A DNA stretch of 64,000 nt from a virus (IMGVR_UViG_3300014208_000031:103665-167664); one strand, 5' to 3'; shown: positions 1-64,000, counted from the first letter of the stretch. Translations and numbers: made by a program. Notes: generated from the sequence alone by a model not told the origin.

Positions 1-2
1 AC

Positions 3-248
3 AATAATATTCGTAAAATATACGATTATCTTTACAAGGATGCTATCGTATTTTTAATCAGAAAACATAAAAAATTTAAGGAAGTTTTTAATATACCGCA
101 TAAAAAGAAAACTTCAAAGTATAAAAATATTTATTTCGACAACACAACAAAAAGATGGGTTTTATTTTACAAGGGTAAATATATAAAATCTTTTAATACA
201 GAAGGCGAGGCAAAGTTAGCAAAAGACATTTTTTTCAATCTCTCTTAA
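3..248 (+). CDS. 3' end of a LAGLIDADG-type homing endonuclease with C-terminal AP2-like domain (partial, runs off window)
   Basis: Manual translation: ..IRKIYDYLYKDAIVFLIRKHKKF..TSKYKNIYFDNTTKRW..SFNTEGEAKLA..*; the first part resembles LAGLIDADG HE C-termini, the second an AP2 motif; TAA at 246-248. Confidence 0.6.
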   Translation, partial: NNIRKIYDYLYKDAIVFLIRKHKKFKEVFNIPHKKKTSKYKNIYFDNTTKRWVLFYKGKYIKSFNTEGEAKLAKDIFFNLS

Positions 249-1146
249 ATTGGTTAGTCAACGGATGTCCAGTTTTGCGTCTTTCCGGCGGCTTACTCCA
301 ATAACTTTTATTTTGTTTTTTAAATTCTTGTTCTACTTTTTTATACATTTCAGCGCATTCTTCATCACTAAGACTCGGCATGAAACTTTTTACTTCATCA
401 TAATAATATGTATTTAAATTAACTCTACAAATTGAGCCGACCGATCCATTGCTGTAACATACTCCTATTTTCTTTTTTATTTGAACGTCAGCATTTTCAT
501 TCCAAACTTCTAAATAATTGTTTATATTATCTTGCCCCTCTAAAACTTGAAATTTTAAATGTTGTTGATTTTTTGGTTTTGGGTAATGACATGGAATATA
601 TTCTTTCAGTATATAGGTTTTAATAACTTGTCCGTCGGGCCAAAAATCACTTAAAACATCTATAATTATTGCCCCAAACTCAAACATATTGGGCAGAATA
701 TTATAAGTATTTCTTAGATGTTGTTTAAGATTAACTCGATCGCTCGGATAAAACTCTTTGCTTTTTACTTTTCTATTTTCTGTATATTTTACCTTGCTTA
801 AAGGTATTTGTTCATAAAATTCATCTAAAGTCGGAGCGGATAATTTCCCAATATTACCAATTTTTTCTACTACTTTATCAATTAGTGGCATTTTAAACTT
901 AAAATTTTCAGAATTCTCAGCTATCGGCGCGGATAATTCTTCTATACTTTCACCTAATGTATCTGTTTCTTTAGAATTTTTCCACATATATTTATCATAA
1001 TCTAAATCTAAAATTCCTCTAGCTGTTAATTTTCGGCCCGGCCCGGTTTTAGTCTTATTCATTTCTTCAATATGTTGGTCTAACGCAAGAATTTCTTCTG
1101 GAGTTATAGGCGCGGGCGGCTGTGTTGGATCGTTATTGTTTTTCAT
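235..1146 (-). CDS. hypothetical protein (Pro-rich N-terminus)
   Basis: Long ORF; ATG at 1146 (MKNNNDPTQPP) preferred over the track start. Confidence 0.7.
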   Translation of the reverse strand: MKNNNDPTQPPAPITPEEILALDQHIEEMNKTKTGPGRKLTARGILDLDYDKYMWKNSKETDTLGESIEELSAPIAENSENFKFKMPLIDKVVEKIGNIGKLSAPTLDEFYEQIPLSKVKYTENRKVKSKEFYPSDRVNLKQHLRNTYNILPNMFEFGAIIIDVLSDFWPDGQVIKTYILKEYIPCHYPKPKNQQHLKFQVLEGQDNINNYLEVWNENADVQIKKKIGVCYSNGSVGSICRVNLNTYYYDEVKSFMPSLSDEECAEMYKKVEQEFKKQNKSYWSKPPERRKTGHPLTNQFKRD

Positions 1147-1294
1147 AATTATTTTTTCTTTTTCTTGTCGGCGAATCTTCCACAAACGGAGCAACGACCA
1201 ATATCACCAACTATATTTCTATCGCAAACGCAATACCATTTAGATTTGTCGGGGGCTTGGCGTTTTTCTCTGTTTGTTGGCTGATATTCCAAAA

Positions 1295-1753
1295 TTAGTT
1301 TAGTATTAAAGCTTCTACTATTTCTGGATTATTTAATCGGAATTTTTTAGCGTCGGATTCACGGTCAAAGTAGAGATCGAGAATAGGCTCATTTCTTCCG
1401 TTTCTTCGACTGGCCAATCTTGATTTAACCGCTCCGCCAGTATCGCAAACGAATAAATTCAGTTTGATTTCTGGTATAAAAACCTTACTAAAATAAGGAA
1501 TAATTTTAGGGTCAACAGCCGCCGAAACTTTATCTTTTAGTTTAATTCCGGTGGACGATTTACCTTTTTTAGTCCATTTGTCGCAACCTTTTTCCGTCCG
1601 AGAATAGGTCGTTAGACGAACCATAATTGCACGGGATTTTGGATGTTTTGATAAATTTGTAAAATGTTTTGTATGTGGGTCGGCGGATGCACAACCGAAA
1701 TTTAAACAAATTATTATCGAACTTAATATGATTTTTAATAGTGTAGTTTTCAT
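1295..1753 (-). CDS. 3D (Asp-Asp-Asp) domain protein with signal/lipoprotein peptide
   Basis: AAVDPKIIP, DTGGAVK, LDLYF motifs; hydrophobic N-terminus ending NFGC. Confidence 0.8.
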   Translation of the reverse strand: MKTTLLKIILSSIIICLNFGCASADPHTKHFTNLSKHPKSRAIMVRLTTYSRTEKGCDKWTKKGKSSTGIKLKDKVSAAVDPKIIPYFSKVFIPEIKLNLFVCDTGGAVKSRLASRRNGRNEPILDLYFDRESDAKKFRLNNPEIVEALILN

Positions 1754-1759
1754 CTTGAA

Positions 1760-1796
1760 TTTACACTATTCTAGCATGTTTGGAACCCAAAGTCAA
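1760..1796 (-). promoter_or_regulatory. sigma70-like promoter overlapping a GTGTAAA motif
   Basis: TTGACT-N17-TAGAAT, then GTGTAAA 6 nt before ATG 1753. Confidence 0.55.
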
Positions 1797-1830
1797 GATT
1801 TTACAGATGAAATGATTAAAAAGTTTAACT

Positions 1831-2478
1831 CTAGATTTCTATCGAATAAAACTGTTTCCAGAGTATTTTAAAACACAATTCAATGTCTTTTAGGCTGTCA
1901 TGTAAGTCTTCTTCTTTAAATTCTATGTTAAAGTGTCGGGCGCAAGCAGTTTGAGATGTTTTTAACCCGCGTTTAATGATAGTGGAAAGTTTATATTGCC
2001 AAGCTAGAAAATTAGACAAATCCGGTTGAAGACCTAAAAGGATCGCTTTTTGTATTAAATTTGTGTCGATAATTCGGTCAATATATGAATAATCTGGTTT
2101 TTTATTCAACGTTCTTCTCAAATTATTTAATTGATAAATATCAAATCCAAGAAAATTGGCTCCTACGATTCTATAATCCTTGTTGTAGAGATATGATTCA
2201 AAATGATTTAAAATTGGTTCTGGCGGCTGTTTTAACTCATTATAGCGGTTTTGGTCAAACTTTGTAATCCGCGCGGCGTCCTTGCTTATTTGAAAATTCG
2301 GTATATCCAAATAATAATTATGTTTTTCTAAAATGTTTTTACCTTCACAAATTAAATAAGATAATTGAAATGGTCTAGAAAAATAGAGGTTGAGACTTTC
2401 TGTCTCAGTGTCGGCGACCAGATACTTCTGTTTGTCTTTGAACCTCAATAAATTTTGACCTAAATCGGATAAACTCAT
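1831..2478 (-). CDS. DEDDh 3'-5' exonuclease (DNA Pol III epsilon-like)
   Basis: ADTETE (ExoI), NFLGFD (ExoII), HDSLKD (ExoIII). Confidence 0.85.
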   Translation of the reverse strand: MSLSDLGQNLLRFKDKQKYLVADTETESLNLYFSRPFQLSYLICEGKNILEKHNYYLDIPNFQISKDAARITKFDQNRYNELKQPPEPILNHFESYLYNKDYRIVGANFLGFDIYQLNNLRRTLNKKPDYSYIDRIIDTNLIQKAILLGLQPDLSNFLAWQYKLSTIIKRGLKTSQTACARHFNIEFKEEDLHDSLKDIELCFKILWKQFYSIEI

Positions 2479-2795
2479 TGCCAGTAAATATCTAAATAGT
2501 AAACCAAATCTACAAAAGGAATATCTTGTTCATATTTCGGCCCGTCTCCATTGATTCGGTTTGACCATTTTTGAGTTTTAGAATCGTAAGCCAATCCGTC
2601 CCCAACATCTTCATTTCTTACCAATAATTTATGTTTGTAAATTTTCTTATTAGGATTTTCTTTGGACCATTCAACTAATTTATCTAAAACTTCCGATAAA
2701 TTATCTGGATTACTAGATTCGTATTTGTTAAATAATAACCCGTAGCCTTTCCAATGTTTTTTAAATCTTTCTAATTCTATAGTATCTTTATTCAT
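2475..2795 (-). CDS. hypothetical protein
   Basis: Operonic ORF with ATGA overlap to the next gene. Confidence 0.7.
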   Translation of the reverse strand: MNKDTIELERFKKHWKGYGLLFNKYESSNPDNLSEVLDKLVEWSKENPNKKIYKHKLLVRNEDVGDGLAYDSKTQKWSNRINGDGPKYEQDIPFVDLVYYLDIYWQ

Positions 2796-2801
2796 ATTTT
2801 T

Positions 2802-3083
2802 TTAAAACAAACAATCAACATCTTCCTTGTCTGCCGGGTTTTCAATTTTTGGCTCTTCTACCTTAAAATAACTAATATCGTATTTTATTACCCCGCAATC
2901 CCCGCCGTGTTCATATAAATCATGTTTAGCTCCAGTAATAAAAAGCATGAAATCTAACTCTTCTTCTTTAAAGAACGTTCCATCCTCTCCATTCCCGGCG
3001 GACCATTCCCATTTATCGAATCCTTTATAGATAACCCGGCGGCCAGATTTCATATTTTCTATTTGAAAAAGTGTTTTATTCAT
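2802..3083 (-). CDS. hypothetical protein
   Basis: Tightly packed ORF. Confidence 0.7.
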   Translation of the reverse strand: MNKTLFQIENMKSGRRVIYKGFDKWEWSAGNGEDGTFFKEEELDFMLFITGAKHDLYEHGGDCGVIKYDISYFKVEEPKIENPADKEDVDCLF

Positions 3084-3088
3084 AATTT

Positions 3089-3367
3089 TTAATATAATCC
3101 TTGTTTTCTCATTTTGTCAGAATAATCTATTGATTCATTATAGTGTTTCCGCCATTTTTCTCCATCAACCCCCTTGTCCGCGCGGCCTTTTCTAATATCT
3201 CGTTCTATTTCAAACTGAACTAATTCTAAGTCTCCGCCGTGATAACTGTTTATTTGATAAATTTTAGATGGTTTTTCACCTTCAATTTTATAGATTAAAC
3301 CCTGACACCCGCTTGGTAAAATACAAAACATAAATTCATAGGTTTTGCCGTTAATTATTCTTTTCAT
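3089..3367 (-). CDS. hypothetical protein
   Basis: Tightly packed ORF. Confidence 0.7.
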   Translation of the reverse strand: MKRIINGKTYEFMFCILPSGCQGLIYKIEGEKPSKIYQINSYHGGDLELVQFEIERDIRKGRADKGVDGEKWRKHYNESIDYSDKMRKQGLY

Positions 3368-3561
3368 TAATTTTTGTTTCCATTTAAGTAAAACTCTTCT
3401 TCGTTTTTAGCGCAGCGTGGGCAAATCCAACCAGAATATTCGCAGGTAAATTCAGTATCGGGAGTAAAATCTAATCGGGCGCGGCCACCTTCTTCTAGTT
3501 CCTTGTGGGCTATAAATCTACCGCAAAAATCACATTTTATTAGATTATTATTAGTTTTCAC
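3367..3561 (-). CDS. small zinc-finger protein
   Basis: CDFC...CPRC pairs. Confidence 0.65.
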   Translation of the reverse strand: MKTNNNLIKCDFCGRFIAHKELEEGGRARLDFTPDTEFTCEYSGWICPRCAKNEEEFYLNGNKN

Positions 3562-3719
3562 AGCTTCTCTACAAATTGGTTAAATTTATCGCCCACTTGT
3601 TTTAATTTCTTTTTTAGTAAAACTTTGAGCGCATCCGCCGAAATACTTGATTCTAAATCCGCCGGATTTTGTCCGTCTTTAGTGATTTTGATGTTATAAT
3701 TATTAACTTTTATTTCCAT
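3558..3719 (-). CDS. 53-aa hypothetical protein (not in ORF track)
   Basis: MEIKVNNYNIKITKDG...VEKL* fills the gap and overlaps both neighbours. Confidence 0.55.
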   Translation of the reverse strand: MEIKVNNYNIKITKDGQNPADLESSISADALKVLLKKKLKQVGDKFNQFVEKL

Positions 3720-4210
3720 ATTAAACTTCTTTCTCTAATCAATTCTTGTTTTTTGTTTGAATAATATTGGTTATATCTTTCTGATTTGTCGGGAAATTTG
3801 AGAACGGGCGGCGAAGTATAAAAAGTCATATACCCGGAACATATTCCAGTGGCATAAAATGGTTGTGGCGTTTCATTATATCTTTTTTCTTCGGACTCTG
3901 CCCAATCTTTTGATTCATTTTCTATAACCCACATTTCGGGTTCAGTTAATTCACGGTTTTTAGTATATTTGCTAAAATCTGTAATTTTTACAAATGTATC
4001 ATTATCTAAGTGTTTAAAAACTGTGGCGTCACGAGGCTTTATATTAGTTATTTTAAAATCATTGTCAATTAAGCTTTCAAAAGATGGATACATATTCAAA
4101 AAACTAAATTGAGTTGCGGAATAACCAACCACCATAGGCGGTTTTGGATGTTTTCTTTCGTAAGCAGAAATCCGCGCGGCCTTCCATGATTCTAATAGTC
4201 TTTGTAACAT
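3710..4210 (-). CDS. hypothetical protein
   Basis: Tightly packed ORF. Confidence 0.7.
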   Translation of the reverse strand: MLQRLLESWKAARISAYERKHPKPPMVVGYSATQFSFLNMYPSFESLIDNDFKITNIKPRDATVFKHLDNDTFVKITDFSKYTKNRELTEPEMWVIENESKDWAESEEKRYNETPQPFYATGICSGYMTFYTSPPVLKFPDKSERYNQYYSNKKQELIRERSLIWK

Positions 4211-4213
4211 AAT

Positions 4214-4459
4214 TTAATCTTGAATTTCATATTCATTATCCCAATCAGAAGCTAGCCGGGCGAACTCTTTCCAAATTTCTTTATTATTAGTCTTTTCGGC
4301 TATAAACATAATTAAATCTTCTAATTTATTTACTTGAGAATTTAAATCCCCAATTCCAGATTCGTCATTATAATCAGAATAAACGCGCGGACGCAATTCA
4401 TTAAATTCTACATATTTAGAATCTTGAACTTTATTTTTTACTAATTTAAAAATTTTCAT
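4214..4459 (-). CDS. hypothetical protein
   Basis: Tightly packed ORF. Confidence 0.65.
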   Translation of the reverse strand: MKIFKLVKNKVQDSKYVEFNELRPRVYSDYNDESGIGDLNSQVNKLEDLIMFIAEKTNNKEIWKEFARLASDWDNEYEIQD

Positions 4460-4637
4460 CTATTATTAATTCTTTTTTATCTTTTCTAACAACAGAAACC
4501 GAAATTTTCCTATCTTTAATAAATAAATCCACGTATAGGTCCGTAGGATTCGTATTAGTTAGTGCGGCTGTATTATTTTTAATTAAGTTTATTAAGTCCG
4601 CGTGGTTGTATAAAACCTTATTTAGTTTTAAGGACAC
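4446..4637 (-). CDS. hypothetical protein
   Basis: Tightly packed ORF. Confidence 0.55.
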   Translation of the reverse strand: MSLKLNKVLYNHADLINLIKNNTAALTNTNPTDLYVDLFIKDRKISVSVVRKDKKELIIDENF

Positions 4638-4831
4638 AGAATAATTACCTTTTCTCCGACTTTATCCGCGTGAATATCGTAAAATTCATCATACCCATGT
4701 TCTGTTACTTTTAACCAATCAGCGGCTACACGTAATGGTAAATAACTATTTCCTTCCTCATCGCTTGATAACCAAATTTCTATATCATCGGGAAACTGTT
4801 TTAGATATTCAATTAGTTTTTGTTTAGTCAT
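4628..4831 (-). CDS. phage hypothetical protein
   Basis: LIEYLKQFPDD..LSSDEEGNSY pattern typical of small phage ORFs. Confidence 0.65.
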   Translation of the reverse strand: MTKQKLIEYLKQFPDDIEIWLSSDEEGNSYLPLRVAADWLKVTEHGYDEFYDIHADKVGEKVIILCP

Positions 4832-4832
4832 T

Positions 4833-5081
4833 TTAACAAACTTCTTTAACTACTTTTAAATTCGTATTACTAATTATCTTGAAAAATTCTTCACCATGAG
4901 AGTTTCTATCAAATAAAATATCCGCGGACTTAATCGTTACTGTATTTTTCGTGTATTGTAAAAGTGTGCCATAATGTTCGACGGTACAACTTTCTAGCCA
5001 CTGTGTTACATCAAGCTTTTTGGGATTAAAAGTAACAGAAATTAGGAGTGGCACGTTATTTTTCTTTTGTTTATCGGTCAT
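4833..5081 (-). CDS. hypothetical protein
   Basis: ORF preceded by AAAGGATATA motif 7 nt upstream. Confidence 0.7.
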   Translation of the reverse strand: MTDKQKKNNVPLLISVTFNPKKLDVTQWLESCTVEHYGTLLQYTKNTVTIKSADILFDRNSHGEEFFKIISNTNLKVVKEVC

Positions 5082-5311
5082 TCTAAGTTATATCCTTTTG
5101 CTTGAGCCGTAGGGTCGTTCAAATTACTGAATTCATTCTTTAGTTTATTCAAAGTTTTTAAGTCCGCGCGGCTTTCATCTGGATTGATATACAAAAAATG
5201 CTGAATATTTTCTGATAACCATCCTTCTAAAAATTCTTCTTGATCTTTATTTCTAGATAAATTGTTGCAAGATTGCCAAATGTCTATTAAGTTAGATAAT
5301 TTATCTGTCAT
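5078..5311 (-). CDS. hypothetical protein
   Basis: Tightly packed ORF. Confidence 0.65.
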   Translation of the reverse strand: MTDKLSNLIDIWQSCNNLSRNKDQEEFLEGWLSENIQHFLYINPDESRADLKTLNKLKNEFSNLNDPTAQAKGYNLE

Positions 5312-5315
5312 AGAT

Positions 5316-6083
5316 TTATTTTTTCTTATATACTTTTACAAAATCGACAATTAAACATTCTTCTGTTAAGACATCTGCCGGATTTCTTACCCAATCTTCT
5401 GTCGGGCCAACTTCAACTGAGATTATTAGAAACATTTTAGCTTTAGTATTTAAATTATTCACTTTCCAAGTTTTTTTACCGTCTACCATGAATTGAAAAC
5501 CATTTTGATCCCAAAATAAAGAAAACGTATGAAATTGTTCGTCATCTAATTTAATTCCTAAGTTTGTAGTATCAATGGCCAAACATTTATGATAATTGTT
5601 ATATCCGCCGTAATGAATTGTGGAATTTACTATATCTCCGATATATTTATTATTATAATCAAATTTTCTTGATTCTATCAAATCTATCTCCATTGCTTGG
5701 GAGCCGTTAAATTCTTCGTTGAGTCCGGCGGACTTATTCCACAACCATAAATTTAACCAGACGCCCTCCACGGGTTTTAACTTTGCTCTAAACTCTATAT
5801 ACGAATTAACTCCTACTTCAAATTTATTTTCTGTTGTTACAATTGAACTAAAATGCCGGTTATTTTTAGTATAAGGTTGAATTATTAGTTTTCCATCTTT
5901 AATTTTAATAGCGTTTGGGGTATTAAAGGCTCCGACACGAAAACCGATTTCTGTAGTCCACTTAGACTTGTCAAAAAACTCAAAATTGTCTTCAAAAACT
6001 AATTTGTATTGACCACTACTACTTTCACAGATATTATTCTGTAAAGCTAAAAAAACCAAAAGGATTATAATTGGCAGTTTCAC
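5316..6083 (-). CDS. glycoside hydrolase family 16 with signal peptide
   Basis: LVFEDNF, catalytic EIDLIE, FHTFSLFW..FMVDG, VDFVKVY; hydrophobic N-terminus. Confidence 0.85.
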   Translation of the reverse strand: MKLPIIILLVFLALQNNICESSSGQYKLVFEDNFEFFDKSKWTTEIGFRVGAFNTPNAIKIKDGKLIIQPYTKNNRHFSSIVTTENKFEVGVNSYIEFRAKLKPVEGVWLNLWLWNKSAGLNEEFNGSQAMEIDLIESRKFDYNNKYIGDIVNSTIHYGGYNNYHKCLAIDTTNLGIKLDDEQFHTFSLFWDQNGFQFMVDGKKTWKVNNLNTKAKMFLIISVEVGPTEDWVRNPADVLTEECLIVDFVKVYKKK

Positions 6084-6098
6084 TCATAACTTTACACT

Positions 6099-6338
6099 TT
6101 AAGATTTATATTTTCCCAAGGTTCCATTATTACTTGCTTGTAACGCCTCGATTGAGGCTTGACGTGGACTTATAAATTTAATTTTAGACGGTTTTTCTGT
6201 TTCTATTATAATTTCCCCGACTTCTATCATTTTTTGAACTAAATGGTTTGCATATTGAGAAGGGAATTGGTCCGGCATATTATGAATTATATAATTTTTA
6301 GCTTCCTCAAAGTTTTTAAATATTAGTTGTTTTTTCAT
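6099..6338 (-). CDS. hypothetical protein
   Basis: ATG at 6338 (MKKQLIFK) avoids overlap with the upstream ORF. Confidence 0.6.
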   Translation of the reverse strand: MKKQLIFKNFEEAKNYIIHNMPDQFPSQYANHLVQKMIEVGEIIIETEKPSKIKFISPRQASIEALQASNNGTLGKYKS

Positions 6339-6342
6339 AATT

Positions 6343-6585
6343 TTATTTAATAGACGTTTTGATTTGTGTTTTATTACAAATTTTACATTGTCTGGATTGA
6401 GATAATCTCCAATACGTATATCCAAATTCTTTACTTTCTAAAATTTTCCATTTATCCCAAGAATGTCCGAAAAAACATCCAAATAAATCAGTAAATAGAT
6501 TGTTAGAATGACAGGTTGGAGTTTTGCCGTCTGTCCGGCGAATTGTCGGATGTTGGGTCGGTGGATTATCGTTGTGTTTATTCAT
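6343..6585 (-). CDS. small Cys/His-containing phage protein
   Basis: CFFGHSW...RQCKIC. Confidence 0.6.
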   Translation of the reverse strand: MNKHNDNPPTQHPTIRRTDGKTPTCHSNNLFTDLFGCFFGHSWDKWKILESKEFGYTYWRLSQSRQCKICNKTQIKTSIK

Positions 6586-6692
6586 ATATTATTTTCCTGT
6601 GACTAAAAATTTAATAAAAAATAGTAATCCTAAAGAAAACCACCCGATTACAAACAATGGATAATCTCTGTATAAATCTGTAAAAATTTGAA

Positions 6693-6944
6693 TCATAATT
6701 TTATTTCTACTAAAGTTCCTTCTTTTATAGCCGCCGAGATATAACTTAAAAACATAATTGCCTTATCTTGAAATTTAAGAGTGGAGTCGCCCAAATTTTC
6801 TAAGGGAACCGGGAATTTATATGTTTTATAACTTTTAGTTGTGTGATCGTCCCGCCCGATAGTATAATAAAAATATCCCTTTCTATATTCATGGAAAGTA
6901 ACGGTATTATTTTTAACTAAATCTTTTAAGTTTGGTTTATTCAT
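6693..6944 (-). CDS. hypothetical phage protein
   Basis: YRKGYFYY..FPVP..DKAI pattern; packed ORF. Confidence 0.7.
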   Translation of the reverse strand: MNKPNLKDLVKNNTVTFHEYRKGYFYYTIGRDDHTTKSYKTYKFPVPLENLGDSTLKFQDKAIMFLSYISAAIKEGTLVEIKL

Positions 6945-7134
6945 TATTTAGCTCTTTCTTTAAAACTATAGCCAAAGTTCGTCTAGTTTGAGCCACGGCG
7001 TCCCAAGCATTTGACGTAGTAGAAACAGATACTCTTAAAGATTCTGGGACTATTTCCCATCCTTCAGTTACTAATCTATTAACACGCTTTTCAAAATTTT
7101 CGCAATCAATATCGGATATTAACCAAGTTTTCAT
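6937..7134 (-). CDS. hypothetical protein (DUF1737-like)
   Basis: FEKRVNRLVTEGWE pattern. Confidence 0.55.
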   Translation of the reverse strand: MKTWLISDIDCENFEKRVNRLVTEGWEIVPESLRVSVSTTSNAWDAVAQTRRTLAIVLKKELNNE

Positions 7135-7385
7135 AATATTTTCTTAAACTTTTCAATTTTATTAACTAACAACTCTACAATCTCACGAATTCCGGGGACT
7201 CCATAAGAGTCACCGTTCACTTCAAATTCAGTTAAAACTTTTGAAGCTAATCGGCGGATTTCTGTATCGTCCGACGCCCAATCGCGCAGACTTTTGCAAT
7301 AAAACTTTCTTAAATCATCAATAGGTATTTTTTCTACCGATTCTTCTAGACTAAATAGATTATTTTGTTTAAAAAAGTTATTCAT
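7131..7385 (-). CDS. hypothetical protein
   Basis: Tightly packed ORF. Confidence 0.65.
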   Translation of the reverse strand: MNNFFKQNNLFSLEESVEKIPIDDLRKFYCKSLRDWASDDTEIRRLASKVLTEFEVNGDSYGVPGIREIVELLVNKIEKFKKIL

Positions 7386-7660
7386 TTTAATTCTAATTCT
7401 AGCTGTTCTGGTATAACGTAAAATTCTCCGTCTACAACTTGAGGATTTGGTATTTTGTTTATTATACTTTCAATAATCTTCTTTTTTAAGGGTCGCGCAG
7501 TCCAATTATTAAAACAAAACTGAATAACTCCGGGTTTGAGACTGTTTAAAGTGTCCGGCGAAACATTTAATTCGGGGGAAATCTTGCGGACAAGCGAAAC
7601 CAAATAGATTTTATGTTTGTAACTTAGCTCTTGAATATTTATCATTCTACTACTTTCCAA
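7382..7660 (-). CDS. hypothetical protein
   Basis: Tightly packed ORF; start uncertain. Confidence 0.6.
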   Translation of the reverse strand: MESSRMINIQELSYKHKIYLVSLVRKISPELNVSPDTLNSLKPGVIQFCFNNWTARPLKKKIIESIINKIPNPQVVDGEFYVIPEQLELELK

Positions 7661-7944
7661 GTTTCATTCTTTATTAAACCTTCTTCTTTTTTATTTTGAT
7701 CAATAACCCATTGTCGGGCCGCGGCCAAACTATCAAAAACCATTCTATGTTTATTAAATCCATTAAGTGAATCCCCGGAATATTGATGCAGTGGACACCA
7801 AACTTCTTTTTCTATCTTTTTATTGTCTTTTACACATACCCAATCCCAAAAACCTAGAGTTTCATACTCAATTTCTTTTTTTAAATATTCTATACCGAAT
7901 TTAGTTCCGTTGGTTATAAATCTGATTGGATAGGATTTATTCAT
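7642..7944 (-). CDS. hypothetical protein
   Basis: Tightly packed ORF. Confidence 0.65.
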   Translation of the reverse strand: MNKSYPIRFITNGTKFGIEYLKKEIEYETLGFWDWVCVKDNKKIEKEVWCPLHQYSGDSLNGFNKHRMVFDSLAAARQWVIDQNKKEEGLIKNETWKVVE

Positions 7945-7950
7945 AATTAT

Positions 7951-8223
7951 TTAAGCTAAAACAGGCTCACCCAATTCTTTAATTTCAATACTATTGGCTA
8001 ATTGAGTTAATTTATCCGCCAAATTTAGCAAATCTTCTTTAGTTACAGTATTTAAAACAATTTTAGTAGAAAAAGTTTCGTCCGTTCGTTGCCGCGCGGA
8101 TATTTCCAGCGAGTTATAATTATAAGGAACAGTTTTCTTGCCAACCTTAAAAGAGCCTTGTGAGTTATTTAACGTTAAATCAATTATTGTGTCGTATTTG
8201 TTTATTGTGGTTTGTGTTTTCAT
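7951..8223 (-). CDS. hypothetical protein
   Basis: ORF downstream of a sigma70-like promoter. Confidence 0.65.
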   Translation of the reverse strand: MKTQTTINKYDTIIDLTLNNSQGSFKVGKKTVPYNYNSLEISARQRTDETFSTKIVLNTVTKEDLLNLADKLTQLANSIEIKELGEPVLA

Positions 8224-8241
8224 AGTTTTAATTTTCTCTTT

Positions 8242-8270
8242 ACTCTGCCATACTACTAGATGAAAGTCAA
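8242..8270 (-). promoter_or_regulatory. possible sigma70-like promoter
   Basis: TTGACT-N17-CAGAGT with TG upstream of the -10, in an intergenic gap. Confidence 0.35.
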
Positions 8271-8288
8271 GGGGTTTGTTGAGAGTGA

Positions 8289-9158
8289 TTAAACTTTTTT
8301 ATCTTTCTCCAAAAACGGAGAAACGGCATTGGGATATTTTTCAATAATCTCGGCGGCTTTTTTATTCATTTCTTTTACCCATCCTTGTTTTACTTTCGGC
8401 GGGCGATCATCTACCCAATTTTCCAATAACATAGAATCTCTTAATACTACTAAACATGCTATTGCTTTTGTTACGTGACTTAACCCTGAATCTTCATCAA
8501 TATCCTCTCCTTCAAACCAACTTGTTATATGTCTGAAAATTGCGTCATAGTACACACTGGCTCTTACTCCACATGATCTATAGTTATGACGACCATATTT
8601 TCGCGCTCCTTCTAATAGAGCTAAACCAACTTCGGCGATAACAGGCGCGGGGACTGTGGAAAATGGAACTTTTTTTACGCCCACGGCATCTTTTGGATTT
8701 GTTTGTTTAGTTTTGTCGTTTAAAATTTCAAACTTTTCAGTTTCGTCTTCGTATTTAGTAGTTTTAGTATCTAAAGTGTGAGAGATTGAATTTATTACTC
8801 CTGATATATTTTCTTTACAATTATTGCAATAAAAATAACCATCTCCAATAAAATCATCTATAAAAAATCCTTGTTTGCAAAGATGACAATAAATTTCTTT
8901 ATCATATTTTGGCGGCGGAGGCGGCGGTAAAGTATTTCTCGGCGGAACATAGCTTCCTTTTGAAAGACAATTTTCTAGTCCATTTGAATTATAACATTTA
9001 TAACAAATAAAAATTCCATCTTTAGTAATTCCTAATCCAGATTTATCCCCGCATTTACATGTTTGGTATGGTTCCATATTTTTCTTAATATTTTCTATTT
9101 GTAATATTCTTGTTAAAGTTTTACCAAGTTGCCGCGCAGCTAAGATTATTTTATTCAT
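8289..9158 (-). CDS. dATP/dGTP diphosphohydrolase (DUF5664-like) with N-terminal Zn-ribbon/Pro-rich extension
   Basis: TNPKDAVG..GARKYGRHNYR..YYDA..RH..WFEGEDIDEDSGLSH motif set; CxC/CxxC pairs and PPPPPP in the N-terminal half. Confidence 0.8.
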   Translation of the reverse strand: MNKIILAARQLGKTLTRILQIENIKKNMEPYQTCKCGDKSGLGITKDGIFICYKCYNSNGLENCLSKGSYVPPRNTLPPPPPPKYDKEIYCHLCKQGFFIDDFIGDGYFYCNNCKENISGVINSISHTLDTKTTKYEDETEKFEILNDKTKQTNPKDAVGVKKVPFSTVPAPVIAEVGLALLEGARKYGRHNYRSCGVRASVYYDAIFRHITSWFEGEDIDEDSGLSHVTKAIACLVVLRDSMLLENWVDDRPPKVKQGWVKEMNKKAAEIIEKYPNAVSPFLEKDKKV

Positions 9159-9302
9159 TTATATCTTTTTTATTCCACAATTATGACAAATATATCCATC
9201 CCACGCTTCTTCTCCGCATTGTTCGCAAGTGTCGAAAAATTCATTTAGGGAATCTTCGTCGTTTATAATATCGTTTTCTTCTTTTTCTTTATCGTTCATA
9301 AT

Positions 9303-9680
9303 TTATTTTTCACAATCACATTTAGTATGTCCGCAAGTTTCACATAATTTACCATAACTAGCCTGATATTGACTAATTGAATTACCGTTAAATCCGTGGC
9401 GTTGGGCCGCGCGGACTTCTAATAAATACAAACTGTTGTGAATATTATTTATAATACTTATATTCTCAGGACAAGGTATTTGATTTTGTAAATAAACAAT
9501 TCGGTCTAGAACTGCGCGGAGAACACTTTGAATTGTAGTTCCGGGATAACTATTTTTATTTCCGGGGAATCGTTCTGGATTCTTTTCGTCGTGTCGTTTA
9601 ACAAAAGTTAATGTTTGATCTAAATCTCCATCTAGAGTTAAAAGTTTATATTTGTGGCCGGGATCAATTATTTTTATCAT
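9303..9680 (-). CDS. Acb2/Tad1-like putative nucleotide-sponge protein
   Basis: GTT.Q.VL..VLDR..YLQ.Q.PC.EN...L.LLE.R resembles the Acb2 (T4 Vs.4) helical hairpin. Confidence 0.55.
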   Translation of the reverse strand: MIKIIDPGHKYKLLTLDGDLDQTLTFVKRHDEKNPERFPGNKNSYPGTTIQSVLRAVLDRIVYLQNQIPCPENISIINNIHNSLYLLEVRAAQRHGFNGNSISQYQASYGKLCETCGHTKCDCEK

Positions 9681-9682
9681 AT

Positions 9683-10375
9683 TTAAATACTTATACTTTT
9701 ATATTTTTCTAGAACTTCTTTGAATCCTAACCGATGACATTTTTCAGATAATGTTTCTTTCCATCCGTCATTTCCTTTTATAATATTTTTTACTAATCCG
9801 GGAACTTCTTTCCAAGATTCAAACCTTATGACATTATTGGAGTTTTTAATGTTTTTATTCCAAGGCGCATTTGCCAATAAAATTTGTTTGTCGGGATGTT
9901 TAACCGCTTCGATAGCCAAATGTGGTGAATCATCTATGTAAATAGAATAATCGAGATTTAATTTATCTGTAGCCGAAACTCTACCAAGACAATTTACTGA
10001 AGAAATTGGGCAATAAAATGGTTCATTTTTCCCTACTCCATAATTATATATTACCCAATCCCAAATTGATTTTTCGGCGGATTTGCTATTAGCCGTGACT
10101 ACATGAACTTGACAGTTCAAATTTCTAATTTTCCACAACGAAGTAAAAATATGTTCGTCGTAGGGTTTTATCATTAAACGCCCTTCTCTGTCAAAATAAT
10201 CTAAAATTCTATTAAATTGATCGTTATGGCCTAAGTCTTGCCAATAATCCCAAGTAATAATATGTTTATGGGTGTGATTTCCACCTGTTAAAATATTCAT
10301 TATATCACAAACCGTTGACATTGTTCGACCTAAAACGCCGTCAAAATCAAGTGAGATTTTTAATTGTTTATTCAT
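9683..10375 (-). CDS. HAD-family 5'(3')-deoxyribonucleotidase
   Basis: DFDGVL, VVTA, YIDDSP, PWN motifs. Confidence 0.8.
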   Translation of the reverse strand: MNKQLKISLDFDGVLGRTMSTVCDIMNILTGGNHTHKHIITWDYWQDLGHNDQFNRILDYFDREGRLMIKPYDEHIFTSLWKIRNLNCQVHVVTANSKSAEKSIWDWVIYNYGVGKNEPFYCPISSVNCLGRVSATDKLNLDYSIYIDDSPHLAIEAVKHPDKQILLANAPWNKNIKNSNNVIRFESWKEVPGLVKNIIKGNDGWKETLSEKCHRLGFKEVLEKYKSISI

Positions 10376-10745
10376 GTTTTATTATATTCTTTTTGGTTAA
10401 GGGATTTGTTAATCTTTTTACCATCCCATTTATCACTTCTCGATTTTCGTCTCCGTCAACATCGTCATAATGGTCTTCGTATTCTACAATATATTTATAT
10501 TTACCATTAGCTAATTGACTTACTTTTTTAATTACTCCATCCCATAATAACCAATCATTCGGCCACTTAAATTTAACTTTTTCACCGATATTAAATTCTT
10601 GTTTTTCGTTTTGATATTTATTAAATGCTTTATCATATTGTTTTCTTAAACTTTCAATAATATTATCTATTGGCATGGTATCAGGAGATTCATCTAGAAA
10701 TTCAAATAATTGTTTGAAATCAGTATTTTTAAGTTCTATTTTCAT
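10368..10745 (-). CDS. hypothetical protein (SH3-like beta domain possible)
   Basis: FNIGEKVKF..GVIKKV..YIVEY. Confidence 0.65.
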   Translation of the reverse strand: MKIELKNTDFKQLFEFLDESPDTMPIDNIIESLRKQYDKAFNKYQNEKQEFNIGEKVKFKWPNDWLLWDGVIKKVSQLANGKYKYIVEYEDHYDDVDGDENREVINGMVKRLTNPLTKKNIIKHE

Positions 10746-11203
10746 TGTTCACAAAGTATCAAATTTATTTCATTGCAGTCTTCAAAAACATACTTGAAAA
10801 TATCTAAAACCGTTTTAGGATTCCCGCCCGCATTTACGCAACCGAAAAGTCGGGGCGCGGCTACTGGTTTATCGTTTATTCCCATTTTTAGTATAAACTC
10901 TTTAATGTTTTCCATAGAAGTATTCATGGCTGAATAATCTAAATGTTGTTTTTCTCGCCCGTACCTAAACTGAGAATAACTATTTATGATATTGTGAAAC
11001 TGGTCTTCGTTGGCGAGGGCGAATGAGAATAACCCAAGCTTTTTGAAATCTGCGCGTTTTGTAAGCATGTCTGAACTAGCAGCGCGAGGATAACGTTTTT
11101 TAATTTTTAAAGCCAATCCTCGACCCATTGTATTTTGACAATTACAGCATTGAATTATAGTTCCAATACTTTTGTCAAAAATATCTATTTTTTTTAATTT
11201 CAA
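10742..11203 (-). CDS. macro domain protein (ADP-ribose processing)
   Basis: QCCNCQNTMGRGLA..IKKRYP, YSQFRYG, PRLFGC..AGG. Confidence 0.8.
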   Translation of the reverse strand: MKLKKIDIFDKSIGTIIQCCNCQNTMGRGLALKIKKRYPRAASSDMLTKRADFKKLGLFSFALANEDQFHNIINSYSQFRYGREKQHLDYSAMNTSMENIKEFILKMGINDKPVAAPRLFGCVNAGGNPKTVLDIFKYVFEDCNEINLILCEQ

Positions 11204-11340
11204 TCATTTAGATAAAATCATTCATATAAGCCGCGCGGATATTTTTCTCGGTTGGCTCGATTCCAATGTTTTTGCAAATTTTAATACAGATTTTTTTGTC
11301 GTGATCTGAAATTTTACAATTACCATAAATATTTTTTGAT

Positions 11341-11610
11341 TTAATCTTTTTCATCTTTTAATAACTCTTCTTCATCTAAACATCCACAACTAATCAATTG
11401 GCCGTCGCATCGCGGGCAACGCTCTACATCGCAGCCCGGATGATGTCTATTACCATGTTTTATATTACAATCATGGCAACGACCATCAGGTTCATCGAAA
11501 TGATAATTAGACGAAGGAAGCTTTTCACCGTCAGGAAATTCTACAAACAAATTCCACAAGCATTCATCAACTTTTAACATATCGTTTTCACAAAATTTAC
11601 AATTAGCCAT
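11341..11610 (-). CDS. Cys/His-rich conserved hypothetical protein
   Basis: RCHDC..HHPGCDVERCPRCDGQLISCGC. Confidence 0.7.
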   Translation of the reverse strand: MANCKFCENDMLKVDECLWNLFVEFPDGEKLPSSNYHFDEPDGRCHDCNIKHGNRHHPGCDVERCPRCDGQLISCGCLDEEELLKDEKD

Positions 11611-11625
11611 AATTTTAATTTTAAT

Positions 11626-12087
11626 TTACTTTAAAGGGTCTATTCCGTTATCTTTTAATTTTTTATATTCTTTTAGTTTTTTAAACGCTACTTTATCCGC
11701 CCATTGTTCGCAAATTTTTAAATTATGATATAATTGCTGCCTTTTAATTGGGTCATTATATTGCTGGATATGGGCAAGTTCATGCCGAGTTGTAAAAACT
11801 GCCATACTCCAGAAGTCGCTAAAGGAATATTCACCGTGGTATCCCGTCCTAAGTTTTTTATCAGAACGAAGAGAAAATTCCAATGGATAGTGTTTTTTAT
11901 TATAATCAAACCTTAGAATAACGTAAGGAATTGCGTAGTTACCATAATGAAAATCGCAACTCCAGAAAGTTTTACAATTTTTAACTATTATATCTGTATT
12001 ATCTAAATTAAGGCTTTTTGGACGGCAAAATTCTATAAGTTTTTCTAGCTTTTTGGTGGGAATTCGTGATTTATTGATTAAGGCCAT
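11626..12087 (-). CDS. putative zincin-like metallopeptidase
   Basis: RHELAH (HExxH) with downstream E..AD. Confidence 0.55.
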   Translation of the reverse strand: MALINKSRIPTKKLEKLIEFCRPKSLNLDNTDIIVKNCKTFWSCDFHYGNYAIPYVILRFDYNKKHYPLEFSLRSDKKLRTGYHGEYSFSDFWSMAVFTTRHELAHIQQYNDPIKRQQLYHNLKICEQWADKVAFKKLKEYKKLKDNGIDPLK

Positions 12088-12181
12088 GAAATTGAGGTTT
12101 AAAAGATTTAAGGTGTTGAAGTCTCTAAAACTTATATCCTTTTGGATTGACCACTGAAAAAACTTTTAAATTGAGCCGCGT

Positions 12182-12214
12182 AAAAAAATAAAAGCCGGGT
12201 TAATTACTCCCGGC
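12182..12214 (-). terminator. rho-independent terminator
   Basis: GCCGGG-N9-CCCGGC followed by TTTTATTTTTTT on the minus strand. Confidence 0.75.
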
Positions 12215-12440
12215 CTTTAACATAAAACAGGTTGATTTCTCAACTAATATGAGTCCCCTTGGATTAGCTCAAATTGGCTAGTCTCAGGCCAAGACACACC
12301 TACTCATAACTCTCTTGGTCATGTACGTCTATCCGTACTGCTGTTTTATTTTTGCGCAAATCTAACTAATTAAGGATAAAAATCCTGCAACTGTTATAAA
12401 TTTTGATTTATAAAACATTATTTTATTTAATCTTGCATAT
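12182..12440 (-). ncRNA. candidate structured non-coding RNA of unknown family
   Basis: Gap with no ORF above 20 aa; both phage promoter-like motifs upstream; nested perfect stems (9-bp closing helix 12341-12349/12222-12230); terminator downstream. Confidence 0.55.
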
Positions 12441-12485
12441 TTAATTTACACGTTATCTACAAAATCTATATCCTTTTCCAAAAAA

Positions 12486-12737
12486 TTAAAGACGATATTC
12501 TGGTTTTTTAGGAGTATTTTCTTCTTGTCCGGGCGGCTGCGGAACTCCAAATCTAAACATTTGTTGAAATTGCTGTTGAAGTAACTGCTCTTGAGAAACT
12601 TCCTGCTGAATTATCTCAGGTTGATTGGAAGATTTGATAAATTGAATTGTGATATTTTCAATTGACCAAAACAATGCAACAAGTATTATTGTTAAACTAA
12701 TATAAAAAGCTGATTTATTTATTGATTGTTCAGTCAT
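12486..12737 (-). CDS. single-TM membrane protein with Gln-rich tail
   Basis: AFYISLTIILVALFW helix; ATG 12737 preferred. Confidence 0.65.
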   Translation of the reverse strand: MTEQSINKSAFYISLTIILVALFWSIENITIQFIKSSNQPEIIQQEVSQEQLLQQQFQQMFRFGVPQPPGQEENTPKKPEYRL

Positions 12738-12738
12738 A

Positions 12739-13347
12739 TTATTTTGTTTTCTCTGGTTCTTTAGGTTGAATTTCACCCGGCGTTAAATTATAAAACATAT
12801 ATTCTTGTTCTAGACTTTCTGAGCCGCCGCCCTTTTGACCACTTTCTTTGTCTCCCGGCTGGCCTTTTCCTTTGCCTTTGCCTTTTCCGCCCGATTTACC
12901 ATTTTTAGTTAATTTTCCAGTAACTTTTTGACCTTTTTGTAATTTTTCCATTACTTTTTGAAGTTGCTCATGTAAATTTCTAGAATAAGGTAATCTAAAC
13001 ATTCTAGGTTCGTTTTTGTCGCTTTCGTATTTTAACATTTTAAAAAATTGATTGTCGTAATTACTTTTTACACTATCTAATGTAAGATAAATTGCGCCTT
13101 TTTGACCTAAATTTTTATTTGGTTCTTTGATATTAGCGGCGACAATCGTTACAACTTCTGGCATACCACTATCGTCCGCCGCCCAGCCGAGGAAACTGTC
13201 TAGGCCGGAAAATACTCCAACCGTGAACAAGCAAAAGAGTGAAGTCATTAAAATCTTAAAAATCGCGTGGACTTTTGACTCAACTAATAACCAAAAAATT
13301 ATTCCGCCGAGAAAAAGAAGGCTGAAATAGATTGAAAAAGGTATCAT
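12739..13347 (-). CDS. two-TM membrane protein with Gly/Lys-rich tail (third gene of the MotA/ExbD-like module)
   Basis: Two N-terminal hydrophobic helices, PRMFRLPYSRNLHE, GGKGKGKGKG tail. Confidence 0.7.
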   Translation of the reverse strand: MIPFSIYFSLLFLGGIIFWLLVESKVHAIFKILMTSLFCLFTVGVFSGLDSFLGWAADDSGMPEVVTIVAANIKEPNKNLGQKGAIYLTLDSVKSNYDNQFFKMLKYESDKNEPRMFRLPYSRNLHEQLQKVMEKLQKGQKVTGKLTKNGKSGGKGKGKGKGQPGDKESGQKGGGSESLEQEYMFYNLTPGEIQPKEPEKTK

Positions 13348-13348
13348 A

Positions 13349-13588
13349 TTAATCTAATCCATCTAAATAATTATTATGAATATGAACTCTTTCTCGAAAA
13401 TTTTTAATCAATCTTAAAAAATCTTCTTGACCGCTTGTAAACATAAAGTTTAAAATTAGTTCTAAGCCAAATCTATTTTCCCAAACTTGACTAAATCTAA
13501 ACATTTCTTGACCATCATATTCAATAATATAAAATCTATCAAAATATTTAATTAGGAATTTCCCTATTTTACAATTTGGCGCTCTCAT
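13349..13588 (-). CDS. hypothetical protein
   Basis: Packed ORF inside the membrane module. Confidence 0.55.
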   Translation of the reverse strand: MRAPNCKIGKFLIKYFDRFYIIEYDGQEMFRFSQVWENRFGLELILNFMFTSGQEDFLRLIKNFRERVHIHNNYLDGLD

Positions 13589-13592
13589 ATTT

Positions 13593-14207
13593 TTATTGTT
13601 CGGCGGATTCTGCCCCGCTAATTACTGCAATTTTCGCGGGTAATTCATTTGTCTCGGTAACTTCTCCATTTTTATCAAATTTAAATCTAAAAAATGTTTC
13701 TTCGTCTCCAGAATGATTAAATACTCTTTCTTTAACAATTATTTCTTTAAATGGTTTGATTTTGACTAATTTAACTTTTACCGTTAATGGCCCGGTTTCG
13801 CCCGGATACTTTCTGTAGCAATGTCCATTAACTATATATTCACCTTCTTTAGTTCCTCTAATTGATATAATTTCTTCGTTAATTTTAACTATTGTTCCGT
13901 CAGCGCGCCGATCTGAACTAGCGCCCAAGTCATCCCTCTTTAAAGCAAATAAACTTCCTTGCCCTCCTTCGCGTCGATTGAACCCGACAATATTCCCGGC
14001 GCTGTCTTGCGACCAGAGATCGACATCAGAGGAACTTTCTGGATTCCACGTCATAACAATTTCATATAATTCAGTTAACTGAATTGAACTATCATTTTTT
14101 TTAGTAATAGAGCTAAATGCAAGAATAAGGATAAAAACAAGTAAAATATTTGTATGGTAATCAACAAAGGGAATAAGATTAGGTCTAACCTGTCTATAAG
14201 TTCTCAT
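13593..14207 (-). CDS. ExbD/MotB-like TM anchor fused to a YfaP/DUF2135-like beta domain
   Basis: IPFVD..NILLVFI TM with conserved Asp; MTW..DVDLW..DDLG..NEEII..GEYIVN. Confidence 0.6.
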   Translation of the reverse strand: MRTYRQVRPNLIPFVDYHTNILLVFILILAFSSITKKNDSSIQLTELYEIVMTWNPESSSDVDLWSQDSAGNIVGFNRREGGQGSLFALKRDDLGASSDRRADGTIVKINEEIISIRGTKEGEYIVNGHCYRKYPGETGPLTVKVKLVKIKPFKEIIVKERVFNHSGDEETFFRFKFDKNGEVTETNELPAKIAVISGAESAEQ

Positions 14208-14218
14208 GTTTTATTTAA

Positions 14219-14692
14219 TTAACGGCTTTCATCATTTTTTAAATTTCTACTAACAATAAATAATTGAGATGAAAGTAAAATAGTACATATTAGTGCAAAA
14301 ATCGTAGTTATTAACGTTCTTCCAGTTCCCGCCATTAGCTGTTTCAAAAACTCTGCCGTGTCTCCGCCCTGCGCGAGTGGCAAGGCTTTAACGATTGTGA
14401 AGCAAAGTCCCCCGGTCGTTCCGAGCAAACCGAGCAGCAGGAAGGTTTCTGACATGAAATAAGCTGGTTGTAATCTATGAATATGGCTTTCTGTATCTAG
14501 AGGATTTTTGTCAATTAACCAAGATATTCTTCCTAGCTGAAATGAAAATATTACATATAAAATTAAACAAACTAAGGCTATATATGAGGCGTCGTGTTCT
14601 AACATGTATTGAAAAACGCCCTGATAAAAGCCTCCTACCGAGGCGGTGAAAATAATAGCGTTAATCACAAACCAGCGAGTAAATGTTTTCAT
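14219..14692 (-). CDS. MotA/TolQ/ExbB proton-channel family protein
   Basis: Four hydrophobic segments; LLGLLGTTGGL and LITTIFAL signatures. Confidence 0.75.
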   Translation of the reverse strand: MKTFTRWFVINAIIFTASVGGFYQGVFQYMLEHDASYIALVCLILYVIFSFQLGRISWLIDKNPLDTESHIHRLQPAYFMSETFLLLGLLGTTGGLCFTIVKALPLAQGGDTAEFLKQLMAGTGRTLITTIFALICTILLSSQLFIVSRNLKNDESR

Positions 14693-14693
14693 A

Positions 14694-15695
14694 TTAAGTA
14701 TTCTTGCTTTTTCTTGTTTCTAGTGGTAATCCCAGTCTTATTTTAATTTTTTTGGTTAAATAAGAATTAAGATTGACGATTCGCGCAGATTCTTTAAAAG
14801 ACTTTCCAGAGTCCAAAAGTTCTTTTACTTTTTCAAATTTCATTTCTGCTTTTTCATAATATGTTATATGGTTAACATTAATGTTGTCCCATTTCCTCTT
14901 CATAATAGGAAGATTGAGTTTTATCGCACATTTCTTTAGCTCCCTAAGAATCGGGAACTTATGCATAATCAAAATTATACAATTGTCTTTTCGATTGGGT
15001 GGAGAAACGCGAACAGTTAAATTAAATATTGATTCTATCTTTTCTTTTAGAGCTGCAAAAAAATCGCCCCAATTTTTATGACAACAAACCTGTATTACTA
15101 CAGTGTTATTTTTTTTCTTATGAATGCATCCGTCGCCATCTATCAAACCAATTAAAAAAGATAAAAATAAGTCATTGGGTAAACTTTTATAAAACTGGAA
15201 GTTTTGTGGTGGATATAGTGTTTTATTCTGCTGTAAGTCAAATTTATCCTGAATTTTAAAATAGTTTTTATTATCGTTTCCCTGTAATGAAGACTGCACC
15301 GAATATTTTATTTCATTTTTATATTCATGCGAATGTTTGTGTGAATAAAAATTAAACTTAACATTTTCAAAAGCATTCTTTAACCATTCGGTATCTTTTT
15401 CATTTACCGAAATACAAATTCCGCCAGACTTAGTAAAACATCCATCAGCCGCGATAAAACCCATTTGATAATAAGCTAACGGGGTTTCTAGTAAAAGGTT
15501 ACTTAATTCACATGTTCTATTATATGCTTCGGTGATTTCGGGATTCTTTTTTAAGCCTAAACGACGTGCTCTTTTATGAATTGCAACTACAGATCGGTCG
15601 GGGAATAATTTAGTTAATTCTTGATGTGTGGCATCAAAATAGAATTTTCTTAATGTGTTGTCTTCTTCTGTTGTATAGTCTGGATTTTTTGCCAT
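14694..15695 (-). CDS. LAGLIDADG homing endonuclease with N-terminal HTH
   Basis: MGFIAADGC and LIGLIDGDGC motifs. Confidence 0.85.
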   Translation of the reverse strand: MAKNPDYTTEEDNTLRKFYFDATHQELTKLFPDRSVVAIHKRARRLGLKKNPEITEAYNRTCELSNLLLETPLAYYQMGFIAADGCFTKSGGICISVNEKDTEWLKNAFENVKFNFYSHKHSHEYKNEIKYSVQSSLQGNDNKNYFKIQDKFDLQQNKTLYPPQNFQFYKSLPNDLFLSFLIGLIDGDGCIHKKKNNTVVIQVCCHKNWGDFFAALKEKIESIFNLTVRVSPPNRKDNCIILIMHKFPILRELKKCAIKLNLPIMKRKWDNINVNHITYYEKAEMKFEKVKELLDSGKSFKESARIVNLNSYLTKKIKIRLGLPLETRKSKNT

Positions 15696-15723
15696 TTCGT
15701 TTTAAAACTTAAACCGTCTAAAC

Positions 15724-15751
15724 ACTATATCCTTTTGTTTTGGAAAGTCAA
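15724..15751 (-). promoter_or_regulatory. promoter: TTGACT-N16-TATAGT overlapping AAAGGATATA motif
   Basis: Intergenic, 30 nt upstream of the endonuclease gene. Confidence 0.5.
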
Positions 15752-15819
15752 GGGTTTTGGGAAATTAGTTTAATGGCGGGTAAAACGCTCGGATTCATGG
15801 AAAAGTGTAAATAAAATAC

Positions 15820-16143
15820 GTGAACTTTATTGTCCGCGCAGAAATTTTAAATCCTCCTACACGACTTTTGTGTTTTAGAGATTTATGCTTCTGGCTGCAT
15901 TATGATTTTAGGCAATTTGAAAATATTTTAATTGAAGTGGCGCGACCAGAAATAGATATTTATTATAAATATTTAAAGAATTCACCCGGTTCGATGGATT
16001 TTGTTGCCGATTTTATCGAAGAAGATTATAAAGAAAAGGGTTTAAGGTTGGCGGACGAACCAGTAATTAGTCCTACTATTCAGGCGGTTTACATTAACGA
16101 AAAAAATGTTTATTCAATTTTAAGGGCTGTAGGATACAACTAA
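15820..16143 (+). CDS. hypothetical protein (only plus-strand gene in the minus block)
   Basis: Occupies an otherwise empty gap; AAAAGTGTAAA 8 nt before GTG; converges on the exonuclease gene. Confidence 0.65.
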   Translation: MNFIVRAEILNPPTRLLCFRDLCFWLHYDFRQFENILIEVARPEIDIYYKYLKNSPGSMDFVADFIEEDYKEKGLRLADEPVISPTIQAVYINEKNVYSILRAVGYN

Positions 16144-16868
16144 AAAGCGTCCGCCGAATAGTGTTCCAGCATCGTCATAATATCTTTTTTCATATAATCG
16201 ACTTTGATAATTTCTATTTTCTTGTCCGCCGGATTCACCCAAAAGATATTTAGATTTTTATTAACGTTATAGCCCTGTAAAGACAAAAGATAGGAATATA
16301 AGCTTAACTGAAGAGAGTATCTTGTGATCGCATCGTTTTTCAGATGATTTAACGGATATAAAAGTTTATTGTAGGCTTTTTTTGTCAAAGACTCATTTGT
16401 TTTGAGGTCGCAAATTCTTATTTCATTTTTATCTTTATTATACTCCACAAAATCACTCAAACCAGACACGAGTAAATCTTTAGAATAGACAAGAACTTCC
16501 GAAAAAACCGGATATTCAAATGTTGGATAAATATCATTTTTGAAATTTTCTACTATTTCTTTATTCGCGGATTTCCTTATTTTTTTAGTGTTAATAAAAT
16601 GTTCTATTTCTGCGTGTACTGCCGAGCCGTATAGACAACTTAGATCGCGCTTATCGTTCCAGCGCTTTCTTAAAACTTCTTTATCTATTCCTTCACGTTT
16701 TGCACACATCGTAAGAATAATCCCAGATTCGTCGAAGGGAATTTCATATAAATGTATAAGTTGCGAGACTGAGATATATTTATTATTTTCTTTGTCTATG
16801 TAGCTGTGATCGTCCGCGTGAAACGTGACAAAATCTTGCTCAAATGGATTTTTAGGTTTTCTTCCCAT
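16140..16868 (-). CDS. PD-(D/E)xK exonuclease (Cas4/RecB-like)
   Basis: GSAVH..E, SE..VSGLSD, ICDLKT, YSLQLSLY. Confidence 0.8.
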   Translation of the reverse strand: MGRKPKNPFEQDFVTFHADDHSYIDKENNKYISVSQLIHLYEIPFDESGIILTMCAKREGIDKEVLRKRWNDKRDLSCLYGSAVHAEIEHFINTKKIRKSANKEIVENFKNDIYPTFEYPVFSEVLVYSKDLLVSGLSDFVEYNKDKNEIRICDLKTNESLTKKAYNKLLYPLNHLKNDAITRYSLQLSLYSYLLSLQGYNVNKNLNIFWVNPADKKIEIIKVDYMKKDIMTMLEHYSADAF

Positions 16869-18124
16869 TATAGTAATATTTCTTGGATTCTATTTTTTGC
16901 TATTTCGCAATATTCTGGATTAAGATCAAATAAAATGTAATCTCTTCCTAGTTGTTTGACTACTAAACCCACGCTGCCCGCGCCGCCAAATGGATCAATT
17001 ACAACACAAGGCTTAATTTCGTCAGTCTCGCATTTGCAATCTTTTTTCCAACCAACTGTTTTCTTTTCTACCATTCCGGCGAGAATCCGGGCTTTGACTT
17101 CACTAGCATTTTGAACATTATTTTTTTTAAATTCTTTAGTTGCTTCGCAGAGATATTCACCGTTTGAATCCGCGCCACAAAGTCTTTTATGTTCTTCGTC
17201 CGCGCGACCTTTTTCTATTATTCTTGTATATGGTTTACCGCAATTAAAACAGCAACCATATTCACTTGTTCCGGCTAAAATACATGGTTCAATAAGTTTG
17301 GTGGCCATTACAGCAAAATGTGCTCCCCTAAAACTTTCGGGATTTATTGTCCAAACCGATCTAATATTTCTTTTAGAAGACATTAAGGCTCCCATTTCGG
17401 CGCGGCTAATTCCCTTTTTACCTTTTCCGTGGCGATCTTCTTTAGAAAATATATTTAAATCTGATCTTGTAGATTTTTGTTCTTTTGCTTTTTTTATACA
17501 ATCCAAAGTATAAGGATTTGTAGTTTCTTCTGCAACTGCTTCATTATCATAATAATACTTAGTTCCTTTAGTTAACATAAAAACAGTTTCATGAGATTTA
17601 GTCGGGCGGTCTTTGCAGCTTTCTGGCATACAACTTCCTGAATATTTGTTGTTAAAACTAATTCCTTTAGCCCAAATAATTTCACTTCTAACTGTCCAGC
17701 CCCAATCTTGGAGTGCAAATGCTACTCTCCAAGGAACACCTATTAAATCTTTAGGTTTTAAACCGGCGGGGACTTTTGATCCTTTTCCCTCAACTGACTG
17801 AGCTACTCCCTTGTTTGCTCCCTTGTTACTGGCAACTTGATAAGTTCTATTAGCTGCATAACTATCTCCTAAATTCAAATATAAAATTCCATCGTCTCGT
17901 AAAACTCTATAAACTTCCGAAAAGATTTTTACTAAATTGTCAATATATTCTTGTAAGGATTCTTCTGCTCCAATTTCTAAATGTTTATTAGGATCATCTT
18001 TGGATAAATAAGAGCGTAAAGAAAAGTATGGAGGACTCGTCACGCAAAGTTGTATGGATTTATCATCTAACTGTTTGAGTAAGTCTAAATTATTTCCACA
18101 GTAAATCTTATTTAATTCAAGCAT
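16868..18124 (-). CDS. N4-cytosine/N6-adenine DNA methyltransferase (beta class) with Zn-finger insertion
   Basis: TSPPY, NLGDSY, HFA, DPFGGAG; ATG 18124 (MLELNKIYCG) preferred; CFNC..CKC insertion. Confidence 0.9.
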   Translation of the reverse strand: MLELNKIYCGNNLDLLKQLDDKSIQLCVTSPPYFSLRSYLSKDDPNKHLEIGAEESLQEYIDNLVKIFSEVYRVLRDDGILYLNLGDSYAANRTYQVASNKGANKGVAQSVEGKGSKVPAGLKPKDLIGVPWRVAFALQDWGWTVRSEIIWAKGISFNNKYSGSCMPESCKDRPTKSHETVFMLTKGTKYYYDNEAVAEETTNPYTLDCIKKAKEQKSTRSDLNIFSKEDRHGKGKKGISRAEMGALMSSKRNIRSVWTINPESFRGAHFAVMATKLIEPCILAGTSEYGCCFNCGKPYTRIIEKGRADEEHKRLCGADSNGEYLCEATKEFKKNNVQNASEVKARILAGMVEKKTVGWKKDCKCETDEIKPCVVIDPFGGAGSVGLVVKQLGRDYILFDLNPEYCEIAKNRIQEILL

Positions 18125-18140
18125 GTTGTAATATATATTT

Positions 18141-18734
18141 TTATTGGTTGGATTCGTAGAATGCGCGACAAAACCCCATCGGGGTAATCGAACGAAGCAT
18201 TTTGGTCTTCTCTGACTTCCCGCCGAGTCTTTGCAAATGTGAGCCTTGAGGACAGCTACGAATGGGTTCAACCATATTTGTTGGTTCTGGAAAATTAAAT
18301 CGGCCCCAAAGTCCAGTTTTTTTACTATAAAAATCTCCGTAAAAATAAGGCTGGAAATATCTCGGCCCCAACTCTTTCATTTCTGGAATTAATCTATTTA
18401 TCCGCCCGACGGGATTTTCAATAGCATAAAATTTAGGGTTTAGTTTTTTAATTATTTCTAAAGTTCTTTTAATTAATTTAATACTATATTCTGTTCTGCC
18501 GTCCAAATCCTTGTCTTTGAACCATCGCGCGCCGCTAACGGCAAAATTATCGCAAGGCGGCGCGGCCAATATTCCATAAACATCATCAGGGTCTAAATCA
18601 TTTAACCAAGAATCATCAAAAACATCATGACCATATTTTATATTAATTTGAATACACGGATAACCGTTTTGACGATATGGTAATACCCAATTTCCGCTGT
18701 AATCAAACAGCGATAAAATTACTTTATTTAACAC
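18141..18734 (-). CDS. short C5-cytosine DNA methyltransferase-like protein
   Basis: LSLFD.SG, AAPPC, ENPV, KKT.LWG, RSITP.GF. Confidence 0.8.
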   Translation of the reverse strand: MLNKVILSLFDYSGNWVLPYRQNGYPCIQINIKYGHDVFDDSWLNDLDPDDVYGILAAPPCDNFAVSGARWFKDKDLDGRTEYSIKLIKRTLEIIKKLNPKFYAIENPVGRINRLIPEMKELGPRYFQPYFYGDFYSKKTGLWGRFNFPEPTNMVEPIRSCPQGSHLQRLGGKSEKTKMLRSITPMGFCRAFYESNQ

Positions 18735-18740
18735 GGGAAT

Positions 18741-20222
18741 TTAAAAAGTTAAATGCCAAGTTTCGTAATCTTTATTGTCAGAAATAACTAAAGCATTTTG
18801 AGTTGGCGTTCCTTCTAAATTAAGGGCATTAGCAAATTCATCTCCTTTAGGTAAAGCCCCGAAAGTAAAGAAAGTAAATTGTCCTAAGTCCGCCGATTCA
18901 AACGCATGAGTATCACCTTTAATAAAGAAAATACGTTCAGGTTCATAAAACTTTAATTCCTTACTTGCAATTCTAATAAGTTTTTGGACAAAGGCCACGC
19001 GGCCTTTTTTATCTTGAGGAACTTTAAAGTCGTATTCCGCGGCGGCCCCATGATGCGCGATAATCATAGAATTATTAACTCTGAAAAACATAGAGTCTTT
19101 TAATGACAAATGAAATTTAACAAAATCATAATCTCTAAAAATTTCCTGAATTAGTTTAAAGGTAGGATAAAACGTCCAGCCTTCGTGATTACCCGTTCCA
19201 ACATAACAATTAATTTCATTAAAGTGATCCGCGCAATTCGATATTAAAATACTAATAGCTTTGATTGTAGCGTCAAATTGTTCATATTTAAAAGTATCAC
19301 ATTTTAACACTGTGCCCTTTGTTGTGCGGCCTTCAAACCCATGATTAATATCACCATTAAAAAGAAGGGTTAGTTTGTCGATATTTCTTGATTTGGCGCG
19401 ATTAACAACCTTATTCGCTACTGTTTCAATAGCGTTAAAACATTTTTCGGTATTCCATTCCTCACCGAATACTAAGAATCTACCATCAGCTTTATTTCCA
19501 ATCTGCCAATCGTTAGCAGATAAAAGAATTACATCATTAGAATAGTCATAATTGACAATTTTTTGCTTTACGTTATTTAATTTAAAGTCAAATTTAGAAA
19601 TATATTGCTCAAAAGGGTCAAGCACTCCTACCTGAAATTCTCTCCATTTATTTGCTAAATGGGCGGATTCACGCCAGTCTTTTTTATTAAACTCTTGGAC
19701 TATTTTAAATTTCTTTAATTCTAATAAATCCGCCGAAATATCTTCTACGCTTTTATCTTTAATTTCTTCTTCAGTTAGGGGAAGTTCGGAGTGTGTTAGC
19801 CCAAGCTTTTTAATAATTTCCGTAAGAAAATGTCGAGGGATTCCGTGGGCGCGGGCCAATTCGTTAATTGTTGCTGGCTCACCGAGTAAATCACTAAAGC
19901 TACGCTGAATATCGCGGACAACTTCACCCTTTAAGGTAATATTTTTATTTAATTTATTAAGAAAAAGAATATAAACATCTAAATCTTTATTATATGTTAC
20001 TTCTCCATTAAAATCTAATTCTTGGCCCCAGTTAGAAGTTTCGTTTATTAAGGTATCTTGATTTAGAATTTCACGTTTGGTCTGATTAAAGACTTCGTTT
20101 GACTGTGATTTCGATAGTTTTGTAGTATGTTTAAACCATCGACGCATATTACATTCCAGTTCTCCGGTGGATAATCTTTCTTTAAACTCTTTTAATATTT
20201 CCGACGTAACATTTTTATTCAT
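18741..20222 (-). CDS. calcineurin-like metallophosphoesterase with N-terminal helical/HTH region
   Basis: DWQIG, NGDINHG, GNHE, HHG, GDTH motifs. Confidence 0.7.
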   Translation of the reverse strand: MNKNVTSEILKEFKERLSTGELECNMRRWFKHTTKLSKSQSNEVFNQTKREILNQDTLINETSNWGQELDFNGEVTYNKDLDVYILFLNKLNKNITLKGEVVRDIQRSFSDLLGEPATINELARAHGIPRHFLTEIIKKLGLTHSELPLTEEEIKDKSVEDISADLLELKKFKIVQEFNKKDWRESAHLANKWREFQVGVLDPFEQYISKFDFKLNNVKQKIVNYDYSNDVILLSANDWQIGNKADGRFLVFGEEWNTEKCFNAIETVANKVVNRAKSRNIDKLTLLFNGDINHGFEGRTTKGTVLKCDTFKYEQFDATIKAISILISNCADHFNEINCYVGTGNHEGWTFYPTFKLIQEIFRDYDFVKFHLSLKDSMFFRVNNSMIIAHHGAAAEYDFKVPQDKKGRVAFVQKLIRIASKELKFYEPERIFFIKGDTHAFESADLGQFTFFTFGALPKGDEFANALNLEGTPTQNALVISDNKDYETWHLTF

Positions 20223-20234
20223 ATTTTTAATCTT

Positions 20235-20429
20235 TTATTTATTATATCCTAGTTCTCTTGTCAATTTAAGAAATTTTTCTGTATTGATAATTGTAAAAGT
20301 ATATTCTTTTTCTCCCCAATTACATTCCCATTCTCCAAGATTTAATCTATGAAGGGCTGCCCACCAAATATTTTGCTGTTCTTTTGTTTCTGTTTTCATG
20401 GTTTTTGCTTTCTCTTTAAGAAGCCGCAT
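20235..20429 (-). CDS. hypothetical protein
   Basis: Packed small ORF; start uncertain. Confidence 0.5.
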   Translation of the reverse strand: MRLLKEKAKTMKTETKEQQNIWWAALHRLNLGEWECNWGEKEYTFTIINTEKFLKLTRELGYNK

Positions 20430-20596
20430 GAATTTAAATCAAGATTTATTTCTCCATATTGATTAATAAATTCAAATTGTTCAGCTTCTACATAACCAAT
20501 TTGTCCGCCGATTTCTCCGGCCAAAATATCAGGTTCTGGCGGCTGTTCATCTAAAAATGGAAAAACTAGTTGAGTTTCAGAATTTAATTCATTCAT
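20396..20596 (-). CDS. hypothetical protein
   Basis: Preceded by both promoter-like motifs. Confidence 0.6.
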   Translation of the reverse strand: MNELNSETQLVFPFLDEQPPEPDILAGEIGGQIGYVEAEQFEFINQYGEINLDLNSCGFLKRKQKP

Positions 20597-20635
20597 TTTG
20601 TCTTTATCTTATATCCTTTTACACTATTTGGCCGG

Positions 20636-21067
20636 TCAATATCGTTCTTGGACGATAAAACTATCGGCGGAATCACTATCAATATTTAAAGCCATACTAA
20701 TTAGCCAATTTACATTTGGAACAACATCTGGCAATAATTTAACTTGAAAAATAGATATTTCTTCGTTTTCCATCTGTTTAGCTTCGGTAATTTTATTACT
20801 AAATGTTCTAAAAAAATGAACTTTCCAGTCACATTGAATATTTTGGCCGGTTAAAATTGCAAATTTATGCCAGTTTTCCTCAGAAATATCTATTCCTAGT
20901 TCTTCTTTGGTTTCCCTGACCATGCAAGTTTCAATAGTTTCATCAACTTCCAATCTTCCGCCGATCCCATTCCATAAATTGGGTGTTGGAGAATTTGGTT
21001 TCTTTTTAATTAGTAAAACTCGATTACCGGAAATATCGAAAATAAATCCACAAGAATATTCTTTCAT
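20636..21067 (-). CDS. NUDIX hydrolase (MutT-like)
   Basis: GGRLEVDETIETCMVRETKEELG Nudix box. Confidence 0.9.
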   Translation of the reverse strand: MKEYSCGFIFDISGNRVLLIKKKPNSPTPNLWNGIGGRLEVDETIETCMVRETKEELGIDISEENWHKFAILTGQNIQCDWKVHFFRTFSNKITEAKQMENEEISIFQVKLLPDVVPNVNWLISMALNIDSDSADSFIVQERY

Positions 21068-21126
21068 AAGAAAATTTATATACTTTTTAGTCTAGAAATT
21101 AACTTTCTAAAAACTCTACTACTTCA

Positions 21127-21600
21127 TCAAAAGATTTGTTGTTTTAAGTCTAAAACCGGTATTTTTAATGATTCTGCAATACGAACACCTTGCCCAGTGC
21201 CTCCCCCTCCTTGCTTTTTATGATTTAAAAATACAATAACTTTGTCCGCTCGGTGGACGATACCATAATTTCTCGCCATCAGTCTTTTAACACCCTGGCT
21301 TAAATTATTCCAACCTCCATGAAACGGAGCGGTCAATTCAAACCATTCTTTTTTAGGTTCGTAACAAATTTTGTTTTTAGGATTTAGATGATAAGTTTCA
21401 TATGTTTTCCAAGGAAGATAAATTATTACGTTTTCCGGTTTAATAGAATTCCCTCCTTTTGCAAATGCTTGGTCAGAACCTAATGCGTTACCAGATGATA
21501 TATAGTCCCCGCCCGAAACAATAAATCGACCAATCTGAAAAAACAACTCTTCTTGATCCAAATTTATAGTTCTAGACCCGATACATGCAATACGTTTCAT
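21127..21600 (-). CDS. SLOG/DprA-like protein
   Basis: IGSR, SGNALGSD, ARN, GGGGTG..A...IPV. Confidence 0.8.
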   Translation of the reverse strand: MKRIACIGSRTINLDQEELFFQIGRFIVSGGDYISSGNALGSDQAFAKGGNSIKPENVIIYLPWKTYETYHLNPKNKICYEPKKEWFELTAPFHGGWNNLSQGVKRLMARNYGIVHRADKVIVFLNHKKQGGGGTGQGVRIAESLKIPVLDLKQQIF

Positions 21601-21616
21601 CTAAATTTATATCCTT

Positions 21617-22498
21617 TTATCCGAGTAAATCCACAATACTTTGTCCGCCGAGTTTAACTAAACGATCATTCCAGTCGTTTTCGGGCGGAAATATGATTTT
21701 TACAACATTTTCATCAAAGAAATTACTTAATTTAACTTTAATCTTTTCGGCGGCTTCATTTCCTACATTATTCTTTAAGCTATCATTATCTAGACAAATT
21801 TTGATACTTTTAAGATTTAAGCTGAGAAGAGAGGTCAAAACTTTACCGTGTAGTCTAGTTCCGAAAATACAAATTACGTTTTTAATCCCGGCGGACCAAA
21901 GAGAGAAAAGATTACCTAATGATTCCACTAAAATAACTTCTTGTTTTTGTTTTATAATTTCTAAATTTAAGTAAAGAGGAAAACAAACTTCTGAAACTTT
22001 AAATAAATGTTTCCACTTCGGCTTCATCCAATTTTCTAAAGCTCGCCCGGATATACCCACAATCTCTTTATTTTGACCGTAGATAATAGTACAGGCTCTT
22101 TTAGCCATTTTACCGTCATTAAATATTCCACAAGTAAATTCGTCAAATATGGATTCATTAATGTCGCGAGATTTCCAATACGAATTATCTTTTATTAGAG
22201 AATCTAAAATAGAATTATCAAATTTTTTAGGAAGTTTTAACTCATCAATAAAATCAGTGTTGGAAAAAGCAAACTGAGATTCTTCCAGTTTATTTCCGGC
22301 AATAATTTCGGCTAGTTTAGAAAACGGCCCGCCGGATGCTTGAACGAAATCAAACCAAAAACCAGTTTTTTTATTAATAGATAAATTCCAGTTTGAGCCG
22401 CCGCGATACAAACATTTTGACGACCATTCATTTCCAGCGTCTCTAACTGGATAACCATGTTCTTCTAAAAAAGATTTAATGTCTAGTTCTTGCTCCAT
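21617..22498 (-). CDS. DNA primase (TOPRIM)
   Basis: VGISGR, PKWKH, LVES, FGT, LDND, NDWND. Confidence 0.85.
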   Translation of the reverse strand: MEQELDIKSFLEEHGYPVRDAGNEWSSKCLYRGGSNWNLSINKKTGFWFDFVQASGGPFSKLAEIIAGNKLEESQFAFSNTDFIDELKLPKKFDNSILDSLIKDNSYWKSRDINESIFDEFTCGIFNDGKMAKRACTIIYGQNKEIVGISGRALENWMKPKWKHLFKVSEVCFPLYLNLEIIKQKQEVILVESLGNLFSLWSAGIKNVICIFGTRLHGKVLTSLLSLNLKSIKICLDNDSLKNNVGNEAAEKIKVKLSNFFDENVVKIIFPPENDWNDRLVKLGGQSIVDLLG

Positions 22499-22806
22499 TA
22501 TAATTTACTTATTCTAGTTCCACTAAAAGGATGCCACGCAAATTTAACCATTGGTTTAGTTAAAATCCAACCTAATTCGTCCGGCCAAACATCAATTTCT
22601 TTGTTTTCGCTAATACATTTCCAGCCGCCGAAAGTATTTCTTTTTGAATCTTTAGGTATCAATGCAGCGGCTTCACGCCATTTATTAAAAGGAATAACAA
22701 TATCATAATCGCGCGGACTTTTATTTTCAGGATCGGCGGCGGAACCAACAATCCATCCGTCACAAACATGAGTTAATTTGGCGGCTAATTCGGGTAAAAC
22801 TCTCAT
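22498..22806 (-). CDS. minimal Pol-beta-superfamily nucleotidyltransferase
   Basis: IVGS-x10-DYD and a third Asp in IDVW; NTFGG.K. Confidence 0.6.
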   Translation of the reverse strand: MRVLPELAAKLTHVCDGWIVGSAADPENKSPRDYDIVIPFNKWREAAALIPKDSKRNTFGGWKCISENKEIDVWPDELGWILTKPMVKFAWHPFSGTRISKL

Positions 22807-24240
22807 TTAAAATAAATCCCCGGATTCACTTTTAGGTTTTTTAGGTAACATTTGTAAGCTTAACTGTTCTTGTAATGTGTTCATTTCAGTAACAACAAAG
22901 CTATCTATTCTAAAATTGATATGATTTGGAATATACATGTCTTTTTTATCTTTAGTAATTTTAACCGTATCAATACTATCATACTCTAACCCAACATCTC
23001 TTGTAAACATCGGGACTAGTTTATGGGTCGATTTACCACCTTCTAATGCTATATCATCTAATGTTTTCTTTTTGAATAAAAATACAGATGACGCAAATTT
23101 ATTAACTTCTTTACTTAATCCTGTCTCGTCTGCTGCGTTAGCTTGGGCGGCTGCTAAAATTGGACATTGTAACTCAGATGCTAATTTTTTTGTGGCATCT
23201 ACAGCGTACCCCATTTTCATTGAACCAGCATAGGCATTATCAACCCCATCATTTAATGTTAATTTAAAATAATCTAAAGCCACAATAGCTTTTTTACCAG
23301 TTGTATTAATATTTTTCCAGTGCCACCGTCTTATAATGGAATGTTGTTCTTCTGTTGTTGCATTTGCAACATAAATATGGTCTATTTTTGAAAAATATTT
23401 TTTAATTAACGGCCAAATTTCACGAACTTTTTTAAGAGTAATGGAATTATTTCTCCAAGTTCCGTCTTTTAATAACTTTTCATGGACTCCAGTTAAATTA
23501 GATAATAATCTTCTTTGAACCCTATAAGTTTCCAATTCGGTATCTATCATCAACGCCCTAACATTACTGTCTGATTGCGTGGTCTTGATTAAGATGTCTA
23601 ATAAGATTGTACTTTTACCTGACTTGGGAGGACTAACAAAAACTACTAAATCACCCGGATACCATCCTCCATAATTATTTTGATATTTTTGATATGGCGC
23701 AACAATTTCATGTTTTTTATCGTCGTCAGCGATACCTTCAATATACTCTTCTAGCCCGGCGAATAAGTCTTGAGGTTCATTATTTAAGTTAAAATTATTT
23801 ATTACCTCCCCGTAAAGGGCGTCGGATTTAGCTATTACTTGATCAAAAGAATCATTAGCTGAATTATTTAAATATTTTTGAATTTCTTCTGTTTGCTTAA
23901 AAATCTGTTCTTTTCCCCAAATTTTAGCCAAGTCTTTAAAATACCCTAAACTAGCTTCTTTATTTATTTGGATTAATTCTAAAGCTTCTAAATACGAATA
24001 AACATCAATTTCAAAAGTTAAATTAAGATTAGATATTTTGTTACTAATCGTAAACTTGTCAATTGGCTCTTTATTGAGTAAAGCCGCGCGAATTACACTA
24101 AAAATTATCTGATTTAATTTGTTTGAATAGAAATTTTCTTTTACTACGTTATCTATATCGGCAAAAATGTCAGGATTTTGGACTAACGCGGCTAAAGAAT
24201 GGCGTTCTAGCTCTAATTTATTTGGGGATTTAAGTGGCAT
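22807..24240 (-). CDS. dnaB: DnaB-like replicative helicase
   Basis: N-terminal DnaB domain (LERHSLAAL), Walker A SPPKSGKST, IDTE, LDY, AAQAN. Confidence 0.85.
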   Translation of the reverse strand: MPLKSPNKLELERHSLAALVQNPDIFADIDNVVKENFYSNKLNQIIFSVIRAALLNKEPIDKFTISNKISNLNLTFEIDVYSYLEALELIQINKEASLGYFKDLAKIWGKEQIFKQTEEIQKYLNNSANDSFDQVIAKSDALYGEVINNFNLNNEPQDLFAGLEEYIEGIADDDKKHEIVAPYQKYQNNYGGWYPGDLVVFVSPPKSGKSTILLDILIKTTQSDSNVRALMIDTELETYRVQRRLLSNLTGVHEKLLKDGTWRNNSITLKKVREIWPLIKKYFSKIDHIYVANATTEEQHSIIRRWHWKNINTTGKKAIVALDYFKLTLNDGVDNAYAGSMKMGYAVDATKKLASELQCPILAAAQANAADETGLSKEVNKFASSVFLFKKKTLDDIALEGGKSTHKLVPMFTRDVGLEYDSIDTVKITKDKKDMYIPNHINFRIDSFVVTEMNTLQEQLSLQMLPKKPKSESGDLF

Positions 24241-24241
24241 T

Positions 24242-24652
24242 TTAAGAATTTAAGAAAGACTTTAAGTTTTTTGGTTTAGTAATTATTTGTGAATCCGCGC
24301 CGATTTTCACCGGTGTTAATTCAACAATCTCGGCGGACTTTTTCTTATTAAATTCCCATAAATTGTACATTTCTTTAATATGCTGAATTCCCCAACTACC
24401 CGTGAGTGGGCGCAACGACTCAACTTCAGATAAAAAATCTGGTAAATTAAACTGTTCTACAAATTCAAATCCATATTTTTTGACCCAACTTTTCAATATA
24501 GAAGTTTCTATCACATAATTAATTTTAAAAGCGTCAACATGACCCAAAAGTCTTAAAAGAATCGCGCGGACTTTTTTTCTATTATCTAATTTCCTTTGTT
24601 CTTCTTCGGATAAGATTTTCTTTGGGCGCGGCATAAATTTATAATGTATCAC
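24242..24652 (-). CDS. hypothetical protein
   Basis: ORF with promoter-like motif 7 nt upstream of GTG. Confidence 0.7.
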   Translation of the reverse strand: MIHYKFMPRPKKILSEEEQRKLDNRKKVRAILLRLLGHVDAFKINYVIETSILKSWVKKYGFEFVEQFNLPDFLSEVESLRPLTGSWGIQHIKEMYNLWEFNKKKSAEIVELTPVKIGADSQIITKPKNLKSFLNS

Positions 24653-24724
24653 CCAAAATTATATCCTTTTCTGGATTCCGCGCGGATAACTCTTTTTAAG
24701 AAAACTTAATGGAATCTAAAAAAA

Positions 24725-25024
24725 CTAATCTTCGTCTTCGTCTTCAAACCGATCACAATCTGGGTCATGTCCGCCATTCATTCCTAGAAAATCTTGAGTA
24801 GATGAAATTTCTTCGGCTGCATTTATCCCTCCGATAAAATTTGTAGCATAGGCTCTAATTCCAATTTCATTTATCGTATCGGAAAATTCCGCGCGGACAT
24901 CTGGCTCGCCATTATTAGAATAAAATATTATATAATTTCCATTTGTGCATTCGCTAATTTGTTTTAGTAGTGACTCTGGAAATTCAAAAAATCCATCAAT
25001 CGGGTCAGTAAATTTTTTACTCAT
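24725..25024 (-). CDS. hypothetical protein with acidic tail
   Basis: Packed ORF. Confidence 0.7.
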   Translation of the reverse strand: MSKKFTDPIDGFFEFPESLLKQISECTNGNYIIFYSNNGEPDVRAEFSDTINEIGIRAYATNFIGGINAAEEISSTQDFLGMNGGHDPDCDRFEDEDED

Positions 25025-26291
25025 ATTGTGTTTTATATCTTTCTATTGATTCCGGGCACCATCCTCTAAAAATTGCTTTTTCAATACGGTTTTTATCTTT
25101 ATCGGAAAAGTCGTATATTAGTTTTTTAGAATATAGCTCTCTAATTAAAGTAAAGTCAGTTTCATATTTAACAATTCTATATTCGATTCCGAGGTTTTTA
25201 CAAAATTGTATTGCAGCCTCGGATTTCGCAAGAGTAATTCCGTCTAGTTTTCTTTTGAGGGGTTTAACTTCAATTATAATAGAATTATCAACAAAAAAAT
25301 CAGGATAATAGTTTCTCTTTTGTCCACCAAAAACGTAAGGAATTCTGAATCTTGAACTTTCCGCGGACTCATAAATTAAATTTTTTCTTTCAATTTCAAC
25401 TATAAAATACGTTAATTCTGTTAAACTCCTAAACCACAAACCATTATATCTGGAGGAAATTCCGAATCCAGAAGTTGCGGGTTTTACTTGTATTTTAGGA
25501 TTCGTATGAAGATTCTTTTTTTGATGACCTTCTTTGATTTTTCGTTTCCATTCTAGATACCTTATTTCGGCTTCTTCTTTACCATATTTTTCTATGAGTT
25601 TTTGATAAAGTGACCTTCTGTCTGCTTCCCAATATTTATGTTTGCTTTTTCTCCTAGTAACTTTGTGTTTATTTAAAATCTCTAACACTGTTCGGCTTGA
25701 GATATTGAATATTTTAGAAATTTCTTCCTGAGTTTTAGTTGAATTAACGTAAACGTTCACTAATTCCATTTCTCTTTCATCTCCTAATGCCGAATATTCT
25801 TTAGTTTCTACATTATTTTTTAATAAGACTTCTTTTATTTTGCTGCCATTAACTTTAAATAATTTTCCTATATTATTGATACTAACCTTTTTCTCTACAT
25901 AAAGTTCAACAATTTTGTCTTCGTTATCTTTAACCTTCAGTTCGGTATAAAAAGAGGCATCTCTATTTGTATTAATTCCTCTTTTTCTTAAAATTTGGCC
26001 AATCAAGCCATCACAACAATTATATTTTCTACCTATTTCCGTCATTGACGCGCCGTTATCGTGTAATTTTACCATTTCATCTATTTGATTTTCAGAAAAG
26101 AAAAGTTTATTGTGTGCTGGTTTAAATTTTACAGAAGTATCAATTTGGTTGATTTTAAGTATTTTCGTTATTTTTGGGCGGCTACATTTATAATGTCGAG
26201 CAATGTTATCAACTGTAATTCCGCGTAAAAACATCTCACAGATTTCCTTTTCGTCTGTTTCTGTTAGATTTACATGAATTCCGCACGGCAT
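25017..26291 (-). CDS. multi-HTH protein with TnsA-like PD-(D/E)xK endonuclease (homing endonuclease-like)
   Basis: Four repeated HTH units; FRSLTE, IPY, YYPDF..IIEVKP. Confidence 0.75.
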   Translation of the reverse strand: MPCGIHVNLTETDEKEICEMFLRGITVDNIARHYKCSRPKITKILKINQIDTSVKFKPAHNKLFFSENQIDEMVKLHDNGASMTEIGRKYNCCDGLIGQILRKRGINTNRDASFYTELKVKDNEDKIVELYVEKKVSINNIGKLFKVNGSKIKEVLLKNNVETKEYSALGDEREMELVNVYVNSTKTQEEISKIFNISSRTVLEILNKHKVTRRKSKHKYWEADRRSLYQKLIEKYGKEEAEIRYLEWKRKIKEGHQKKNLHTNPKIQVKPATSGFGISSRYNGLWFRSLTELTYFIVEIERKNLIYESAESSRFRIPYVFGGQKRNYYPDFFVDNSIIIEVKPLKRKLDGITLAKSEAAIQFCKNLGIEYRIVKYETDFTLIRELYSKKLIYDFSDKDKNRIEKAIFRGWCPESIERYKTQYE

Positions 26292-26323
26292 AGTTTTAAA
26301 AGTCTTGTCTAATCCTATATACT

Positions 26324-26590
26324 TTACACTTTTTCTTTCAATTTCTTATCATTTTCTGTTTGAAACCCTAAAACTTTCTCATCTAACTCAGCGGATAATT
26401 CATTTTCATAAAAATACACTTCTTTTATTTCTTCCCCAGCAAAATATCTAATATTATAGCTTAATCCTAAATTACTTAAATAAATAGATTTAACTACCCC
26501 AATTTTATTTAATTCGAGTATTTTAACTTTGTCTAATAAATCAAATTTGGTTTCTAATATCATTTTACTAGTAATCTCCATTCCTTTCAA
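26324..26590 (-). CDS. hypothetical protein (SH3-like)
   Basis: KFDLLDKV..GVV..Y.IRY..FYENEL. Confidence 0.6.
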   Translation of the reverse strand: MKGMEITSKMILETKFDLLDKVKILELNKIGVVKSIYLSNLGLSYNIRYFAGEEIKEVYFYENELSAELDEKVLGFQTENDKKLKEKV

Positions 26591-26816
26591 AGCCGCGCGC
26601 GACTTCTTCTTTTGATTCTTCTAAATATATTTTTTCTTTTTCTAGTCTGACTATTTCTCTTTCATAATTCATTTTAAGTTGAGAGTATTTTTCTTCAAAT
26701 TCCGCTTTAAATTTTTTATATCCTTCGTCTAGGAAATTTTTAGCCTCTCTGACTTTAATTTCCTGTTCTTTTACATCTAATTCAACTCTTTTGACCCTGT
26801 ATTCTTTTTCGTTCAT
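26568..26816 (-). CDS. coiled-coil hypothetical protein
   Basis: Charged heptad-rich ORF. Confidence 0.65.
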   Translation of the reverse strand: MNEKEYRVKRVELDVKEQEIKVREAKNFLDEGYKKFKAEFEEKYSQLKMNYEREIVRLEKEKIYLEESKEEVARGFERNGDY

Positions 26817-27229
26817 AAATCTAAGTCAAATTTTTCTTTTAAATATTGTTTAGAGAGGTTTTTTAAATCTTCATCGTACCACTCCAGAAAAGTGAAGCCG
26901 CCGCGTTCAGCCCATAACATTTTATCTGCATCGGCCTTAATTTTCTTATGGAACCCAACTCTATTGCCGTGCATAAATTTATTGAATTCTAAATGTAATT
27001 TGTCAGGACTAATTTCAATACAAATTTTAGAACTTAGGTTGATCAAGTCGATACGGTAAAGAGATGATGGAATTCTAAATTCTTCTAGAACAATTGATGA
27101 TTTCCAATAAGGGTAGAGAAATTTTTTAGCCTTGAATTGGGGCGCGGATACTTTACGTGACCAATCAATAAGATATGGAGAAATGTTAACATTAACTAAC
27201 TTGTCACTTTCAAATTTTAAAAATTTCAT
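26813..27229 (-). CDS. PD-(D/E)xK nuclease (DUF559/Vsr-like)
   Basis: EEF..IDL..ICIEI..H..D..K..W. Confidence 0.65.
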   Translation of the reverse strand: MKFLKFESDKLVNVNISPYLIDWSRKVSAPQFKAKKFLYPYWKSSIVLEEFRIPSSLYRIDLINLSSKICIEISPDKLHLEFNKFMHGNRVGFHKKIKADADKMLWAERGGFTFLEWYDEDLKNLSKQYLKEKFDLDL

Positions 27230-28381
27230 TTATTCACAAAGTAAATTCTTAAACTTATTATAAAACCATTCAAAAACTACTTTATCATTCTCGATATATT
27301 CATATAGATTATTTAATCCTTGAATAGTCTCTTGTAATTTAATTCCGGCGGCTTCACTTTCTTGTATGATTTCTGGAGAGAAGTTAATCCACGCACCTTT
27401 TCTAGTCGCAAAACTCCATGACAAAATATTGTCCGCTACTTCCTTGGATACCCATATTGCATTACCAATTTTATTTTTACGAATAGGAATTTTTATTTTT
27501 AATCCAGATACGTCGGTCGCAGATTTTTTAATTTCTACAGTCGCATAAACCCCAATTATTTTGTTTTTAAGATGATCCGGTTTTTCATCTGGTTTTTCTA
27601 GGATTTGATCTCCCGTAAATCTCTGACCGTAGGAGAGTACGTAATCACTCTGATGCTCGACTGACGCTCCACCGACACTTGGCCCTTGTCTTTTTGCTTC
27701 CGTTGAATATTTATCTAATTCTATACTAGCAGAATACTGACCAGTAATTAGTAATAATGCATCATAGTGAGATATTGGTAATCCTAGATGCCTAAATAGC
27801 AATTTTGTCATTTTTGGAACCCCTGCTACCATGCCGGTGTTATCTACTTCTTTTGTATGTAAATCCGTCTTTAAAATAACTCCATCAAGGCTGTCTAAGA
27901 TTATTACAAGGTATTCCCCATTTTCATGCATTTCTTCTAGTAGTTTTTTTACTACTTTAGCTATTGTTTCAAATGTATTAGTCGATAAAATAAATACCGT
28001 TCCATAATCCCAATCTTCAGGATTTGTTACGAATTTATGCCCACTTCTTTTTTGCATTTCTTCACTTAATCTTGATTCTGCTTTAATAAAAAGAGTTTTA
28101 GATTTTGGCATTACGTCCATATAATTCCGCGCGATTACAAAACATTCAGACGTTTTTCCTAATTCTGCGCCTTTACCTACTAATCTAACTACGCCACCAG
28201 AACGGATTTTAACATAACTGTCTAAAGTGAGCGAGCCCGTAGAGATAATTTGATGTCTAGGTATAATATGATTATAAATATCGTCTTTGTTTTCTTTTAG
28301 AAGGCTGGATAATATGTCATTTGATCGACTTCCAGAAATTCCTTCTTCCTCAATACTAACATTTTTATTTTTTGGTGCCAT
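27230..28381 (-). CDS. recA: RecA/UvsX-like recombinase
   Basis: ISTGSLTLD, GKTS, IILDSL, GG.SVEH, GAWI. Confidence 0.8.
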   Translation of the reverse strand: MAPKNKNVSIEEEGISGSRSNDILSSLLKENKDDIYNHIIPRHQIISTGSLTLDSYVKIRSGGVVRLVGKGAELGKTSECFVIARNYMDVMPKSKTLFIKAESRLSEEMQKRSGHKFVTNPEDWDYGTVFILSTNTFETIAKVVKKLLEEMHENGEYLVIILDSLDGVILKTDLHTKEVDNTGMVAGVPKMTKLLFRHLGLPISHYDALLLITGQYSASIELDKYSTEAKRQGPSVGGASVEHQSDYVLSYGQRFTGDQILEKPDEKPDHLKNKIIGVYATVEIKKSATDVSGLKIKIPIRKNKIGNAIWVSKEVADNILSWSFATRKGAWINFSPEIIQESEAAGIKLQETIQGLNNLYEYIENDKVVFEWFYNKFKNLLCE

Positions 28382-28390
28382 TTTATTTAA

Positions 28391-28714
28391 TTATTCTTTA
28401 TTTTCTTCTCGATTTTGAAATTTTGTACAGCGTTCGCAGATGAGTGGTTGAAGGGACTCTATTTGTAGTAAATCACAAAAATACATTACAGTCTCTTGAG
28501 GTGCGGAGCTACAACATCCCTGCGTTTTTCTCAATTGTTTCCCCGAGTTCCACTTACAGTTTAAAAAATGATCCATAATCACATTATTACTTTCTATTTG
28601 TTTTTTAACTTCTGGTAATTCTTCATCGCTATTTAAATTTTCCATATTTATTTTTTTAATTTCTTCAGGATTTTGTCCGCCGATAAGTATTTGAAAATTA
28701 GACTGATTCTCCAT
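28391..28714 (-). CDS. Cys-rich hypothetical protein
   Basis: ATG 28714 lies 7 nt after the AAAGTATATA motif. Confidence 0.65.
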   Translation of the reverse strand: MENQSNFQILIGGQNPEEIKKINMENLNSDEELPEVKKQIESNNVIMDHFLNCKWNSGKQLRKTQGCCSSAPQETVMYFCDLLQIESLQPLICERCTKFQNREENKE

Positions 28715-28798
28715 CAAAATCTATATACTTTTGCAAATCTAAACTCCCAATTATTTTGAAGAAATTCCGCGCATTATCCCAGCGAAATCCTAGTATTA

Positions 28799-29839
28799 CT
28801 AGTTCGTATAATTGGCTATATCGTATTCGACCATCTCTTTAATTAAATCATCAAAAGTCCATTTTGGTTTCCAATTTAGCTCTTGTCGCGCTAAACTAGA
28901 GTCTCCACATAATTTTGTTACGTCGGCGGGACGATAAAATTTAGGGTCAATTTTTACTAGAGTAATATCAGAATTGTATAATCTATAAGTTTGGTCACAA
29001 CTTAAACCAGTCCAATACCCATCTATACCGGCTAATTTAAATGATTTTTCCACAAACTCTTTAACCGAATGAGTTTCATTACTAGAAAAAACATACTCTT
29101 TAGGTTGAGAACTATTTAACATTTTCCAAACTCCGTCTATAATATCCTCACAGTGCGACCAGTCTCGCTCAGAATCATATCCGCCAAGCAATAGTGGCTC
29201 AAAGTTTTGATTATTCTTTATAGAATGATAAATTCTAGCAACATTTTGTGTTATTTTTTTAGTTACGAATTCTACACCACGTCTTTTAGACTCATAATTA
29301 AAATTCCACGGCTGGACACAAAATAAATTATAGCTTTCTCGATATACTTTAATGATTTGCCTCGCAGCAATTTTAGCCGCTCCATAAACCGATCTGGCGC
29401 GCGGCGGATGTTTTTCGTCTTGAGGCGAATAAACTACATCTCCCATTTCTTCACTGGAACCAAAATTAATAAATCTACATGACGGAACTAATTTTCTTAT
29501 AGCTTCTAAAATGTGTATAATGGCTACACAGTCAACTTCAAAAGTATTGGCGGGACTAATCCAGCTTTCGGCTACAAAGCTTTGCGCCGCACAGTTAATA
29601 AAATAATCCGGTTTAATATCTTCTATATTTTTATAGATAGAATGTGAGTCATTTAAATCCCCGCTAAATAAATGAAAACGCTGATTATTTAATACATTTT
29701 CAGTTAAATTGGTATGATTTTTAACAGATAGTCGCCGGACCATTCCATAGATTTCCAAATCTGTATTATTAAGAAGATATTCGACAAAATAGCTTCCAGC
29801 TTGCCCGGTAACACCAGTGATTAATACTTTTTTACTCAT
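28799..29839 (-). CDS. gmd: GDP-mannose 4,6-dehydratase
   Basis: ITGVTGQAGSY, AAQSFV..SW, SSE, RSVYGAAK, NYES.RRG.EFVTKKI, RDW, YRPADV. Confidence 0.92.
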   Translation of the reverse strand: MSKKVLITGVTGQAGSYFVEYLLNNTDLEIYGMVRRLSVKNHTNLTENVLNNQRFHLFSGDLNDSHSIYKNIEDIKPDYFINCAAQSFVAESWISPANTFEVDCVAIIHILEAIRKLVPSCRFINFGSSEEMGDVVYSPQDEKHPPRARSVYGAAKIAARQIIKVYRESYNLFCVQPWNFNYESKRRGVEFVTKKITQNVARIYHSIKNNQNFEPLLLGGYDSERDWSHCEDIIDGVWKMLNSSQPKEYVFSSNETHSVKEFVEKSFKLAGIDGYWTGLSCDQTYRLYNSDITLVKIDPKFYRPADVTKLCGDSSLARQELNWKPKWTFDDLIKEMVEYDIANYTN

Positions 29840-30180
29840 TAAATTGACTGCTCCAAATCTAATGGGTTAATTTCATTTTCCAAAACTTTTCTATTTCTTA
29901 GTTGTAAAATTTTACTTTCTACAAAAATCCTTTTAATAGTATTGATTTCTAAATTGTCCACCATGTTTTTTAATCCAACGTCAGACATGGAGTATTGATG
30001 GGTTAAATGATTATTTTTATTAATATGTTTAGTTTGTCTATCGAAAAATACATGATATATTCCCGGCGTTGAAGAACTAATTGAGATGTCTAAGTCGCCG
30101 GACAAATTTAGTATTTCGCCGGTTGCTAGAAATTCTTTAACTATTTTAACTCTATCTAAATCTAGTTGTTCGTTTGTCAT
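29839..30180 (-). CDS. hypothetical protein
   Basis: Packed ORF. Confidence 0.65.
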   Translation of the reverse strand: MTNEQLDLDRVKIVKEFLATGEILNLSGDLDISISSSTPGIYHVFFDRQTKHINKNNHLTHQYSMSDVGLKNMVDNLEINTIKRIFVESKILQLRNRKVLENEINPLDLEQSI

Positions 30181-30183
30181 GTT

Positions 30184-30378
30184 TTAATTATGAAAATCTA
30201 AATTATGATTGCTTGTGTGTTTATTTTGAAATTGAACCATAAATCTTATACCAGCTTCAAACGCCCCGCGCATTTTTCCTATATCTTCTCGATATAAACT
30301 TTGTAACTCCTTAGACATTATTTTATCTATATAATTTTTCCAAAATTTGTCTTTTTCTTGTTCTAGAATTGTTTTCAT
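30184..30378 (-). CDS. hypothetical protein
   Basis: ATG 30378 (MKTILEQ) follows the promoter-like motif. Confidence 0.55.
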   Translation of the reverse strand: MKTILEQEKDKFWKNYIDKIMSKELQSLYREDIGKMRGAFEAGIRFMVQFQNKHTSNHNLDFHN

Positions 30379-30379
30379 A

Positions 30380-31204
30380 CTAAAACTTATATCCTTTAGT
30401 TGAGGATTCTGTAATAACTTTAGGTATAGGGAGTTTATTTTTTTTAAACCAAATTTCATTAAATTGAACAGAATTAGTTAATTCATCCCATTTATAAGAA
30501 CAGCCGTCGCCATTTAAAGTTGGCTTTTTATCAGAACTCCACCGGGTATTTTGGTATAAAATTTTATCACGGCTCCGAGAATTTGAAAGCCAAGAAAGGT
30601 GCTTAATCGGAATATTTATAGTCTTATTCTTTAAAATATTTTGATCAACTAATTGCTTGTCAGTGCCATATTCAAACAAAATATTATTGTCATAATTAAA
30701 AGAATTTAATTTAAACGGCGGACAATCTACCTTCCAAATCCGCGGAGGAGTAAATAAGTCTGCTAAATACTGATTTTCCGTTTGGTAATAGTTTCTCAAT
30801 GAGAGTCTAAACCAATTAGTTTCTGGATTATTTTCAACGTATTCTACTATTTCTTTTATTTGCTTTAAGGTAAAAAGCTCATCAGAGGCGTCTAAAAGTA
30901 TGATCGTGTCGCAGCCAGCTTCCAAAAGAGGTTTCAATGCAAGATTCCGCGCGGCGGCTTCGCTTAACGGTTTATCACTTATGTTTAAATAACTTATTGA
31001 TCCATTATTATAATAATCAGTTAGTTTTCTATGGGTTCCGTCTTTGCTTAAAATAGGATTTCCTAAATCAAAAAATTCCTGAAAACACGAATGGACTACA
31101 GAAATCTTACTGTTATTTTTTAAACTGTATAAAATAAATGGACTTAATGATTTATCTAGAAAATCTGAACAATCATAAGCCGCTGCCAAAAATCCAGTTT
31201 TCAT
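30380..31204 (-). CDS. glycosyltransferase, GT-A fold (GT2-like)
   Basis: AAYD, ARNLAL, LLDASDE, HLSW. Confidence 0.65.
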   Translation of the reverse strand: MKTGFLAAAYDCSDFLDKSLSPFILYSLKNNSKISVVHSCFQEFFDLGNPILSKDGTHRKLTDYYNNGSISYLNISDKPLSEAAARNLALKPLLEAGCDTIILLDASDELFTLKQIKEIVEYVENNPETNWFRLSLRNYYQTENQYLADLFTPPRIWKVDCPPFKLNSFNYDNNILFEYGTDKQLVDQNILKNKTINIPIKHLSWLSNSRSRDKILYQNTRWSSDKKPTLNGDGCSYKWDELTNSVQFNEIWFKKNKLPIPKVITESSTKGYKF

Positions 31205-31205
31205 A

Positions 31206-31637
31206 CTATTTTAAAGCTAAATCGTTGGCTATTCCTTCAATAGTTACTGGTTGCATTCTAGCGAAGAAACAAAATGCAATTGTCCGCGTGAAAGTTGAAC
31301 TTAAAAACATACAACATCTATGTGCAAATTCTCGTTTATCTTCTGGAATATCTTGTGGGTTTAATATAGCGCAATTCCATTGAACATTTTCTAAAGAATT
31401 TTCGGGCGGCGGCGCGTTAATATACCAATTTTGAACAATCATTTCTAAACCATCTAAAGTGCCGCCAGAAAATACCATTCCATAATTACCGTCTTTTCTA
31501 ACTTTGACCGAGAATTTTTCTCCTTCAAAATCTATTTGTTTAGATTCCATTTTAATTTTAGCATCTTCTGAATAATACATCCAGCGAAAATATTCTTGTA
31601 AATCTTTTAATACGTCTATTACTTGTTGTTTTTCCAT
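31206..31637 (-). CDS. hypothetical protein
   Basis: ORF with motif 7 nt upstream. Confidence 0.7.
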   Translation of the reverse strand: MEKQQVIDVLKDLQEYFRWMYYSEDAKIKMESKQIDFEGEKFSVKVRKDGNYGMVFSGGTLDGLEMIVQNWYINAPPPENSLENVQWNCAILNPQDIPEDKREFAHRCCMFLSSTFTRTIAFCFFARMQPVTIEGIANDLALK

Positions 31638-31638
31638 A

Positions 31639-32844
31639 TTATTTTATATCCTTTGCGTCGGCGTATTCCCACTTAAAACCATACCAAGTTTTTCTCTTTC
31701 CCTTACAGGCTGTTGATAGATTTTTATTTTTAACGCCTAAATAATTAGCTGCTTCCTGTAAGCTATTAAAAATATTAATAACTTCGTTTGTATTTTTATC
31801 AATTTGTTTAACTTTTTTGCGTTTTGGAGAAATGGTAGATTCAAGGGCGCAATTTGGGCATCCCCTTCCTTGTAAATGACATTTTGGTGTTTGCTGGAAT
31901 TTTATATTACAAGGTTTACATTGAATTTCCATTTTGGAATTTCTCTTTGAATATGTTGATTCGTTATACATATATTTATAATTATGTATCAAATTTGCTT
32001 TATCAAGAAACGACTGAAACGTTTTTCGTGCAGGATAATTTTGAGACAAACAGATTTTGCATCCTTCTTTACCCTGTAAATGGCTACCTCTATTCTGAGT
32101 AAATTTTAAATTATGAATTTTACAAGTTAAATTAGTAAACAGAATATTATTTTTTAGTTCAAAATCATGATAGTAGTATTTATCTCCAAATATATCCATA
32201 CTTTTCTCTGTAAAATCTTGCAAACTCATCATTTTTGTTTCCGATGCTCTTTCATTTTTACATAAATTACAACCTTGACCAGCGATATGTTGCACGGCTT
32301 TCTGATAAAAAAATTTCTGACACCGTTTGCAAAAAATTTCTATCTTATTTTTATAGCCCGTATAATTTACTCTTGAATAATCATATTTATCATCATGAAT
32401 AAATTTACATCTCTCGATAAAATGATTTCGGGTTTCTCTTTTACCAAATTTAGTTCTTAAAACATCTTCTTCGCAAGAATGTATGATTTCGCCGCCAGGA
32501 GTCTTATTATACCCAAAATCAGAATCATTAGATTTATATCTTTTAATGTAATGTTTTTCTAAATCAAGAAGTTCTAAATTAGAACAATTTTCATGTTTAA
32601 CATAAAAACCAAAATCTTCTGGATTGTAAAATCGTATGGCATTCATAACATGCAGATTATGTCTTTCATATTTTAGCCAGTCATTTTTATATCTTTGGTT
32701 AAAAGTTTGAACTGTTTTACCAACATAACATTTACCATTTATCTTGTTAAAAATTAGATATAATATTCCTATACTATTTTCTAATTGAAATTGAGATGCC
32801 GGGATTAAAGATAATAAATCTTGAATTAATTCATCTGTTGACAT
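31639..32844 (-). CDS. GIY-YIG homing endonuclease with zinc-ribbon repeats and NUMOD1 domain
   Basis: ILY..NKINGKCYVGKT, GYNKTPGG, three C..H..G.GC..C repeats, FNSLQEAA..GFKWEY. Confidence 0.85.
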   Translation of the reverse strand: MSTDELIQDLLSLIPASQFQLENSIGILYLIFNKINGKCYVGKTVQTFNQRYKNDWLKYERHNLHVMNAIRFYNPEDFGFYVKHENCSNLELLDLEKHYIKRYKSNDSDFGYNKTPGGEIIHSCEEDVLRTKFGKRETRNHFIERCKFIHDDKYDYSRVNYTGYKNKIEIFCKRCQKFFYQKAVQHIAGQGCNLCKNERASETKMMSLQDFTEKSMDIFGDKYYYHDFELKNNILFTNLTCKIHNLKFTQNRGSHLQGKEGCKICLSQNYPARKTFQSFLDKANLIHNYKYMYNESTYSKRNSKMEIQCKPCNIKFQQTPKCHLQGRGCPNCALESTISPKRKKVKQIDKNTNEVINIFNSLQEAANYLGVKNKNLSTACKGKRKTWYGFKWEYADAKDIK

Positions 32845-32977
32845 TTGGTAGGCTTTCTAAATATAAATCTAGAGCCCGCCGAATTATTTCTGATTTAGTC
32901 ATTCCCCCAATTTGTTTTTGGAATTTCTTTATTTTTATTTCCTGTTCGTCAGTCAAATAGATTTGAGTTCTTTGCAT
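32831..32977 (-). CDS. ribbon-helix-helix (CopG-like) protein, 48 aa (not in ORF track)
   Basis: MQRTQIYLTDEQ..KSEIIRRALDLYL; GTGTAAA 8 nt upstream. Confidence 0.75.
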   Translation of the reverse strand: MQRTQIYLTDEQEIKIKKFQKQIGGMTKSEIIRRALDLYLESLPNVNR

Positions 32978-33014
32978 ATATTATATTTACACTTTTTTAA
33001 TGTATAAATGAAAT

Positions 33015-33887
33015 TTAACTTAAAGAATCTATAATATTTTGCGCTACTTGTTTTGGCGAAAATTGTTGTTGATATATTATTGAAAGTGGTTTACAAATCC
33101 CTTCAACTAAATCTTCATAATAAAAATCTAGTTTCTGAATTTTTTTATAAATTTCATCAACTTCTGGTTTAGCAATAAAAGCGTGAGGACAAAATTCAAA
33201 GGCTGTAGGATTGTCTCCTAAACAAATGGGAATGGATGAACCACAAATACTCTCAGGTATTGGTAGGCAAAGTCCCTCCACCGATCCCAAGCAAAATACA
33301 TATTTAGTTTTGTTATAAACTTCATTTAGTTCTTCGTCGTTTAAGATTCCTAAATGTTCTATTCCATCAACTCTCATATCTTCGCCGCCGACCGAAACCG
33401 CGCGGATATTTGGAATAGTTTCTCTAAATTTGTTAATGACTTCAATTCCCAATCTGGTTCGTTTATTTGGGTCTAAATTTCTTCCAATAAAAGCAAATTC
33501 TATAGATTTTTTAAGATTAAGATTTGTTATTGGTTTAATTGGTTGATATATGCAATGAGCAGTTATTCCAAATTCTTTTAAAATCTGTTCTTTGACTGTC
33601 TCGGAAATAGTTGTTACTGCACTTGCTTGAAGAAGTCGCTCCTTGCATTGTTTAAAATCGCTTGACTTCCAACAGTGGAATGGTAAATCTAACACGTTTT
33701 GGATGTATTTAACCTTATATGATATATGTTCTACGATGGTAGTATAAATCTGTTCAAAATCATTATTATAAATTACATCCGCAAATTCCGATTCGCTAAC
33801 TAATTCATGACCCAAATCTAAAAATCCTTTATCAATTCTAGAAATCTGATCGGCGTAAAATCGCGCGCCATATGTTTTAATTTTCAT
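33015..33887 (-). CDS. glycosyltransferase family 4-like (GT-B)
   Basis: FIGR..NKR, EGLCLPIPE (EX7E). Confidence 0.75.
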   Translation of the reverse strand: MKIKTYGARFYADQISRIDKGFLDLGHELVSESEFADVIYNNDFEQIYTTIVEHISYKVKYIQNVLDLPFHCWKSSDFKQCKERLLQASAVTTISETVKEQILKEFGITAHCIYQPIKPITNLNLKKSIEFAFIGRNLDPNKRTRLGIEVINKFRETIPNIRAVSVGGEDMRVDGIEHLGILNDEELNEVYNKTKYVFCLGSVEGLCLPIPESICGSSIPICLGDNPTAFEFCPHAFIAKPEVDEIYKKIQKLDFYYEDLVEGICKPLSIIYQQQFSPKQVAQNIIDSLS

Positions 33888-33894
33888 TTAAAAT

Positions 33895-34155
33895 CTATAT
33901 ACTTTGTTTTTGAAAAAGCGTAGTCCAATCACCCTGATTTAATCTACCTTTTAATTGCTCAATCTCGGCGGTTAATATCTCATTGGTTTTACGTTCAGAA
34001 TCAATCAATTCTCTTAAAACTTCAACTGGTTTATAATTTTTACGATAATAAGACAATTCTTGTTCCAAAGATTCTACAATTCGATTGAGCGCGCCGATTT
34101 GGATCGCGCGGCCTTCCATTGTGTTTGAAAGTGGTATATAGTTGTAACTATACAT
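33895..34155 (-). CDS. coiled-coil hypothetical protein
   Basis: Packed ORF. Confidence 0.6.
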   Translation of the reverse strand: MYSYNYIPLSNTMEGRAIQIGALNRIVESLEQELSYYRKNYKPVEVLRELIDSERKTNEILTAEIEQLKGRLNQGDWTTLFQKQSI

Positions 34156-34158
34156 TAT

Positions 34159-34815
34159 TTAAGCTTTTCTAATAACCCATTCTGTATTATATAACGCCGA
34201 AGAACTCATCAAGTTATTATCATTTACAAACTTATCAACTGCTCCAAAAACACCGGGCCAATGTAATTTATTAATATCATAATCATCTCCAAATAAAGTT
34301 CCCCCATTTTTTATTAAAGGCCAATAGCTTTTAATATCGTCTGAAACTTCATCAAATTCATGACAGGCATCAACAAAACAAAAATCACAACTAATATTTA
34401 ATTTTTGCAAGTATCTCGCGGCGTCATGACTTGAATGGGGAATTGGAATAACATACTCTTGTAATCCAGAATTAATAATATTAGATAAAAACTGTTGATA
34501 TAATGTTGGAAATCCGTTTTTACAGTTCAACATTGGAAAAAATTCATCATGTTCTCTATGAAACGTAGAACCTGTAAATGTATCTACACAAAAAATAGTT
34601 GGAATTATATTTTTATTAAGAAAAAAATTACATATTTCAATTGCAGATGCTCCTTTCCAGCTTCCGACTTCAATAATTGTTACTTCGGGGCCAGAATATT
34701 CACCAAATATATTATTTAATTCTCCGGTTATATTGGTTGGTTCAGTTTGGAATGGTAAAATATAAAAATTTTCATAAATATTTTCCTGATGAATTAATTT
34801 TAAATATGGATTCAT
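34159..34815 (-). CDS. class I SAM-dependent methyltransferase (Methyltransf_24-like)
   Basis: IEVGSWKGAS, VDTF.G, FVDACH, GDDY. Confidence 0.85.
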   Translation of the reverse strand: MNPYLKLIHQENIYENFYILPFQTEPTNITGELNNIFGEYSGPEVTIIEVGSWKGASAIEICNFFLNKNIIPTIFCVDTFTGSTFHREHDEFFPMLNCKNGFPTLYQQFLSNIINSGLQEYVIPIPHSSHDAARYLQKLNISCDFCFVDACHEFDEVSDDIKSYWPLIKNGGTLFGDDYDINKLHWPGVFGAVDKFVNDNNLMSSSALYNTEWVIRKA

Positions 34816-35642
34816 TGTTTTAACTTTTCTTCTATTTTGGATAGAATACTGTCAATTGGGATATTTTGGATTGTATTATTGACAAAATAATAACCGTTTG
34901 GGTTAACAGGAACATACGCAGGCAGCCGCGCCCAACCAATTGTATTCATACCGTAACCGTCAGCTACCCAACTCCACAAAGAATCAGTTGTTAAAAACAA
35001 TTTAGAATCAGTCATTAACTGCGCGGCCTCAATTATAGATAATTTACTCGCGGGCCATCTATCTTCCAATTCAAAAACCTCTTTAGTATCCAATCTTACA
35101 ACAGAATAACCTAATTTTTCTATTTCGTTAAATAGTTTGTAGAATTGTATTGGATTAAACGTGCGAGCTAACTGGTTTGGGTGGGTACCAGAGGGGAAAG
35201 CACACACTGTTACAATTTTATTATCTGGGGGTAAAATGTTATCAAACCATTTGTTTAAATAACACTGTTTATTTTTGGGTTCTGGAAATCCGTGCATATC
35301 ATGGACTTCGGTTATGTTATGGCCGCCCGGCTTTAAAAACCATTGTTCATCTTTATGTCGGGGCATTGCATTGTAAATTAATCCGCCGTCTTTTTGAATT
35401 TTTGATATAAATTCTAAATCAGAATTAACCGGCCAATCATCGTAACCATGCCAAATTCTAAATCCGTCAATATATTCGTTATTATAAAACAATGAAAGAA
35501 TTTTGGCGTATTTTTTATTACAGCAAAAGGTTAAATGGGAATCTGGATATAATTCTTTATGAGTTCTACATAAGGTAGTATTTAAAATTAAATCGCCAAA
35601 TTCTCCCGCACTAAATCCCGCGGCATTAAAGAAATGACTCAT
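34812..35642 (-). CDS. GT9-like (heptosyltransferase-fold) glycosyltransferase
   Basis: FGDLIL, YPDSHL, FLTTDS..WVA. Confidence 0.65.
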   Translation of the reverse strand: MSHFFNAAGFSAGEFGDLILNTTLCRTHKELYPDSHLTFCCNKKYAKILSLFYNNEYIDGFRIWHGYDDWPVNSDLEFISKIQKDGGLIYNAMPRHKDEQWFLKPGGHNITEVHDMHGFPEPKNKQCYLNKWFDNILPPDNKIVTVCAFPSGTHPNQLARTFNPIQFYKLFNEIEKLGYSVVRLDTKEVFELEDRWPASKLSIIEAAQLMTDSKLFLTTDSLWSWVADGYGMNTIGWARLPAYVPVNPNGYYFVNNTIQNIPIDSILSKIEEKLKQ

Positions 35643-36410
35643 TTATTTACTAAAACAAATAATTTCTCTGTCTAGAGGGTTTAGGTCTAAATTTTTATCT
35701 AATTCTACCAATTGATTGTTTTCTATGCGTGTTATTACATATCCCCATTCGTCTCGAATTCTATTAAAATCAAACCCGCCGTCTTCTACAGACACAGAAC
35801 TTGGAAAATTAACTTTACTGGGAAAATCTTCATATTTTACGCAGTTACCCGGATGCTTTTCAATATACATAATTGGACGGTTTTTGAGAACTTTTTCTAA
35901 GTGAAATGTATTTAAGACAATTGACTCCATTCCTTCAATATCCATTTTAATAAAATTAGGCCAAGGAATCGAATTTTCCTCACAAAATTTTTCTAAAATT
36001 ACATATTTAATTTGTTGTTCGGGATTGGATTCTGAAACCGGAATGTTTCCACAATCATCCCAATTACAATCACCAAATCTAGTTAAATCTTCTTTTTCTT
36101 TATCAAAGAGTGCAGCTTTATGAGTTTTTACATTAAATGGTTCACAGTGAGTTTTACACCTATCAAAATTATTAGGAGAAGCTTCAAAAGCGTGGACTTG
36201 TCCGCCACATAAAGAGAAAGCTATAGAATGAGTTCCAATATATGCGCCAATATCATAACAAATGTCATTAGGCTTAATTAAATATCTCCATAAAGGCAAA
36301 TATCTAACAGCGTCAATTGGATAACCATTTCTTATACATCTATCTAAGATTCCACCGCCTAATTTATCAAATTTTACTATTGTGCCGTCGTAGTTTACAG
36401 TATCATTCAT
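35643..36410 (-). CDS. FkbM-family methyltransferase
   Basis: DIGAYIG.HS, FEAS, FIKMDIEGME. Confidence 0.88.
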   Translation of the reverse strand: MNDTVNYDGTIVKFDKLGGGILDRCIRNGYPIDAVRYLPLWRYLIKPNDICYDIGAYIGTHSIAFSLCGGQVHAFEASPNNFDRCKTHCEPFNVKTHKAALFDKEKEDLTRFGDCNWDDCGNIPVSESNPEQQIKYVILEKFCEENSIPWPNFIKMDIEGMESIVLNTFHLEKVLKNRPIMYIEKHPGNCVKYEDFPSKVNFPSSVSVEDGGFDFNRIRDEWGYVITRIENNQLVELDKNLDLNPLDREIICFSK

Positions 36411-36429
36411 TTAATTTTATATCCTTTTA

Positions 36430-37158
36430 TTATCTAATTTCGTATTCTCTAACAAAGAAATTATGTCTAATAATCCCGTTGTATCTAATTATCCATTTCT
36501 CAAAATTTGGGAACTCTTTATATCTATATCCATTATTTAATCCCGCGAGATGAACAACTAAATCTCCATGCTCGTAATTAACATTCCATTCACGATCTTT
36601 CATTAGAGGATGATAATGTGAATTAATCGAACGAGTGGGCAAAAACTTAAAATGACTACTTTCGTTTGGATTATTATTATAATACTTTATAATAGCAGAT
36701 TGTTCAAAAAAACAATTTGGTCTTGGCTCGGCAAATTCAGGATCATTCCATATTTCTCGTAAAAACTTTTGTGTCCACGGAGTATTTCTATAAATGATAG
36801 AGCCGGTATTTAGATGTTTTATATCATTTTTATAACAAGTAAAAAATACATCATGATCTTGATCAACAATAGATTCGAGTTTAATATTTTGATTCATTAT
36901 CATCAAATCGCTGTCAAAAGTCCAAATATACGAAAAATCTTGTAAATGTTTAATTGCTAAATCAATTTTTCCCCACGAAGCCGCGCGGCTTTTGTTAAAT
37001 TCATCAGTTATTAAATAGTTATAATCGTTAGCCTCACAATACGAAATAATACTTTTTGAGGTAATTTTAGATATTTCTTCATAAGTGGGCGCGCCGGGCG
37101 GATGCGCTCCTTGATCAAATACTGAGATTATTAAAAAAGTTGATTTATTTAACGACAT
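36430..37158 (-). CDS. GT34-like (GMA12/MNN10) glycosyltransferase
   Basis: R.ASWGKI, WTFDSD, LNTG, EQSA, VHLAG. Confidence 0.8.
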   Translation of the reverse strand: MSLNKSTFLIISVFDQGAHPPGAPTYEEISKITSKSIISYCEANDYNYLITDEFNKSRAASWGKIDLAIKHLQDFSYIWTFDSDLMIMNQNIKLESIVDQDHDVFFTCYKNDIKHLNTGSIIYRNTPWTQKFLREIWNDPEFAEPRPNCFFEQSAIIKYYNNNPNESSHFKFLPTRSINSHYHPLMKDREWNVNYEHGDLVVHLAGLNNGYRYKEFPNFEKWIIRYNGIIRHNFFVREYEIR

Positions 37159-37816
37159 TTTTATTTTTAAATAATGCTATTCCGATATTTGCAAAATTAT
37201 GAATATTATCGTATATTTTAACTAGTTCTAATTCCGGTAAATTACATCCATCTCTAATCTCTTGACATGTAGTATAATCATCAACTAAAACATAAGGAAT
37301 ATTTAACTGGACAGCCACCTTACAATCTCCACGCGCGCCATTAAACGTATGATCCCCGTCAACGAACATTAAGTCATATTGTTTATCTTTATATCTATCA
37401 ATTGTTTCTTGAGAATAGGAACTTCCGGCGAAGAACCTGAAGCGACCCGGAAACCATTCGTCGAAAAGTCTAATAATTTCATTAATACCGCCACGAGTCC
37501 CAGGAATAAAATAATCATTATAACTATATTCTAGTTCTATGTGGCCTGTTCCATCACATAAATCAATGGATGTAACGTTGGCATTAGTTAGACTTAGAAA
37601 AAGGGTTGACGAAACTCCACCATGCGTGCCTGTTTCGAGTATCTCCTTTGCGTTAGAAATTTTGACAACATCTTGGATCATTTCCAAGCATGTTTCTCGA
37701 AGATTTAAGATTGGCTTTCCGTCATGAAAAAATCCTTTATCATAAGCAATTCCGCCGAGAGAAGGCTTTGGAAGGGTTAATAAACGTTGGATTATTGTTT
37801 CTTTATTTGTTTTCAT
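37145..37816 (-). CDS. class I SAM-dependent methyltransferase (Methyltransf_24-like)
   Basis: LETGTHGGVS, FVDGDH, VDDY. Confidence 0.8.
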   Translation of the reverse strand: MKTNKETIIQRLLTLPKPSLGGIAYDKGFFHDGKPILNLRETCLEMIQDVVKISNAKEILETGTHGGVSSTLFLSLTNANVTSIDLCDGTGHIELEYSYNDYFIPGTRGGINEIIRLFDEWFPGRFRFFAGSSYSQETIDRYKDKQYDLMFVDGDHTFNGARGDCKVAVQLNIPYVLVDDYTTCQEIRDGCNLPELELVKIYDNIHNFANIGIALFKNKNVVK

Positions 37817-37822
37817 TTTTAA

Positions 37823-39118
37823 TTATATACTTTCGTTTCTATAAACACTAAATTCCGGAGACGTTAGAATAAAAGACCCGCCTTTGTCTAAATATTCTTT
37901 TTCTCTTTGTTTAAAATTCTCTAAAAAGAACCAAGGACCGATGAGAAGATAATCGGGATTTTTTAATCTCATATCACTATCACTGATAATTTTTAAGTTA
38001 CTCCCGGTCATTTTTAATCCAACTTTTCTATCTTGTTTTTCTGAAATAGCAGAAACTAAATCAACATTCAATTGAAATACTTGACTTAAAGTTGAAAATT
38101 TCGTGGACGCACCATAGCCGAATACCGTTTTACCTTTACTTTTTTCATTAACTATAAAATCAAGGGTTTTTCTTTTTAATGATTGAATTTTTTGATAGAA
38201 TTTTTCATAAACATCAACTGAATTATAACCATTGTTTTCTTCCCATTCTAAAAGTGACTTAATTCTAATTTGAGCAATATCATTGTCCGCCGGGGTTTTA
38301 AAATTTCGCGCGGATTCTTTTTGTAAATAAACTCTTAATGAGCCTCCATTTACATTGTTTAATTCTACATCTTTGATCACAAATCCTGCTAAATCGGTAA
38401 TATATTTAAGCGAAGTTAAATTAAAATACGTTAAATGTTCAAATGTTAAATTTCCTACCTCACATTGAATTAACATTAGAGGAGTATAAGATAATTGAAT
38501 TACACAAACTCCATCGTCCTCCAAAATCTCATACATATCCTTAATGCCTTGAACGGGATCGGGAAAGTTATACAAACAGGCACAACAACTGATGTAACGG
38601 GCTTTATTATAGCCTTTAATTCTATCGGTAAAAACTTTAGAATATCTATTGAAAGCGTCCGCCGAAAAATAATCACGAATAGACAAATCCGCCGCACCTT
38701 CCATTAAATCATACTTAGATGGATCAATACCTATTCTAATAAAATATGATGAGATATTAGAAAGTAATGTATTGTCATTTGAGCCGACATCTAGATAAAC
38801 ACTATTTTCTATAGCCGGAATACAATTTACGGTTTTCTGAGCAACATCTTTTAGAGCCGCGGCCATAGAAGGATTTGTTGAACTTAAATACCAGTAAAAA
38901 TTTGTAAACATAGCCTCGGCGGGTGGCTGCGCCATCAATTGAGCGACTTTAGAAACAGGATCGAACCCGAGAGTTAATTCACACGGCGGACATTTAGGAT
39001 TTTCATCCACCGGAATAAAATCAGAAACATACAATTCTCCTAAAGAAAATATTGGAATTAGTTTTTCATTACTTACAACCGAATGGGTAAATTGTTTATT
39101 CATTAATTTTTTAATCAA
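37823..39118 (-). CDS. NDP-sugar C-methyltransferase
   Basis: YWYLSS, DVGSND, EHLTYF, NGGSLR, GYGASTK. Confidence 0.85.
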   Translation of the reverse strand: MIKKLMNKQFTHSVVSNEKLIPIFSLGELYVSDFIPVDENPKCPPCELTLGFDPVSKVAQLMAQPPAEAMFTNFYWYLSSTNPSMAAALKDVAQKTVNCIPAIENSVYLDVGSNDNTLLSNISSYFIRIGIDPSKYDLMEGAADLSIRDYFSADAFNRYSKVFTDRIKGYNKARYISCCACLYNFPDPVQGIKDMYEILEDDGVCVIQLSYTPLMLIQCEVGNLTFEHLTYFNLTSLKYITDLAGFVIKDVELNNVNGGSLRVYLQKESARNFKTPADNDIAQIRIKSLLEWEENNGYNSVDVYEKFYQKIQSLKRKTLDFIVNEKSKGKTVFGYGASTKFSTLSQVFQLNVDLVSAISEKQDRKVGLKMTGSNLKIISDSDMRLKNPDYLLIGPWFFLENFKQREKEYLDKGGSFILTSPEFSVYRNESI

Positions 39119-39869
39119 AGGTTAGTTTTTTTACTTTATCTTTTTCACCCGGATCGCCCAAATGCGCTACATGAAAAGGTAATTCTTTACACAAGCCAAG
39201 ATAATAATCATTGCTTTCACAAAAATGACATTCTGGATACGGCAAATCAAGCGGCGGATTATAAATTATTTGCCCATCATTCCATTCGCGTAAAAATAAC
39301 CAGTCAATAGTGTGATTTTCTTTGATCCAATGAATAAACTTTATATTGTTATTCTTTTTTAGAAAATTTTGATAACTGTCAGATTCATAATGAAAAATTT
39401 GATGAAAGCCATAAATTGCCCCGCGAAGTAATAAATAATCTTTTTCGCTTTTCCGCCCCGCTATAAAATCTTCGTAATCTGCGCGGGTTGGAAGTAAAAA
39501 TCGGCGGCTACCATAAGCTAATTGTTTGTCTGTAGCAAAATTAAAAAATTGTTCTCGAAAGTCCAACGGGCTTAAAATATCAGAATCTATAATGCAAAAA
39601 TATTTCTTAAATTTGAGTTGCTCCAAGCCAACTGTTAAAGTTAATCCTTTATTCCAATTGGCCCCTTGGAAATATGGGGCATTAGTCTCAACAATAGTTA
39701 ATTTATTAGTAATAAATTTTTTGCAAAACTCTACAACTGGATCGTCTGGCAAAGTTACAACTATTACGTGATCAAAAATATCTAGGTTTCTTTGAATAGT
39801 TAAAGAAAGAAAATCTAAATATTTAAACGCAACAATTACGCATTCAATCTTTTGTTCGGAGTTATCCAT
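39111..39869 (-). CDS. glycosyltransferase, GT-A fold (GT2-like)
   Basis: WNKG, IIDSDI, GFHQIF, HLG. Confidence 0.7.
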   Translation of the reverse strand: MDNSEQKIECVIVAFKYLDFLSLTIQRNLDIFDHVIVVTLPDDPVVEFCKKFITNKLTIVETNAPYFQGANWNKGLTLTVGLEQLKFKKYFCIIDSDILSPLDFREQFFNFATDKQLAYGSRRFLLPTRADYEDFIAGRKSEKDYLLLRGAIYGFHQIFHYESDSYQNFLKKNNNIKFIHWIKENHTIDWLFLREWNDGQIIYNPPLDLPYPECHFCESNDYYLGLCKELPFHVAHLGDPGEKDKVKKLTFD

Positions 39870-39875
39870 TAAAAT

Positions 39876-40679
39876 CTATATACTTTCTTCTTCTACTTCT
39901 GGTTCTTTAAAATGAACAAATGAGTTTTTTTTATCATTAGTCGGGATTTTCCACGCGGGCCAATATTTTTTCTCTAAAACATCTTTCCATTCCTCGTCAT
40001 TCCAAGGGGGGTGAGCCGCGCGCTCAGTTGGATAAACTAAAACTTTTAATTGTTGAGTATCGCAACGATGAATATATTGACTTCCATCTTTATTTTCTCT
40101 AACGGCGTAACACCCATTCTCTTTATATATTTTAGAGGTATGCGCTACTTTTAAATTATTTTCTTTAAAATATTTTTGAATAAAGTTTTCTAGTGGTGGA
40201 ACGTCTGAATATGGCCCCGGCCCGCCATAAATTCCATTTTCATCACATTTTTTAATAGATTTATAAAATTCCGTGTTCATAAAAAACACTCGCCCCGAAT
40301 AAGTATTTTCCCCACAAATTCCGCCGGTTAAGTCAATACAACTTGCGCCGCCATATTCTAAAGTATAAATAAAACTATTTATATTGTCTTGAGTAATTGG
40401 ATATAAAAGCTCGCAATCATTTTCGATAAAAAATGAATATTTGCTTTTGCAATTATTGTAAAGTTCTATGCAGCCAAACCCTTCGCCTTCATTAATTTTA
40501 TTTATAACTAATTTATCAATTAAGCCTTCTTGATATGATCTAAAAATTTCAGCGGGATCATTACCGCCATTATTAAATAAAATTACGCGATTTTCAAAAA
40601 GTGCAAATTTTTTAATTGCCTCCAAGCACAATCTTGTTTCAGCAGGTCTATTAAAATTAATAACTAAAATATCAATCAT
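39876..40679 (-). CDS. glycosyltransferase family 2-like
   Basis: ILVINFNR, NNG, NEGEG, IENDC. Confidence 0.75.
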   Translation of the reverse strand: MIDILVINFNRPAETRLCLEAIKKFALFENRVILFNNGGNDPAEIFRSYQEGLIDKLVINKINEGEGFGCIELYNNCKSKYSFFIENDCELLYPITQDNINSFIYTLEYGGASCIDLTGGICGENTYSGRVFFMNTEFYKSIKKCDENGIYGGPGPYSDVPPLENFIQKYFKENNLKVAHTSKIYKENGCYAVRENKDGSQYIHRCDTQQLKVLVYPTERAAHPPWNDEEWKDVLEKKYWPAWKIPTNDKKNSFVHFKEPEVEEESI

Positions 40680-41585
40680 TTAATTATTTTTCCAAATTTC
40701 TATCATCCGCGCGATTTCGTGGTCTAAATCTTGTAAAAAATGAAACCCAGTATCTAAAATTTTTTGACTAGAAATAGTATAACCTTTATTTATTACTTCG
40801 TCGGGTGTTTCTAAAATTTCTAAATTAGAGTTATATTTTTTACAAATATTGGCTATTCCTTTGACTGTTATATTATCATTAGCTAAATTATACAGATTAT
40901 TATCTAAAATATTTGATTCTATAGCCATTTCAATCGCGCGGATGACATCTTGAACAGCAACAAGTGATTTATAATTCGTTCCGCCACCAAAAAGCTTAAT
41001 AGTTTGATTTAATCCAGCCATTTTAGCAAAAAGATTAACTACGGCAAATCTAATTTGTGGATTATAACCATAAACCGTTCCGAGCCTGAAAATAGTATAA
41101 TTTAACCCACTATTAATAATATCTACTTCACTTTCAGCTTTACTACGGGGATAAGATAATAATGGACAAACCGGATAGTTTTCTTCAATATTAAAAATTG
41201 TTTCTTGTAGGCCGTTGTGAACCACATGAGTTGATGTAAAAATAATTCTAGCGTCCGCCCGCATATTCTCCAAAACAAATAGCGTGGCTAAAGTCCCGTT
41301 TTTATAAATATTTTGACTTATTTCTTCAGTTTCCTCTGATTGAATAATTGGGACTTTAGTAATAGAGCTTAAATGTATAATTATGTCCGCCCAACTAATT
41401 AAATCCGCGGAATCAAAAACATCTTGTTTATAGAATATAATATTTCTTTTCTCAAGATTCTTTACGACCAAATCAATATAATTACTATCAATTCCGACAA
41501 TCTCGTATTTTTCAGAATCTAGAACTGAAATTAGTTCCGTGGCAATATAACCTAAACACCCGGTGATTAAAATTTTCTTTTTCAC
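40680..41585 (-). CDS. NAD-dependent epimerase/dehydratase (extended SDR)
   Basis: ITGCLGYIA, TST, YPRSK, RLGTVYG. Confidence 0.85.
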   Translation of the reverse strand: MKKKILITGCLGYIATELISVLDSEKYEIVGIDSNYIDLVVKNLEKRNIIFYKQDVFDSADLISWADIIIHLSSITKVPIIQSEETEEISQNIYKNGTLATLFVLENMRADARIIFTSTHVVHNGLQETIFNIEENYPVCPLLSYPRSKAESEVDIINSGLNYTIFRLGTVYGYNPQIRFAVVNLFAKMAGLNQTIKLFGGGTNYKSLVAVQDVIRAIEMAIESNILDNNLYNLANDNITVKGIANICKKYNSNLEILETPDEVINKGYTISSQKILDTGFHFLQDLDHEIARMIEIWKNN

Positions 41586-41983
41586 AGTTTATTAATTTCC
41601 TCTTTTAAGTCTTTGGCTAAACTAAATCCATCGTGATCGTATTTTGAATCCGCCGAAAACTTATCTACTATTTTAGTAATATCATTTTTAGAGTAAAAAC
41701 CAAAATTTATTGAAGATTTGGACACAGGAACGTCTTTCATATAAATTTCCTTCCCTTGATATAAAACTTTTAGGGAATTATCAAAACTACAATTTAGACA
41801 AACTCCTAATCCGACACAGCAACAGATAGAATCGCTAAACAAATGATTACAATTCGTGCATAAAGCCGTGGAAACGCAGCCGCCCGGAAAAGTTCCATCA
41901 AGCATCGAATTAGCCCGGCGGCTACGCGAATCATTATAACTTTTAATTTGTTCTTCTGTCTGTAATCCTAAATCTGTTAACAT
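41582..41983 (-). CDS. Cys-rich hypothetical protein
   Basis: CTNC..CLNC; packed ORF. Confidence 0.6.
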   Translation of the reverse strand: MLTDLGLQTEEQIKSYNDSRSRRANSMLDGTFPGGCVSTALCTNCNHLFSDSICCCVGLGVCLNCSFDNSLKVLYQGKEIYMKDVPVSKSSINFGFYSKNDITKIVDKFSADSKYDHDGFSLAKDLKEEINKL

Positions 41984-41991
41984 AATAAATT

Positions 41992-42957
41992 TTATTTGTT
42001 GTTTTCAGCTACCAATTTACAAAGATGAATAAAGTAGTTTTGTGGTAAATCCATTTTAATATAGTTAATATCTTTATGGACCCATTGGATATTATCTTCT
42101 GTGTAGCCCAAATCAGAATTGATTCTATCTAAAGATGCGGTAGCGGAAGTATTTCCCGTTCTTTCTCCTAAAACGCCTAAATTTATTTCTATTCCTGTTA
42201 ATGCGCATTTATAATTTTGTTTAACAAAAAGTTCATATCCAAATTCTATTGTAATATTAAATTCCAATCCTCTGGTTATTGCTCCATACCTTATTCTTTC
42301 CCAGTAAGACTTACTGATTTCTTTATATCCTTTAAAATTAGCCAAAACAATTGCCATACGAGCACATTTTTCGCATAAAGCCTTACTATCTTTTAATTGA
42401 TGATAGCTTCGCTGGAATTTTTCTCCGCATTTACATTTCCAGTTAGTTAACGAAACTACCGATTTTGGATACGATCCAAGATATTCAATATTTAGATTTT
42501 TAGCTAATATAAAATATTCATCTTCTGTTTTCGGCGCATTTCCGGCACAATGTGGACAATTACCCGTTCTGGATATATTATTGTATGAAGTTTCCCAAAT
42601 GTGTCCAAATTGGCACTTCCATCTTATTTTGGTATGGGTAGTTCTTGGAATTGGATCGAGATATTCTATATTTTTTCTAATTGCAACTTCATCATATTGC
42701 TCTTTTCTTATATTGGTTTTCTTCTCCATAGAAGCACCTTTATTCCAAGCTCGGCGGCCTTTACACGCAAATGACGTAGCGCATCTTTGACATAATTTAT
42801 CTCCAACACCTTTTAAAGCATTACTTTTTAATATAGCTCTTTCTCTATCTCCTTGATGACTTTCAAACTCACAAGATACTAAAGAATAAATCCTATCTCT
42901 AGTTCTATCTCTATATTTTTCCCGTCGAGTTTCAAAATCTAAAATAAGAATAGCCAT
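41992..42957 (-). CDS. zinc-ribbon + HNH-like endonuclease
   Basis: WKC..GH.W..CPHC repeats; CALTG, SLDRINSDLGYTEDNIQWVH..IN..K. Confidence 0.8.
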   Translation of the reverse strand: MAILILDFETRREKYRDRTRDRIYSLVSCEFESHQGDRERAILKSNALKGVGDKLCQRCATSFACKGRRAWNKGASMEKKTNIRKEQYDEVAIRKNIEYLDPIPRTTHTKIRWKCQFGHIWETSYNNISRTGNCPHCAGNAPKTEDEYFILAKNLNIEYLGSYPKSVVSLTNWKCKCGEKFQRSYHQLKDSKALCEKCARMAIVLANFKGYKEISKSYWERIRYGAITRGLEFNITIEFGYELFVKQNYKCALTGIEINLGVLGERTGNTSATASLDRINSDLGYTEDNIQWVHKDINYIKMDLPQNYFIHLCKLVAENNK

Positions 42958-42958
42958 A

Positions 42959-44197
42959 TTAAAACACAGAAATCCATTCTCCTTTATAGTCTGGATTATT
43001 TTTTATAACATCTTCGCTAAAATTATATGCGCCGATAATAGTTGCTGCTGGTTCGTTATGCTTCCAATAAATACTAGAATATATCGGAATTTCAGTTCCT
43101 GGAATAATTTTATTATACTTGAGCGGTGAGTCGTCGAGGGCGTAATCAATATATTTTTCTAGTTCAAAAACCTTAATTAAGAGAACAATTTTTGCTGGAA
43201 CTCCATAAAGAGCGATACTTCTATTTGGATATTTAGATTTTATAGATTCTAATTTATTTAATAGTTTAGCTTTAGAATATTCAGTGTCTCTTTTTAATTC
43301 CTCGTAAGTTTCTAATCTATAAAGACCTAGATCGCCTTCCAACTTAATCAAATTATCTACCGAACTTGAAATTTCATGTTGTCTGGGCCAGCCAACAAAA
43401 CATCTAAAACTACCCAGTTGCACGCTATTCAACTGGACATCATATAACTCTAAATTATGTTTAGAAAAAAATTGCTTCAATGGTTTAATAGAGTGGTAAA
43501 AAATATGTTCGGAATAAACTTGTCCTATATCTTTACACTTTTTATTAAAAATATTATTTAACCAGTATGCGTTTTCAAAAACAAACGTTCCAGACTGCTC
43601 TAATAAAACTTTAACCCCAGTAATTATATCATTAATTTGAGAAATATGAGCCAGACAATTATTACATGTGACTAATTTAAATTTTTGACCAACTTCAACA
43701 ACAAGTCCGGCGGCTAATTCAGGAGTAAAAAACTCATTTATTGTAACAACGCCTTCTTTTTCTGCTAACTTTGCGATATTTTCCGCCGGTTCAACTCCAA
43801 CAACATTCCAATAACCTAGATTTTGATATTCTTTTTCGAGGAGTCCGTTGTTTGAGCCTATTCCTAGTATAAAATCATTTTTTATTGCTTCGTTTTTACC
43901 TAAGACTTTCTCGGTTGTGGTTTTGGCATACTCTTTAAAGTGCGGAACTAAATTTGGGGGGGAAGAATAATTATATCCGTTCCCAAAGAGTATGTCGGGC
44001 GAAACTTCATCAAAAAGTTGAATTGAATTACAATTATTACATAAAAATACACGAAGGGGTGCGGCGAATTCCGGTTTGTCTAAATCTTCGGCGGACTTTA
44101 ACGCATTTGCCAAACAAACTTCTCCGAAATTTAATATTTCTATTATATCGGTTGAGTCACAAAGTCTGCATTGAGAAACCGTTTTTATATTATCCAT
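42959..44197 (-). CDS. NDP-sugar C-methyltransferase with N-terminal zinc-binding domain
   Basis: CRLC..CNNC, IGSNNG, NCLAHI, YSEH, GSFR, YGVPAK. Confidence 0.88.
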   Translation of the reverse strand: MDNIKTVSQCRLCDSTDIIEILNFGEVCLANALKSAEDLDKPEFAAPLRVFLCNNCNSIQLFDEVSPDILFGNGYNYSSPPNLVPHFKEYAKTTTEKVLGKNEAIKNDFILGIGSNNGLLEKEYQNLGYWNVVGVEPAENIAKLAEKEGVVTINEFFTPELAAGLVVEVGQKFKLVTCNNCLAHISQINDIITGVKVLLEQSGTFVFENAYWLNNIFNKKCKDIGQVYSEHIFYHSIKPLKQFFSKHNLELYDVQLNSVQLGSFRCFVGWPRQHEISSSVDNLIKLEGDLGLYRLETYEELKRDTEYSKAKLLNKLESIKSKYPNRSIALYGVPAKIVLLIKVFELEKYIDYALDDSPLKYNKIIPGTEIPIYSSIYWKHNEPAATIIGAYNFSEDVIKNNPDYKGEWISVF

Positions 44198-44382
44198 TAT
44201 TTTTTATTCCAACGACAAATTAAACTAACAATACTAAACAATATAACCAAAGAACATGTAATTGGAAATATCATAAAACCAGATTTATATCCCCAAGCAT
44301 AAACCGAAAGATAACCAACTAAGATTATCATTACTATTTCGCCTTGAACTCTATTTAGTTTTTGTAACATTTTTATCCATTT

Positions 44383-44796
44383 TTATCCATTTTGATAAGG
44401 TGCGGCATCATAAATTGATTTTAATGAAACCGGTAATCTAACCAGATTTTTTTCATAATTTTCTTGGTCACGTGGCTGATCGCTAAAACACAAAAATTCT
44501 GTATCTAGATTGAAATACATAGTATGTGATACATTGGATTCCGTGAGGTGCAAATCTCCGACATTTAATACTATTTTTTTGGGACATTCCTCTGAATCCG
44601 CCGGGCGTTCATAAATCCAAATTTCACCTTTAGTAATTAAAATCCAGTGAATATCTAAATGTCGGTGGGTAGCTCTTTCGGTTCCTTTTTTTGAGTTAAT
44701 AATACTAATTGATTTTATATCACAGTTTTCGAGAACTGCTTGAATGCTGCCCCGACTGTCAGCGTGATTTGGTAAATCTTTTAAGTTTTGAGTCAT
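44383..44796 (-). CDS. cupin-fold sugar isomerase/epimerase (WxcM/FdtA-like)
   Basis: DSRGSI, R..HRH, H.M. Confidence 0.7.
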   Translation of the reverse strand: MTQNLKDLPNHADSRGSIQAVLENCDIKSISIINSKKGTERATHRHLDIHWILITKGEIWIYERPADSEECPKKIVLNVGDLHLTESNVSHTMYFNLDTEFLCFSDQPRDQENYEKNLVRLPVSLKSIYDAAPYQNG

Positions 44797-44811
44797 AAAA
44801 CTCTATATCCT

Positions 44812-45642
44812 TTATTCTGGCAAACTTTCTAGAATTTTATCTAGACTTTGTTCAATGGTTAAATTCCAAGTGAATCCTATTTTTTTTAGTTTATTCGTGT
44901 CTAATCTGAATGATGGAATCTGCACAATTTTGTGAAAATCACTTGGCTCGCGCGGACTTATAATACTTTTACTATTTAGTTTATTTTGACAATAATCAAT
45001 GATCCACCGGAAATTCCAGTCGGTTGATTCTGGCCCGACATTATATTTTTGATTTCTTTCTCCATTATCTATAATAAATTTAATCGCGCGGACACACTCA
45101 AAAACATCTAAGTATGATCTGTAAAACAATCCAGAATCATAAATTTCAATTGGCTTATTCTCTTTTAATAATTGAATTAATTGCTGTAACGCATTCTTTT
45201 TAGACGAAAAATTATCTCCAATTCCAATAATATTACTTAGTCTTAAAATAATAAAATCTATATCATTCATCTTACAGTAAGTTTCAACAAATTGCTCGGC
45301 GCATAATTTTGAAGCCCCGTAGAACCCTAAAACTTTTCCTTGTTCATTTTCTTTAGTTATGTGCGCGCGTCCACCGGTCACACCGTATGAGAACCATGAG
45401 CCAGCATATACGAATAAATCATTCTTTTTTAAATTGCGTAAAACTTTTACTAAATTTGTTAAGTTAATTTCAACATTCTCTTCTGGTTCTGAATAGTTTG
45501 TGGTTAAAGACCGTAAATATAAAATTTTGTTACTTTTAGGCTCGAAATCCCCGGAGTTAATTTTAATTGATTCGTTTTCATACAGCAGCGCGAATTCCGA
45601 CCCGATAAACCCGGCGGAACCAAAAATAGAAATTTTATCCAT
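44812..45642 (-). CDS. NAD-dependent epimerase/dehydratase
   Basis: GSAGFIG, YGASK, RLSNIIG; ATG 45642. Confidence 0.85.
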   Translation of the reverse strand: MDKISIFGSAGFIGSEFALLYENESIKINSGDFEPKSNKILYLRSLTTNYSEPEENVEINLTNLVKVLRNLKKNDLFVYAGSWFSYGVTGGRAHITKENEQGKVLGFYGASKLCAEQFVETYCKMNDIDFIILRLSNIIGIGDNFSSKKNALQQLIQLLKENKPIEIYDSGLFYRSYLDVFECVRAIKFIIDNGERNQKYNVGPESTDWNFRWIIDYCQNKLNSKSIISPREPSDFHKIVQIPSFRLDTNKLKKIGFTWNLTIEQSLDKILESLPE

Positions 45643-46210
45643 TATAAGGAGTTTCAAAAGTTTTTTCTACCGACCATTTGCAACAGTTTAGTCTATTTCT
45701 GATTATATAATCAGGAAAACCTAATTCTTTAGACCACTCCTTTACTGTTTGAATCTTACCTTTATATTCAATTTTCTTATGAAATGGTTTAACGGGGGTA
45801 GTTATCGTTTTTTCAAATGTCCACCCTCGATTTAACCTATTAATAATTACAGATTTAGACATACCAGTTTTTTCTGACCATTGTGAGATGGTTAAAGACT
45901 CTTCATTGTATGTTTCTATATGTGAATTTTCTTTATTATTAGCTTGCTCTTTGCGACTTGCCCATCTACAATTTCCTGGACAATAATTTCCGTTATTATC
46001 TATACGCTCAATGGTAAATTTACTTGGCGGATCACCCATATCATTATAAAAATTTATAAAATCGTACCATCTTGAACAAACGAGAATTCATCTTCCACCA
46101 TATCTATCATAATTTGGATGATTTTTATTATTACATCTTTGTCTCATTAAGACCCAAATATCATAAATTCTTGTATGTTTTTTACCGTGCTTAAAATTAA
46201 ATCTCGCCAT
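45635..46210 (-). pseudogene. HNH homing endonuclease with one in-frame TGA
   Basis: MARFNFKHG..W..MRQRC..YGGR*ILVCSRW..DMG..TIERIDNNGNYCPGNCRWA; TGA at 46088-46090 replaces the usual Gly of YGGRGI. Confidence 0.8.
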
Positions 46211-47513
46211 ATTGTTTTAATACCTTTTCTAAATAATCTAATTCTTCATTTTCTTCATAATGGGGCGCACACCCCAAAAATAGAACAGAACGAATTACTT
46301 CCGTTGAATTCGGAAATTCTCTAAAATCGCCAAGGAATTTATAGCCTGGATGTAATAATAAATTACCACTGAAAAAGTTTCTGCATTGAACTTTATTTTG
46401 AATTTCTAAATAGTTAACCAACCTTTTCTTTTGCTCGTGATTTTCACATATAATTCCAACTCCAAACCAAGAAGTGTCAGATTCGGCGCGCTCAATAGGA
46501 AATTTCAACGATGGAATATATTTTTTTAATAAATCTTGGATAATTTTATGGTGATTTTTACGCTTGGTATGGATTTCGTCAAACTTTTTTAGTTGTTCTA
46601 ATCCAATCGCTCCTTGAAATTCTAAAGGCTGTAAATTATATCCCATTTTAGTAAAATAATATTTATCGTCGATAGTTACATCGGGTAATTCTTCAATCCA
46701 ATTACTAAAACGTTTTTTACACATTCCATTAGGTAATAAATTTTGAAGCCCACGGCATCGACAATTCCTACTCCACATAACAAATTGACGGCAAATTTCT
46801 ATAAATTCTTTAGTAGAAGACGAAATCATCCCTGCCTGAATACAACTGAGATGATGGCTGGCAAAAAATGAACAGGTAGATGCAAAAAAGTATTCATTAA
46901 GATATTTTCCGCGCCATTTAGTTCCAATACCGTCACAATTGTCCAATAACAGCACTAGATGGTGTTTTTTAGCTATTTCGACTAATCTATCCACATCACA
47001 ACAATTTCCCAATGTAGGGGCAAATAATATTGCTTTTGTTTTATGGGTAATCTTTGACTCAATTTGATCTAAATCCATATTTAAATCCTCCATAGAAATA
47101 TCCACGAAAACTGGTTTTAATCTATTCTGATAAATTACGGAAACAGAAGTTGGGAACGCGCAAACCGAACAAATTATTTCATCATTCTCTCCCCAATTAA
47201 AATAATCTTTAGCGGCAGCAAACATGACTAAATTTGAACTACTACCACTGTTCGTCATTAAAGAATAATCAATATTTATTTTTTTACTAAATTCATTTTC
47301 AAACCTAACAACCGCTTCTCCAGAAATTGACCATTCAGAAAATATCAAACTTTCCAAGGCCGCGGCTAATTCATTATTATCCCAATAAAATCCAGAATAT
47401 AAAACCTGATTATTAAAAGGTCTTAAATTATGAGCAAAGCGGGGTAAAACCCCATATTCACCTTTTAATTCGTCAATAAACTTATTGATTTTATCTCGGA
47501 TTTCGGCGGACAT
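46197..47513 (-). CDS. rfbH: DegT/DnrJ-family PLP enzyme, RfbH/DdhC-type 3-dehydratase
   Basis: NSGSSSNL, SFFASHH (His in place of the Schiff-base Lys), CRC..C..RF Fe-S-type motif, GYNL, GNLLLHP. Confidence 0.75.
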   Translation of the reverse strand: MSAEIRDKINKFIDELKGEYGVLPRFAHNLRPFNNQVLYSGFYWDNNELAAALESLIFSEWSISGEAVVRFENEFSKKINIDYSLMTNSGSSSNLVMFAAAKDYFNWGENDEIICSVCAFPTSVSVIYQNRLKPVFVDISMEDLNMDLDQIESKITHKTKAILFAPTLGNCCDVDRLVEIAKKHHLVLLLDNCDGIGTKWRGKYLNEYFFASTCSFFASHHLSCIQAGMISSSTKEFIEICRQFVMWSRNCRCRGLQNLLPNGMCKKRFSNWIEELPDVTIDDKYYFTKMGYNLQPLEFQGAIGLEQLKKFDEIHTKRKNHHKIIQDLLKKYIPSLKFPIERAESDTSWFGVGIICENHEQKKRLVNYLEIQNKVQCRNFFSGNLLLHPGYKFLGDFREFPNSTEVIRSVLFLGCAPHYEENEELDYLEKVLKQYGEI

Positions 47514-47665
47514 ATTAAAATTTAACTAAAAATTTAACTGAGTTTTTAGTCGAGAATACTTTTCCAAATTTCCAGTCGCCATTTTCTCCGAATTTAGCTT
47601 TGATCGAATCGCCAAATTTAATATCTTTGAAGTATGGTAAGGTAGAAAATTCCCAAAGCATAAAA

Positions 47666-48355
47666 TTAACCTTCAAATTCTCCAGCTAACACTCTTTTAC
47701 AAGTTTCAATAAACAATTCTTCATGTTTTGGATTAGGACACTGAGAACAGTGAAACATCATATTTTGACCATAAAAGTTACCAAATCCTAGAAAACAGCT
47801 AGAATCCAGTGGTGTATTGGGATCAACTACATAATTTGGATATAAGAGTGAAACACAAAACCCCAATTCTTTAGCTTTATATGTAATTTCTTCACTGGTA
47901 TCGGAACGGGGAATAAAATGGTCACAATCTGGGCGGCCAAGTTGGTTAAACAGTTTTGTAGAATAGGCTAATGTAGCTTGACTGGCATACGCATTTACTA
48001 CACCCCTGTCTGTAAACTTATGATTACTCATCCAAGCGTGTCCGAAAACTGTAATTTTGTTTTTAATCATACTATAAATAAAATCCATAGCATCTTCTCG
48101 AAGGAATAGTGCATCGTTGTCAATCCAGAGATAATAATCTGGTTTTATGCTATCAATAGTTTGAGAAATAACATAATTCATCATCTGTCCGTGGGAAACG
48201 CCGGGGAAAGGGCATTCTAGATAATTAACAGGTAAATTCCAGTGATCTACCATAATTTTCTTACTCCACGCAGTTACATTTTCTGATCTATTTTTTCCAT
48301 AGAGGCAAATGATTAGAATTGTCTCCCCATTAATATTTAATAATTGTAAATTCAT
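47666..48355 (-). CDS. putative glycosyltransferase (GT-A)
   Basis: SHG, WIDNDA DxD motif; glycan-island context. Confidence 0.55.
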   Translation of the reverse strand: MNLQLLNINGETILIICLYGKNRSENVTAWSKKIMVDHWNLPVNYLECPFPGVSHGQMMNYVISQTIDSIKPDYYLWIDNDALFLREDAMDFIYSMIKNKITVFGHAWMSNHKFTDRGVVNAYASQATLAYSTKLFNQLGRPDCDHFIPRSDTSEEITYKAKELGFCVSLLYPNYVVDPNTPLDSSCFLGFGNFYGQNMMFHCSQCPNPKHEELFIETCKRVLAGEFEG

Positions 48356-48524
48356 TTATAAATTAAAGTATAAGTATCAATTATTGATTCGTCGTTAGTT
48401 TCTAGAACTTTTAATATTAATTTTCTGTAGTTTTCGCGTGAAGCCAAACTATAATCATTACATTTTTGATTTTTAATGAGTATTTTAATTAAATTATTTT
48501 TCCTATCTTGAAGATTCATTATTT

Positions 48525-48899
48525 TTAATACCCAAACTTTATTTCTGAAGTCGTCCGGCCAAAATATTTCTTTTGAATTTCATTTTTTAATTCCCAGCGT
48601 TTATGATTTAAGGAGTCAGCAAACTTAAACTCAACACTATAATTCTTACAATTGTCAATTAATTCAAATATATCCAAATTTATGTCAAGTAATTTTTTAT
48701 ACTCTATTGATTTTTTAACTGTTTCGTATTTTAAATCAGAAATTTGCTCAGATAAACTATTGATTAAAAATTTTAATTTAGCCGCCTGAGTTGGCTTTTC
48801 AGATTTATTAGCTTTGTTTAACTTAACTTCTTGTATTGCTATACAGTCAAAAAAATAAGCGGCGTCACAAGGATAATAAACTAGATTAGTTTGATTCAT
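48525..48899 (-). CDS. hypothetical helical protein
   Basis: D..AI..VK..N..R..LK.EI..EIK pattern. Confidence 0.65.
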   Translation of the reverse strand: MNQTNLVYYPCDAAYFFDCIAIQEVKLNKANKSEKPTQAAKLKFLINSLSEQISDLKYETVKKSIEYKKLLDINLDIFELIDNCKNYSVEFKFADSLNHKRWELKNEIQKKYFGRTTSEIKFGY

Positions 48900-48935
48900 T
48901 TATAAAAAATTATTTCGTTTTTAAGTCTACTAGGT

Positions 48936-49421
48936 CTAGATGGGGAAATTTAAATAAGCAAATTCTTTAAATAGCTCTTTTGCTTTTGAGTCGTAAGCCT
49001 TAGCTGCCTCCTCTGGAGAATTAAATGTTCCAATGTGAATTTTTTCGTTGTTAAATGTAATACCCGCCTGAAATTTATCTCTCATTTTCCAAACCCCTTT
49101 AAGTCCTATAGTATTGTTTGTTTTAATACCGTAATTTCTACCATTTTCAGCGTGCGTGGAAATTCTGAGATTAATTTTTTGGTTGTTTAACGGATTTCTA
49201 TCCTTGTGGTCTATTTCCATAAAATCAATATTATTATTTTTAGACATTATTTCTCGATGTAGCATTTTATACTTATTCGATTTATCAAAAAACAATCTAA
49301 CATACATTAATTTTCCTGATCTTGATAAAGCCAAACGATAATTTTTTATCCATTCGTAATCTTCGTCATCTACTAAGCATTCAAAAATTTCTTTATTATA
49401 TGTTAGTTGAATTACTACCAT
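48936..49421 (-). CDS. HNH endonuclease with AP2 domain
   Basis: VDDED, LHREI, DHKDRNPLNNQKINLR, GLKGV..AAKAYD..A..FAYLNF. Confidence 0.9.
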   Translation of the reverse strand: MVVIQLTYNKEIFECLVDDEDYEWIKNYRLALSRSGKLMYVRLFFDKSNKYKMLHREIMSKNNNIDFMEIDHKDRNPLNNQKINLRISTHAENGRNYGIKTNNTIGLKGVWKMRDKFQAGITFNNEKIHIGTFNSPEEAAKAYDSKAKELFKEFAYLNFPI

Positions 49422-50059
49422 TTTATATCTACAATATCTAAATTGGCAATAAACATTACATCCGCTCCCCCATCCTGCTCTGTATATTGTTTTATAATGG
49501 CAAATCTATTTTTCATTTTAGCTAAAGCAATTCTTACACCATTATACATTTCATTATAATCATCAAGAAGTAAAAATGGAATTTTTAAAGCTAAACAAAT
49601 ATTAAGATCAATACAAACACTAGGTTCCCAATGGCACCCATCGACATAAGCCAATTGATAAGGTTCAATACTTAAATCTCCATCAATTGCGGCGGCTAAA
49701 CTTCTTTTGTGAACAAACCTAAATCTATCTTTATAATTTTGATAAACACTTTCCACGGCGGCTAATTGAACACTATCTCCGCCGATTTCCTCTGGTCTGC
49801 CTACTGAATGTAAATAATCATTGGTTGGATTATCCATAAATGGATCGACTGAGGTTAATTTAGATTTGAATTGCTTAGATAATTCTAGAAGCATATTTCC
49901 GCTCGACCCACAAAAAAATCCAATTTCAAGTATGTTCTTAGGTTTAACTAAATCAATAACTTCTTTAAATATTTCAGCGTGTGAATTTACTGAACTGCAT
50001 CCGCCGGTTTTACATCTATCTATTACGCTTTGTAGCTCTAATTTTTCGTTTTCTGTCAT
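49415..50059 (-). CDS. class I SAM-dependent methyltransferase (Methyltransf_24-like)
   Basis: LEIGFFCGSS, YVDGCH, LDDY. Confidence 0.8.
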   Translation of the reverse strand: MTENEKLELQSVIDRCKTGGCSSVNSHAEIFKEVIDLVKPKNILEIGFFCGSSGNMLLELSKQFKSKLTSVDPFMDNPTNDYLHSVGRPEEIGGDSVQLAAVESVYQNYKDRFRFVHKRSLAAAIDGDLSIEPYQLAYVDGCHWEPSVCIDLNICLALKIPFLLLDDYNEMYNGVRIALAKMKNRFAIIKQYTEQDGGADVMFIANLDIVDIKW

Positions 50060-50079
50060 AAAAATATATATCCTTTAGT

Positions 50080-50859
50080 TTATTGAACTTTCTCTAAAGT
50101 ATCATCTGGCCCGTTATTTCCTATGTGAAGTGCGCGGATATTTTCAGAAGAGTGGCTCCAAAAGGGTTTAATGTTATTACTAATAATATTATATTTTTCG
50201 GGATTAAATCCTACTTGAAGTCGTTTCCCTATTTCGGCAAATAGCATTTCTACATTCATTTGTTGATTTCTTAAAAATGGCAAAATTTGGTCCTTACTTG
50301 CTAAAATATATTGAAGAATAATAGATAAATCACGTTTTTTAATTATGTGAGGATTTAAACTGAATAATTCTCCTTGCTTTTTCCAGCTATCATCAACTTT
50401 TTCCATTGATTTAAAATGTTCAAACTCGTTGATTTGGCGGGGGATACGAACTTGTAGAACTTCGGAATTGGATTTTAATAAATTTATGGACTGTTCCAGC
50501 CAAAATTCTAAAGTATTAGAAATTGGTTTAATTTTCCAGTCGTCTTCAAGGTGAAAAATATAATCAGTTTTAATTTCGTTAAAAACAGTAAAAATATCTT
50601 TTAATTGCTCAACTGAATGGCTCCCATGCCATCGCCTCCAGTCGGCTACAGTTTTCAAAACTCTATATCCATATTTAATAAAATCTTTTTCCATAGTCTC
50701 TGCGAATTCTTCCTCTCCCGGCCTGATTTTAATATGCACGATCTTGTCGGCAAAATTAACCTTATGAGTTTCTAAATCTTGAATTGTTCTTAAATAGCAA
50801 TCTTTAGAACTCCAGTGGCCATTGGAAACTGAGTATAAGCAAAGGGTTAAACTATTCAT
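50080..50859 (-). CDS. putative glycosyltransferase (GT-A)
   Basis: YIFHLEDDW, FSLNP, HIG. Confidence 0.65.
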   Translation of the reverse strand: MNSLTLCLYSVSNGHWSSKDCYLRTIQDLETHKVNFADKIVHIKIRPGEEEFAETMEKDFIKYGYRVLKTVADWRRWHGSHSVEQLKDIFTVFNEIKTDYIFHLEDDWKIKPISNTLEFWLEQSINLLKSNSEVLQVRIPRQINEFEHFKSMEKVDDSWKKQGELFSLNPHIIKKRDLSIILQYILASKDQILPFLRNQQMNVEMLFAEIGKRLQVGFNPEKYNIISNNIKPFWSHSSENIRALHIGNNGPDDTLEKVQ

Positions 50860-51677
50860 TATTCTAAATTAAGACCATGTTCAATCACTTCTACATATTC
50901 CAACTCTTTAATATCTGTAGCAACATTTTCTTGATGATTAGAATATCCTTCCCAAATCTTTTTCCAGTATTCTTTTCCGTGACTTGCTTTTCTCTTTAAA
51001 TCTAAGTAGGACTCATGAACCGTTACTGGAAAGAAGGATAAATATTTTGCATTTTCTGGTTTTAGATATTCATAAGGGACGTATTGAGCAAATTTCCCTA
51101 ATTGTCCGTCAGCCGTCAACCCTTCAGTGCAATCTGACATTTTTGTGTTAAAATATCCATTTCCTAATTCTGCTTGCGGGATAACTCCACGGCTTTTAAT
51201 TGTATCTTTATGAATCCTGAATTTCTGTCCTATATTACAGTTTTTTCTAATGGTTTTTATAGACCCATATAAATCTAAGCTGGGGATTAGAAATCCATCC
51301 CATCTACTATCCATATCCTTAGTTAATAATTCTACTGCTTGGTCCCAGAATTTCTTTTGTGAGGGAATAAAAAATTCATCAAAATCCATTAAAATGCGAA
51401 TGGAGTTTTTTGCTTGTTCTAGAGCCGCTGTCTTAGTTAGACCATCAATACGATTATTAGAATAAGAAATATCGGTTTTTATCAATTCTAAATTTGGGCA
51501 TTGTTTTTGTAATTTTACCAATTCTTCCCACGTATTGTCTTCGCTTGTATTGACTGCAATAACTGTTTGGCCGCGCGGGCCAACAAAATCACACCAATTT
51601 TTTATATTTTTTTCATAATTAAATGAAAATCTACAAATATTGTATCCAGCCGAATATACAGTTGTGGGAACATTCAT
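50859..51677 (-). CDS. glycosyltransferase family 2-like
   Basis: VNTSEDNT, LMDFDE; ATG 51677 preferred. Confidence 0.7.
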   Translation of the reverse strand: MNVPTTVYSAGYNICRFSFNYEKNIKNWCDFVGPRGQTVIAVNTSEDNTWEELVKLQKQCPNLELIKTDISYSNNRIDGLTKTAALEQAKNSIRILMDFDEFFIPSQKKFWDQAVELLTKDMDSRWDGFLIPSLDLYGSIKTIRKNCNIGQKFRIHKDTIKSRGVIPQAELGNGYFNTKMSDCTEGLTADGQLGKFAQYVPYEYLKPENAKYLSFFPVTVHESYLDLKRKASHGKEYWKKIWEGYSNHQENVATDIKELEYVEVIEHGLNLE

Positions 51678-51734
51678 GAGCAAAAATCTTTCACTCAAGA
51701 CCTATATACTTTTACAAACTCAAATTCTAAAAAA

Positions 51735-52319
51735 TTATTCTATTCTTATCGTCTCGAAACTAACTTTTCCCTCAGAAATTACTTTTTTAATCTGGCGCTG
51801 TCGTGTATTTAATTGTGCTTCACCAGTTTTTACATCTACTAGAATAATATCTGTAATAGCATCTTCTGATAATCCATTATAAATAATAAAATCCAAAGGA
51901 GCCCCTCCAAGGAATCTAGAATCTGAAACTTTCCATTTCCAACATGGTAATAAAACTGCTAGATTTTCATTTATTTGTCCTTTTACTATAGATTTTTGAC
52001 TGCTTGTCGCATCCAGACGCGCGGCTTTAATATTTTTATCTTGGTTTTCTAATAATAAATTAATCCTATCATTTAACTCGTTAATTTTATTATTTTGTTG
52101 TTCGTTTTGTTTATCCGAGTTTCTTAAAACCTCTTGATATTTTCCTGTTAACCCAATATGTTTAACCGAACAATCTTGTGCGAATTTAATATTATTTTGA
52201 TTTTGTTGAAATAGTAGATTAAATTCAGATTGTAAATTTTTCAATCTAATTTGATTTTTATATAGAAAAAATCCTAAAAGACCCGCAATTAATCCAATTA
52301 TAATTGCTAAAATTTCCAT
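51735..52319 (-). CDS. membrane-anchored Holliday-junction-resolvase-like nuclease (Endonuc_Holl-like)
   Basis: N-terminal TM, coiled coil, GQINE..RFLG..P.DFIIY.G..DVKTG.AQL..RQ. Confidence 0.75.
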   Translation of the reverse strand: MEILAIIIGLIAGLLGFFLYKNQIRLKNLQSEFNLLFQQNQNNIKFAQDCSVKHIGLTGKYQEVLRNSDKQNEQQNNKINELNDRINLLLENQDKNIKAARLDATSSQKSIVKGQINENLAVLLPCWKWKVSDSRFLGGAPLDFIIYNGLSEDAITDIILVDVKTGEAQLNTRQRQIKKVISEGKVSFETIRIE

Positions 52320-52328
52320 ATAAGAAAC

Positions 52329-52535
52329 CTATGGAACTAAAACTTTAATTAAAACAGAAATAAGACCGCCGCCGATTACCCCCGCTATTCCAGAAAAAAA
52401 AGCAATTTTTGTTTTAGTAATAGCATTATCTCTCTGGCCCGTTCTTTCTCTATCCTCAAGAGTTTTTAATCTCTGGTCATAAGACTTTAGAGTTTCTAAT
52501 ACGTGAAATTCATATTTTTCCCATTCGTTACTCAT
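52329..52535 (-). CDS. small coiled-coil + C-terminal TM protein (holin-like)
   Basis: RLKTLE then IAFFSGIAGVIGGGLISVLI. Confidence 0.5.
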   Translation of the reverse strand: MSNEWEKYEFHVLETLKSYDQRLKTLEDRERTGQRDNAITKTKIAFFSGIAGVIGGGLISVLIKVLVP

Positions 52536-53016
52536 GGGTGATTAAAAGTTCTTTTAGTTTTTGAAGATTAAAATCGGTAATCTCTCTTTGTTTTTGAACC
52601 CTTATCCACCAATCATTATTCCAGCTTAATATTGTGTCTATAATTTTACTCATAAAATTTCTGGATTCAATCATAGAGAATTTGTCTAATACCTCTACAC
52701 CCAATTTAGCTATTTTTTCCTTATCTTCGGGTGTAATTAACCCGGTCAATACCAGCACCGGAGTTTTATCTTGTATAAGTTTGATTTTATCAATAGTCTC
52801 CGCCGGTGTAGAATCAGCTAATGTTAAATCTAATACGGTTATATCTGGAGTGGGAACACTATTAATAATTTCTATAGCGCGCGCCATTGTCGGGGCAATA
52901 ATTATTTCTGCATCAGGAAATTCCCTTTTTAAAGGGTGTAAAAATTTTACCAATATCTCTGAAAAAGCTGATTCGTCTTCAACAATTAGAATTTTTAGGT
53001 AATTAAAGCTAGCCAT
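52528..53016 (-). CDS. single-domain response regulator (receiver domain)
   Basis: ILIVEDE, PDITVLDLTL (phospho-Asp), VLVLTG, DK. Confidence 0.8.
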   Translation of the reverse strand: MASFNYLKILIVEDESAFSEILVKFLHPLKREFPDAEIIIAPTMARAIEIINSVPTPDITVLDLTLADSTPAETIDKIKLIQDKTPVLVLTGLITPEDKEKIAKLGVEVLDKFSMIESRNFMSKIIDTILSWNNDWWIRVQKQREITDFNLQKLKELLITHE

Positions 53017-53087
53017 TATATTTTAATTATAAGATAAATTGTATCTTATATATTTACACTTTTTTATAAAAAGGGTTGTATTATTTG

Positions 53088-55511
53088 TTATCCGCAGGCT
53101 GAAAATCCACAATTTTTGCATAACTTACATCCATTTTCTCTAATTAAAGATTCTTGACCACATTCTCCACAGGATTCGCCACTTATTTTTACCCCATCTT
53201 CCACATATTTTTTAAGACAACGTGCGATAGCCTTAGAAAGAATAAATAAGTCGCCTTCCACCTTTTCTAATTGTTGGAGAACATAGGGTAAACCTACATT
53301 ATGTCTTAATGCCATACTTAACATACGGGTCAAAGCCTCTCCATCATCAGTTAAATAATCTGTTAAATTATCTAGTATTAATTCATCCCCGTTGTAAACT
53401 TGATAATGTCCGCGTTTTTGCCTATGAATTGATCCTTTTTCTATATTTTTAGAAATAACGCCATTTTTCCCCGCAAAAACTTCATAAGGATTTCCACATT
53501 TATTTAATCCTATTAAGCAAAAATATTCTTCGCCTTTAACTTTACAATGATAAACGTCACAGTTTAATTCTTTTGGTCTTTTCTCGAATTCACACTTTTT
53601 ATCTTGTTTCTCTACCAAAACCCCGGTTCTGCAATTTTTTCTATAAATAGTTATTCCTTTACAACCGGATTTCCATGCAGTTTCGTAAATCTCAGAAACT
53701 TTTTCTTTAGTTACGTCTTCTGGAAGATTCAAAGTAGAAGAAATAGCATGATCAATATGTTTTTGCGCAGCGGCTTGTAATTTTACCCTGTTTTTCCAAT
53801 CAATGTCTTCCGCGCAATAATTATACCAAGGAGATTTTGTCCAATCCTTTTCCCCAGAAATTTCCATCCATATTTTTAATTTAGGATGATAAACTTCAAA
53901 TTCTTGCCAAGTATCTCCATTTGGATCGGTAAAATCTACTCTAGCATTTTTGTCATTGGGATTAACTTTTTTACGCCTAGTATAAGGTTTAAGCATAAAT
54001 AAAGGCTCGATCCCCGAACTGGTTTGAGTTAATAAACTCACGCTTCCTGTCGGCGCAATCGTCAAATTACCAATATTCCGGCGGCCATATTTAGATATAT
54101 TTTTATATAATTCTTGATTTTCTTCTTTAATTTGTAATAAAAATTTAGAATCTTTCTCTAATTCCCAATTCCATATGGGAAAAGTTCCAATTTCTTTTGC
54201 CATTTCCATTGAAGATTCAAAAGACGCTAATTTTTGAGTTTTATGAACTTTTTCTACAAAATTAATACTTTCTTCTGTTCCATAACCAATATTTAACGCG
54301 GCTAACATATCTCCTGTCGCTGTAATTCCTAGTCCTGTTCGACGCCCATTAATACATTTCTTTCTAATTTCTACCCAGATAAATAATTCTTCTCTTTTAA
54401 TATTCTCTTGTTCTGGATCGTTTTTAATTTTATCTATAATCTGATCTATTTTTTCTAATTCTAAATCAATTACATCGTCCATTAAACGCTGGGAAATTTT
54501 CGCGTGAGTATAAAATAAATTCCAATCAAAACTAGAGTTTTTAGTAAAAGGATTAATTATATAAGAGTATAGATTCTGAATAAGCAATCTACAAGAATCA
54601 AAAATGCAAAGTGGTAATTCACTACATGGATTTGTTGAAACCGTTTTAAATCCGAAATCTTTATAACAATCAATAACATTATTCTCCGTAATATTACTCC
54701 AGAATAATAATCCGGGTTCTGCTCTGAGCCACGCGGAATCAATAATTTTATCCCAAATATTTTTAGCTCTAACAGTTTTTTGTATGGAAGGATTTTTAGA
54801 ATCCACCGGCCATTGTAGTTCAAAATCTAAATCTTTATCTACTGCATTAAGAAATTCATCGCTTAATCTAACAGAAATATTTGCACCAGTAACTTTAGAC
54901 GTATCATTCTTGATAGATATAAATTTTTCAATATCTGGATGTTTTACGTCTATGGTCTCCATTAAAGCCCCGCGGCGGCCATTTTGAGCAACTTCCCTAA
55001 TACTATTGGAAAATCTTTCCATCCATGATTCTATGCCCGTAGAACTTGCGGCGGCGTTTTTAGTTGGCGCTCCCGCTGGACGTAATTTAGATAAATCTAC
55101 ACCTACGCCTCCGCGCCGTTTACTAATTTGAACTAATTGTTGATCAGTTTTTAATATTCCACCATAACTATCTTCCGGGGGTTCAACAACATAGCAATTA
55201 CTTAGACTAATAACTTGGTAATTATTACCAATTCCGAACATTTGGGAACCCTGTGGGACAATATACTTGAATTTATCCAACCAACTAAAAATTTCGTCTT
55301 CGGTAAATGGATTTTTAAACTTATTTTTTTCAATTCTAGCAAATTCTTTAGCAATTCTCCGGTGCATTTGCACTGGATTAGACTCCAAGATTTCTTTATC
55401 GTTATTTTTTAACGAATATTTATCTAGAAAAACTTTGGCTGCTAATTCGTCACCTCTAAAATACTCTGTTGAAATTAATAAAGATTCTTCATAACTATAA
55501 GTTTTTTCCAT
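53088..55511 (-). CDS. nrdJ: class II (B12-dependent) ribonucleotide reductase with TSCPD and Zn-ribbon tail
   Basis: LSNCYV, RRGGVG, GRRGA, TNPCSE, TIAPTG, GCKGITIYR, C-terminal CGEC..CKLC..CGFSAC; no NrdB nearby. Confidence 0.9.
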   Translation of the reverse strand: MEKTYSYEESLLISTEYFRGDELAAKVFLDKYSLKNNDKEILESNPVQMHRRIAKEFARIEKNKFKNPFTEDEIFSWLDKFKYIVPQGSQMFGIGNNYQVISLSNCYVVEPPEDSYGGILKTDQQLVQISKRRGGVGVDLSKLRPAGAPTKNAAASSTGIESWMERFSNSIREVAQNGRRGALMETIDVKHPDIEKFISIKNDTSKVTGANISVRLSDEFLNAVDKDLDFELQWPVDSKNPSIQKTVRAKNIWDKIIDSAWLRAEPGLLFWSNITENNVIDCYKDFGFKTVSTNPCSELPLCIFDSCRLLIQNLYSYIINPFTKNSSFDWNLFYTHAKISQRLMDDVIDLELEKIDQIIDKIKNDPEQENIKREELFIWVEIRKKCINGRRTGLGITATGDMLAALNIGYGTEESINFVEKVHKTQKLASFESSMEMAKEIGTFPIWNWELEKDSKFLLQIKEENQELYKNISKYGRRNIGNLTIAPTGSVSLLTQTSSGIEPLFMLKPYTRRKKVNPNDKNARVDFTDPNGDTWQEFEVYHPKLKIWMEISGEKDWTKSPWYNYCAEDIDWKNRVKLQAAAQKHIDHAISSTLNLPEDVTKEKVSEIYETAWKSGCKGITIYRKNCRTGVLVEKQDKKCEFEKRPKELNCDVYHCKVKGEEYFCLIGLNKCGNPYEVFAGKNGVISKNIEKGSIHRQKRGHYQVYNGDELILDNLTDYLTDDGEALTRMLSMALRHNVGLPYVLQQLEKVEGDLFILSKAIARCLKKYVEDGVKISGESCGECGQESLIRENGCKLCKNCGFSACG

Positions 55512-55657
55512 ACTAATTTATATCCTTTTTCTTTAAATTTTCTAAAAATGCCATAGATAGGTAATATTAATTTACACGGCTAAACTTTTAATAAAAAGTA
55601 TAATTAAAAAAGTTTAAAAATCCTTAAAATTAAACTAATAAAAGTGTAGCCTCGCGA

Positions 55658-56029
55658 TTAACGGTTGTCACCGTTTCCAACTAAAACTCCGCGTTCTTTT
55701 CTAGATAATAATTTTTCTATATTTTTCTGAGCCACTTCTTCCAAACTTAAATCTAACTCTCTACAGAGAGCCGCGCAGTACCATAAAACGTCGCCTATTT
55801 CTTTACTTATTTCTTTTCTAGTTTCGTCTGTAATAACTGTCCCAGCATCTCTAATAATTTTTTTAACTTTCCCCTGGATTTCTCCTACTTCACCCATTCC
55901 GTTCGCTACATAAGAAATTCCTAAAACTTTTAATATTTCGGGCGGCAAGTTTGGATACTGCTCTTTTATTTTATTTAAATAAATTGCTGTCCCAGCTGAT
56001 ATTTCTTGATATTCTTTAAACGTATTCAT
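55658..56029 (-). CDS. MazG-like nucleotide pyrophosphohydrolase
   Basis: EVGEI..KVKK..RD, EIGDVLWY, NIEKL..R. Confidence 0.88.
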   Translation of the reverse strand: MNTFKEYQEISAGTAIYLNKIKEQYPNLPPEILKVLGISYVANGMGEVGEIQGKVKKIIRDAGTVITDETRKEISKEIGDVLWYCAALCRELDLSLEEVAQKNIEKLLSRKERGVLVGNGDNR

Positions 56030-56043
56030 ATTTTATTTTATTT

Positions 56044-56241
56044 TTAACCTTTTAAACTACATTTTTTACCCAAAATCCCCGGATAAGCATTTAATAATTC
56101 AATTTCTTTGATTTCTGACCAAAATTTATAATGTTTGTCAAATTGGGCGTAATTTTCTGCATCATTTACTGATTCGGCAATTACAAAATCTACTCCTAAA
56201 AATTGTCCGACCGAAAAATATTTAATTTCGTAAATTTTCAT
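56044..56241 (-). CDS. hypothetical protein
   Basis: Packed ORF. Confidence 0.6.
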   Translation of the reverse strand: MKIYEIKYFSVGQFLGVDFVIAESVNDAENYAQFDKHYKFWSEIKEIELLNAYPGILGKKCSLKG

Positions 56242-56732
56242 TTTTTATTAATACCAAAATATTTAGAATCTATTTCAGAACCATTAAATTTTTCATAATC
56301 ATTTTTAATTTTAACTAATTCAACATTTTTTAATTTAGCCATCTTATTTATGTGGCTTATCTCCTCTTCACTAATACATTTAGCCATTAAATCACCATAA
56401 ACTATCCTAGAAACGTTTTTTTGAGCTAGGGCTACAAAACACTTCGCGCACGGCTGTCCAGTAATATAAGCGGTCGCGCCAGTTAAATCTTCATTACAAA
56501 ATAATAAAGCATTTATCTCACTATGGATGAACCAAAAATATTTGTCCGGGCGAGTTTGAGGGACTTGAGAGTCGTCAATATTACTTAATGGCCCATTAAC
56601 TCCAGTGGATAAGATTCTTCTATTTTTTACTAATACCGTTCCATGCTTTGTAGATTCATCTCGGCTTCTGGTAGAAACTAATTTTGCAATACCTAAGAAA
56701 TAATCATCCCACGACTCTCTTGAATTATCCAT
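56238..56732 (-). CDS. dCMP deaminase
   Basis: WDDYF, HSEINA, PCAKC. Confidence 0.9.
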   Translation of the reverse strand: MDNSRESWDDYFLGIAKLVSTRSRDESTKHGTVLVKNRRILSTGVNGPLSNIDDSQVPQTRPDKYFWFIHSEINALLFCNEDLTGATAYITGQPCAKCFVALAQKNVSRIVYGDLMAKCISEEEISHINKMAKLKNVELVKIKNDYEKFNGSEIDSKYFGINKK

Positions 56733-57123
56733 TTTTCTTTAACTTATTGATTTTAGCTTGTTGTTCTTTAGTTCTTTTATTAGCGGCCCGGCGATTTTCC
56801 ATCTTTTTAGCTTTTTCTTCTTGATATTTAGTACCAATTTTATCTGTTCCATCCCTGTTTTCTCTTTCGGCGGATAGTTGTTCGCTTAAATCAAATAATT
56901 CCCCGATATTTCCCTTATGATTAGCTGTTCGCTTAATAAAGTCTTTTGGATCGTCAATATTTATTTTACTAATACTATCAACCTGTGCTCTTAAAAACGA
57001 GGGAATTCTAGTCAGTTTTTTATTATCAACCGTAATAACTTCTCCTATTTTTGGCGCCGATTCGCTTGAATAGTATAATTCTACGATTTTGCCATTTTTA
57101 TCTTCAAATTCAAAAAGTGCCAT
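56725..57123 (-). CDS. FmdB-like regulatory protein (Cys-less)
   Basis: MALFEF..G..VE..RI N-terminus, GELFD.S..LS..R. Confidence 0.5.
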   Translation of the reverse strand: MALFEFEDKNGKIVELYYSSESAPKIGEVITVDNKKLTRIPSFLRAQVDSISKINIDDPKDFIKRTANHKGNIGELFDLSEQLSAERENRDGTDKIGTKYQEEKAKKMENRRAANKRTKEQQAKINKLKKNG

Positions 57124-57124
57124 A

Positions 57125-58228
57125 TTATTTTAAGTTTTTCGCAATAATATCTAAAGTTTTATAAAAAGTAAATTCATCCTTTAGTTTTTCTCCTTCTGTA
57201 TTCAATATTTTCGCTCGTCCGGCGGCTAAATCCATAGAGTCAGAAACATCATTTTCATTCCAATTATCCCACATTCCAGTGTTAATAATATTTCCTTTTT
57301 TAAAGAAAAAACCATCTTCTGCATCAATCATCCCGGCGGACTCTACTAAGATTGAGTTTTCTGGATTACAATAAACTTTATGAACGTGAGAGTTTAATAC
57401 AACAGCTTGTTTTCCAAGGCATAAAGAATTAAATAACCCGTAATTAAATCCTTCGCACAACGAGAGTCCATCAAGGTTAATATCTTGAACGTTCAAAATA
57501 TCATTTACCTCATTAATATTTTTTTGATAAGGTAAAAATACAATATTATCATAATGCTTTCCTTCTAAAGCCTGACCAATTAATTGTCCTTCAAGATTAG
57601 GATTTCCGGTCATTTGACCAATAAAAGGGTTACTTATTAAGCAATGTAACATATGGTTTTTATTATTGCCATATTTTTTGGCCCACAAATTTAATACTCT
57701 GTAAGTTCCTTTTCTTGCTTCCGCCTTACCGTTTAATCCCCAAACTATTCTATTATCATGATAATATTTTTTGTTTTTCTTATATAAGTTAAAAGAATCA
57801 AAACCTAACGGACATAAAACTACAGGTGTCGTGACTCCGCCGGACTCAAATACCTGTTTAGTATAAGGAGAACTTACAAATATTTTATCCTGTTGATTTA
57901 ATATATGTTTTTCTACATCAGAAATGCCCGACGTTTCGTGAAACGTGAAAAGCGCGTTATTATTGCTTTTTACTCCCTCCAACGATTGTAGGATATGCCA
58001 CAGGCGCAAGACGGGCGTATCTTTTGTATGTTTTAATACTGAATTGTTAATAGAGTTTTGCATCCACGCTGAAAACTCTGAATAAGGCTTTTGCGCCGAC
58101 ATATCGACTTGTCCAATCGGAAATAACCCTTGTATTTCTTCTTGTTTGTTAAATATTTCGCGTAATAAAGCAATACTTGTGACACCAAACGAAACTGAAT
58201 TGACCGGCAAATTAAATGTTAAATCCAT
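57125..58228 (-). CDS. glycosyltransferase family 4-like
   Basis: FHET, GK.E.RKG, EGF..GL..SLCLGK. Confidence 0.75.
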   Translation of the reverse strand: MDLTFNLPVNSVSFGVTSIALLREIFNKQEEIQGLFPIGQVDMSAQKPYSEFSAWMQNSINNSVLKHTKDTPVLRLWHILQSLEGVKSNNNALFTFHETSGISDVEKHILNQQDKIFVSSPYTKQVFESGGVTTPVVLCPLGFDSFNLYKKNKKYYHDNRIVWGLNGKAEARKGTYRVLNLWAKKYGNNKNHMLHCLISNPFIGQMTGNPNLEGQLIGQALEGKHYDNIVFLPYQKNINEVNDILNVQDINLDGLSLCEGFNYGLFNSLCLGKQAVVLNSHVHKVYCNPENSILVESAGMIDAEDGFFFKKGNIINTGMWDNWNENDVSDSMDLAAGRAKILNTEGEKLKDEFTFYKTLDIIAKNLK

Positions 58229-58236
58229 AAATTAAG

Positions 58237-58701
58237 TTATTCCTCTTCCTCTTCTAAATCTGGTTTATTTTGATTTAAATTTTGATGGTTCTTTATTAAA
58301 TTACTAGTGAGAACCAATAAATCTTCTATGTCGGCGGACGTTATACAAAGAGGATTAGTTGAAATTGGATCATCTTTATCTCTTACATCATTAATAGTTT
58401 TTGAAATTAAAAAAGCTAATTCTCCGTTAATCTCCACATTTTGAGGGTATAATTGAAGAGGTTTTTCTAGTAAATATCCAATTTTATTTTTCTTACCTTC
58501 AACAAATGGAACGTTTTTTACTAAAAGGGCATCTTCAAAGGACTTCAAAGCAACCTTAAAGGATTCAAGGTCCAGTTCGGGCGTTTCTGTAATATGTAAT
58601 TCTTGTAAATTTAAAATCGTTTTTACATCGTCCGGCCAGACGATAGTATCGTGATCTTTGTAAAAAAGATAAATAAGGTTTTTTATTGTTGAGAGTAGCA
58701 T
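58237..58701 (-). CDS. hypothetical protein
   Basis: ATG 58701 preferred. Confidence 0.7.
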   Translation of the reverse strand: MLLSTIKNLIYLFYKDHDTIVWPDDVKTILNLQELHITETPELDLESFKVALKSFEDALLVKNVPFVEGKKNKIGYLLEKPLQLYPQNVEINGELAFLISKTINDVRDKDDPISTNPLCITSADIEDLLVLTSNLIKNHQNLNQNKPDLEEEEE

Positions 58702-58712
58702 AATTATATTTT

Positions 58713-58886
58713 TTAGTAACCTTCCCATGAATCTACACCAGCTTCTTCTAATCTAGTTAATTCGTCGTCTCGCTCTTGAAGACGCGTGATTTCTAATGCT
58801 GCTTTTTCAAGCAATTCACAAGACTCTTTACTTAGATTACTAATTCTTGCAATATAATGTAACTGATCAATTTCGTCTTTATTCAT
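58713..58886 (-). CDS. small phage protein (LE.AGVD.WEGY C-terminal motif)
   Basis: Ends LEEAGVDSWEGY; ATG 58886. Confidence 0.65.
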   Translation of the reverse strand: MNKDEIDQLHYIARISNLSKESCELLEKAALEITRLQERDDELTRLEEAGVDSWEGY

Positions 58887-59151
58887 TATTTTCCTCTTTA
58901 TTTTGCTTACTAAATAAGTCTTGCATTTCACTATTAAATTTTTTAGTTAATTGTAAAACTTTATAACTTAATCCGCGCATTTCCGGCGGGGTGGAGTCAA
59001 GTAAAAAATCAACTATTTCAAAATTAACTTGACTTAATAAATTTAAACTACAATCAATAATCGTATTGGTTGAGACGACATCCTGTAAAGAGAACTTAGG
59101 TTTATTAACCTCTTTAATTTGTCCGCCGGATTCTTGATTATTTTCTTCCAT
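58879..59151 (-). CDS. hypothetical protein
   Basis: Packed ORF. Confidence 0.65.
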   Translation of the reverse strand: MEENNQESGGQIKEVNKPKFSLQDVVSTNTIIDCSLNLLSQVNFEIVDFLLDSTPPEMRGLSYKVLQLTKKFNSEMQDLFSKQNKEENNE

Positions 59152-59156
59152 ATTTT

Positions 59157-59555
59157 TTATTTTTTGTATCTAACACGCGGCTCAAATATATTTCCTATTA
59201 CTTGAATTGATTTGTTAATGATTTCTTTATTACATAAATTATATCCCCAACACGCGCGGAATCCATAATCAGTGTGAAAAACTATTTGAGTTTCAATTTC
59301 TTCAATTCTTAAATTATCTTCATATCCAGAACCGACTTGTCGTTCAAATAAACAAATATCTCCTTCGTAAATTTCATGATTATCTCTGTCTTTTAATCCT
59401 GTAAATTGACAATAAGTTATATTTTTATCATATAGACTAAAAGGTCTCCCTACTAGGGGATTTTCAGTTCCATCATATTCAAATTCTATTTCAGATGGAT
59501 TAAGCCATTCTTTTTTGTTGTTATCCCAAAATTTAAATTTAATTTCTCGTTGCAT
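59157..59555 (-). CDS. YopX-family protein
   Basis: REIKFKFWD, QFTGLKD..EIYEGDI, VIGNIFE. Confidence 0.88.
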   Translation of the reverse strand: MQREIKFKFWDNNKKEWLNPSEIEFEYDGTENPLVGRPFSLYDKNITYCQFTGLKDRDNHEIYEGDICLFERQVGSGYEDNLRIEEIETQIVFHTDYGFRACWGYNLCNKEIINKSIQVIGNIFEPRVRYKK

Positions 59556-59580
59556 AAAATCTCTCAAAAAATATATCCTT

Positions 59581-60498
59581 TTACGATTTCGATTCAACTA
59601 AACATTTTAATTTCCCGTGGATTTTGTCTAGATGACTCATAATTTTAGTAGAAGATACATTATATTTTTTCGCCAGCCCGGACAATGTATGTTTTTGACA
59701 ATTAATACCATATCGGTTGTAAATAATTGATCTTTCTTTCTCTGGTAATTCATCTAAAGACCTTAATAAGTTATCAAACTTTTCTTTTTCTTCTAAATGC
59801 GAATATGGAGTAAAATTCAATCCATTGTTTAAAACAGTATCTTTCCCGTCAGATTCCGGGCGGCTATAATAACCAAATTCGTTTTGTAAAGTTAAAGAAT
59901 CAATTAACCCGTCATTTCCTAAATTCTCAATCGGTTTGTCCAACTCCACGGATTTCTTAAATAAGTTTAATAATAGTTTTGTTTCGGATTTTTTAAGTTT
60001 TAGTTTTTCACCAATCATGTTTTGTATTTCGTTTTCGTCTAAATCATTAAATTTACCTTGTTTATATAATTTGTTGATGTTATTTAAACGAGTGTTGGAA
60101 GTATCACTAACACTAAATTGTCTTATATTTTCTCTGTAAAAGTTCCATAATTCTTTAAGTATAGCTCTATAACAAAAAAATCCCCAAAGTGAGCCGCCCG
60201 TTTTATTTATTGTTTTATACATTGAAAGGTCAAAAGTTTCCAGCGCCCGGCCAATTCCGATAATTCCTGCGTGTATTAAATCTGCTCGTGACAAATTATT
60301 GTTTTTCGCGTATTTTCTAGAGAGAGAAACAACAACTTTTAAATAGGCAGTTATTAATTTTTCGCGGGACTCTTGACACTTATGATTTATACATTTGTCT
60401 AATAAATCAAATTCCTCGGTTTTCTTTAGCATTTTTGTCTCGGCGGCTAATTTTTCATAATAATTAATAATTATTGTTTCAGTTTGATTATCGTTCAT
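59581..60498 (-). CDS. sigma-70 family RNA polymerase sigma factor
   Basis: REKLI..L..VVSLSRKY, DLIHAG.IG..RA.E.FD (region 2), L.EKER.II..RYG..TL..LA (region 4). Confidence 0.85.
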   Translation of the reverse strand: MNDNQTETIIINYYEKLAAETKMLKKTEEFDLLDKCINHKCQESREKLITAYLKVVVSLSRKYAKNNNLSRADLIHAGIIGIGRALETFDLSMYKTINKTGGSLWGFFCYRAILKELWNFYRENIRQFSVSDTSNTRLNNINKLYKQGKFNDLDENEIQNMIGEKLKLKKSETKLLLNLFKKSVELDKPIENLGNDGLIDSLTLQNEFGYYSRPESDGKDTVLNNGLNFTPYSHLEEKEKFDNLLRSLDELPEKERSIIYNRYGINCQKHTLSGLAKKYNVSSTKIMSHLDKIHGKLKCLVESKS

Positions 60499-60572
60499 TT
60501 TGTTTTATGTTTTTCCTTTTTACTTGGGGTTTGTGTTTCGTCGTAACTTGCTGATTTCCAACAACTTTTAAA

Positions 60573-60601
60573 ACTGTATCAGATGAACTAATGGAAGTCA
60601 A
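60573..60601 (-). promoter_or_regulatory. sigma70-like promoter for the sigma factor gene
   Basis: TTGACT-N17-TACAGT. Confidence 0.55.
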
Positions 60602-61022
60602 ATTTACCAAGTCTGAAATAAGACAATTTTAGTGCATTCGCCGGATTTTTTACTCTGGAAAACGGTATGATTAAGTTGCTTTATCATTTCTGACGACTAC
60701 GTATATCAATTCCAAGAATTTCTCTGTAATCTCCAATTTTTCCTGATTTCAAGCGTATATCTAGAGAAAATAGGCCGTTTTTTAGTTTTGGGCTGATTCG
60801 AGCATTAGAATTTTATCGACCTATTATGCATTGTTATCAATTTATTAAATTGTTTCCAGCGATATTGTTTACCAATGCTCGACTTTATCACCACATTATA
60901 CTTTACACCAAAACTATATGCTTTTGTAGAAAAAATTTACTTTTTAATTTGTCCGCGCCAATTTAAGTAAGTTTAGGTTTTGGGGTTTTCAGGGTCGGTA
61001 TTAAACTTTTCAAAGAAACTTG

Positions 61023-61051
61023 TTGACTTTTTCCGGTGGATAGTATAAGAT
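61023..61051 (+). promoter_or_regulatory. sigma70-like promoter
   Basis: TTGACT-N17-TAAGAT, 14 nt before ATG 61066. Confidence 0.6.
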
Positions 61052-61065
61052 GGAGTTTCAAAATT

Positions 61066-61734
61066 ATGAAAACTTCACAAAACATCGCAGACATTATCAA
61101 AAACAAATCAGGATTATATGAAGGAAACCTCAACCATTATTTCAAGATGGTTTTTGAAAAGGCTAAAAACTTAAATAATCCTTACCACAATTTTAGACAT
61201 ATTTTTCATGTAGTATTTTTATGTCATAAGGCTTTGGAATTTTATTTTGAAGAATATGGAAACAATTTCATCACAAAAGATGAAGGCCGAGCACTTTTAA
61301 TTGCTGCTATGTTTCACGATTTTGATCATCCCGGCAAAACTGGAAATGACGATTTAAATATTAATTTTGCAATACGCGGAATTAGAAATAACATTTTAGA
61401 AGATGATAAATATTTGTTAGATTTAATTACCGATATGATTAGATCAACCGAATATCCTGTAAATCCAAAATATAACAGAGAAAAAATATCTTTAATTTAT
61501 CAGATTTTATGTGACACTGATATTAGTCAAGCATTATCTGTAGCGTGGATTCAACAAATTATTTTTGGACTGGCGGTAGAAATGAATATGACACCTAAAA
61601 AGATTCTAGAAATGCAAGGAGTTTTTATAGGTGGACTTAAATTTTATACAGAATGGGCAAATAAAGAATTTACGAAAGAAATGATTGATGAAAAAATTAA
61701 AGAGGCCGCGGAATTATTAGAATTATTAAATTAA
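61066..61734 (+). CDS. HD-domain protein resembling class I 3',5'-cyclic nucleotide phosphodiesterase
   Basis: NPYHNFRH..HV, AAMFHDFDHPG, I.ST, CDTDI. Confidence 0.75.
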   Translation: MKTSQNIADIIKNKSGLYEGNLNHYFKMVFEKAKNLNNPYHNFRHIFHVVFLCHKALEFYFEEYGNNFITKDEGRALLIAAMFHDFDHPGKTGNDDLNINFAIRGIRNNILEDDKYLLDLITDMIRSTEYPVNPKYNREKISLIYQILCDTDISQALSVAWIQQIIFGLAVEMNMTPKKILEMQGVFIGGLKFYTEWANKEFTKEMIDEKIKEAAELLELLN

Positions 61735-61738
61735 AACT

Positions 61739-62137
61739 ATGAAAACACAAAATAAAACTAAAACAAGACAATTAAAATTTAGAATTTAGGATAAAACACA
61801 AAATAAATTTCTTAAAGACGATTATGAAAATTACTATCTAGATTTGAATGGAAAAGTAATAGTAGGAATTCCTAATACAAACGGCGGGGACATTTTAGTG
61901 GAAGTTTGTGAACCAATAATTCAACAATTCACCGGTTTAAACGATAAACTTGGCAACCAGATTTATGAAGGAGATATTTTATTTTCTTTAGGCAAAAAGT
62001 TTGAAATTAAATATCTTGGATCGTCTTTTTGTGTAGAAAATGTTTTAGACGAAGAAGAGTATTATCCTTTAGACTCTTGTATGCTTCATAAATACGAAAT
62101 AGTAGGAAACATTTTTTCACAGCAAAAATTTACTTGA
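61739..62137 (+). pseudogene. YopX-family gene with one in-frame TAG
   Basis: MKTQNKTKTRQLKFRI*DK..QFTGLNDK..IYEGDI..IVGNIF; TAG at 61787-61789 replaces the Trp of KFRxWD. Confidence 0.75.
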
Positions 62138-62206
62138 TTAAACAATGTCTTTAGAAAATTTATAGACAAATGTAGAAAAGTAAAATTTCAGAAAGAAAAA
62201 CAAAAT

Positions 62207-63157
62207 ATGCACCAAACATTCTATTTACCAGCGCCAAAACCAGTTGAGCCGCCCGCCGCGCCTCCTAAAATCATAATTATTAATCATATTCAAGATGAAA
62301 ATAGTTTGACAACAAAAGATTCAAGTAAAGAAGAAAAAACTGAGTATTTGAGACTAATTTTCTTCCAAAATATTTTAAAGTTTATTGACAAACTCCCAGC
62401 CGGGATTCATGACAAAATTAAAAAAGTCTGGGATCAAATTTTAGAAAAATGTCAAACCAATCAAATGTTTGATATTGATTATTTATTTCAAATTTATCAA
62501 GAATATATTGATTTTTGCTTCGGTGTGGAAATGCAACCTCATTCTTCTATCATTTTAAGTTTATTCTTTCAAAGGATTTCCGGCCCGGTCGGTTCAATTG
62601 AGAAATCCGCGGATTATGCTTACAGAGATTTAAGAGAAGAATTTAATTGTGCTGTGGGAATTTGTTGCAAAGTCAAACGATTGATTTTATCGTTAAAAAC
62701 AGTAGAAATTAAAGATGATTTTGAAGAAAGTGTTTATAGAGATTTAAATTTGGCCCGCGTGGGTTATCCATACATAGATTTTATCACTTATCAAAATAAA
62801 ATTGATAAACAAAGCCGCGCGATGGGGTTGACTAAATTAGAATGTTGGGAAGTTAAAAAAGCTATTAATAAAAAGTTAGACAGTTTGAATTCTCTTTATT
62901 TGCATCAGTATTTTGTAAGAAAGTATGCTGCTCAGGCAAAACAAAATATTAATTATTATAGACATGTTTTAGATAGTAAAATTATTTGCTTGCAACAAGC
63001 GAACGACGAAAAGAATTTACCACAAAAAACAATTGATCACAAAAGCAAAGTTTCTTTAAAAGATGAAGAAAAAGATCAAGTTATAAATTCTGATGTTATT
63101 GATATTGATGTAGAAATAGAATTAAGCCCAGACACTCGCGGTGATTCGTTTAAATAG
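62207..63157 (+). CDS. hypothetical protein (Pro-rich N-terminus)
   Basis: 316-aa ORF. Confidence 0.7.
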   Translation: MHQTFYLPAPKPVEPPAAPPKIIIINHIQDENSLTTKDSSKEEKTEYLRLIFFQNILKFIDKLPAGIHDKIKKVWDQILEKCQTNQMFDIDYLFQIYQEYIDFCFGVEMQPHSSIILSLFFQRISGPVGSIEKSADYAYRDLREEFNCAVGICCKVKRLILSLKTVEIKDDFEESVYRDLNLARVGYPYIDFITYQNKIDKQSRAMGLTKLECWEVKKAINKKLDSLNSLYLHQYFVRKYAAQAKQNINYYRHVLDSKIICLQQANDEKNLPQKTIDHKSKVSLKDEEKDQVINSDVIDIDVEIELSPDTRGDSFK

Positions 63158-63173
63158 TTTTAGAAAGAAAAAT

Positions 63174-63539
63174 ATGAAAAATAGAGAAATTAAATTTAGA
63201 GTCTGGAATCATGGTGATGATCGCGGCGGAAAAACTGGAATGTATTATTATGATTTAGAATTTGCCGCCAGATGTTATAAGCATCCAGAATATTATACCT
63301 TACAACAATTTACAGGAATACTTGATAAAAATAGCCGCGAAATTTATGAAGGCGATATTATTAAAGCAGAATATAAAGAAAAAGGAAATTTTATAGTTGG
63401 AGAAATTAAGTTTGGTTCGGGCGGATTCTTTATCAATAAATACGATTATTTGTGGTTTGGGGTTAAAAATGATGTTTATGAAGATGGAGAAGTGGTTGGG
63501 AATATTTTTGAGAATCCTGAGTTATTAAATAAGGAATAG
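63174..63539 (+). CDS. YopX-family protein
   Basis: REIKFRVW, QFTG..DKN..EIYEGDI, VVGNIFENPELL; ATG 63174. Confidence 0.88.
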   Translation: MKNREIKFRVWNHGDDRGGKTGMYYYDLEFAARCYKHPEYYTLQQFTGILDKNSREIYEGDIIKAEYKEKGNFIVGEIKFGSGGFFINKYDYLWFGVKNDVYEDGEVVGNIFENPELLNKE

Positions 63540-63545
63540 TTCTTG

Positions 63546-64000
63546 TACTGCTTCGCAGTAATAAAGAATAAGAATTTGTTTTAAAATCAATCTATCTTTC
63601 GGAACGAATCAGAAATACAGGGTCCACCTTATCTTGGGTAATTTCTTAAATTGATGTTTTAAATAGAACGTAAAATCATATTACTCCTCCATACGGCGCC
63701 CGTCGCTTCTTAGTGCTAACGGTTAGAGACTATTTTCTAAACTATGTAACTAAATACAAAAAACAATATTTGCCTGTTCGGACTCTAAAATCTATCTTTA
63801 CGGTGACGTAATCAGTTTCTACAGAGTTTTAACTCTAAGTCTAACGAGCCGCTCTCCCGAAATCTCGTAATCATCTTAAATCAATAAGACAAATATGCTT
63901 AGTGCTCCTTTTTACGGTTAATTGACTGCTCAATTAAGTTCTTTTTACAGAACGCTTGGTGGTTTCTTATGTTTCTATTATGGCGGTTTTATTTGGATAT
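63546..64000. other. ORF-free, hairpin-dense region (possible structured RNA or origin), truncated by the window edge
   Basis: At least seven short inverted repeats and two direct repeats; no ORF in the track. Confidence 0.4.

Follow-up and report, generated by a model that had tools for sequence, protein, structure and literature searches.

What does a phage do with a set of membrane proteins which resemble the parts of an ion-driven motor? Motors with a 5:2 composition power flagella, gliding, Ton-dependent nutrient import, the envelope integrity maintained by Tol-Pal and Zorya defence. The locus studied here belongs to an uncultured phage with a genome of 167.7 kb; by the window we mean the whole stretch of 64,000 nucleotides which was analysed. 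A preliminary description had proposed that it encodes a phage relative of MotAB, ExbBD and TolQR with an atypical B domain and extra partners, and this core reading is borne out by homology, key residues and synteny. We consider it rather probable that three of the proteins, p1, p2 and p3, form a minimal ion-driven motor of the MotAB/ExbBD/TolQR class in the inner membrane, together with an output subunit of their own.

The gene cluster and its surroundings

The cluster runs from position 14692 to 12486 on the minus strand and contains five tightly packed genes, which overlap or are separated by 1–11 nt. They belong to a gene run made up of a LAGLIDADG gene, p1, p2, orf79, p3 and p4. The four membrane proteins of the preliminary description are all found at positions 12486–14692; its gene list missed orf79 (13349–13588, minus strand), a soluble ORF of 79 aa placed between p2 and p3, an insertion found only in this phage. 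No homolog of orf79 appeared in any fetched locus, and the nearest relative (L171) has p2 and p3 immediately next to each other without it. The genes are real, not chance ORFs: the arrangement p1-p2-p3 recurs in 72 of the 88 loci of a first, mostly viral set (80 from IMG/VR and 8 from assemblies, three of the latter from a single bacterial MAG) and in 78 of the 80 loci from bacteria. From this sequence comparison the conserved module consists of three genes, p1, p2 and p3, with orf79 outside it. Thus the proposed four-protein module holds for these three and not for p4 (12486–12776, minus strand), which is lineage-specific: the gene that follows p3 in L171 shares 51% identity with it over 49 aa, and no other fetched locus has a homolog. 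It has one TM helix and a Gln-rich region, as had been described. Its ORF has 96 aa when read from a GTG at 12776; translation more likely begins at the ATG at 12737, one base past the stop of p3, which would give 83 aa.

Near the module there are genes for RNR, a DnaB-like helicase, a UvsX-like recombinase and nucleases. The sole sizeable intergenic gap upstream of the run from the LAGLIDADG gene to p4 contains a sigma-70-type pattern (15724–15751, minus strand; TTGACT, 16 nt, TATAGT). It is a weak match which counts as a promoter candidate by its position alone; in the region this pattern has 17 matches against 15.8 expected. We found no enrichment of the T4-type late motif TATAAATA in the window, and no copy of it upstream of the module on its strand. 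There are no tRNA genes in the window, and neither TonB_C nor OmpA-like domains in the 167.7-kb genome. We did not find a close cultured relative of the phage. Blastn with the whole region and tblastn with p1 gave no match in cultured phages, and p2 alone as query reached Rhizobium and Sinorhizobium phages. PHROGs gave no usable match for p1–p4, while PADLOC gave only weak ZorA matches of p1 (E 0.003 and 0.04) and one PD-T4-4 match at chance level. Two of the three module proteins have no Pfam, NCBIfam or PHROG name.

The three conserved subunits

The first gene, p1 (14219–14692, minus strand), codes for 157 aa and is assigned as a minimal channel ('A') subunit of the MotA/TolQ/ExbB type. Four TM helices are predicted, three of them from clear hydrophobic segments and the fourth from a weaker one at the N-terminus. 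The short 4-TM protein with GLLGT..G and L.TT signatures of the preliminary description is thus recovered, its motifs being GLLGTTG and LITT. The only cytoplasmic loop has about 25 residues (54–82) and the chain stops directly after TM4; there is no cytoplasmic domain, and p1 is the smallest A subunit of its kind met in our searches. This absence marks it as a minimal variant, it does not count against homology. As a single sequence the match of p1 to PF01618 is weak (E 0.19, 11.9 bits, under the cut-off of 22.9). At the family level, however, the assignment to a divergent MotA/TolQ/ExbB channel subunit is solid, since PF01618 matches 40 of 49 p1 homologs (best 2.1e-10) and the family profile matches in the PDB exclusively chains of MotA, TolQ, PomA, ZorA and ExbB. 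The MotA/ExbB identity that had been proposed is in this way upheld by sequence profiles. The best of these matches is MotA 8gqy (E 2.2e-5), and they also include 6ykm and PomA 8brd; the alignment takes in the GxxGT and TT helices. PF01618 is also carried by 21 of the 30 Atlas clusters nearest to p1. The family shows no variation at D34, G88, T92, G95 and T130. T92 (in GLLGT) and T130 (in LITT), present in 49 of 49 homologs, fall within the MotA-aligned GxxGT and TT segments; the pore-lining threonines of TolQ are T145 and T178, those of ExbB T148 and T181 (PMC12215075).

The second gene, p2 (13593–14207, minus strand, 204 aa), encodes a putative 'B' subunit like ExbD, TolR and MotB. Of the 88 loci in the first set, 87 have a p1 homolog upstream of p2 on the same strand, usually directly, and so do 78 of the 80 from bacteria. 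The protein starts with a basic N-terminus (MRTYRQVRPN), which indicates an N-in orientation, and has a single TM helix of transpore type at residues 11–32 with the motif IPFVD. Its acidic residue, D16, lies near the cytoplasmic end of the helix. Among the 98 homologs which possess an N-terminus, 94 have D and 4 have E at position 16, that is an acidic residue in all of them; the claim that the helix keeps the Asp of ExbD, TolR and MotB, and the conservation test attached to it, thus come out in its favour. The N-terminal consensus of the p2 profile, tpfiDvl, aligns to the part of ExbD in which the essential Asp lies, and the remaining helix matches are MotB and TolR only, all of them individually weak (E 0.4–2). 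PF02472 matches 16 of 120 p2 homologs. No NCBIfam model matches the p2 of the window.

Outside the membrane, after a linker of about 12 residues, the predicted structure of residues 46–195 is an extracytoplasmic beta-sandwich with the TerD fold (pLDDT 83). In VIA the model aligns with TerD 2qz7_B over 132 residues (Z 9.9, rmsd 3.7) and with TerD 2kxt over 140 residues (Z 8.7), the next match having 6.1; Foldseek gives E 1e-3 with TerD. TerD chains are absent from the profile search of PDB sequences, so that the likeness to TerD is at the level of fold only. A relationship at the profile level is found with DUF2135, and we consider it supported that the soluble domain of p2 is homologous to it: hhalign of the p2 alignment with a VIT-TPR-DUF2135 protein (L173:640-3621) gives a probability of 97.2% and E 4.7e-11 over 146 columns. 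The aligned stretch is C-terminal (823–975) and includes a PF09906 match at 919–966. The Pfam families TerD and DUF2135 (PF09906) do not match p2 directly. Neither the periplasmic fold of ExbD/TolR nor an OmpA-like peptidoglycan-binding domain was found in p2, the model of which is of TerD type; the YfaP/DUF2135-like soluble domain noticed at the outset agrees with both the profile and the model. Four acidic residues are invariant, D61, D63, D92 and E112. The p2 domain shares the motif W..D.DLW..DP.G with the Ca2+-binding jelly-roll of Tk-subtilisin, and TerD is a Ca2+-binding fold according to the titles of entries 2kxt and 2lge.

The third gene, p3 (12739–13347, minus strand, 202 aa), encodes the 2-TM protein with a Gly/Lys-rich tail which had been noticed before. 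The model (pLDDT 80) has a TM hairpin (4–23 and 28–52) and a small beta-rich domain (65–148), followed by a tether (about 150–180) which is disordered, rich in Gly, Lys, Asp and Glu, modelled with pLDDT about 50 or lower and variable in length among homologs. At the C-terminus there is a conserved strand and an LPxP..K motif (F-Y/H-x-L-x-P...K), conserved from phages to Sphaerotilus. W19, K31, G54 and W55 are conserved in or beside the hairpin, which has no His. We did not find any match for p3 in Pfam, the PDB or the named Atlas families, nor any TonB_C/TolA_C-type Pfam match in p3 or its 55 homologs. Foldseek gives just weak OB-like rows (SilF, SSB, PltB) with E above 0.1, the VIA matches are dominated by the helical hairpin, and the Atlas search returns unnamed clusters only. 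The p3 model of the Atlas itself is similar to a cluster of phage lysozyme proteins of 297 aa (TM 0.52 for the query, 0.38 in the cluster row). A search among proteins of 474–2000 aa gave no p3 fusions, and neither lysozyme nor any other extra domain is present in the longer p3 homologs of the loci examined. Prediction of a complex between the soluble parts of p2 (40–204) and p3 (52–202) had a score of 0.00, which speaks neither for nor against binding.

Distribution in phages and bacteria

Clustering at 50% identity divides the p2 family into about 2,400 groups. The module is found in at least 189 IMG/VR contigs and in at least 549 loci of bacterial genomes; the description of the system as phage-encoded does not hold in the sense of phage-specific. 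Homologs of p1 and p2 occur in cultured Rhizobium phages such as 16-3, all annotated as hypothetical, and phage 16-3 also has a p3-like gene, its three genes being p038, p040 and p042. Cultured carriers are Sinorhizobium phage 16-3, Rhizobium phages RHph_N34 and P10VF, and the bacteria Sphaerotilus mobilis and Ideonella sakaiensis 201-F6. The trio is also present in small-genome MAGs of candidate phyla (Saccharibacteria, Harrisonbacteria, Parcubacteria). In a tree of p2 the viral and bacterial sequences separate cleanly, with 4–5 label changes; since the two sets were sampled with different queries, no direction of transfer is drawn from it. NCBIfam has no model for p1, p2, p3 and X5 of Sphaerotilus. 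The arrangement had been presented as one for which no characterised function was known, and our search of the literature on phage MotA/ExbB/TolQ, on TerD with ExbB/ExbD, on pelagimyophage and on lanthanides with ExbB/MotA likewise turned up no account of it.

In three proteobacterial classes the trio adjoins ABC genes of the PedA1A2BC type (lanthanide uptake) and is followed by a gene for a predicted lipoprotein, a neighbourhood which is new here. The Burkholderiales operon has the order PqqB-like, PQQ_ABC_ATP, beta-propeller, PQQ_ABC_bind, PedC, p1, p2, p3 and lipoprotein. In marine Alphaproteobacteria the PedA1A2BC-type set is divergent and upstream of the trio, and in a gammaproteobacterial MAG it flanks the trio. 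The sole PedC-type permease above the cut-off adjoins the trio in four genomes. The fourth bacterial gene has a lipobox in 39 of 53 loci; a lipoprotein gene lies 3' of p3 in just 2 of 67 phage loci. Other contexts are different: in Verrucomicrobia and candidate phyla they have nothing to do with Ped genes, the ABC system beside the trio in soil Alphaproteobacteria is of another type, and no phage locus has Ped genes. Most Ped-linked loci are from related Burkholderiales, which leaves only about three independent cases of linkage.

Proposed mechanism and alternative explanations

The three proteins may work as follows. By homology p1 would form a pentameric ring, in which the invariant Thr92 and Thr130 would correspond to the polar Thr ring of TolQ/ExbB. 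A dimer of p2 would occupy its centre in a rotary 5:2 assembly, with the protonatable Asp16 on its helix. The DUF2135/TerD-type beta-sandwich would lie directly outside the membrane; it is placed close to it because the linker is so short. Since p1 has no cytoplasmic domain, the work output must be periplasmic. The transducer may be p3, in the role of TonB/TolA: it would be docked on the motor through its TM hairpin, and the C-terminal LPxP..K motif, at the end of the flexible Gly/Lys-rich tether, would reach an envelope partner, which in bacteria is plausibly the lipoprotein encoded directly downstream. The chemistry of the Asp and Thr ring and the peripheral docking of the TonB and TolA helices have been modelled (PMC12215075). 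As the p3 hairpin has no SHLS and the protein no TonB_C or TolA_C, its mode of docking cannot be the same as that of TonB/TolA. The phage genes lie in the replication/host-takeover region. They are probably expressed in the infected cell, and the proton-motive force would then drive an envelope process for the phage. Candidate-phyla bacteria are generally thought to lack an outer membrane, and the presence of the trio in them argues against an obligatory outer-membrane target.

The likeness to Ton and Tol is apparent in several features: three inner-membrane components are encoded together, p1 is a PF01618-family protein with two conserved pore threonines like ExbB/TolQ, p2 is a single-pass N-in protein with an Asp of the essential type at the cytoplasmic end of its helix like ExbD/TolR, and p3 is anchored in the membrane with a long low-complexity periplasmic tether like TonB/TolA. 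The Gly/Lys-rich spacer is an analogue of their Pro-rich spacer, not identical to it. The bacterial trio is followed by a lipoprotein gene, as pal follows tolQRA(B). Unlike TolQ/ExbB, p1 has four TM helices, no cytoplasmic domain and none of the conserved Pro kinks of TolQ/ExbB/MotA; p2 has its beta-sandwich instead of the alpha/beta domain of ExbD/TolR; a short C-terminal motif of p3 replaces TonB_C/TolA_C; and the cluster has no TonB-dependent receptor, TolB or Pal homolog. With MotAB and PomAB the module shares a 4-TM A subunit, the best p1-profile matches and the conserved Asp of the B subunit. It differs from them in that p1 has no large TM2–TM3 cytoplasmic domain for rotor engagement and p2 no OmpA-like domain, in the absence of a flagellar context and in its extra conserved third subunit. 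ZorAB is also a MotAB-like motor tied to phage biology, with 5:2 composition, and is weakly matched by p1, but the phage-carried module lacks the long ZorA tail, the peptidoglycan-binding domain of ZorB and ZorC, ZorD and ZorE. The predicted force transducers made of TPH-vWA and TolQ-like proteins (Mol Biol Evol 2025, PMC12204202) are similar in having a TolQ-like pentamer with a non-canonical partner, the transpore helix of which keeps the Asp while its extracytoplasmic part is a different domain; both they and the trio are bioinformatic predictions. That family, however, uses vWA domains and has no third hairpin subunit; in the text of PMC12204202 'TerD' and 'beta-sandwich' are absent and 'phage' appears only twice. 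VIT-TPR proteins, too, can have a C-terminal DUF2135 domain of p2 type. TerD proteins occur in soluble form in the cytoplasm, whereas p2 has a domain of this type joined to a motor-type helix, on the periplasmic side.

The bacterial neighbourhood suggests another reading, in which the trio is an accessory of metal uptake, working with PQQ-dependent dehydrogenases and with importers of lanthanide or calcium of the PedA1A2BC type; metal handling would fall to the acidic TerD-like domain of p2, and the phage copy would be an auxiliary host gene which boosts or hijacks the pathway during infection. PedA1A2BC is required for the lanthanide-dependent growth of P. putida (PMC6839425), and the linkages found in Burkholderiales, in marine Alphaproteobacteria and in the gammaproteobacterial MAG, the four genomes with a single PedC-type permease, the four invariant acidic residues and the Ca2+-binding fold of TerD are all in agreement with this role. 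But the small number of independent linkages, the non-Ped contexts in other bacteria and the complete absence of Ped genes from phage loci make it an unlikely account of the trio as a whole.

A different role could be that of an ion channel or sensor of the proton-motive force without mechanical output, through which the phage would adjust the membrane potential for superinfection exclusion or time lysis, with p3 as a link to cell-wall hydrolysis. The reduction of p1 to a channel core, the accessory, host-takeover region in which the genes are found and the resemblance of the p3 model to the lysozyme cluster point in this direction. Such a bare channel would need neither the tether and motif of p3 nor the large conserved extracytoplasmic domain of p2, and hundreds of bacteria, which lack any lysis programme, carry the trio as an operon in the chromosome; furthermore the longer p3 homologs have no lysozyme domain and recognisable lysis genes are not adjacent to the module. 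We find this role quite improbable. The idea that the phage proteins are decoys or poison subunits against host TolQR, ExbBD or ZorAB, which could disable Zorya defence or the Tol/Ton-dependent entry routes, takes some encouragement from the ZorA matches in PADLOC. It seems very improbable to us for a trio that is complete in itself: its A, B and third subunits form a conserved colinear unit, which in bacteria is also present as a chromosomal operon. The identity with host-type TolQ/ExbB/ZorA is very low (E 0.004–0.3 even by family profile), and the ZorA tail and the peptidoglycan-binding ZorB domain are missing, as is any OmpA-like domain in the phage genome. Of the roles suggested in the preliminary description, superinfection exclusion, interference with Tol, Ton or Zorya and lysis timing are not favoured by our results.

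If the trio is a motor, as we favour, it would represent another, large branch of the ion-driven 5:2 machines, and the small p1 might offer a simple model for the structure of the motor core. More tentatively, the trio may be a further functional class of 5:2 motors beside those of flagella, gliding, Ton, Tol and Zorya, self-contained and made of a minimal stator, a DUF2135/TerD axle and a tethered hairpin transducer, installed by phages and wired to Ped and lipoprotein genes in Proteobacteria. If this were true, thousands of phage lineages would install a machine in the host membrane for an envelope process of their own, and in Proteobacteria it would be wired to a lipoprotein and to the PedA1A2BC pathway of lanthanide uptake. 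The linkage with Ped genes offers a concrete hypothesis for the early steps of this uptake. The role of the trio is directly testable, since it is carried by cultured, tractable phages and by cultured bacteria.

The conserved three-gene unit in phages

The module lies in the final 64 kb of a 167,664 bp IMG/VR virus record, rated complete by CheckV. Five genes of the minus strand are packed into positions 14692–12486, with spacings of 1–11 nt or overlaps. Three of them are p1 (14219–14692, 157 aa), p2 (13593–14207, 204 aa) and p3 (12739–13347, 202 aa), all on the minus strand. The Gln-rich protein p4 is encoded at 12486–12776 (minus); comparison with its sole homolog suggests the ATG at 12737 as start codon, one base past the stop of p3. 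This homolog is the gene that follows p3 in the nearest relative (L171); it is 51% identical, and no other relative matches. A 79-aa ORF (13349–13588, minus), which the preliminary description had not listed, lies between p2 and p3 and has no homolog in any of the fetched loci. In L171 a different 73-aa ORF (L171:4775–4996), unrelated to the former and also without homologs in the fetched loci, is inserted between p1 and p2. Thus small unrelated ORFs occupy different operon junctions, p2/p3 in the window phage and p1/p2 in L171.

Upstream of p1, after a 1-nt gap, there is a LAGLIDADG homing-endonuclease gene (14694–15695, minus; PF14528, E 2.9e-6; phrog_4645, E 7e-13). In L171 a LAGLIDADG-like gene is found instead downstream of the module, so that the endonuclease seems to move about this operon. 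Upstream of this run of genes a single intergenic gap is of any size, and it contains a weak match to a sigma-70-like site (15751–15724, minus). The neighbours of the module are genes for RNR, a DnaB-like helicase, a UvsX-like recombinase, exonucleases and homing endonucleases: it is placed in the replication/accessory region of the genome, not in the virion region. No tRNA was detected by ARAGORN anywhere in the window, including positions 12182–12476 directly downstream of p4.

Loci were fetched via p2 and then searched with profiles of p1 and p3. In a first set of 88 loci (80 from IMG/VR and 8 from assemblies, three of which belong to a single bacterial MAG) the order p1-p2-p3 on one strand is found in 72; in most of the others the sequence ends after p2. 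One marine phage clade (L012–L042, for example L026:5593–9895) has 0.3–4.3 kb of variable small genes between p2 and p3, with p1 kept upstream of p2, directly so in most loci. At least 189 IMG/VR contigs encode p2, and an exhaustive profile search gave 2,406 clusters at 50% identity (E ≤ 1e-3), 658 of them at 1e-30. Among 50,697 records of cultured phages p2 is present in 29, all from Rhizobium and Sinorhizobium phages and all annotated as "hypothetical protein". In the temperate Sinorhizobium phage 16-3 the homologs of the trio are p038, p040 and p042 (L089 1720–4608). The small ORFs p039 and p041 are interleaved with them, and p036, annotated as a periplasmic trypsin-like serine protease, is found upstream. 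RHph_N34 has homologs in gp145 and gp146; gp147 comes next and does not match the p3 profile. The conserved unit is a set of three genes, and it is widespread.

Features of the two motor-type subunits

Taken alone, p1 of the window is below the Pfam threshold for PF01618 (E 0.19), and its PADLOC matches to ZorA are weak. The family is clearer: protein and locus searches gave 49 homologs, of which 40 match PF01618 (best 2.1e-10), as do 21 of the 30 Atlas protein clusters nearest to p1. When the family profile is compared with the PDB, the only matches are chains of MotA, TolQ, PomA, ZorA and ExbB (best MotA 8gqy, E 2.2e-5), with an alignment that spans the GxxGT and TT helices. Residues D34, G88, T92, G95 and T130 are invariant in all 49 homologs. 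T92 and T130 align with TolQ T145/T178 and ExbB T148/T181, which form a polar ring around the Asp of the B subunit (PMC12215075). p1 differs from every characterised relative by the absence of a cytoplasmic domain, its only cytoplasmic loop having about 25 residues, and the Pro kinks conserved in MotA, TolQ and ExbB are missing from it as well. Judged by sequence, p1 is a minimal protein of the MotA/TolQ/ExbB superfamily.

The N-terminus of p2 is basic and is followed by a single helix (11–32) with Asp16 at its cytoplasmic end. The preliminary description had made the motor reading depend on conservation of this Asp, and it is indeed kept: among 120 homologs, the 98 which include the N-terminus all have an acidic residue here, D (94) or E (4). 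PF02472 (ExbD) is matched by 16 of the 120. In the family profile the N-terminal consensus tpfiDvl aligns with the ExbD segment that holds the Asp; the other matches of the helix are to MotB and TolR only, and all of them are weak (E 0.4–2) and point in the same direction. The transpore helix is the only part that p2 shares with ExbD, TolR and MotB.

About 12 residues beyond the helix, the AlphaFold model (pLDDT 83, from the 120-sequence alignment) has a beta-sandwich (46–195). In structure it is closest to TerD proteins, with VIA Z values of 9.9 (132 residues) and 8.7, the next being 6.1; Foldseek gives E 1e-3 against TerD. The YfaP/DUF2135-like domain proposed earlier is borne out by profile comparison: hhalign aligns p2 with residues 823–975 of a 993-aa VIT-TPR-DUF2135 protein (L173:640–3621, from Burkholderiales genome G457) with 97.2% probability and E 4.7e-11, and this region covers the PF09906 stretch. 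Weak matches to the domain only were found in 12 of 201 sampled Burkholderiales genomes, 11 of which lie in open reading frames about 1,000 aa long. A motif W..D.DLW..DP.G is common to p2, the Ca2+-binding jelly-roll of Tk-subtilisin and PPC domains. All 120 homologs share D61, D63, D92, E112, R117 and G122; together with the TerD fold, the cluster of acidic residues suggests a candidate metal site of the Ca2+ type.

The third subunit and the bacterial operon

The model of p3 (pLDDT 80) has a transmembrane hairpin (4–23 and 28–52). A small domain (65–148), beta-rich and with a single helix, comes next, followed by a disordered Gly/Lys-rich stretch (pLDDT about 50 or lower) and a short C-terminal strand. 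Since the hairpin loop is basic and the sequence past it is acidic, the positive-inside rule places the soluble part probably in the periplasm. Among 55 homologs the tether is variable, both in length and in composition. These homologs retain the C-terminal motif (F, Y/H, x, L, x, P ... K), which in the Sphaerotilus homolog reads RDLPAPQLPEK. Searches of Pfam, PDB sequences, folds and the Atlas did not give p3 a name. It differs from TonB and TolA in both defining features tested, the single N-terminal helix with SHLS and the C-terminal TonB_C/TolA_C domain. It is a conserved third subunit, outside known families.

In bacteria, scanned with one genome per species, we have at least 549 confirmed trio loci. 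The matches listed include isolates of Sphaerotilus, Piscinibacter/Ideonella sakaiensis 201-F6, Noviherbaspirillum, Azohydromonas, Rubrivivax and Caldimonas, and MAGs of marine Alphaproteobacteria, Gammaproteobacteria, Verrucomicrobiota, Rokubacteria, Binatia and several candidate-phyla groups. The trio is colinear in 78 of the 80 loci retained. Its prevalence is low: of 201 Burkholderiales genomes sampled, 6 have a full-length p2, as does 1 of 301 from the phylum of the small-genome MAG. Of the 80 loci, 53 have a fourth gene, X5 (about 259 aa, no family), after p3. Its product is a predicted lipoprotein, as 39 of the 53 show a lipobox-like motif close to the N-terminus. X5 is absent from the phage loci examined.

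In Burkholderiales the trio is the end of an operon with genes for a PqqB-like metallo-beta-lactamase, PQQ_ABC_ATP (TIGR03864), a PQQ-associated beta-propeller (TIGR03866), PQQ_ABC_bind (TIGR03863) and the PedC permease (TIGR03861). In Sphaerotilus mobilis (L119:1408–7893), and likewise in L164, L096 and L147, the trio lies within or adjoins a PedA1A2BC-type set with a PqqB-like gene, and X5 comes after it. The same four genes of the ABC system are divergent upstream of the trio in marine Alphaproteobacteria and flank it in one Gammaproteobacteria MAG. In four of the Ped-linked genomes the only PedC-type gene above the cut-off is the one adjoining the trio. The homologous PedA1A2BC transporter is needed for lanthanide-dependent growth in Pseudomonas putida (PMC6839425). 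In a soil Alphaproteobacteria MAG (L107:1353–4675) the adjacent ABC importer is of another kind, which makes a second type of context: two BPD_transp_1 permease genes, with an ABC ATPase-like ORF, lie directly upstream on the same strand. In Verrucomicrobia and the small-genome MAG the trio lies amid unrelated metabolic and housekeeping genes.

Possible roles and architecture

We did not find a description of the trio in the literature searched. The nearest published concept is that of predicted non-canonical TolQ-like transducers (PMC12204202), in a text where "TerD" and "beta-sandwich" are absent and "phage" appears only twice. The link with PedA1A2BC-type genes, the profile-level homology to DUF2135 and the lipoprotein prediction are new here.

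The Ped context in bacteria suggests an auxiliary role in metal uptake for the phage module, which we consider unlikely. A channel or a sensor of the proton-motive force, acting in exclusion or lysis timing, seems slightly less probable still, and interference with the Tol, Ton or Zorya motors of the host is very improbable.

An architecture with a ring and a central pair has been solved for MotAB, ExbBD, TolQR and ZorAB. By homology p1 would be the ring and p2 the central helix pair, with its Asp protonated from the periplasm and its sandwiches capping the ring. We consider it quite probable that these two proteins assemble into a complex of the MotAB type. In Ton and Tol structures the transducer helix docks outside the ring and a short TonB strand binds the ExbD dimer (PMC12215075). 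With its hairpin anchor, flexible tether and conserved terminal motif, p3 is the prime candidate for a TonB/TolA-like transducer, and by analogy its C-terminal strand could act as the TonB strand does on the ExbD dimer. The whole architecture, p1 as ring, p2 as axis and p3 as transducer, we hold to be somewhat favoured. In bacteria the predicted X5 lipoprotein would be the prime candidate for a partner of p3. As p1 has no cytoplasmic part, the output would have to be periplasmic. Candidate-phyla bacteria probably have no outer membrane, and the presence of the trio in them argues against a target strictly in the outer membrane.
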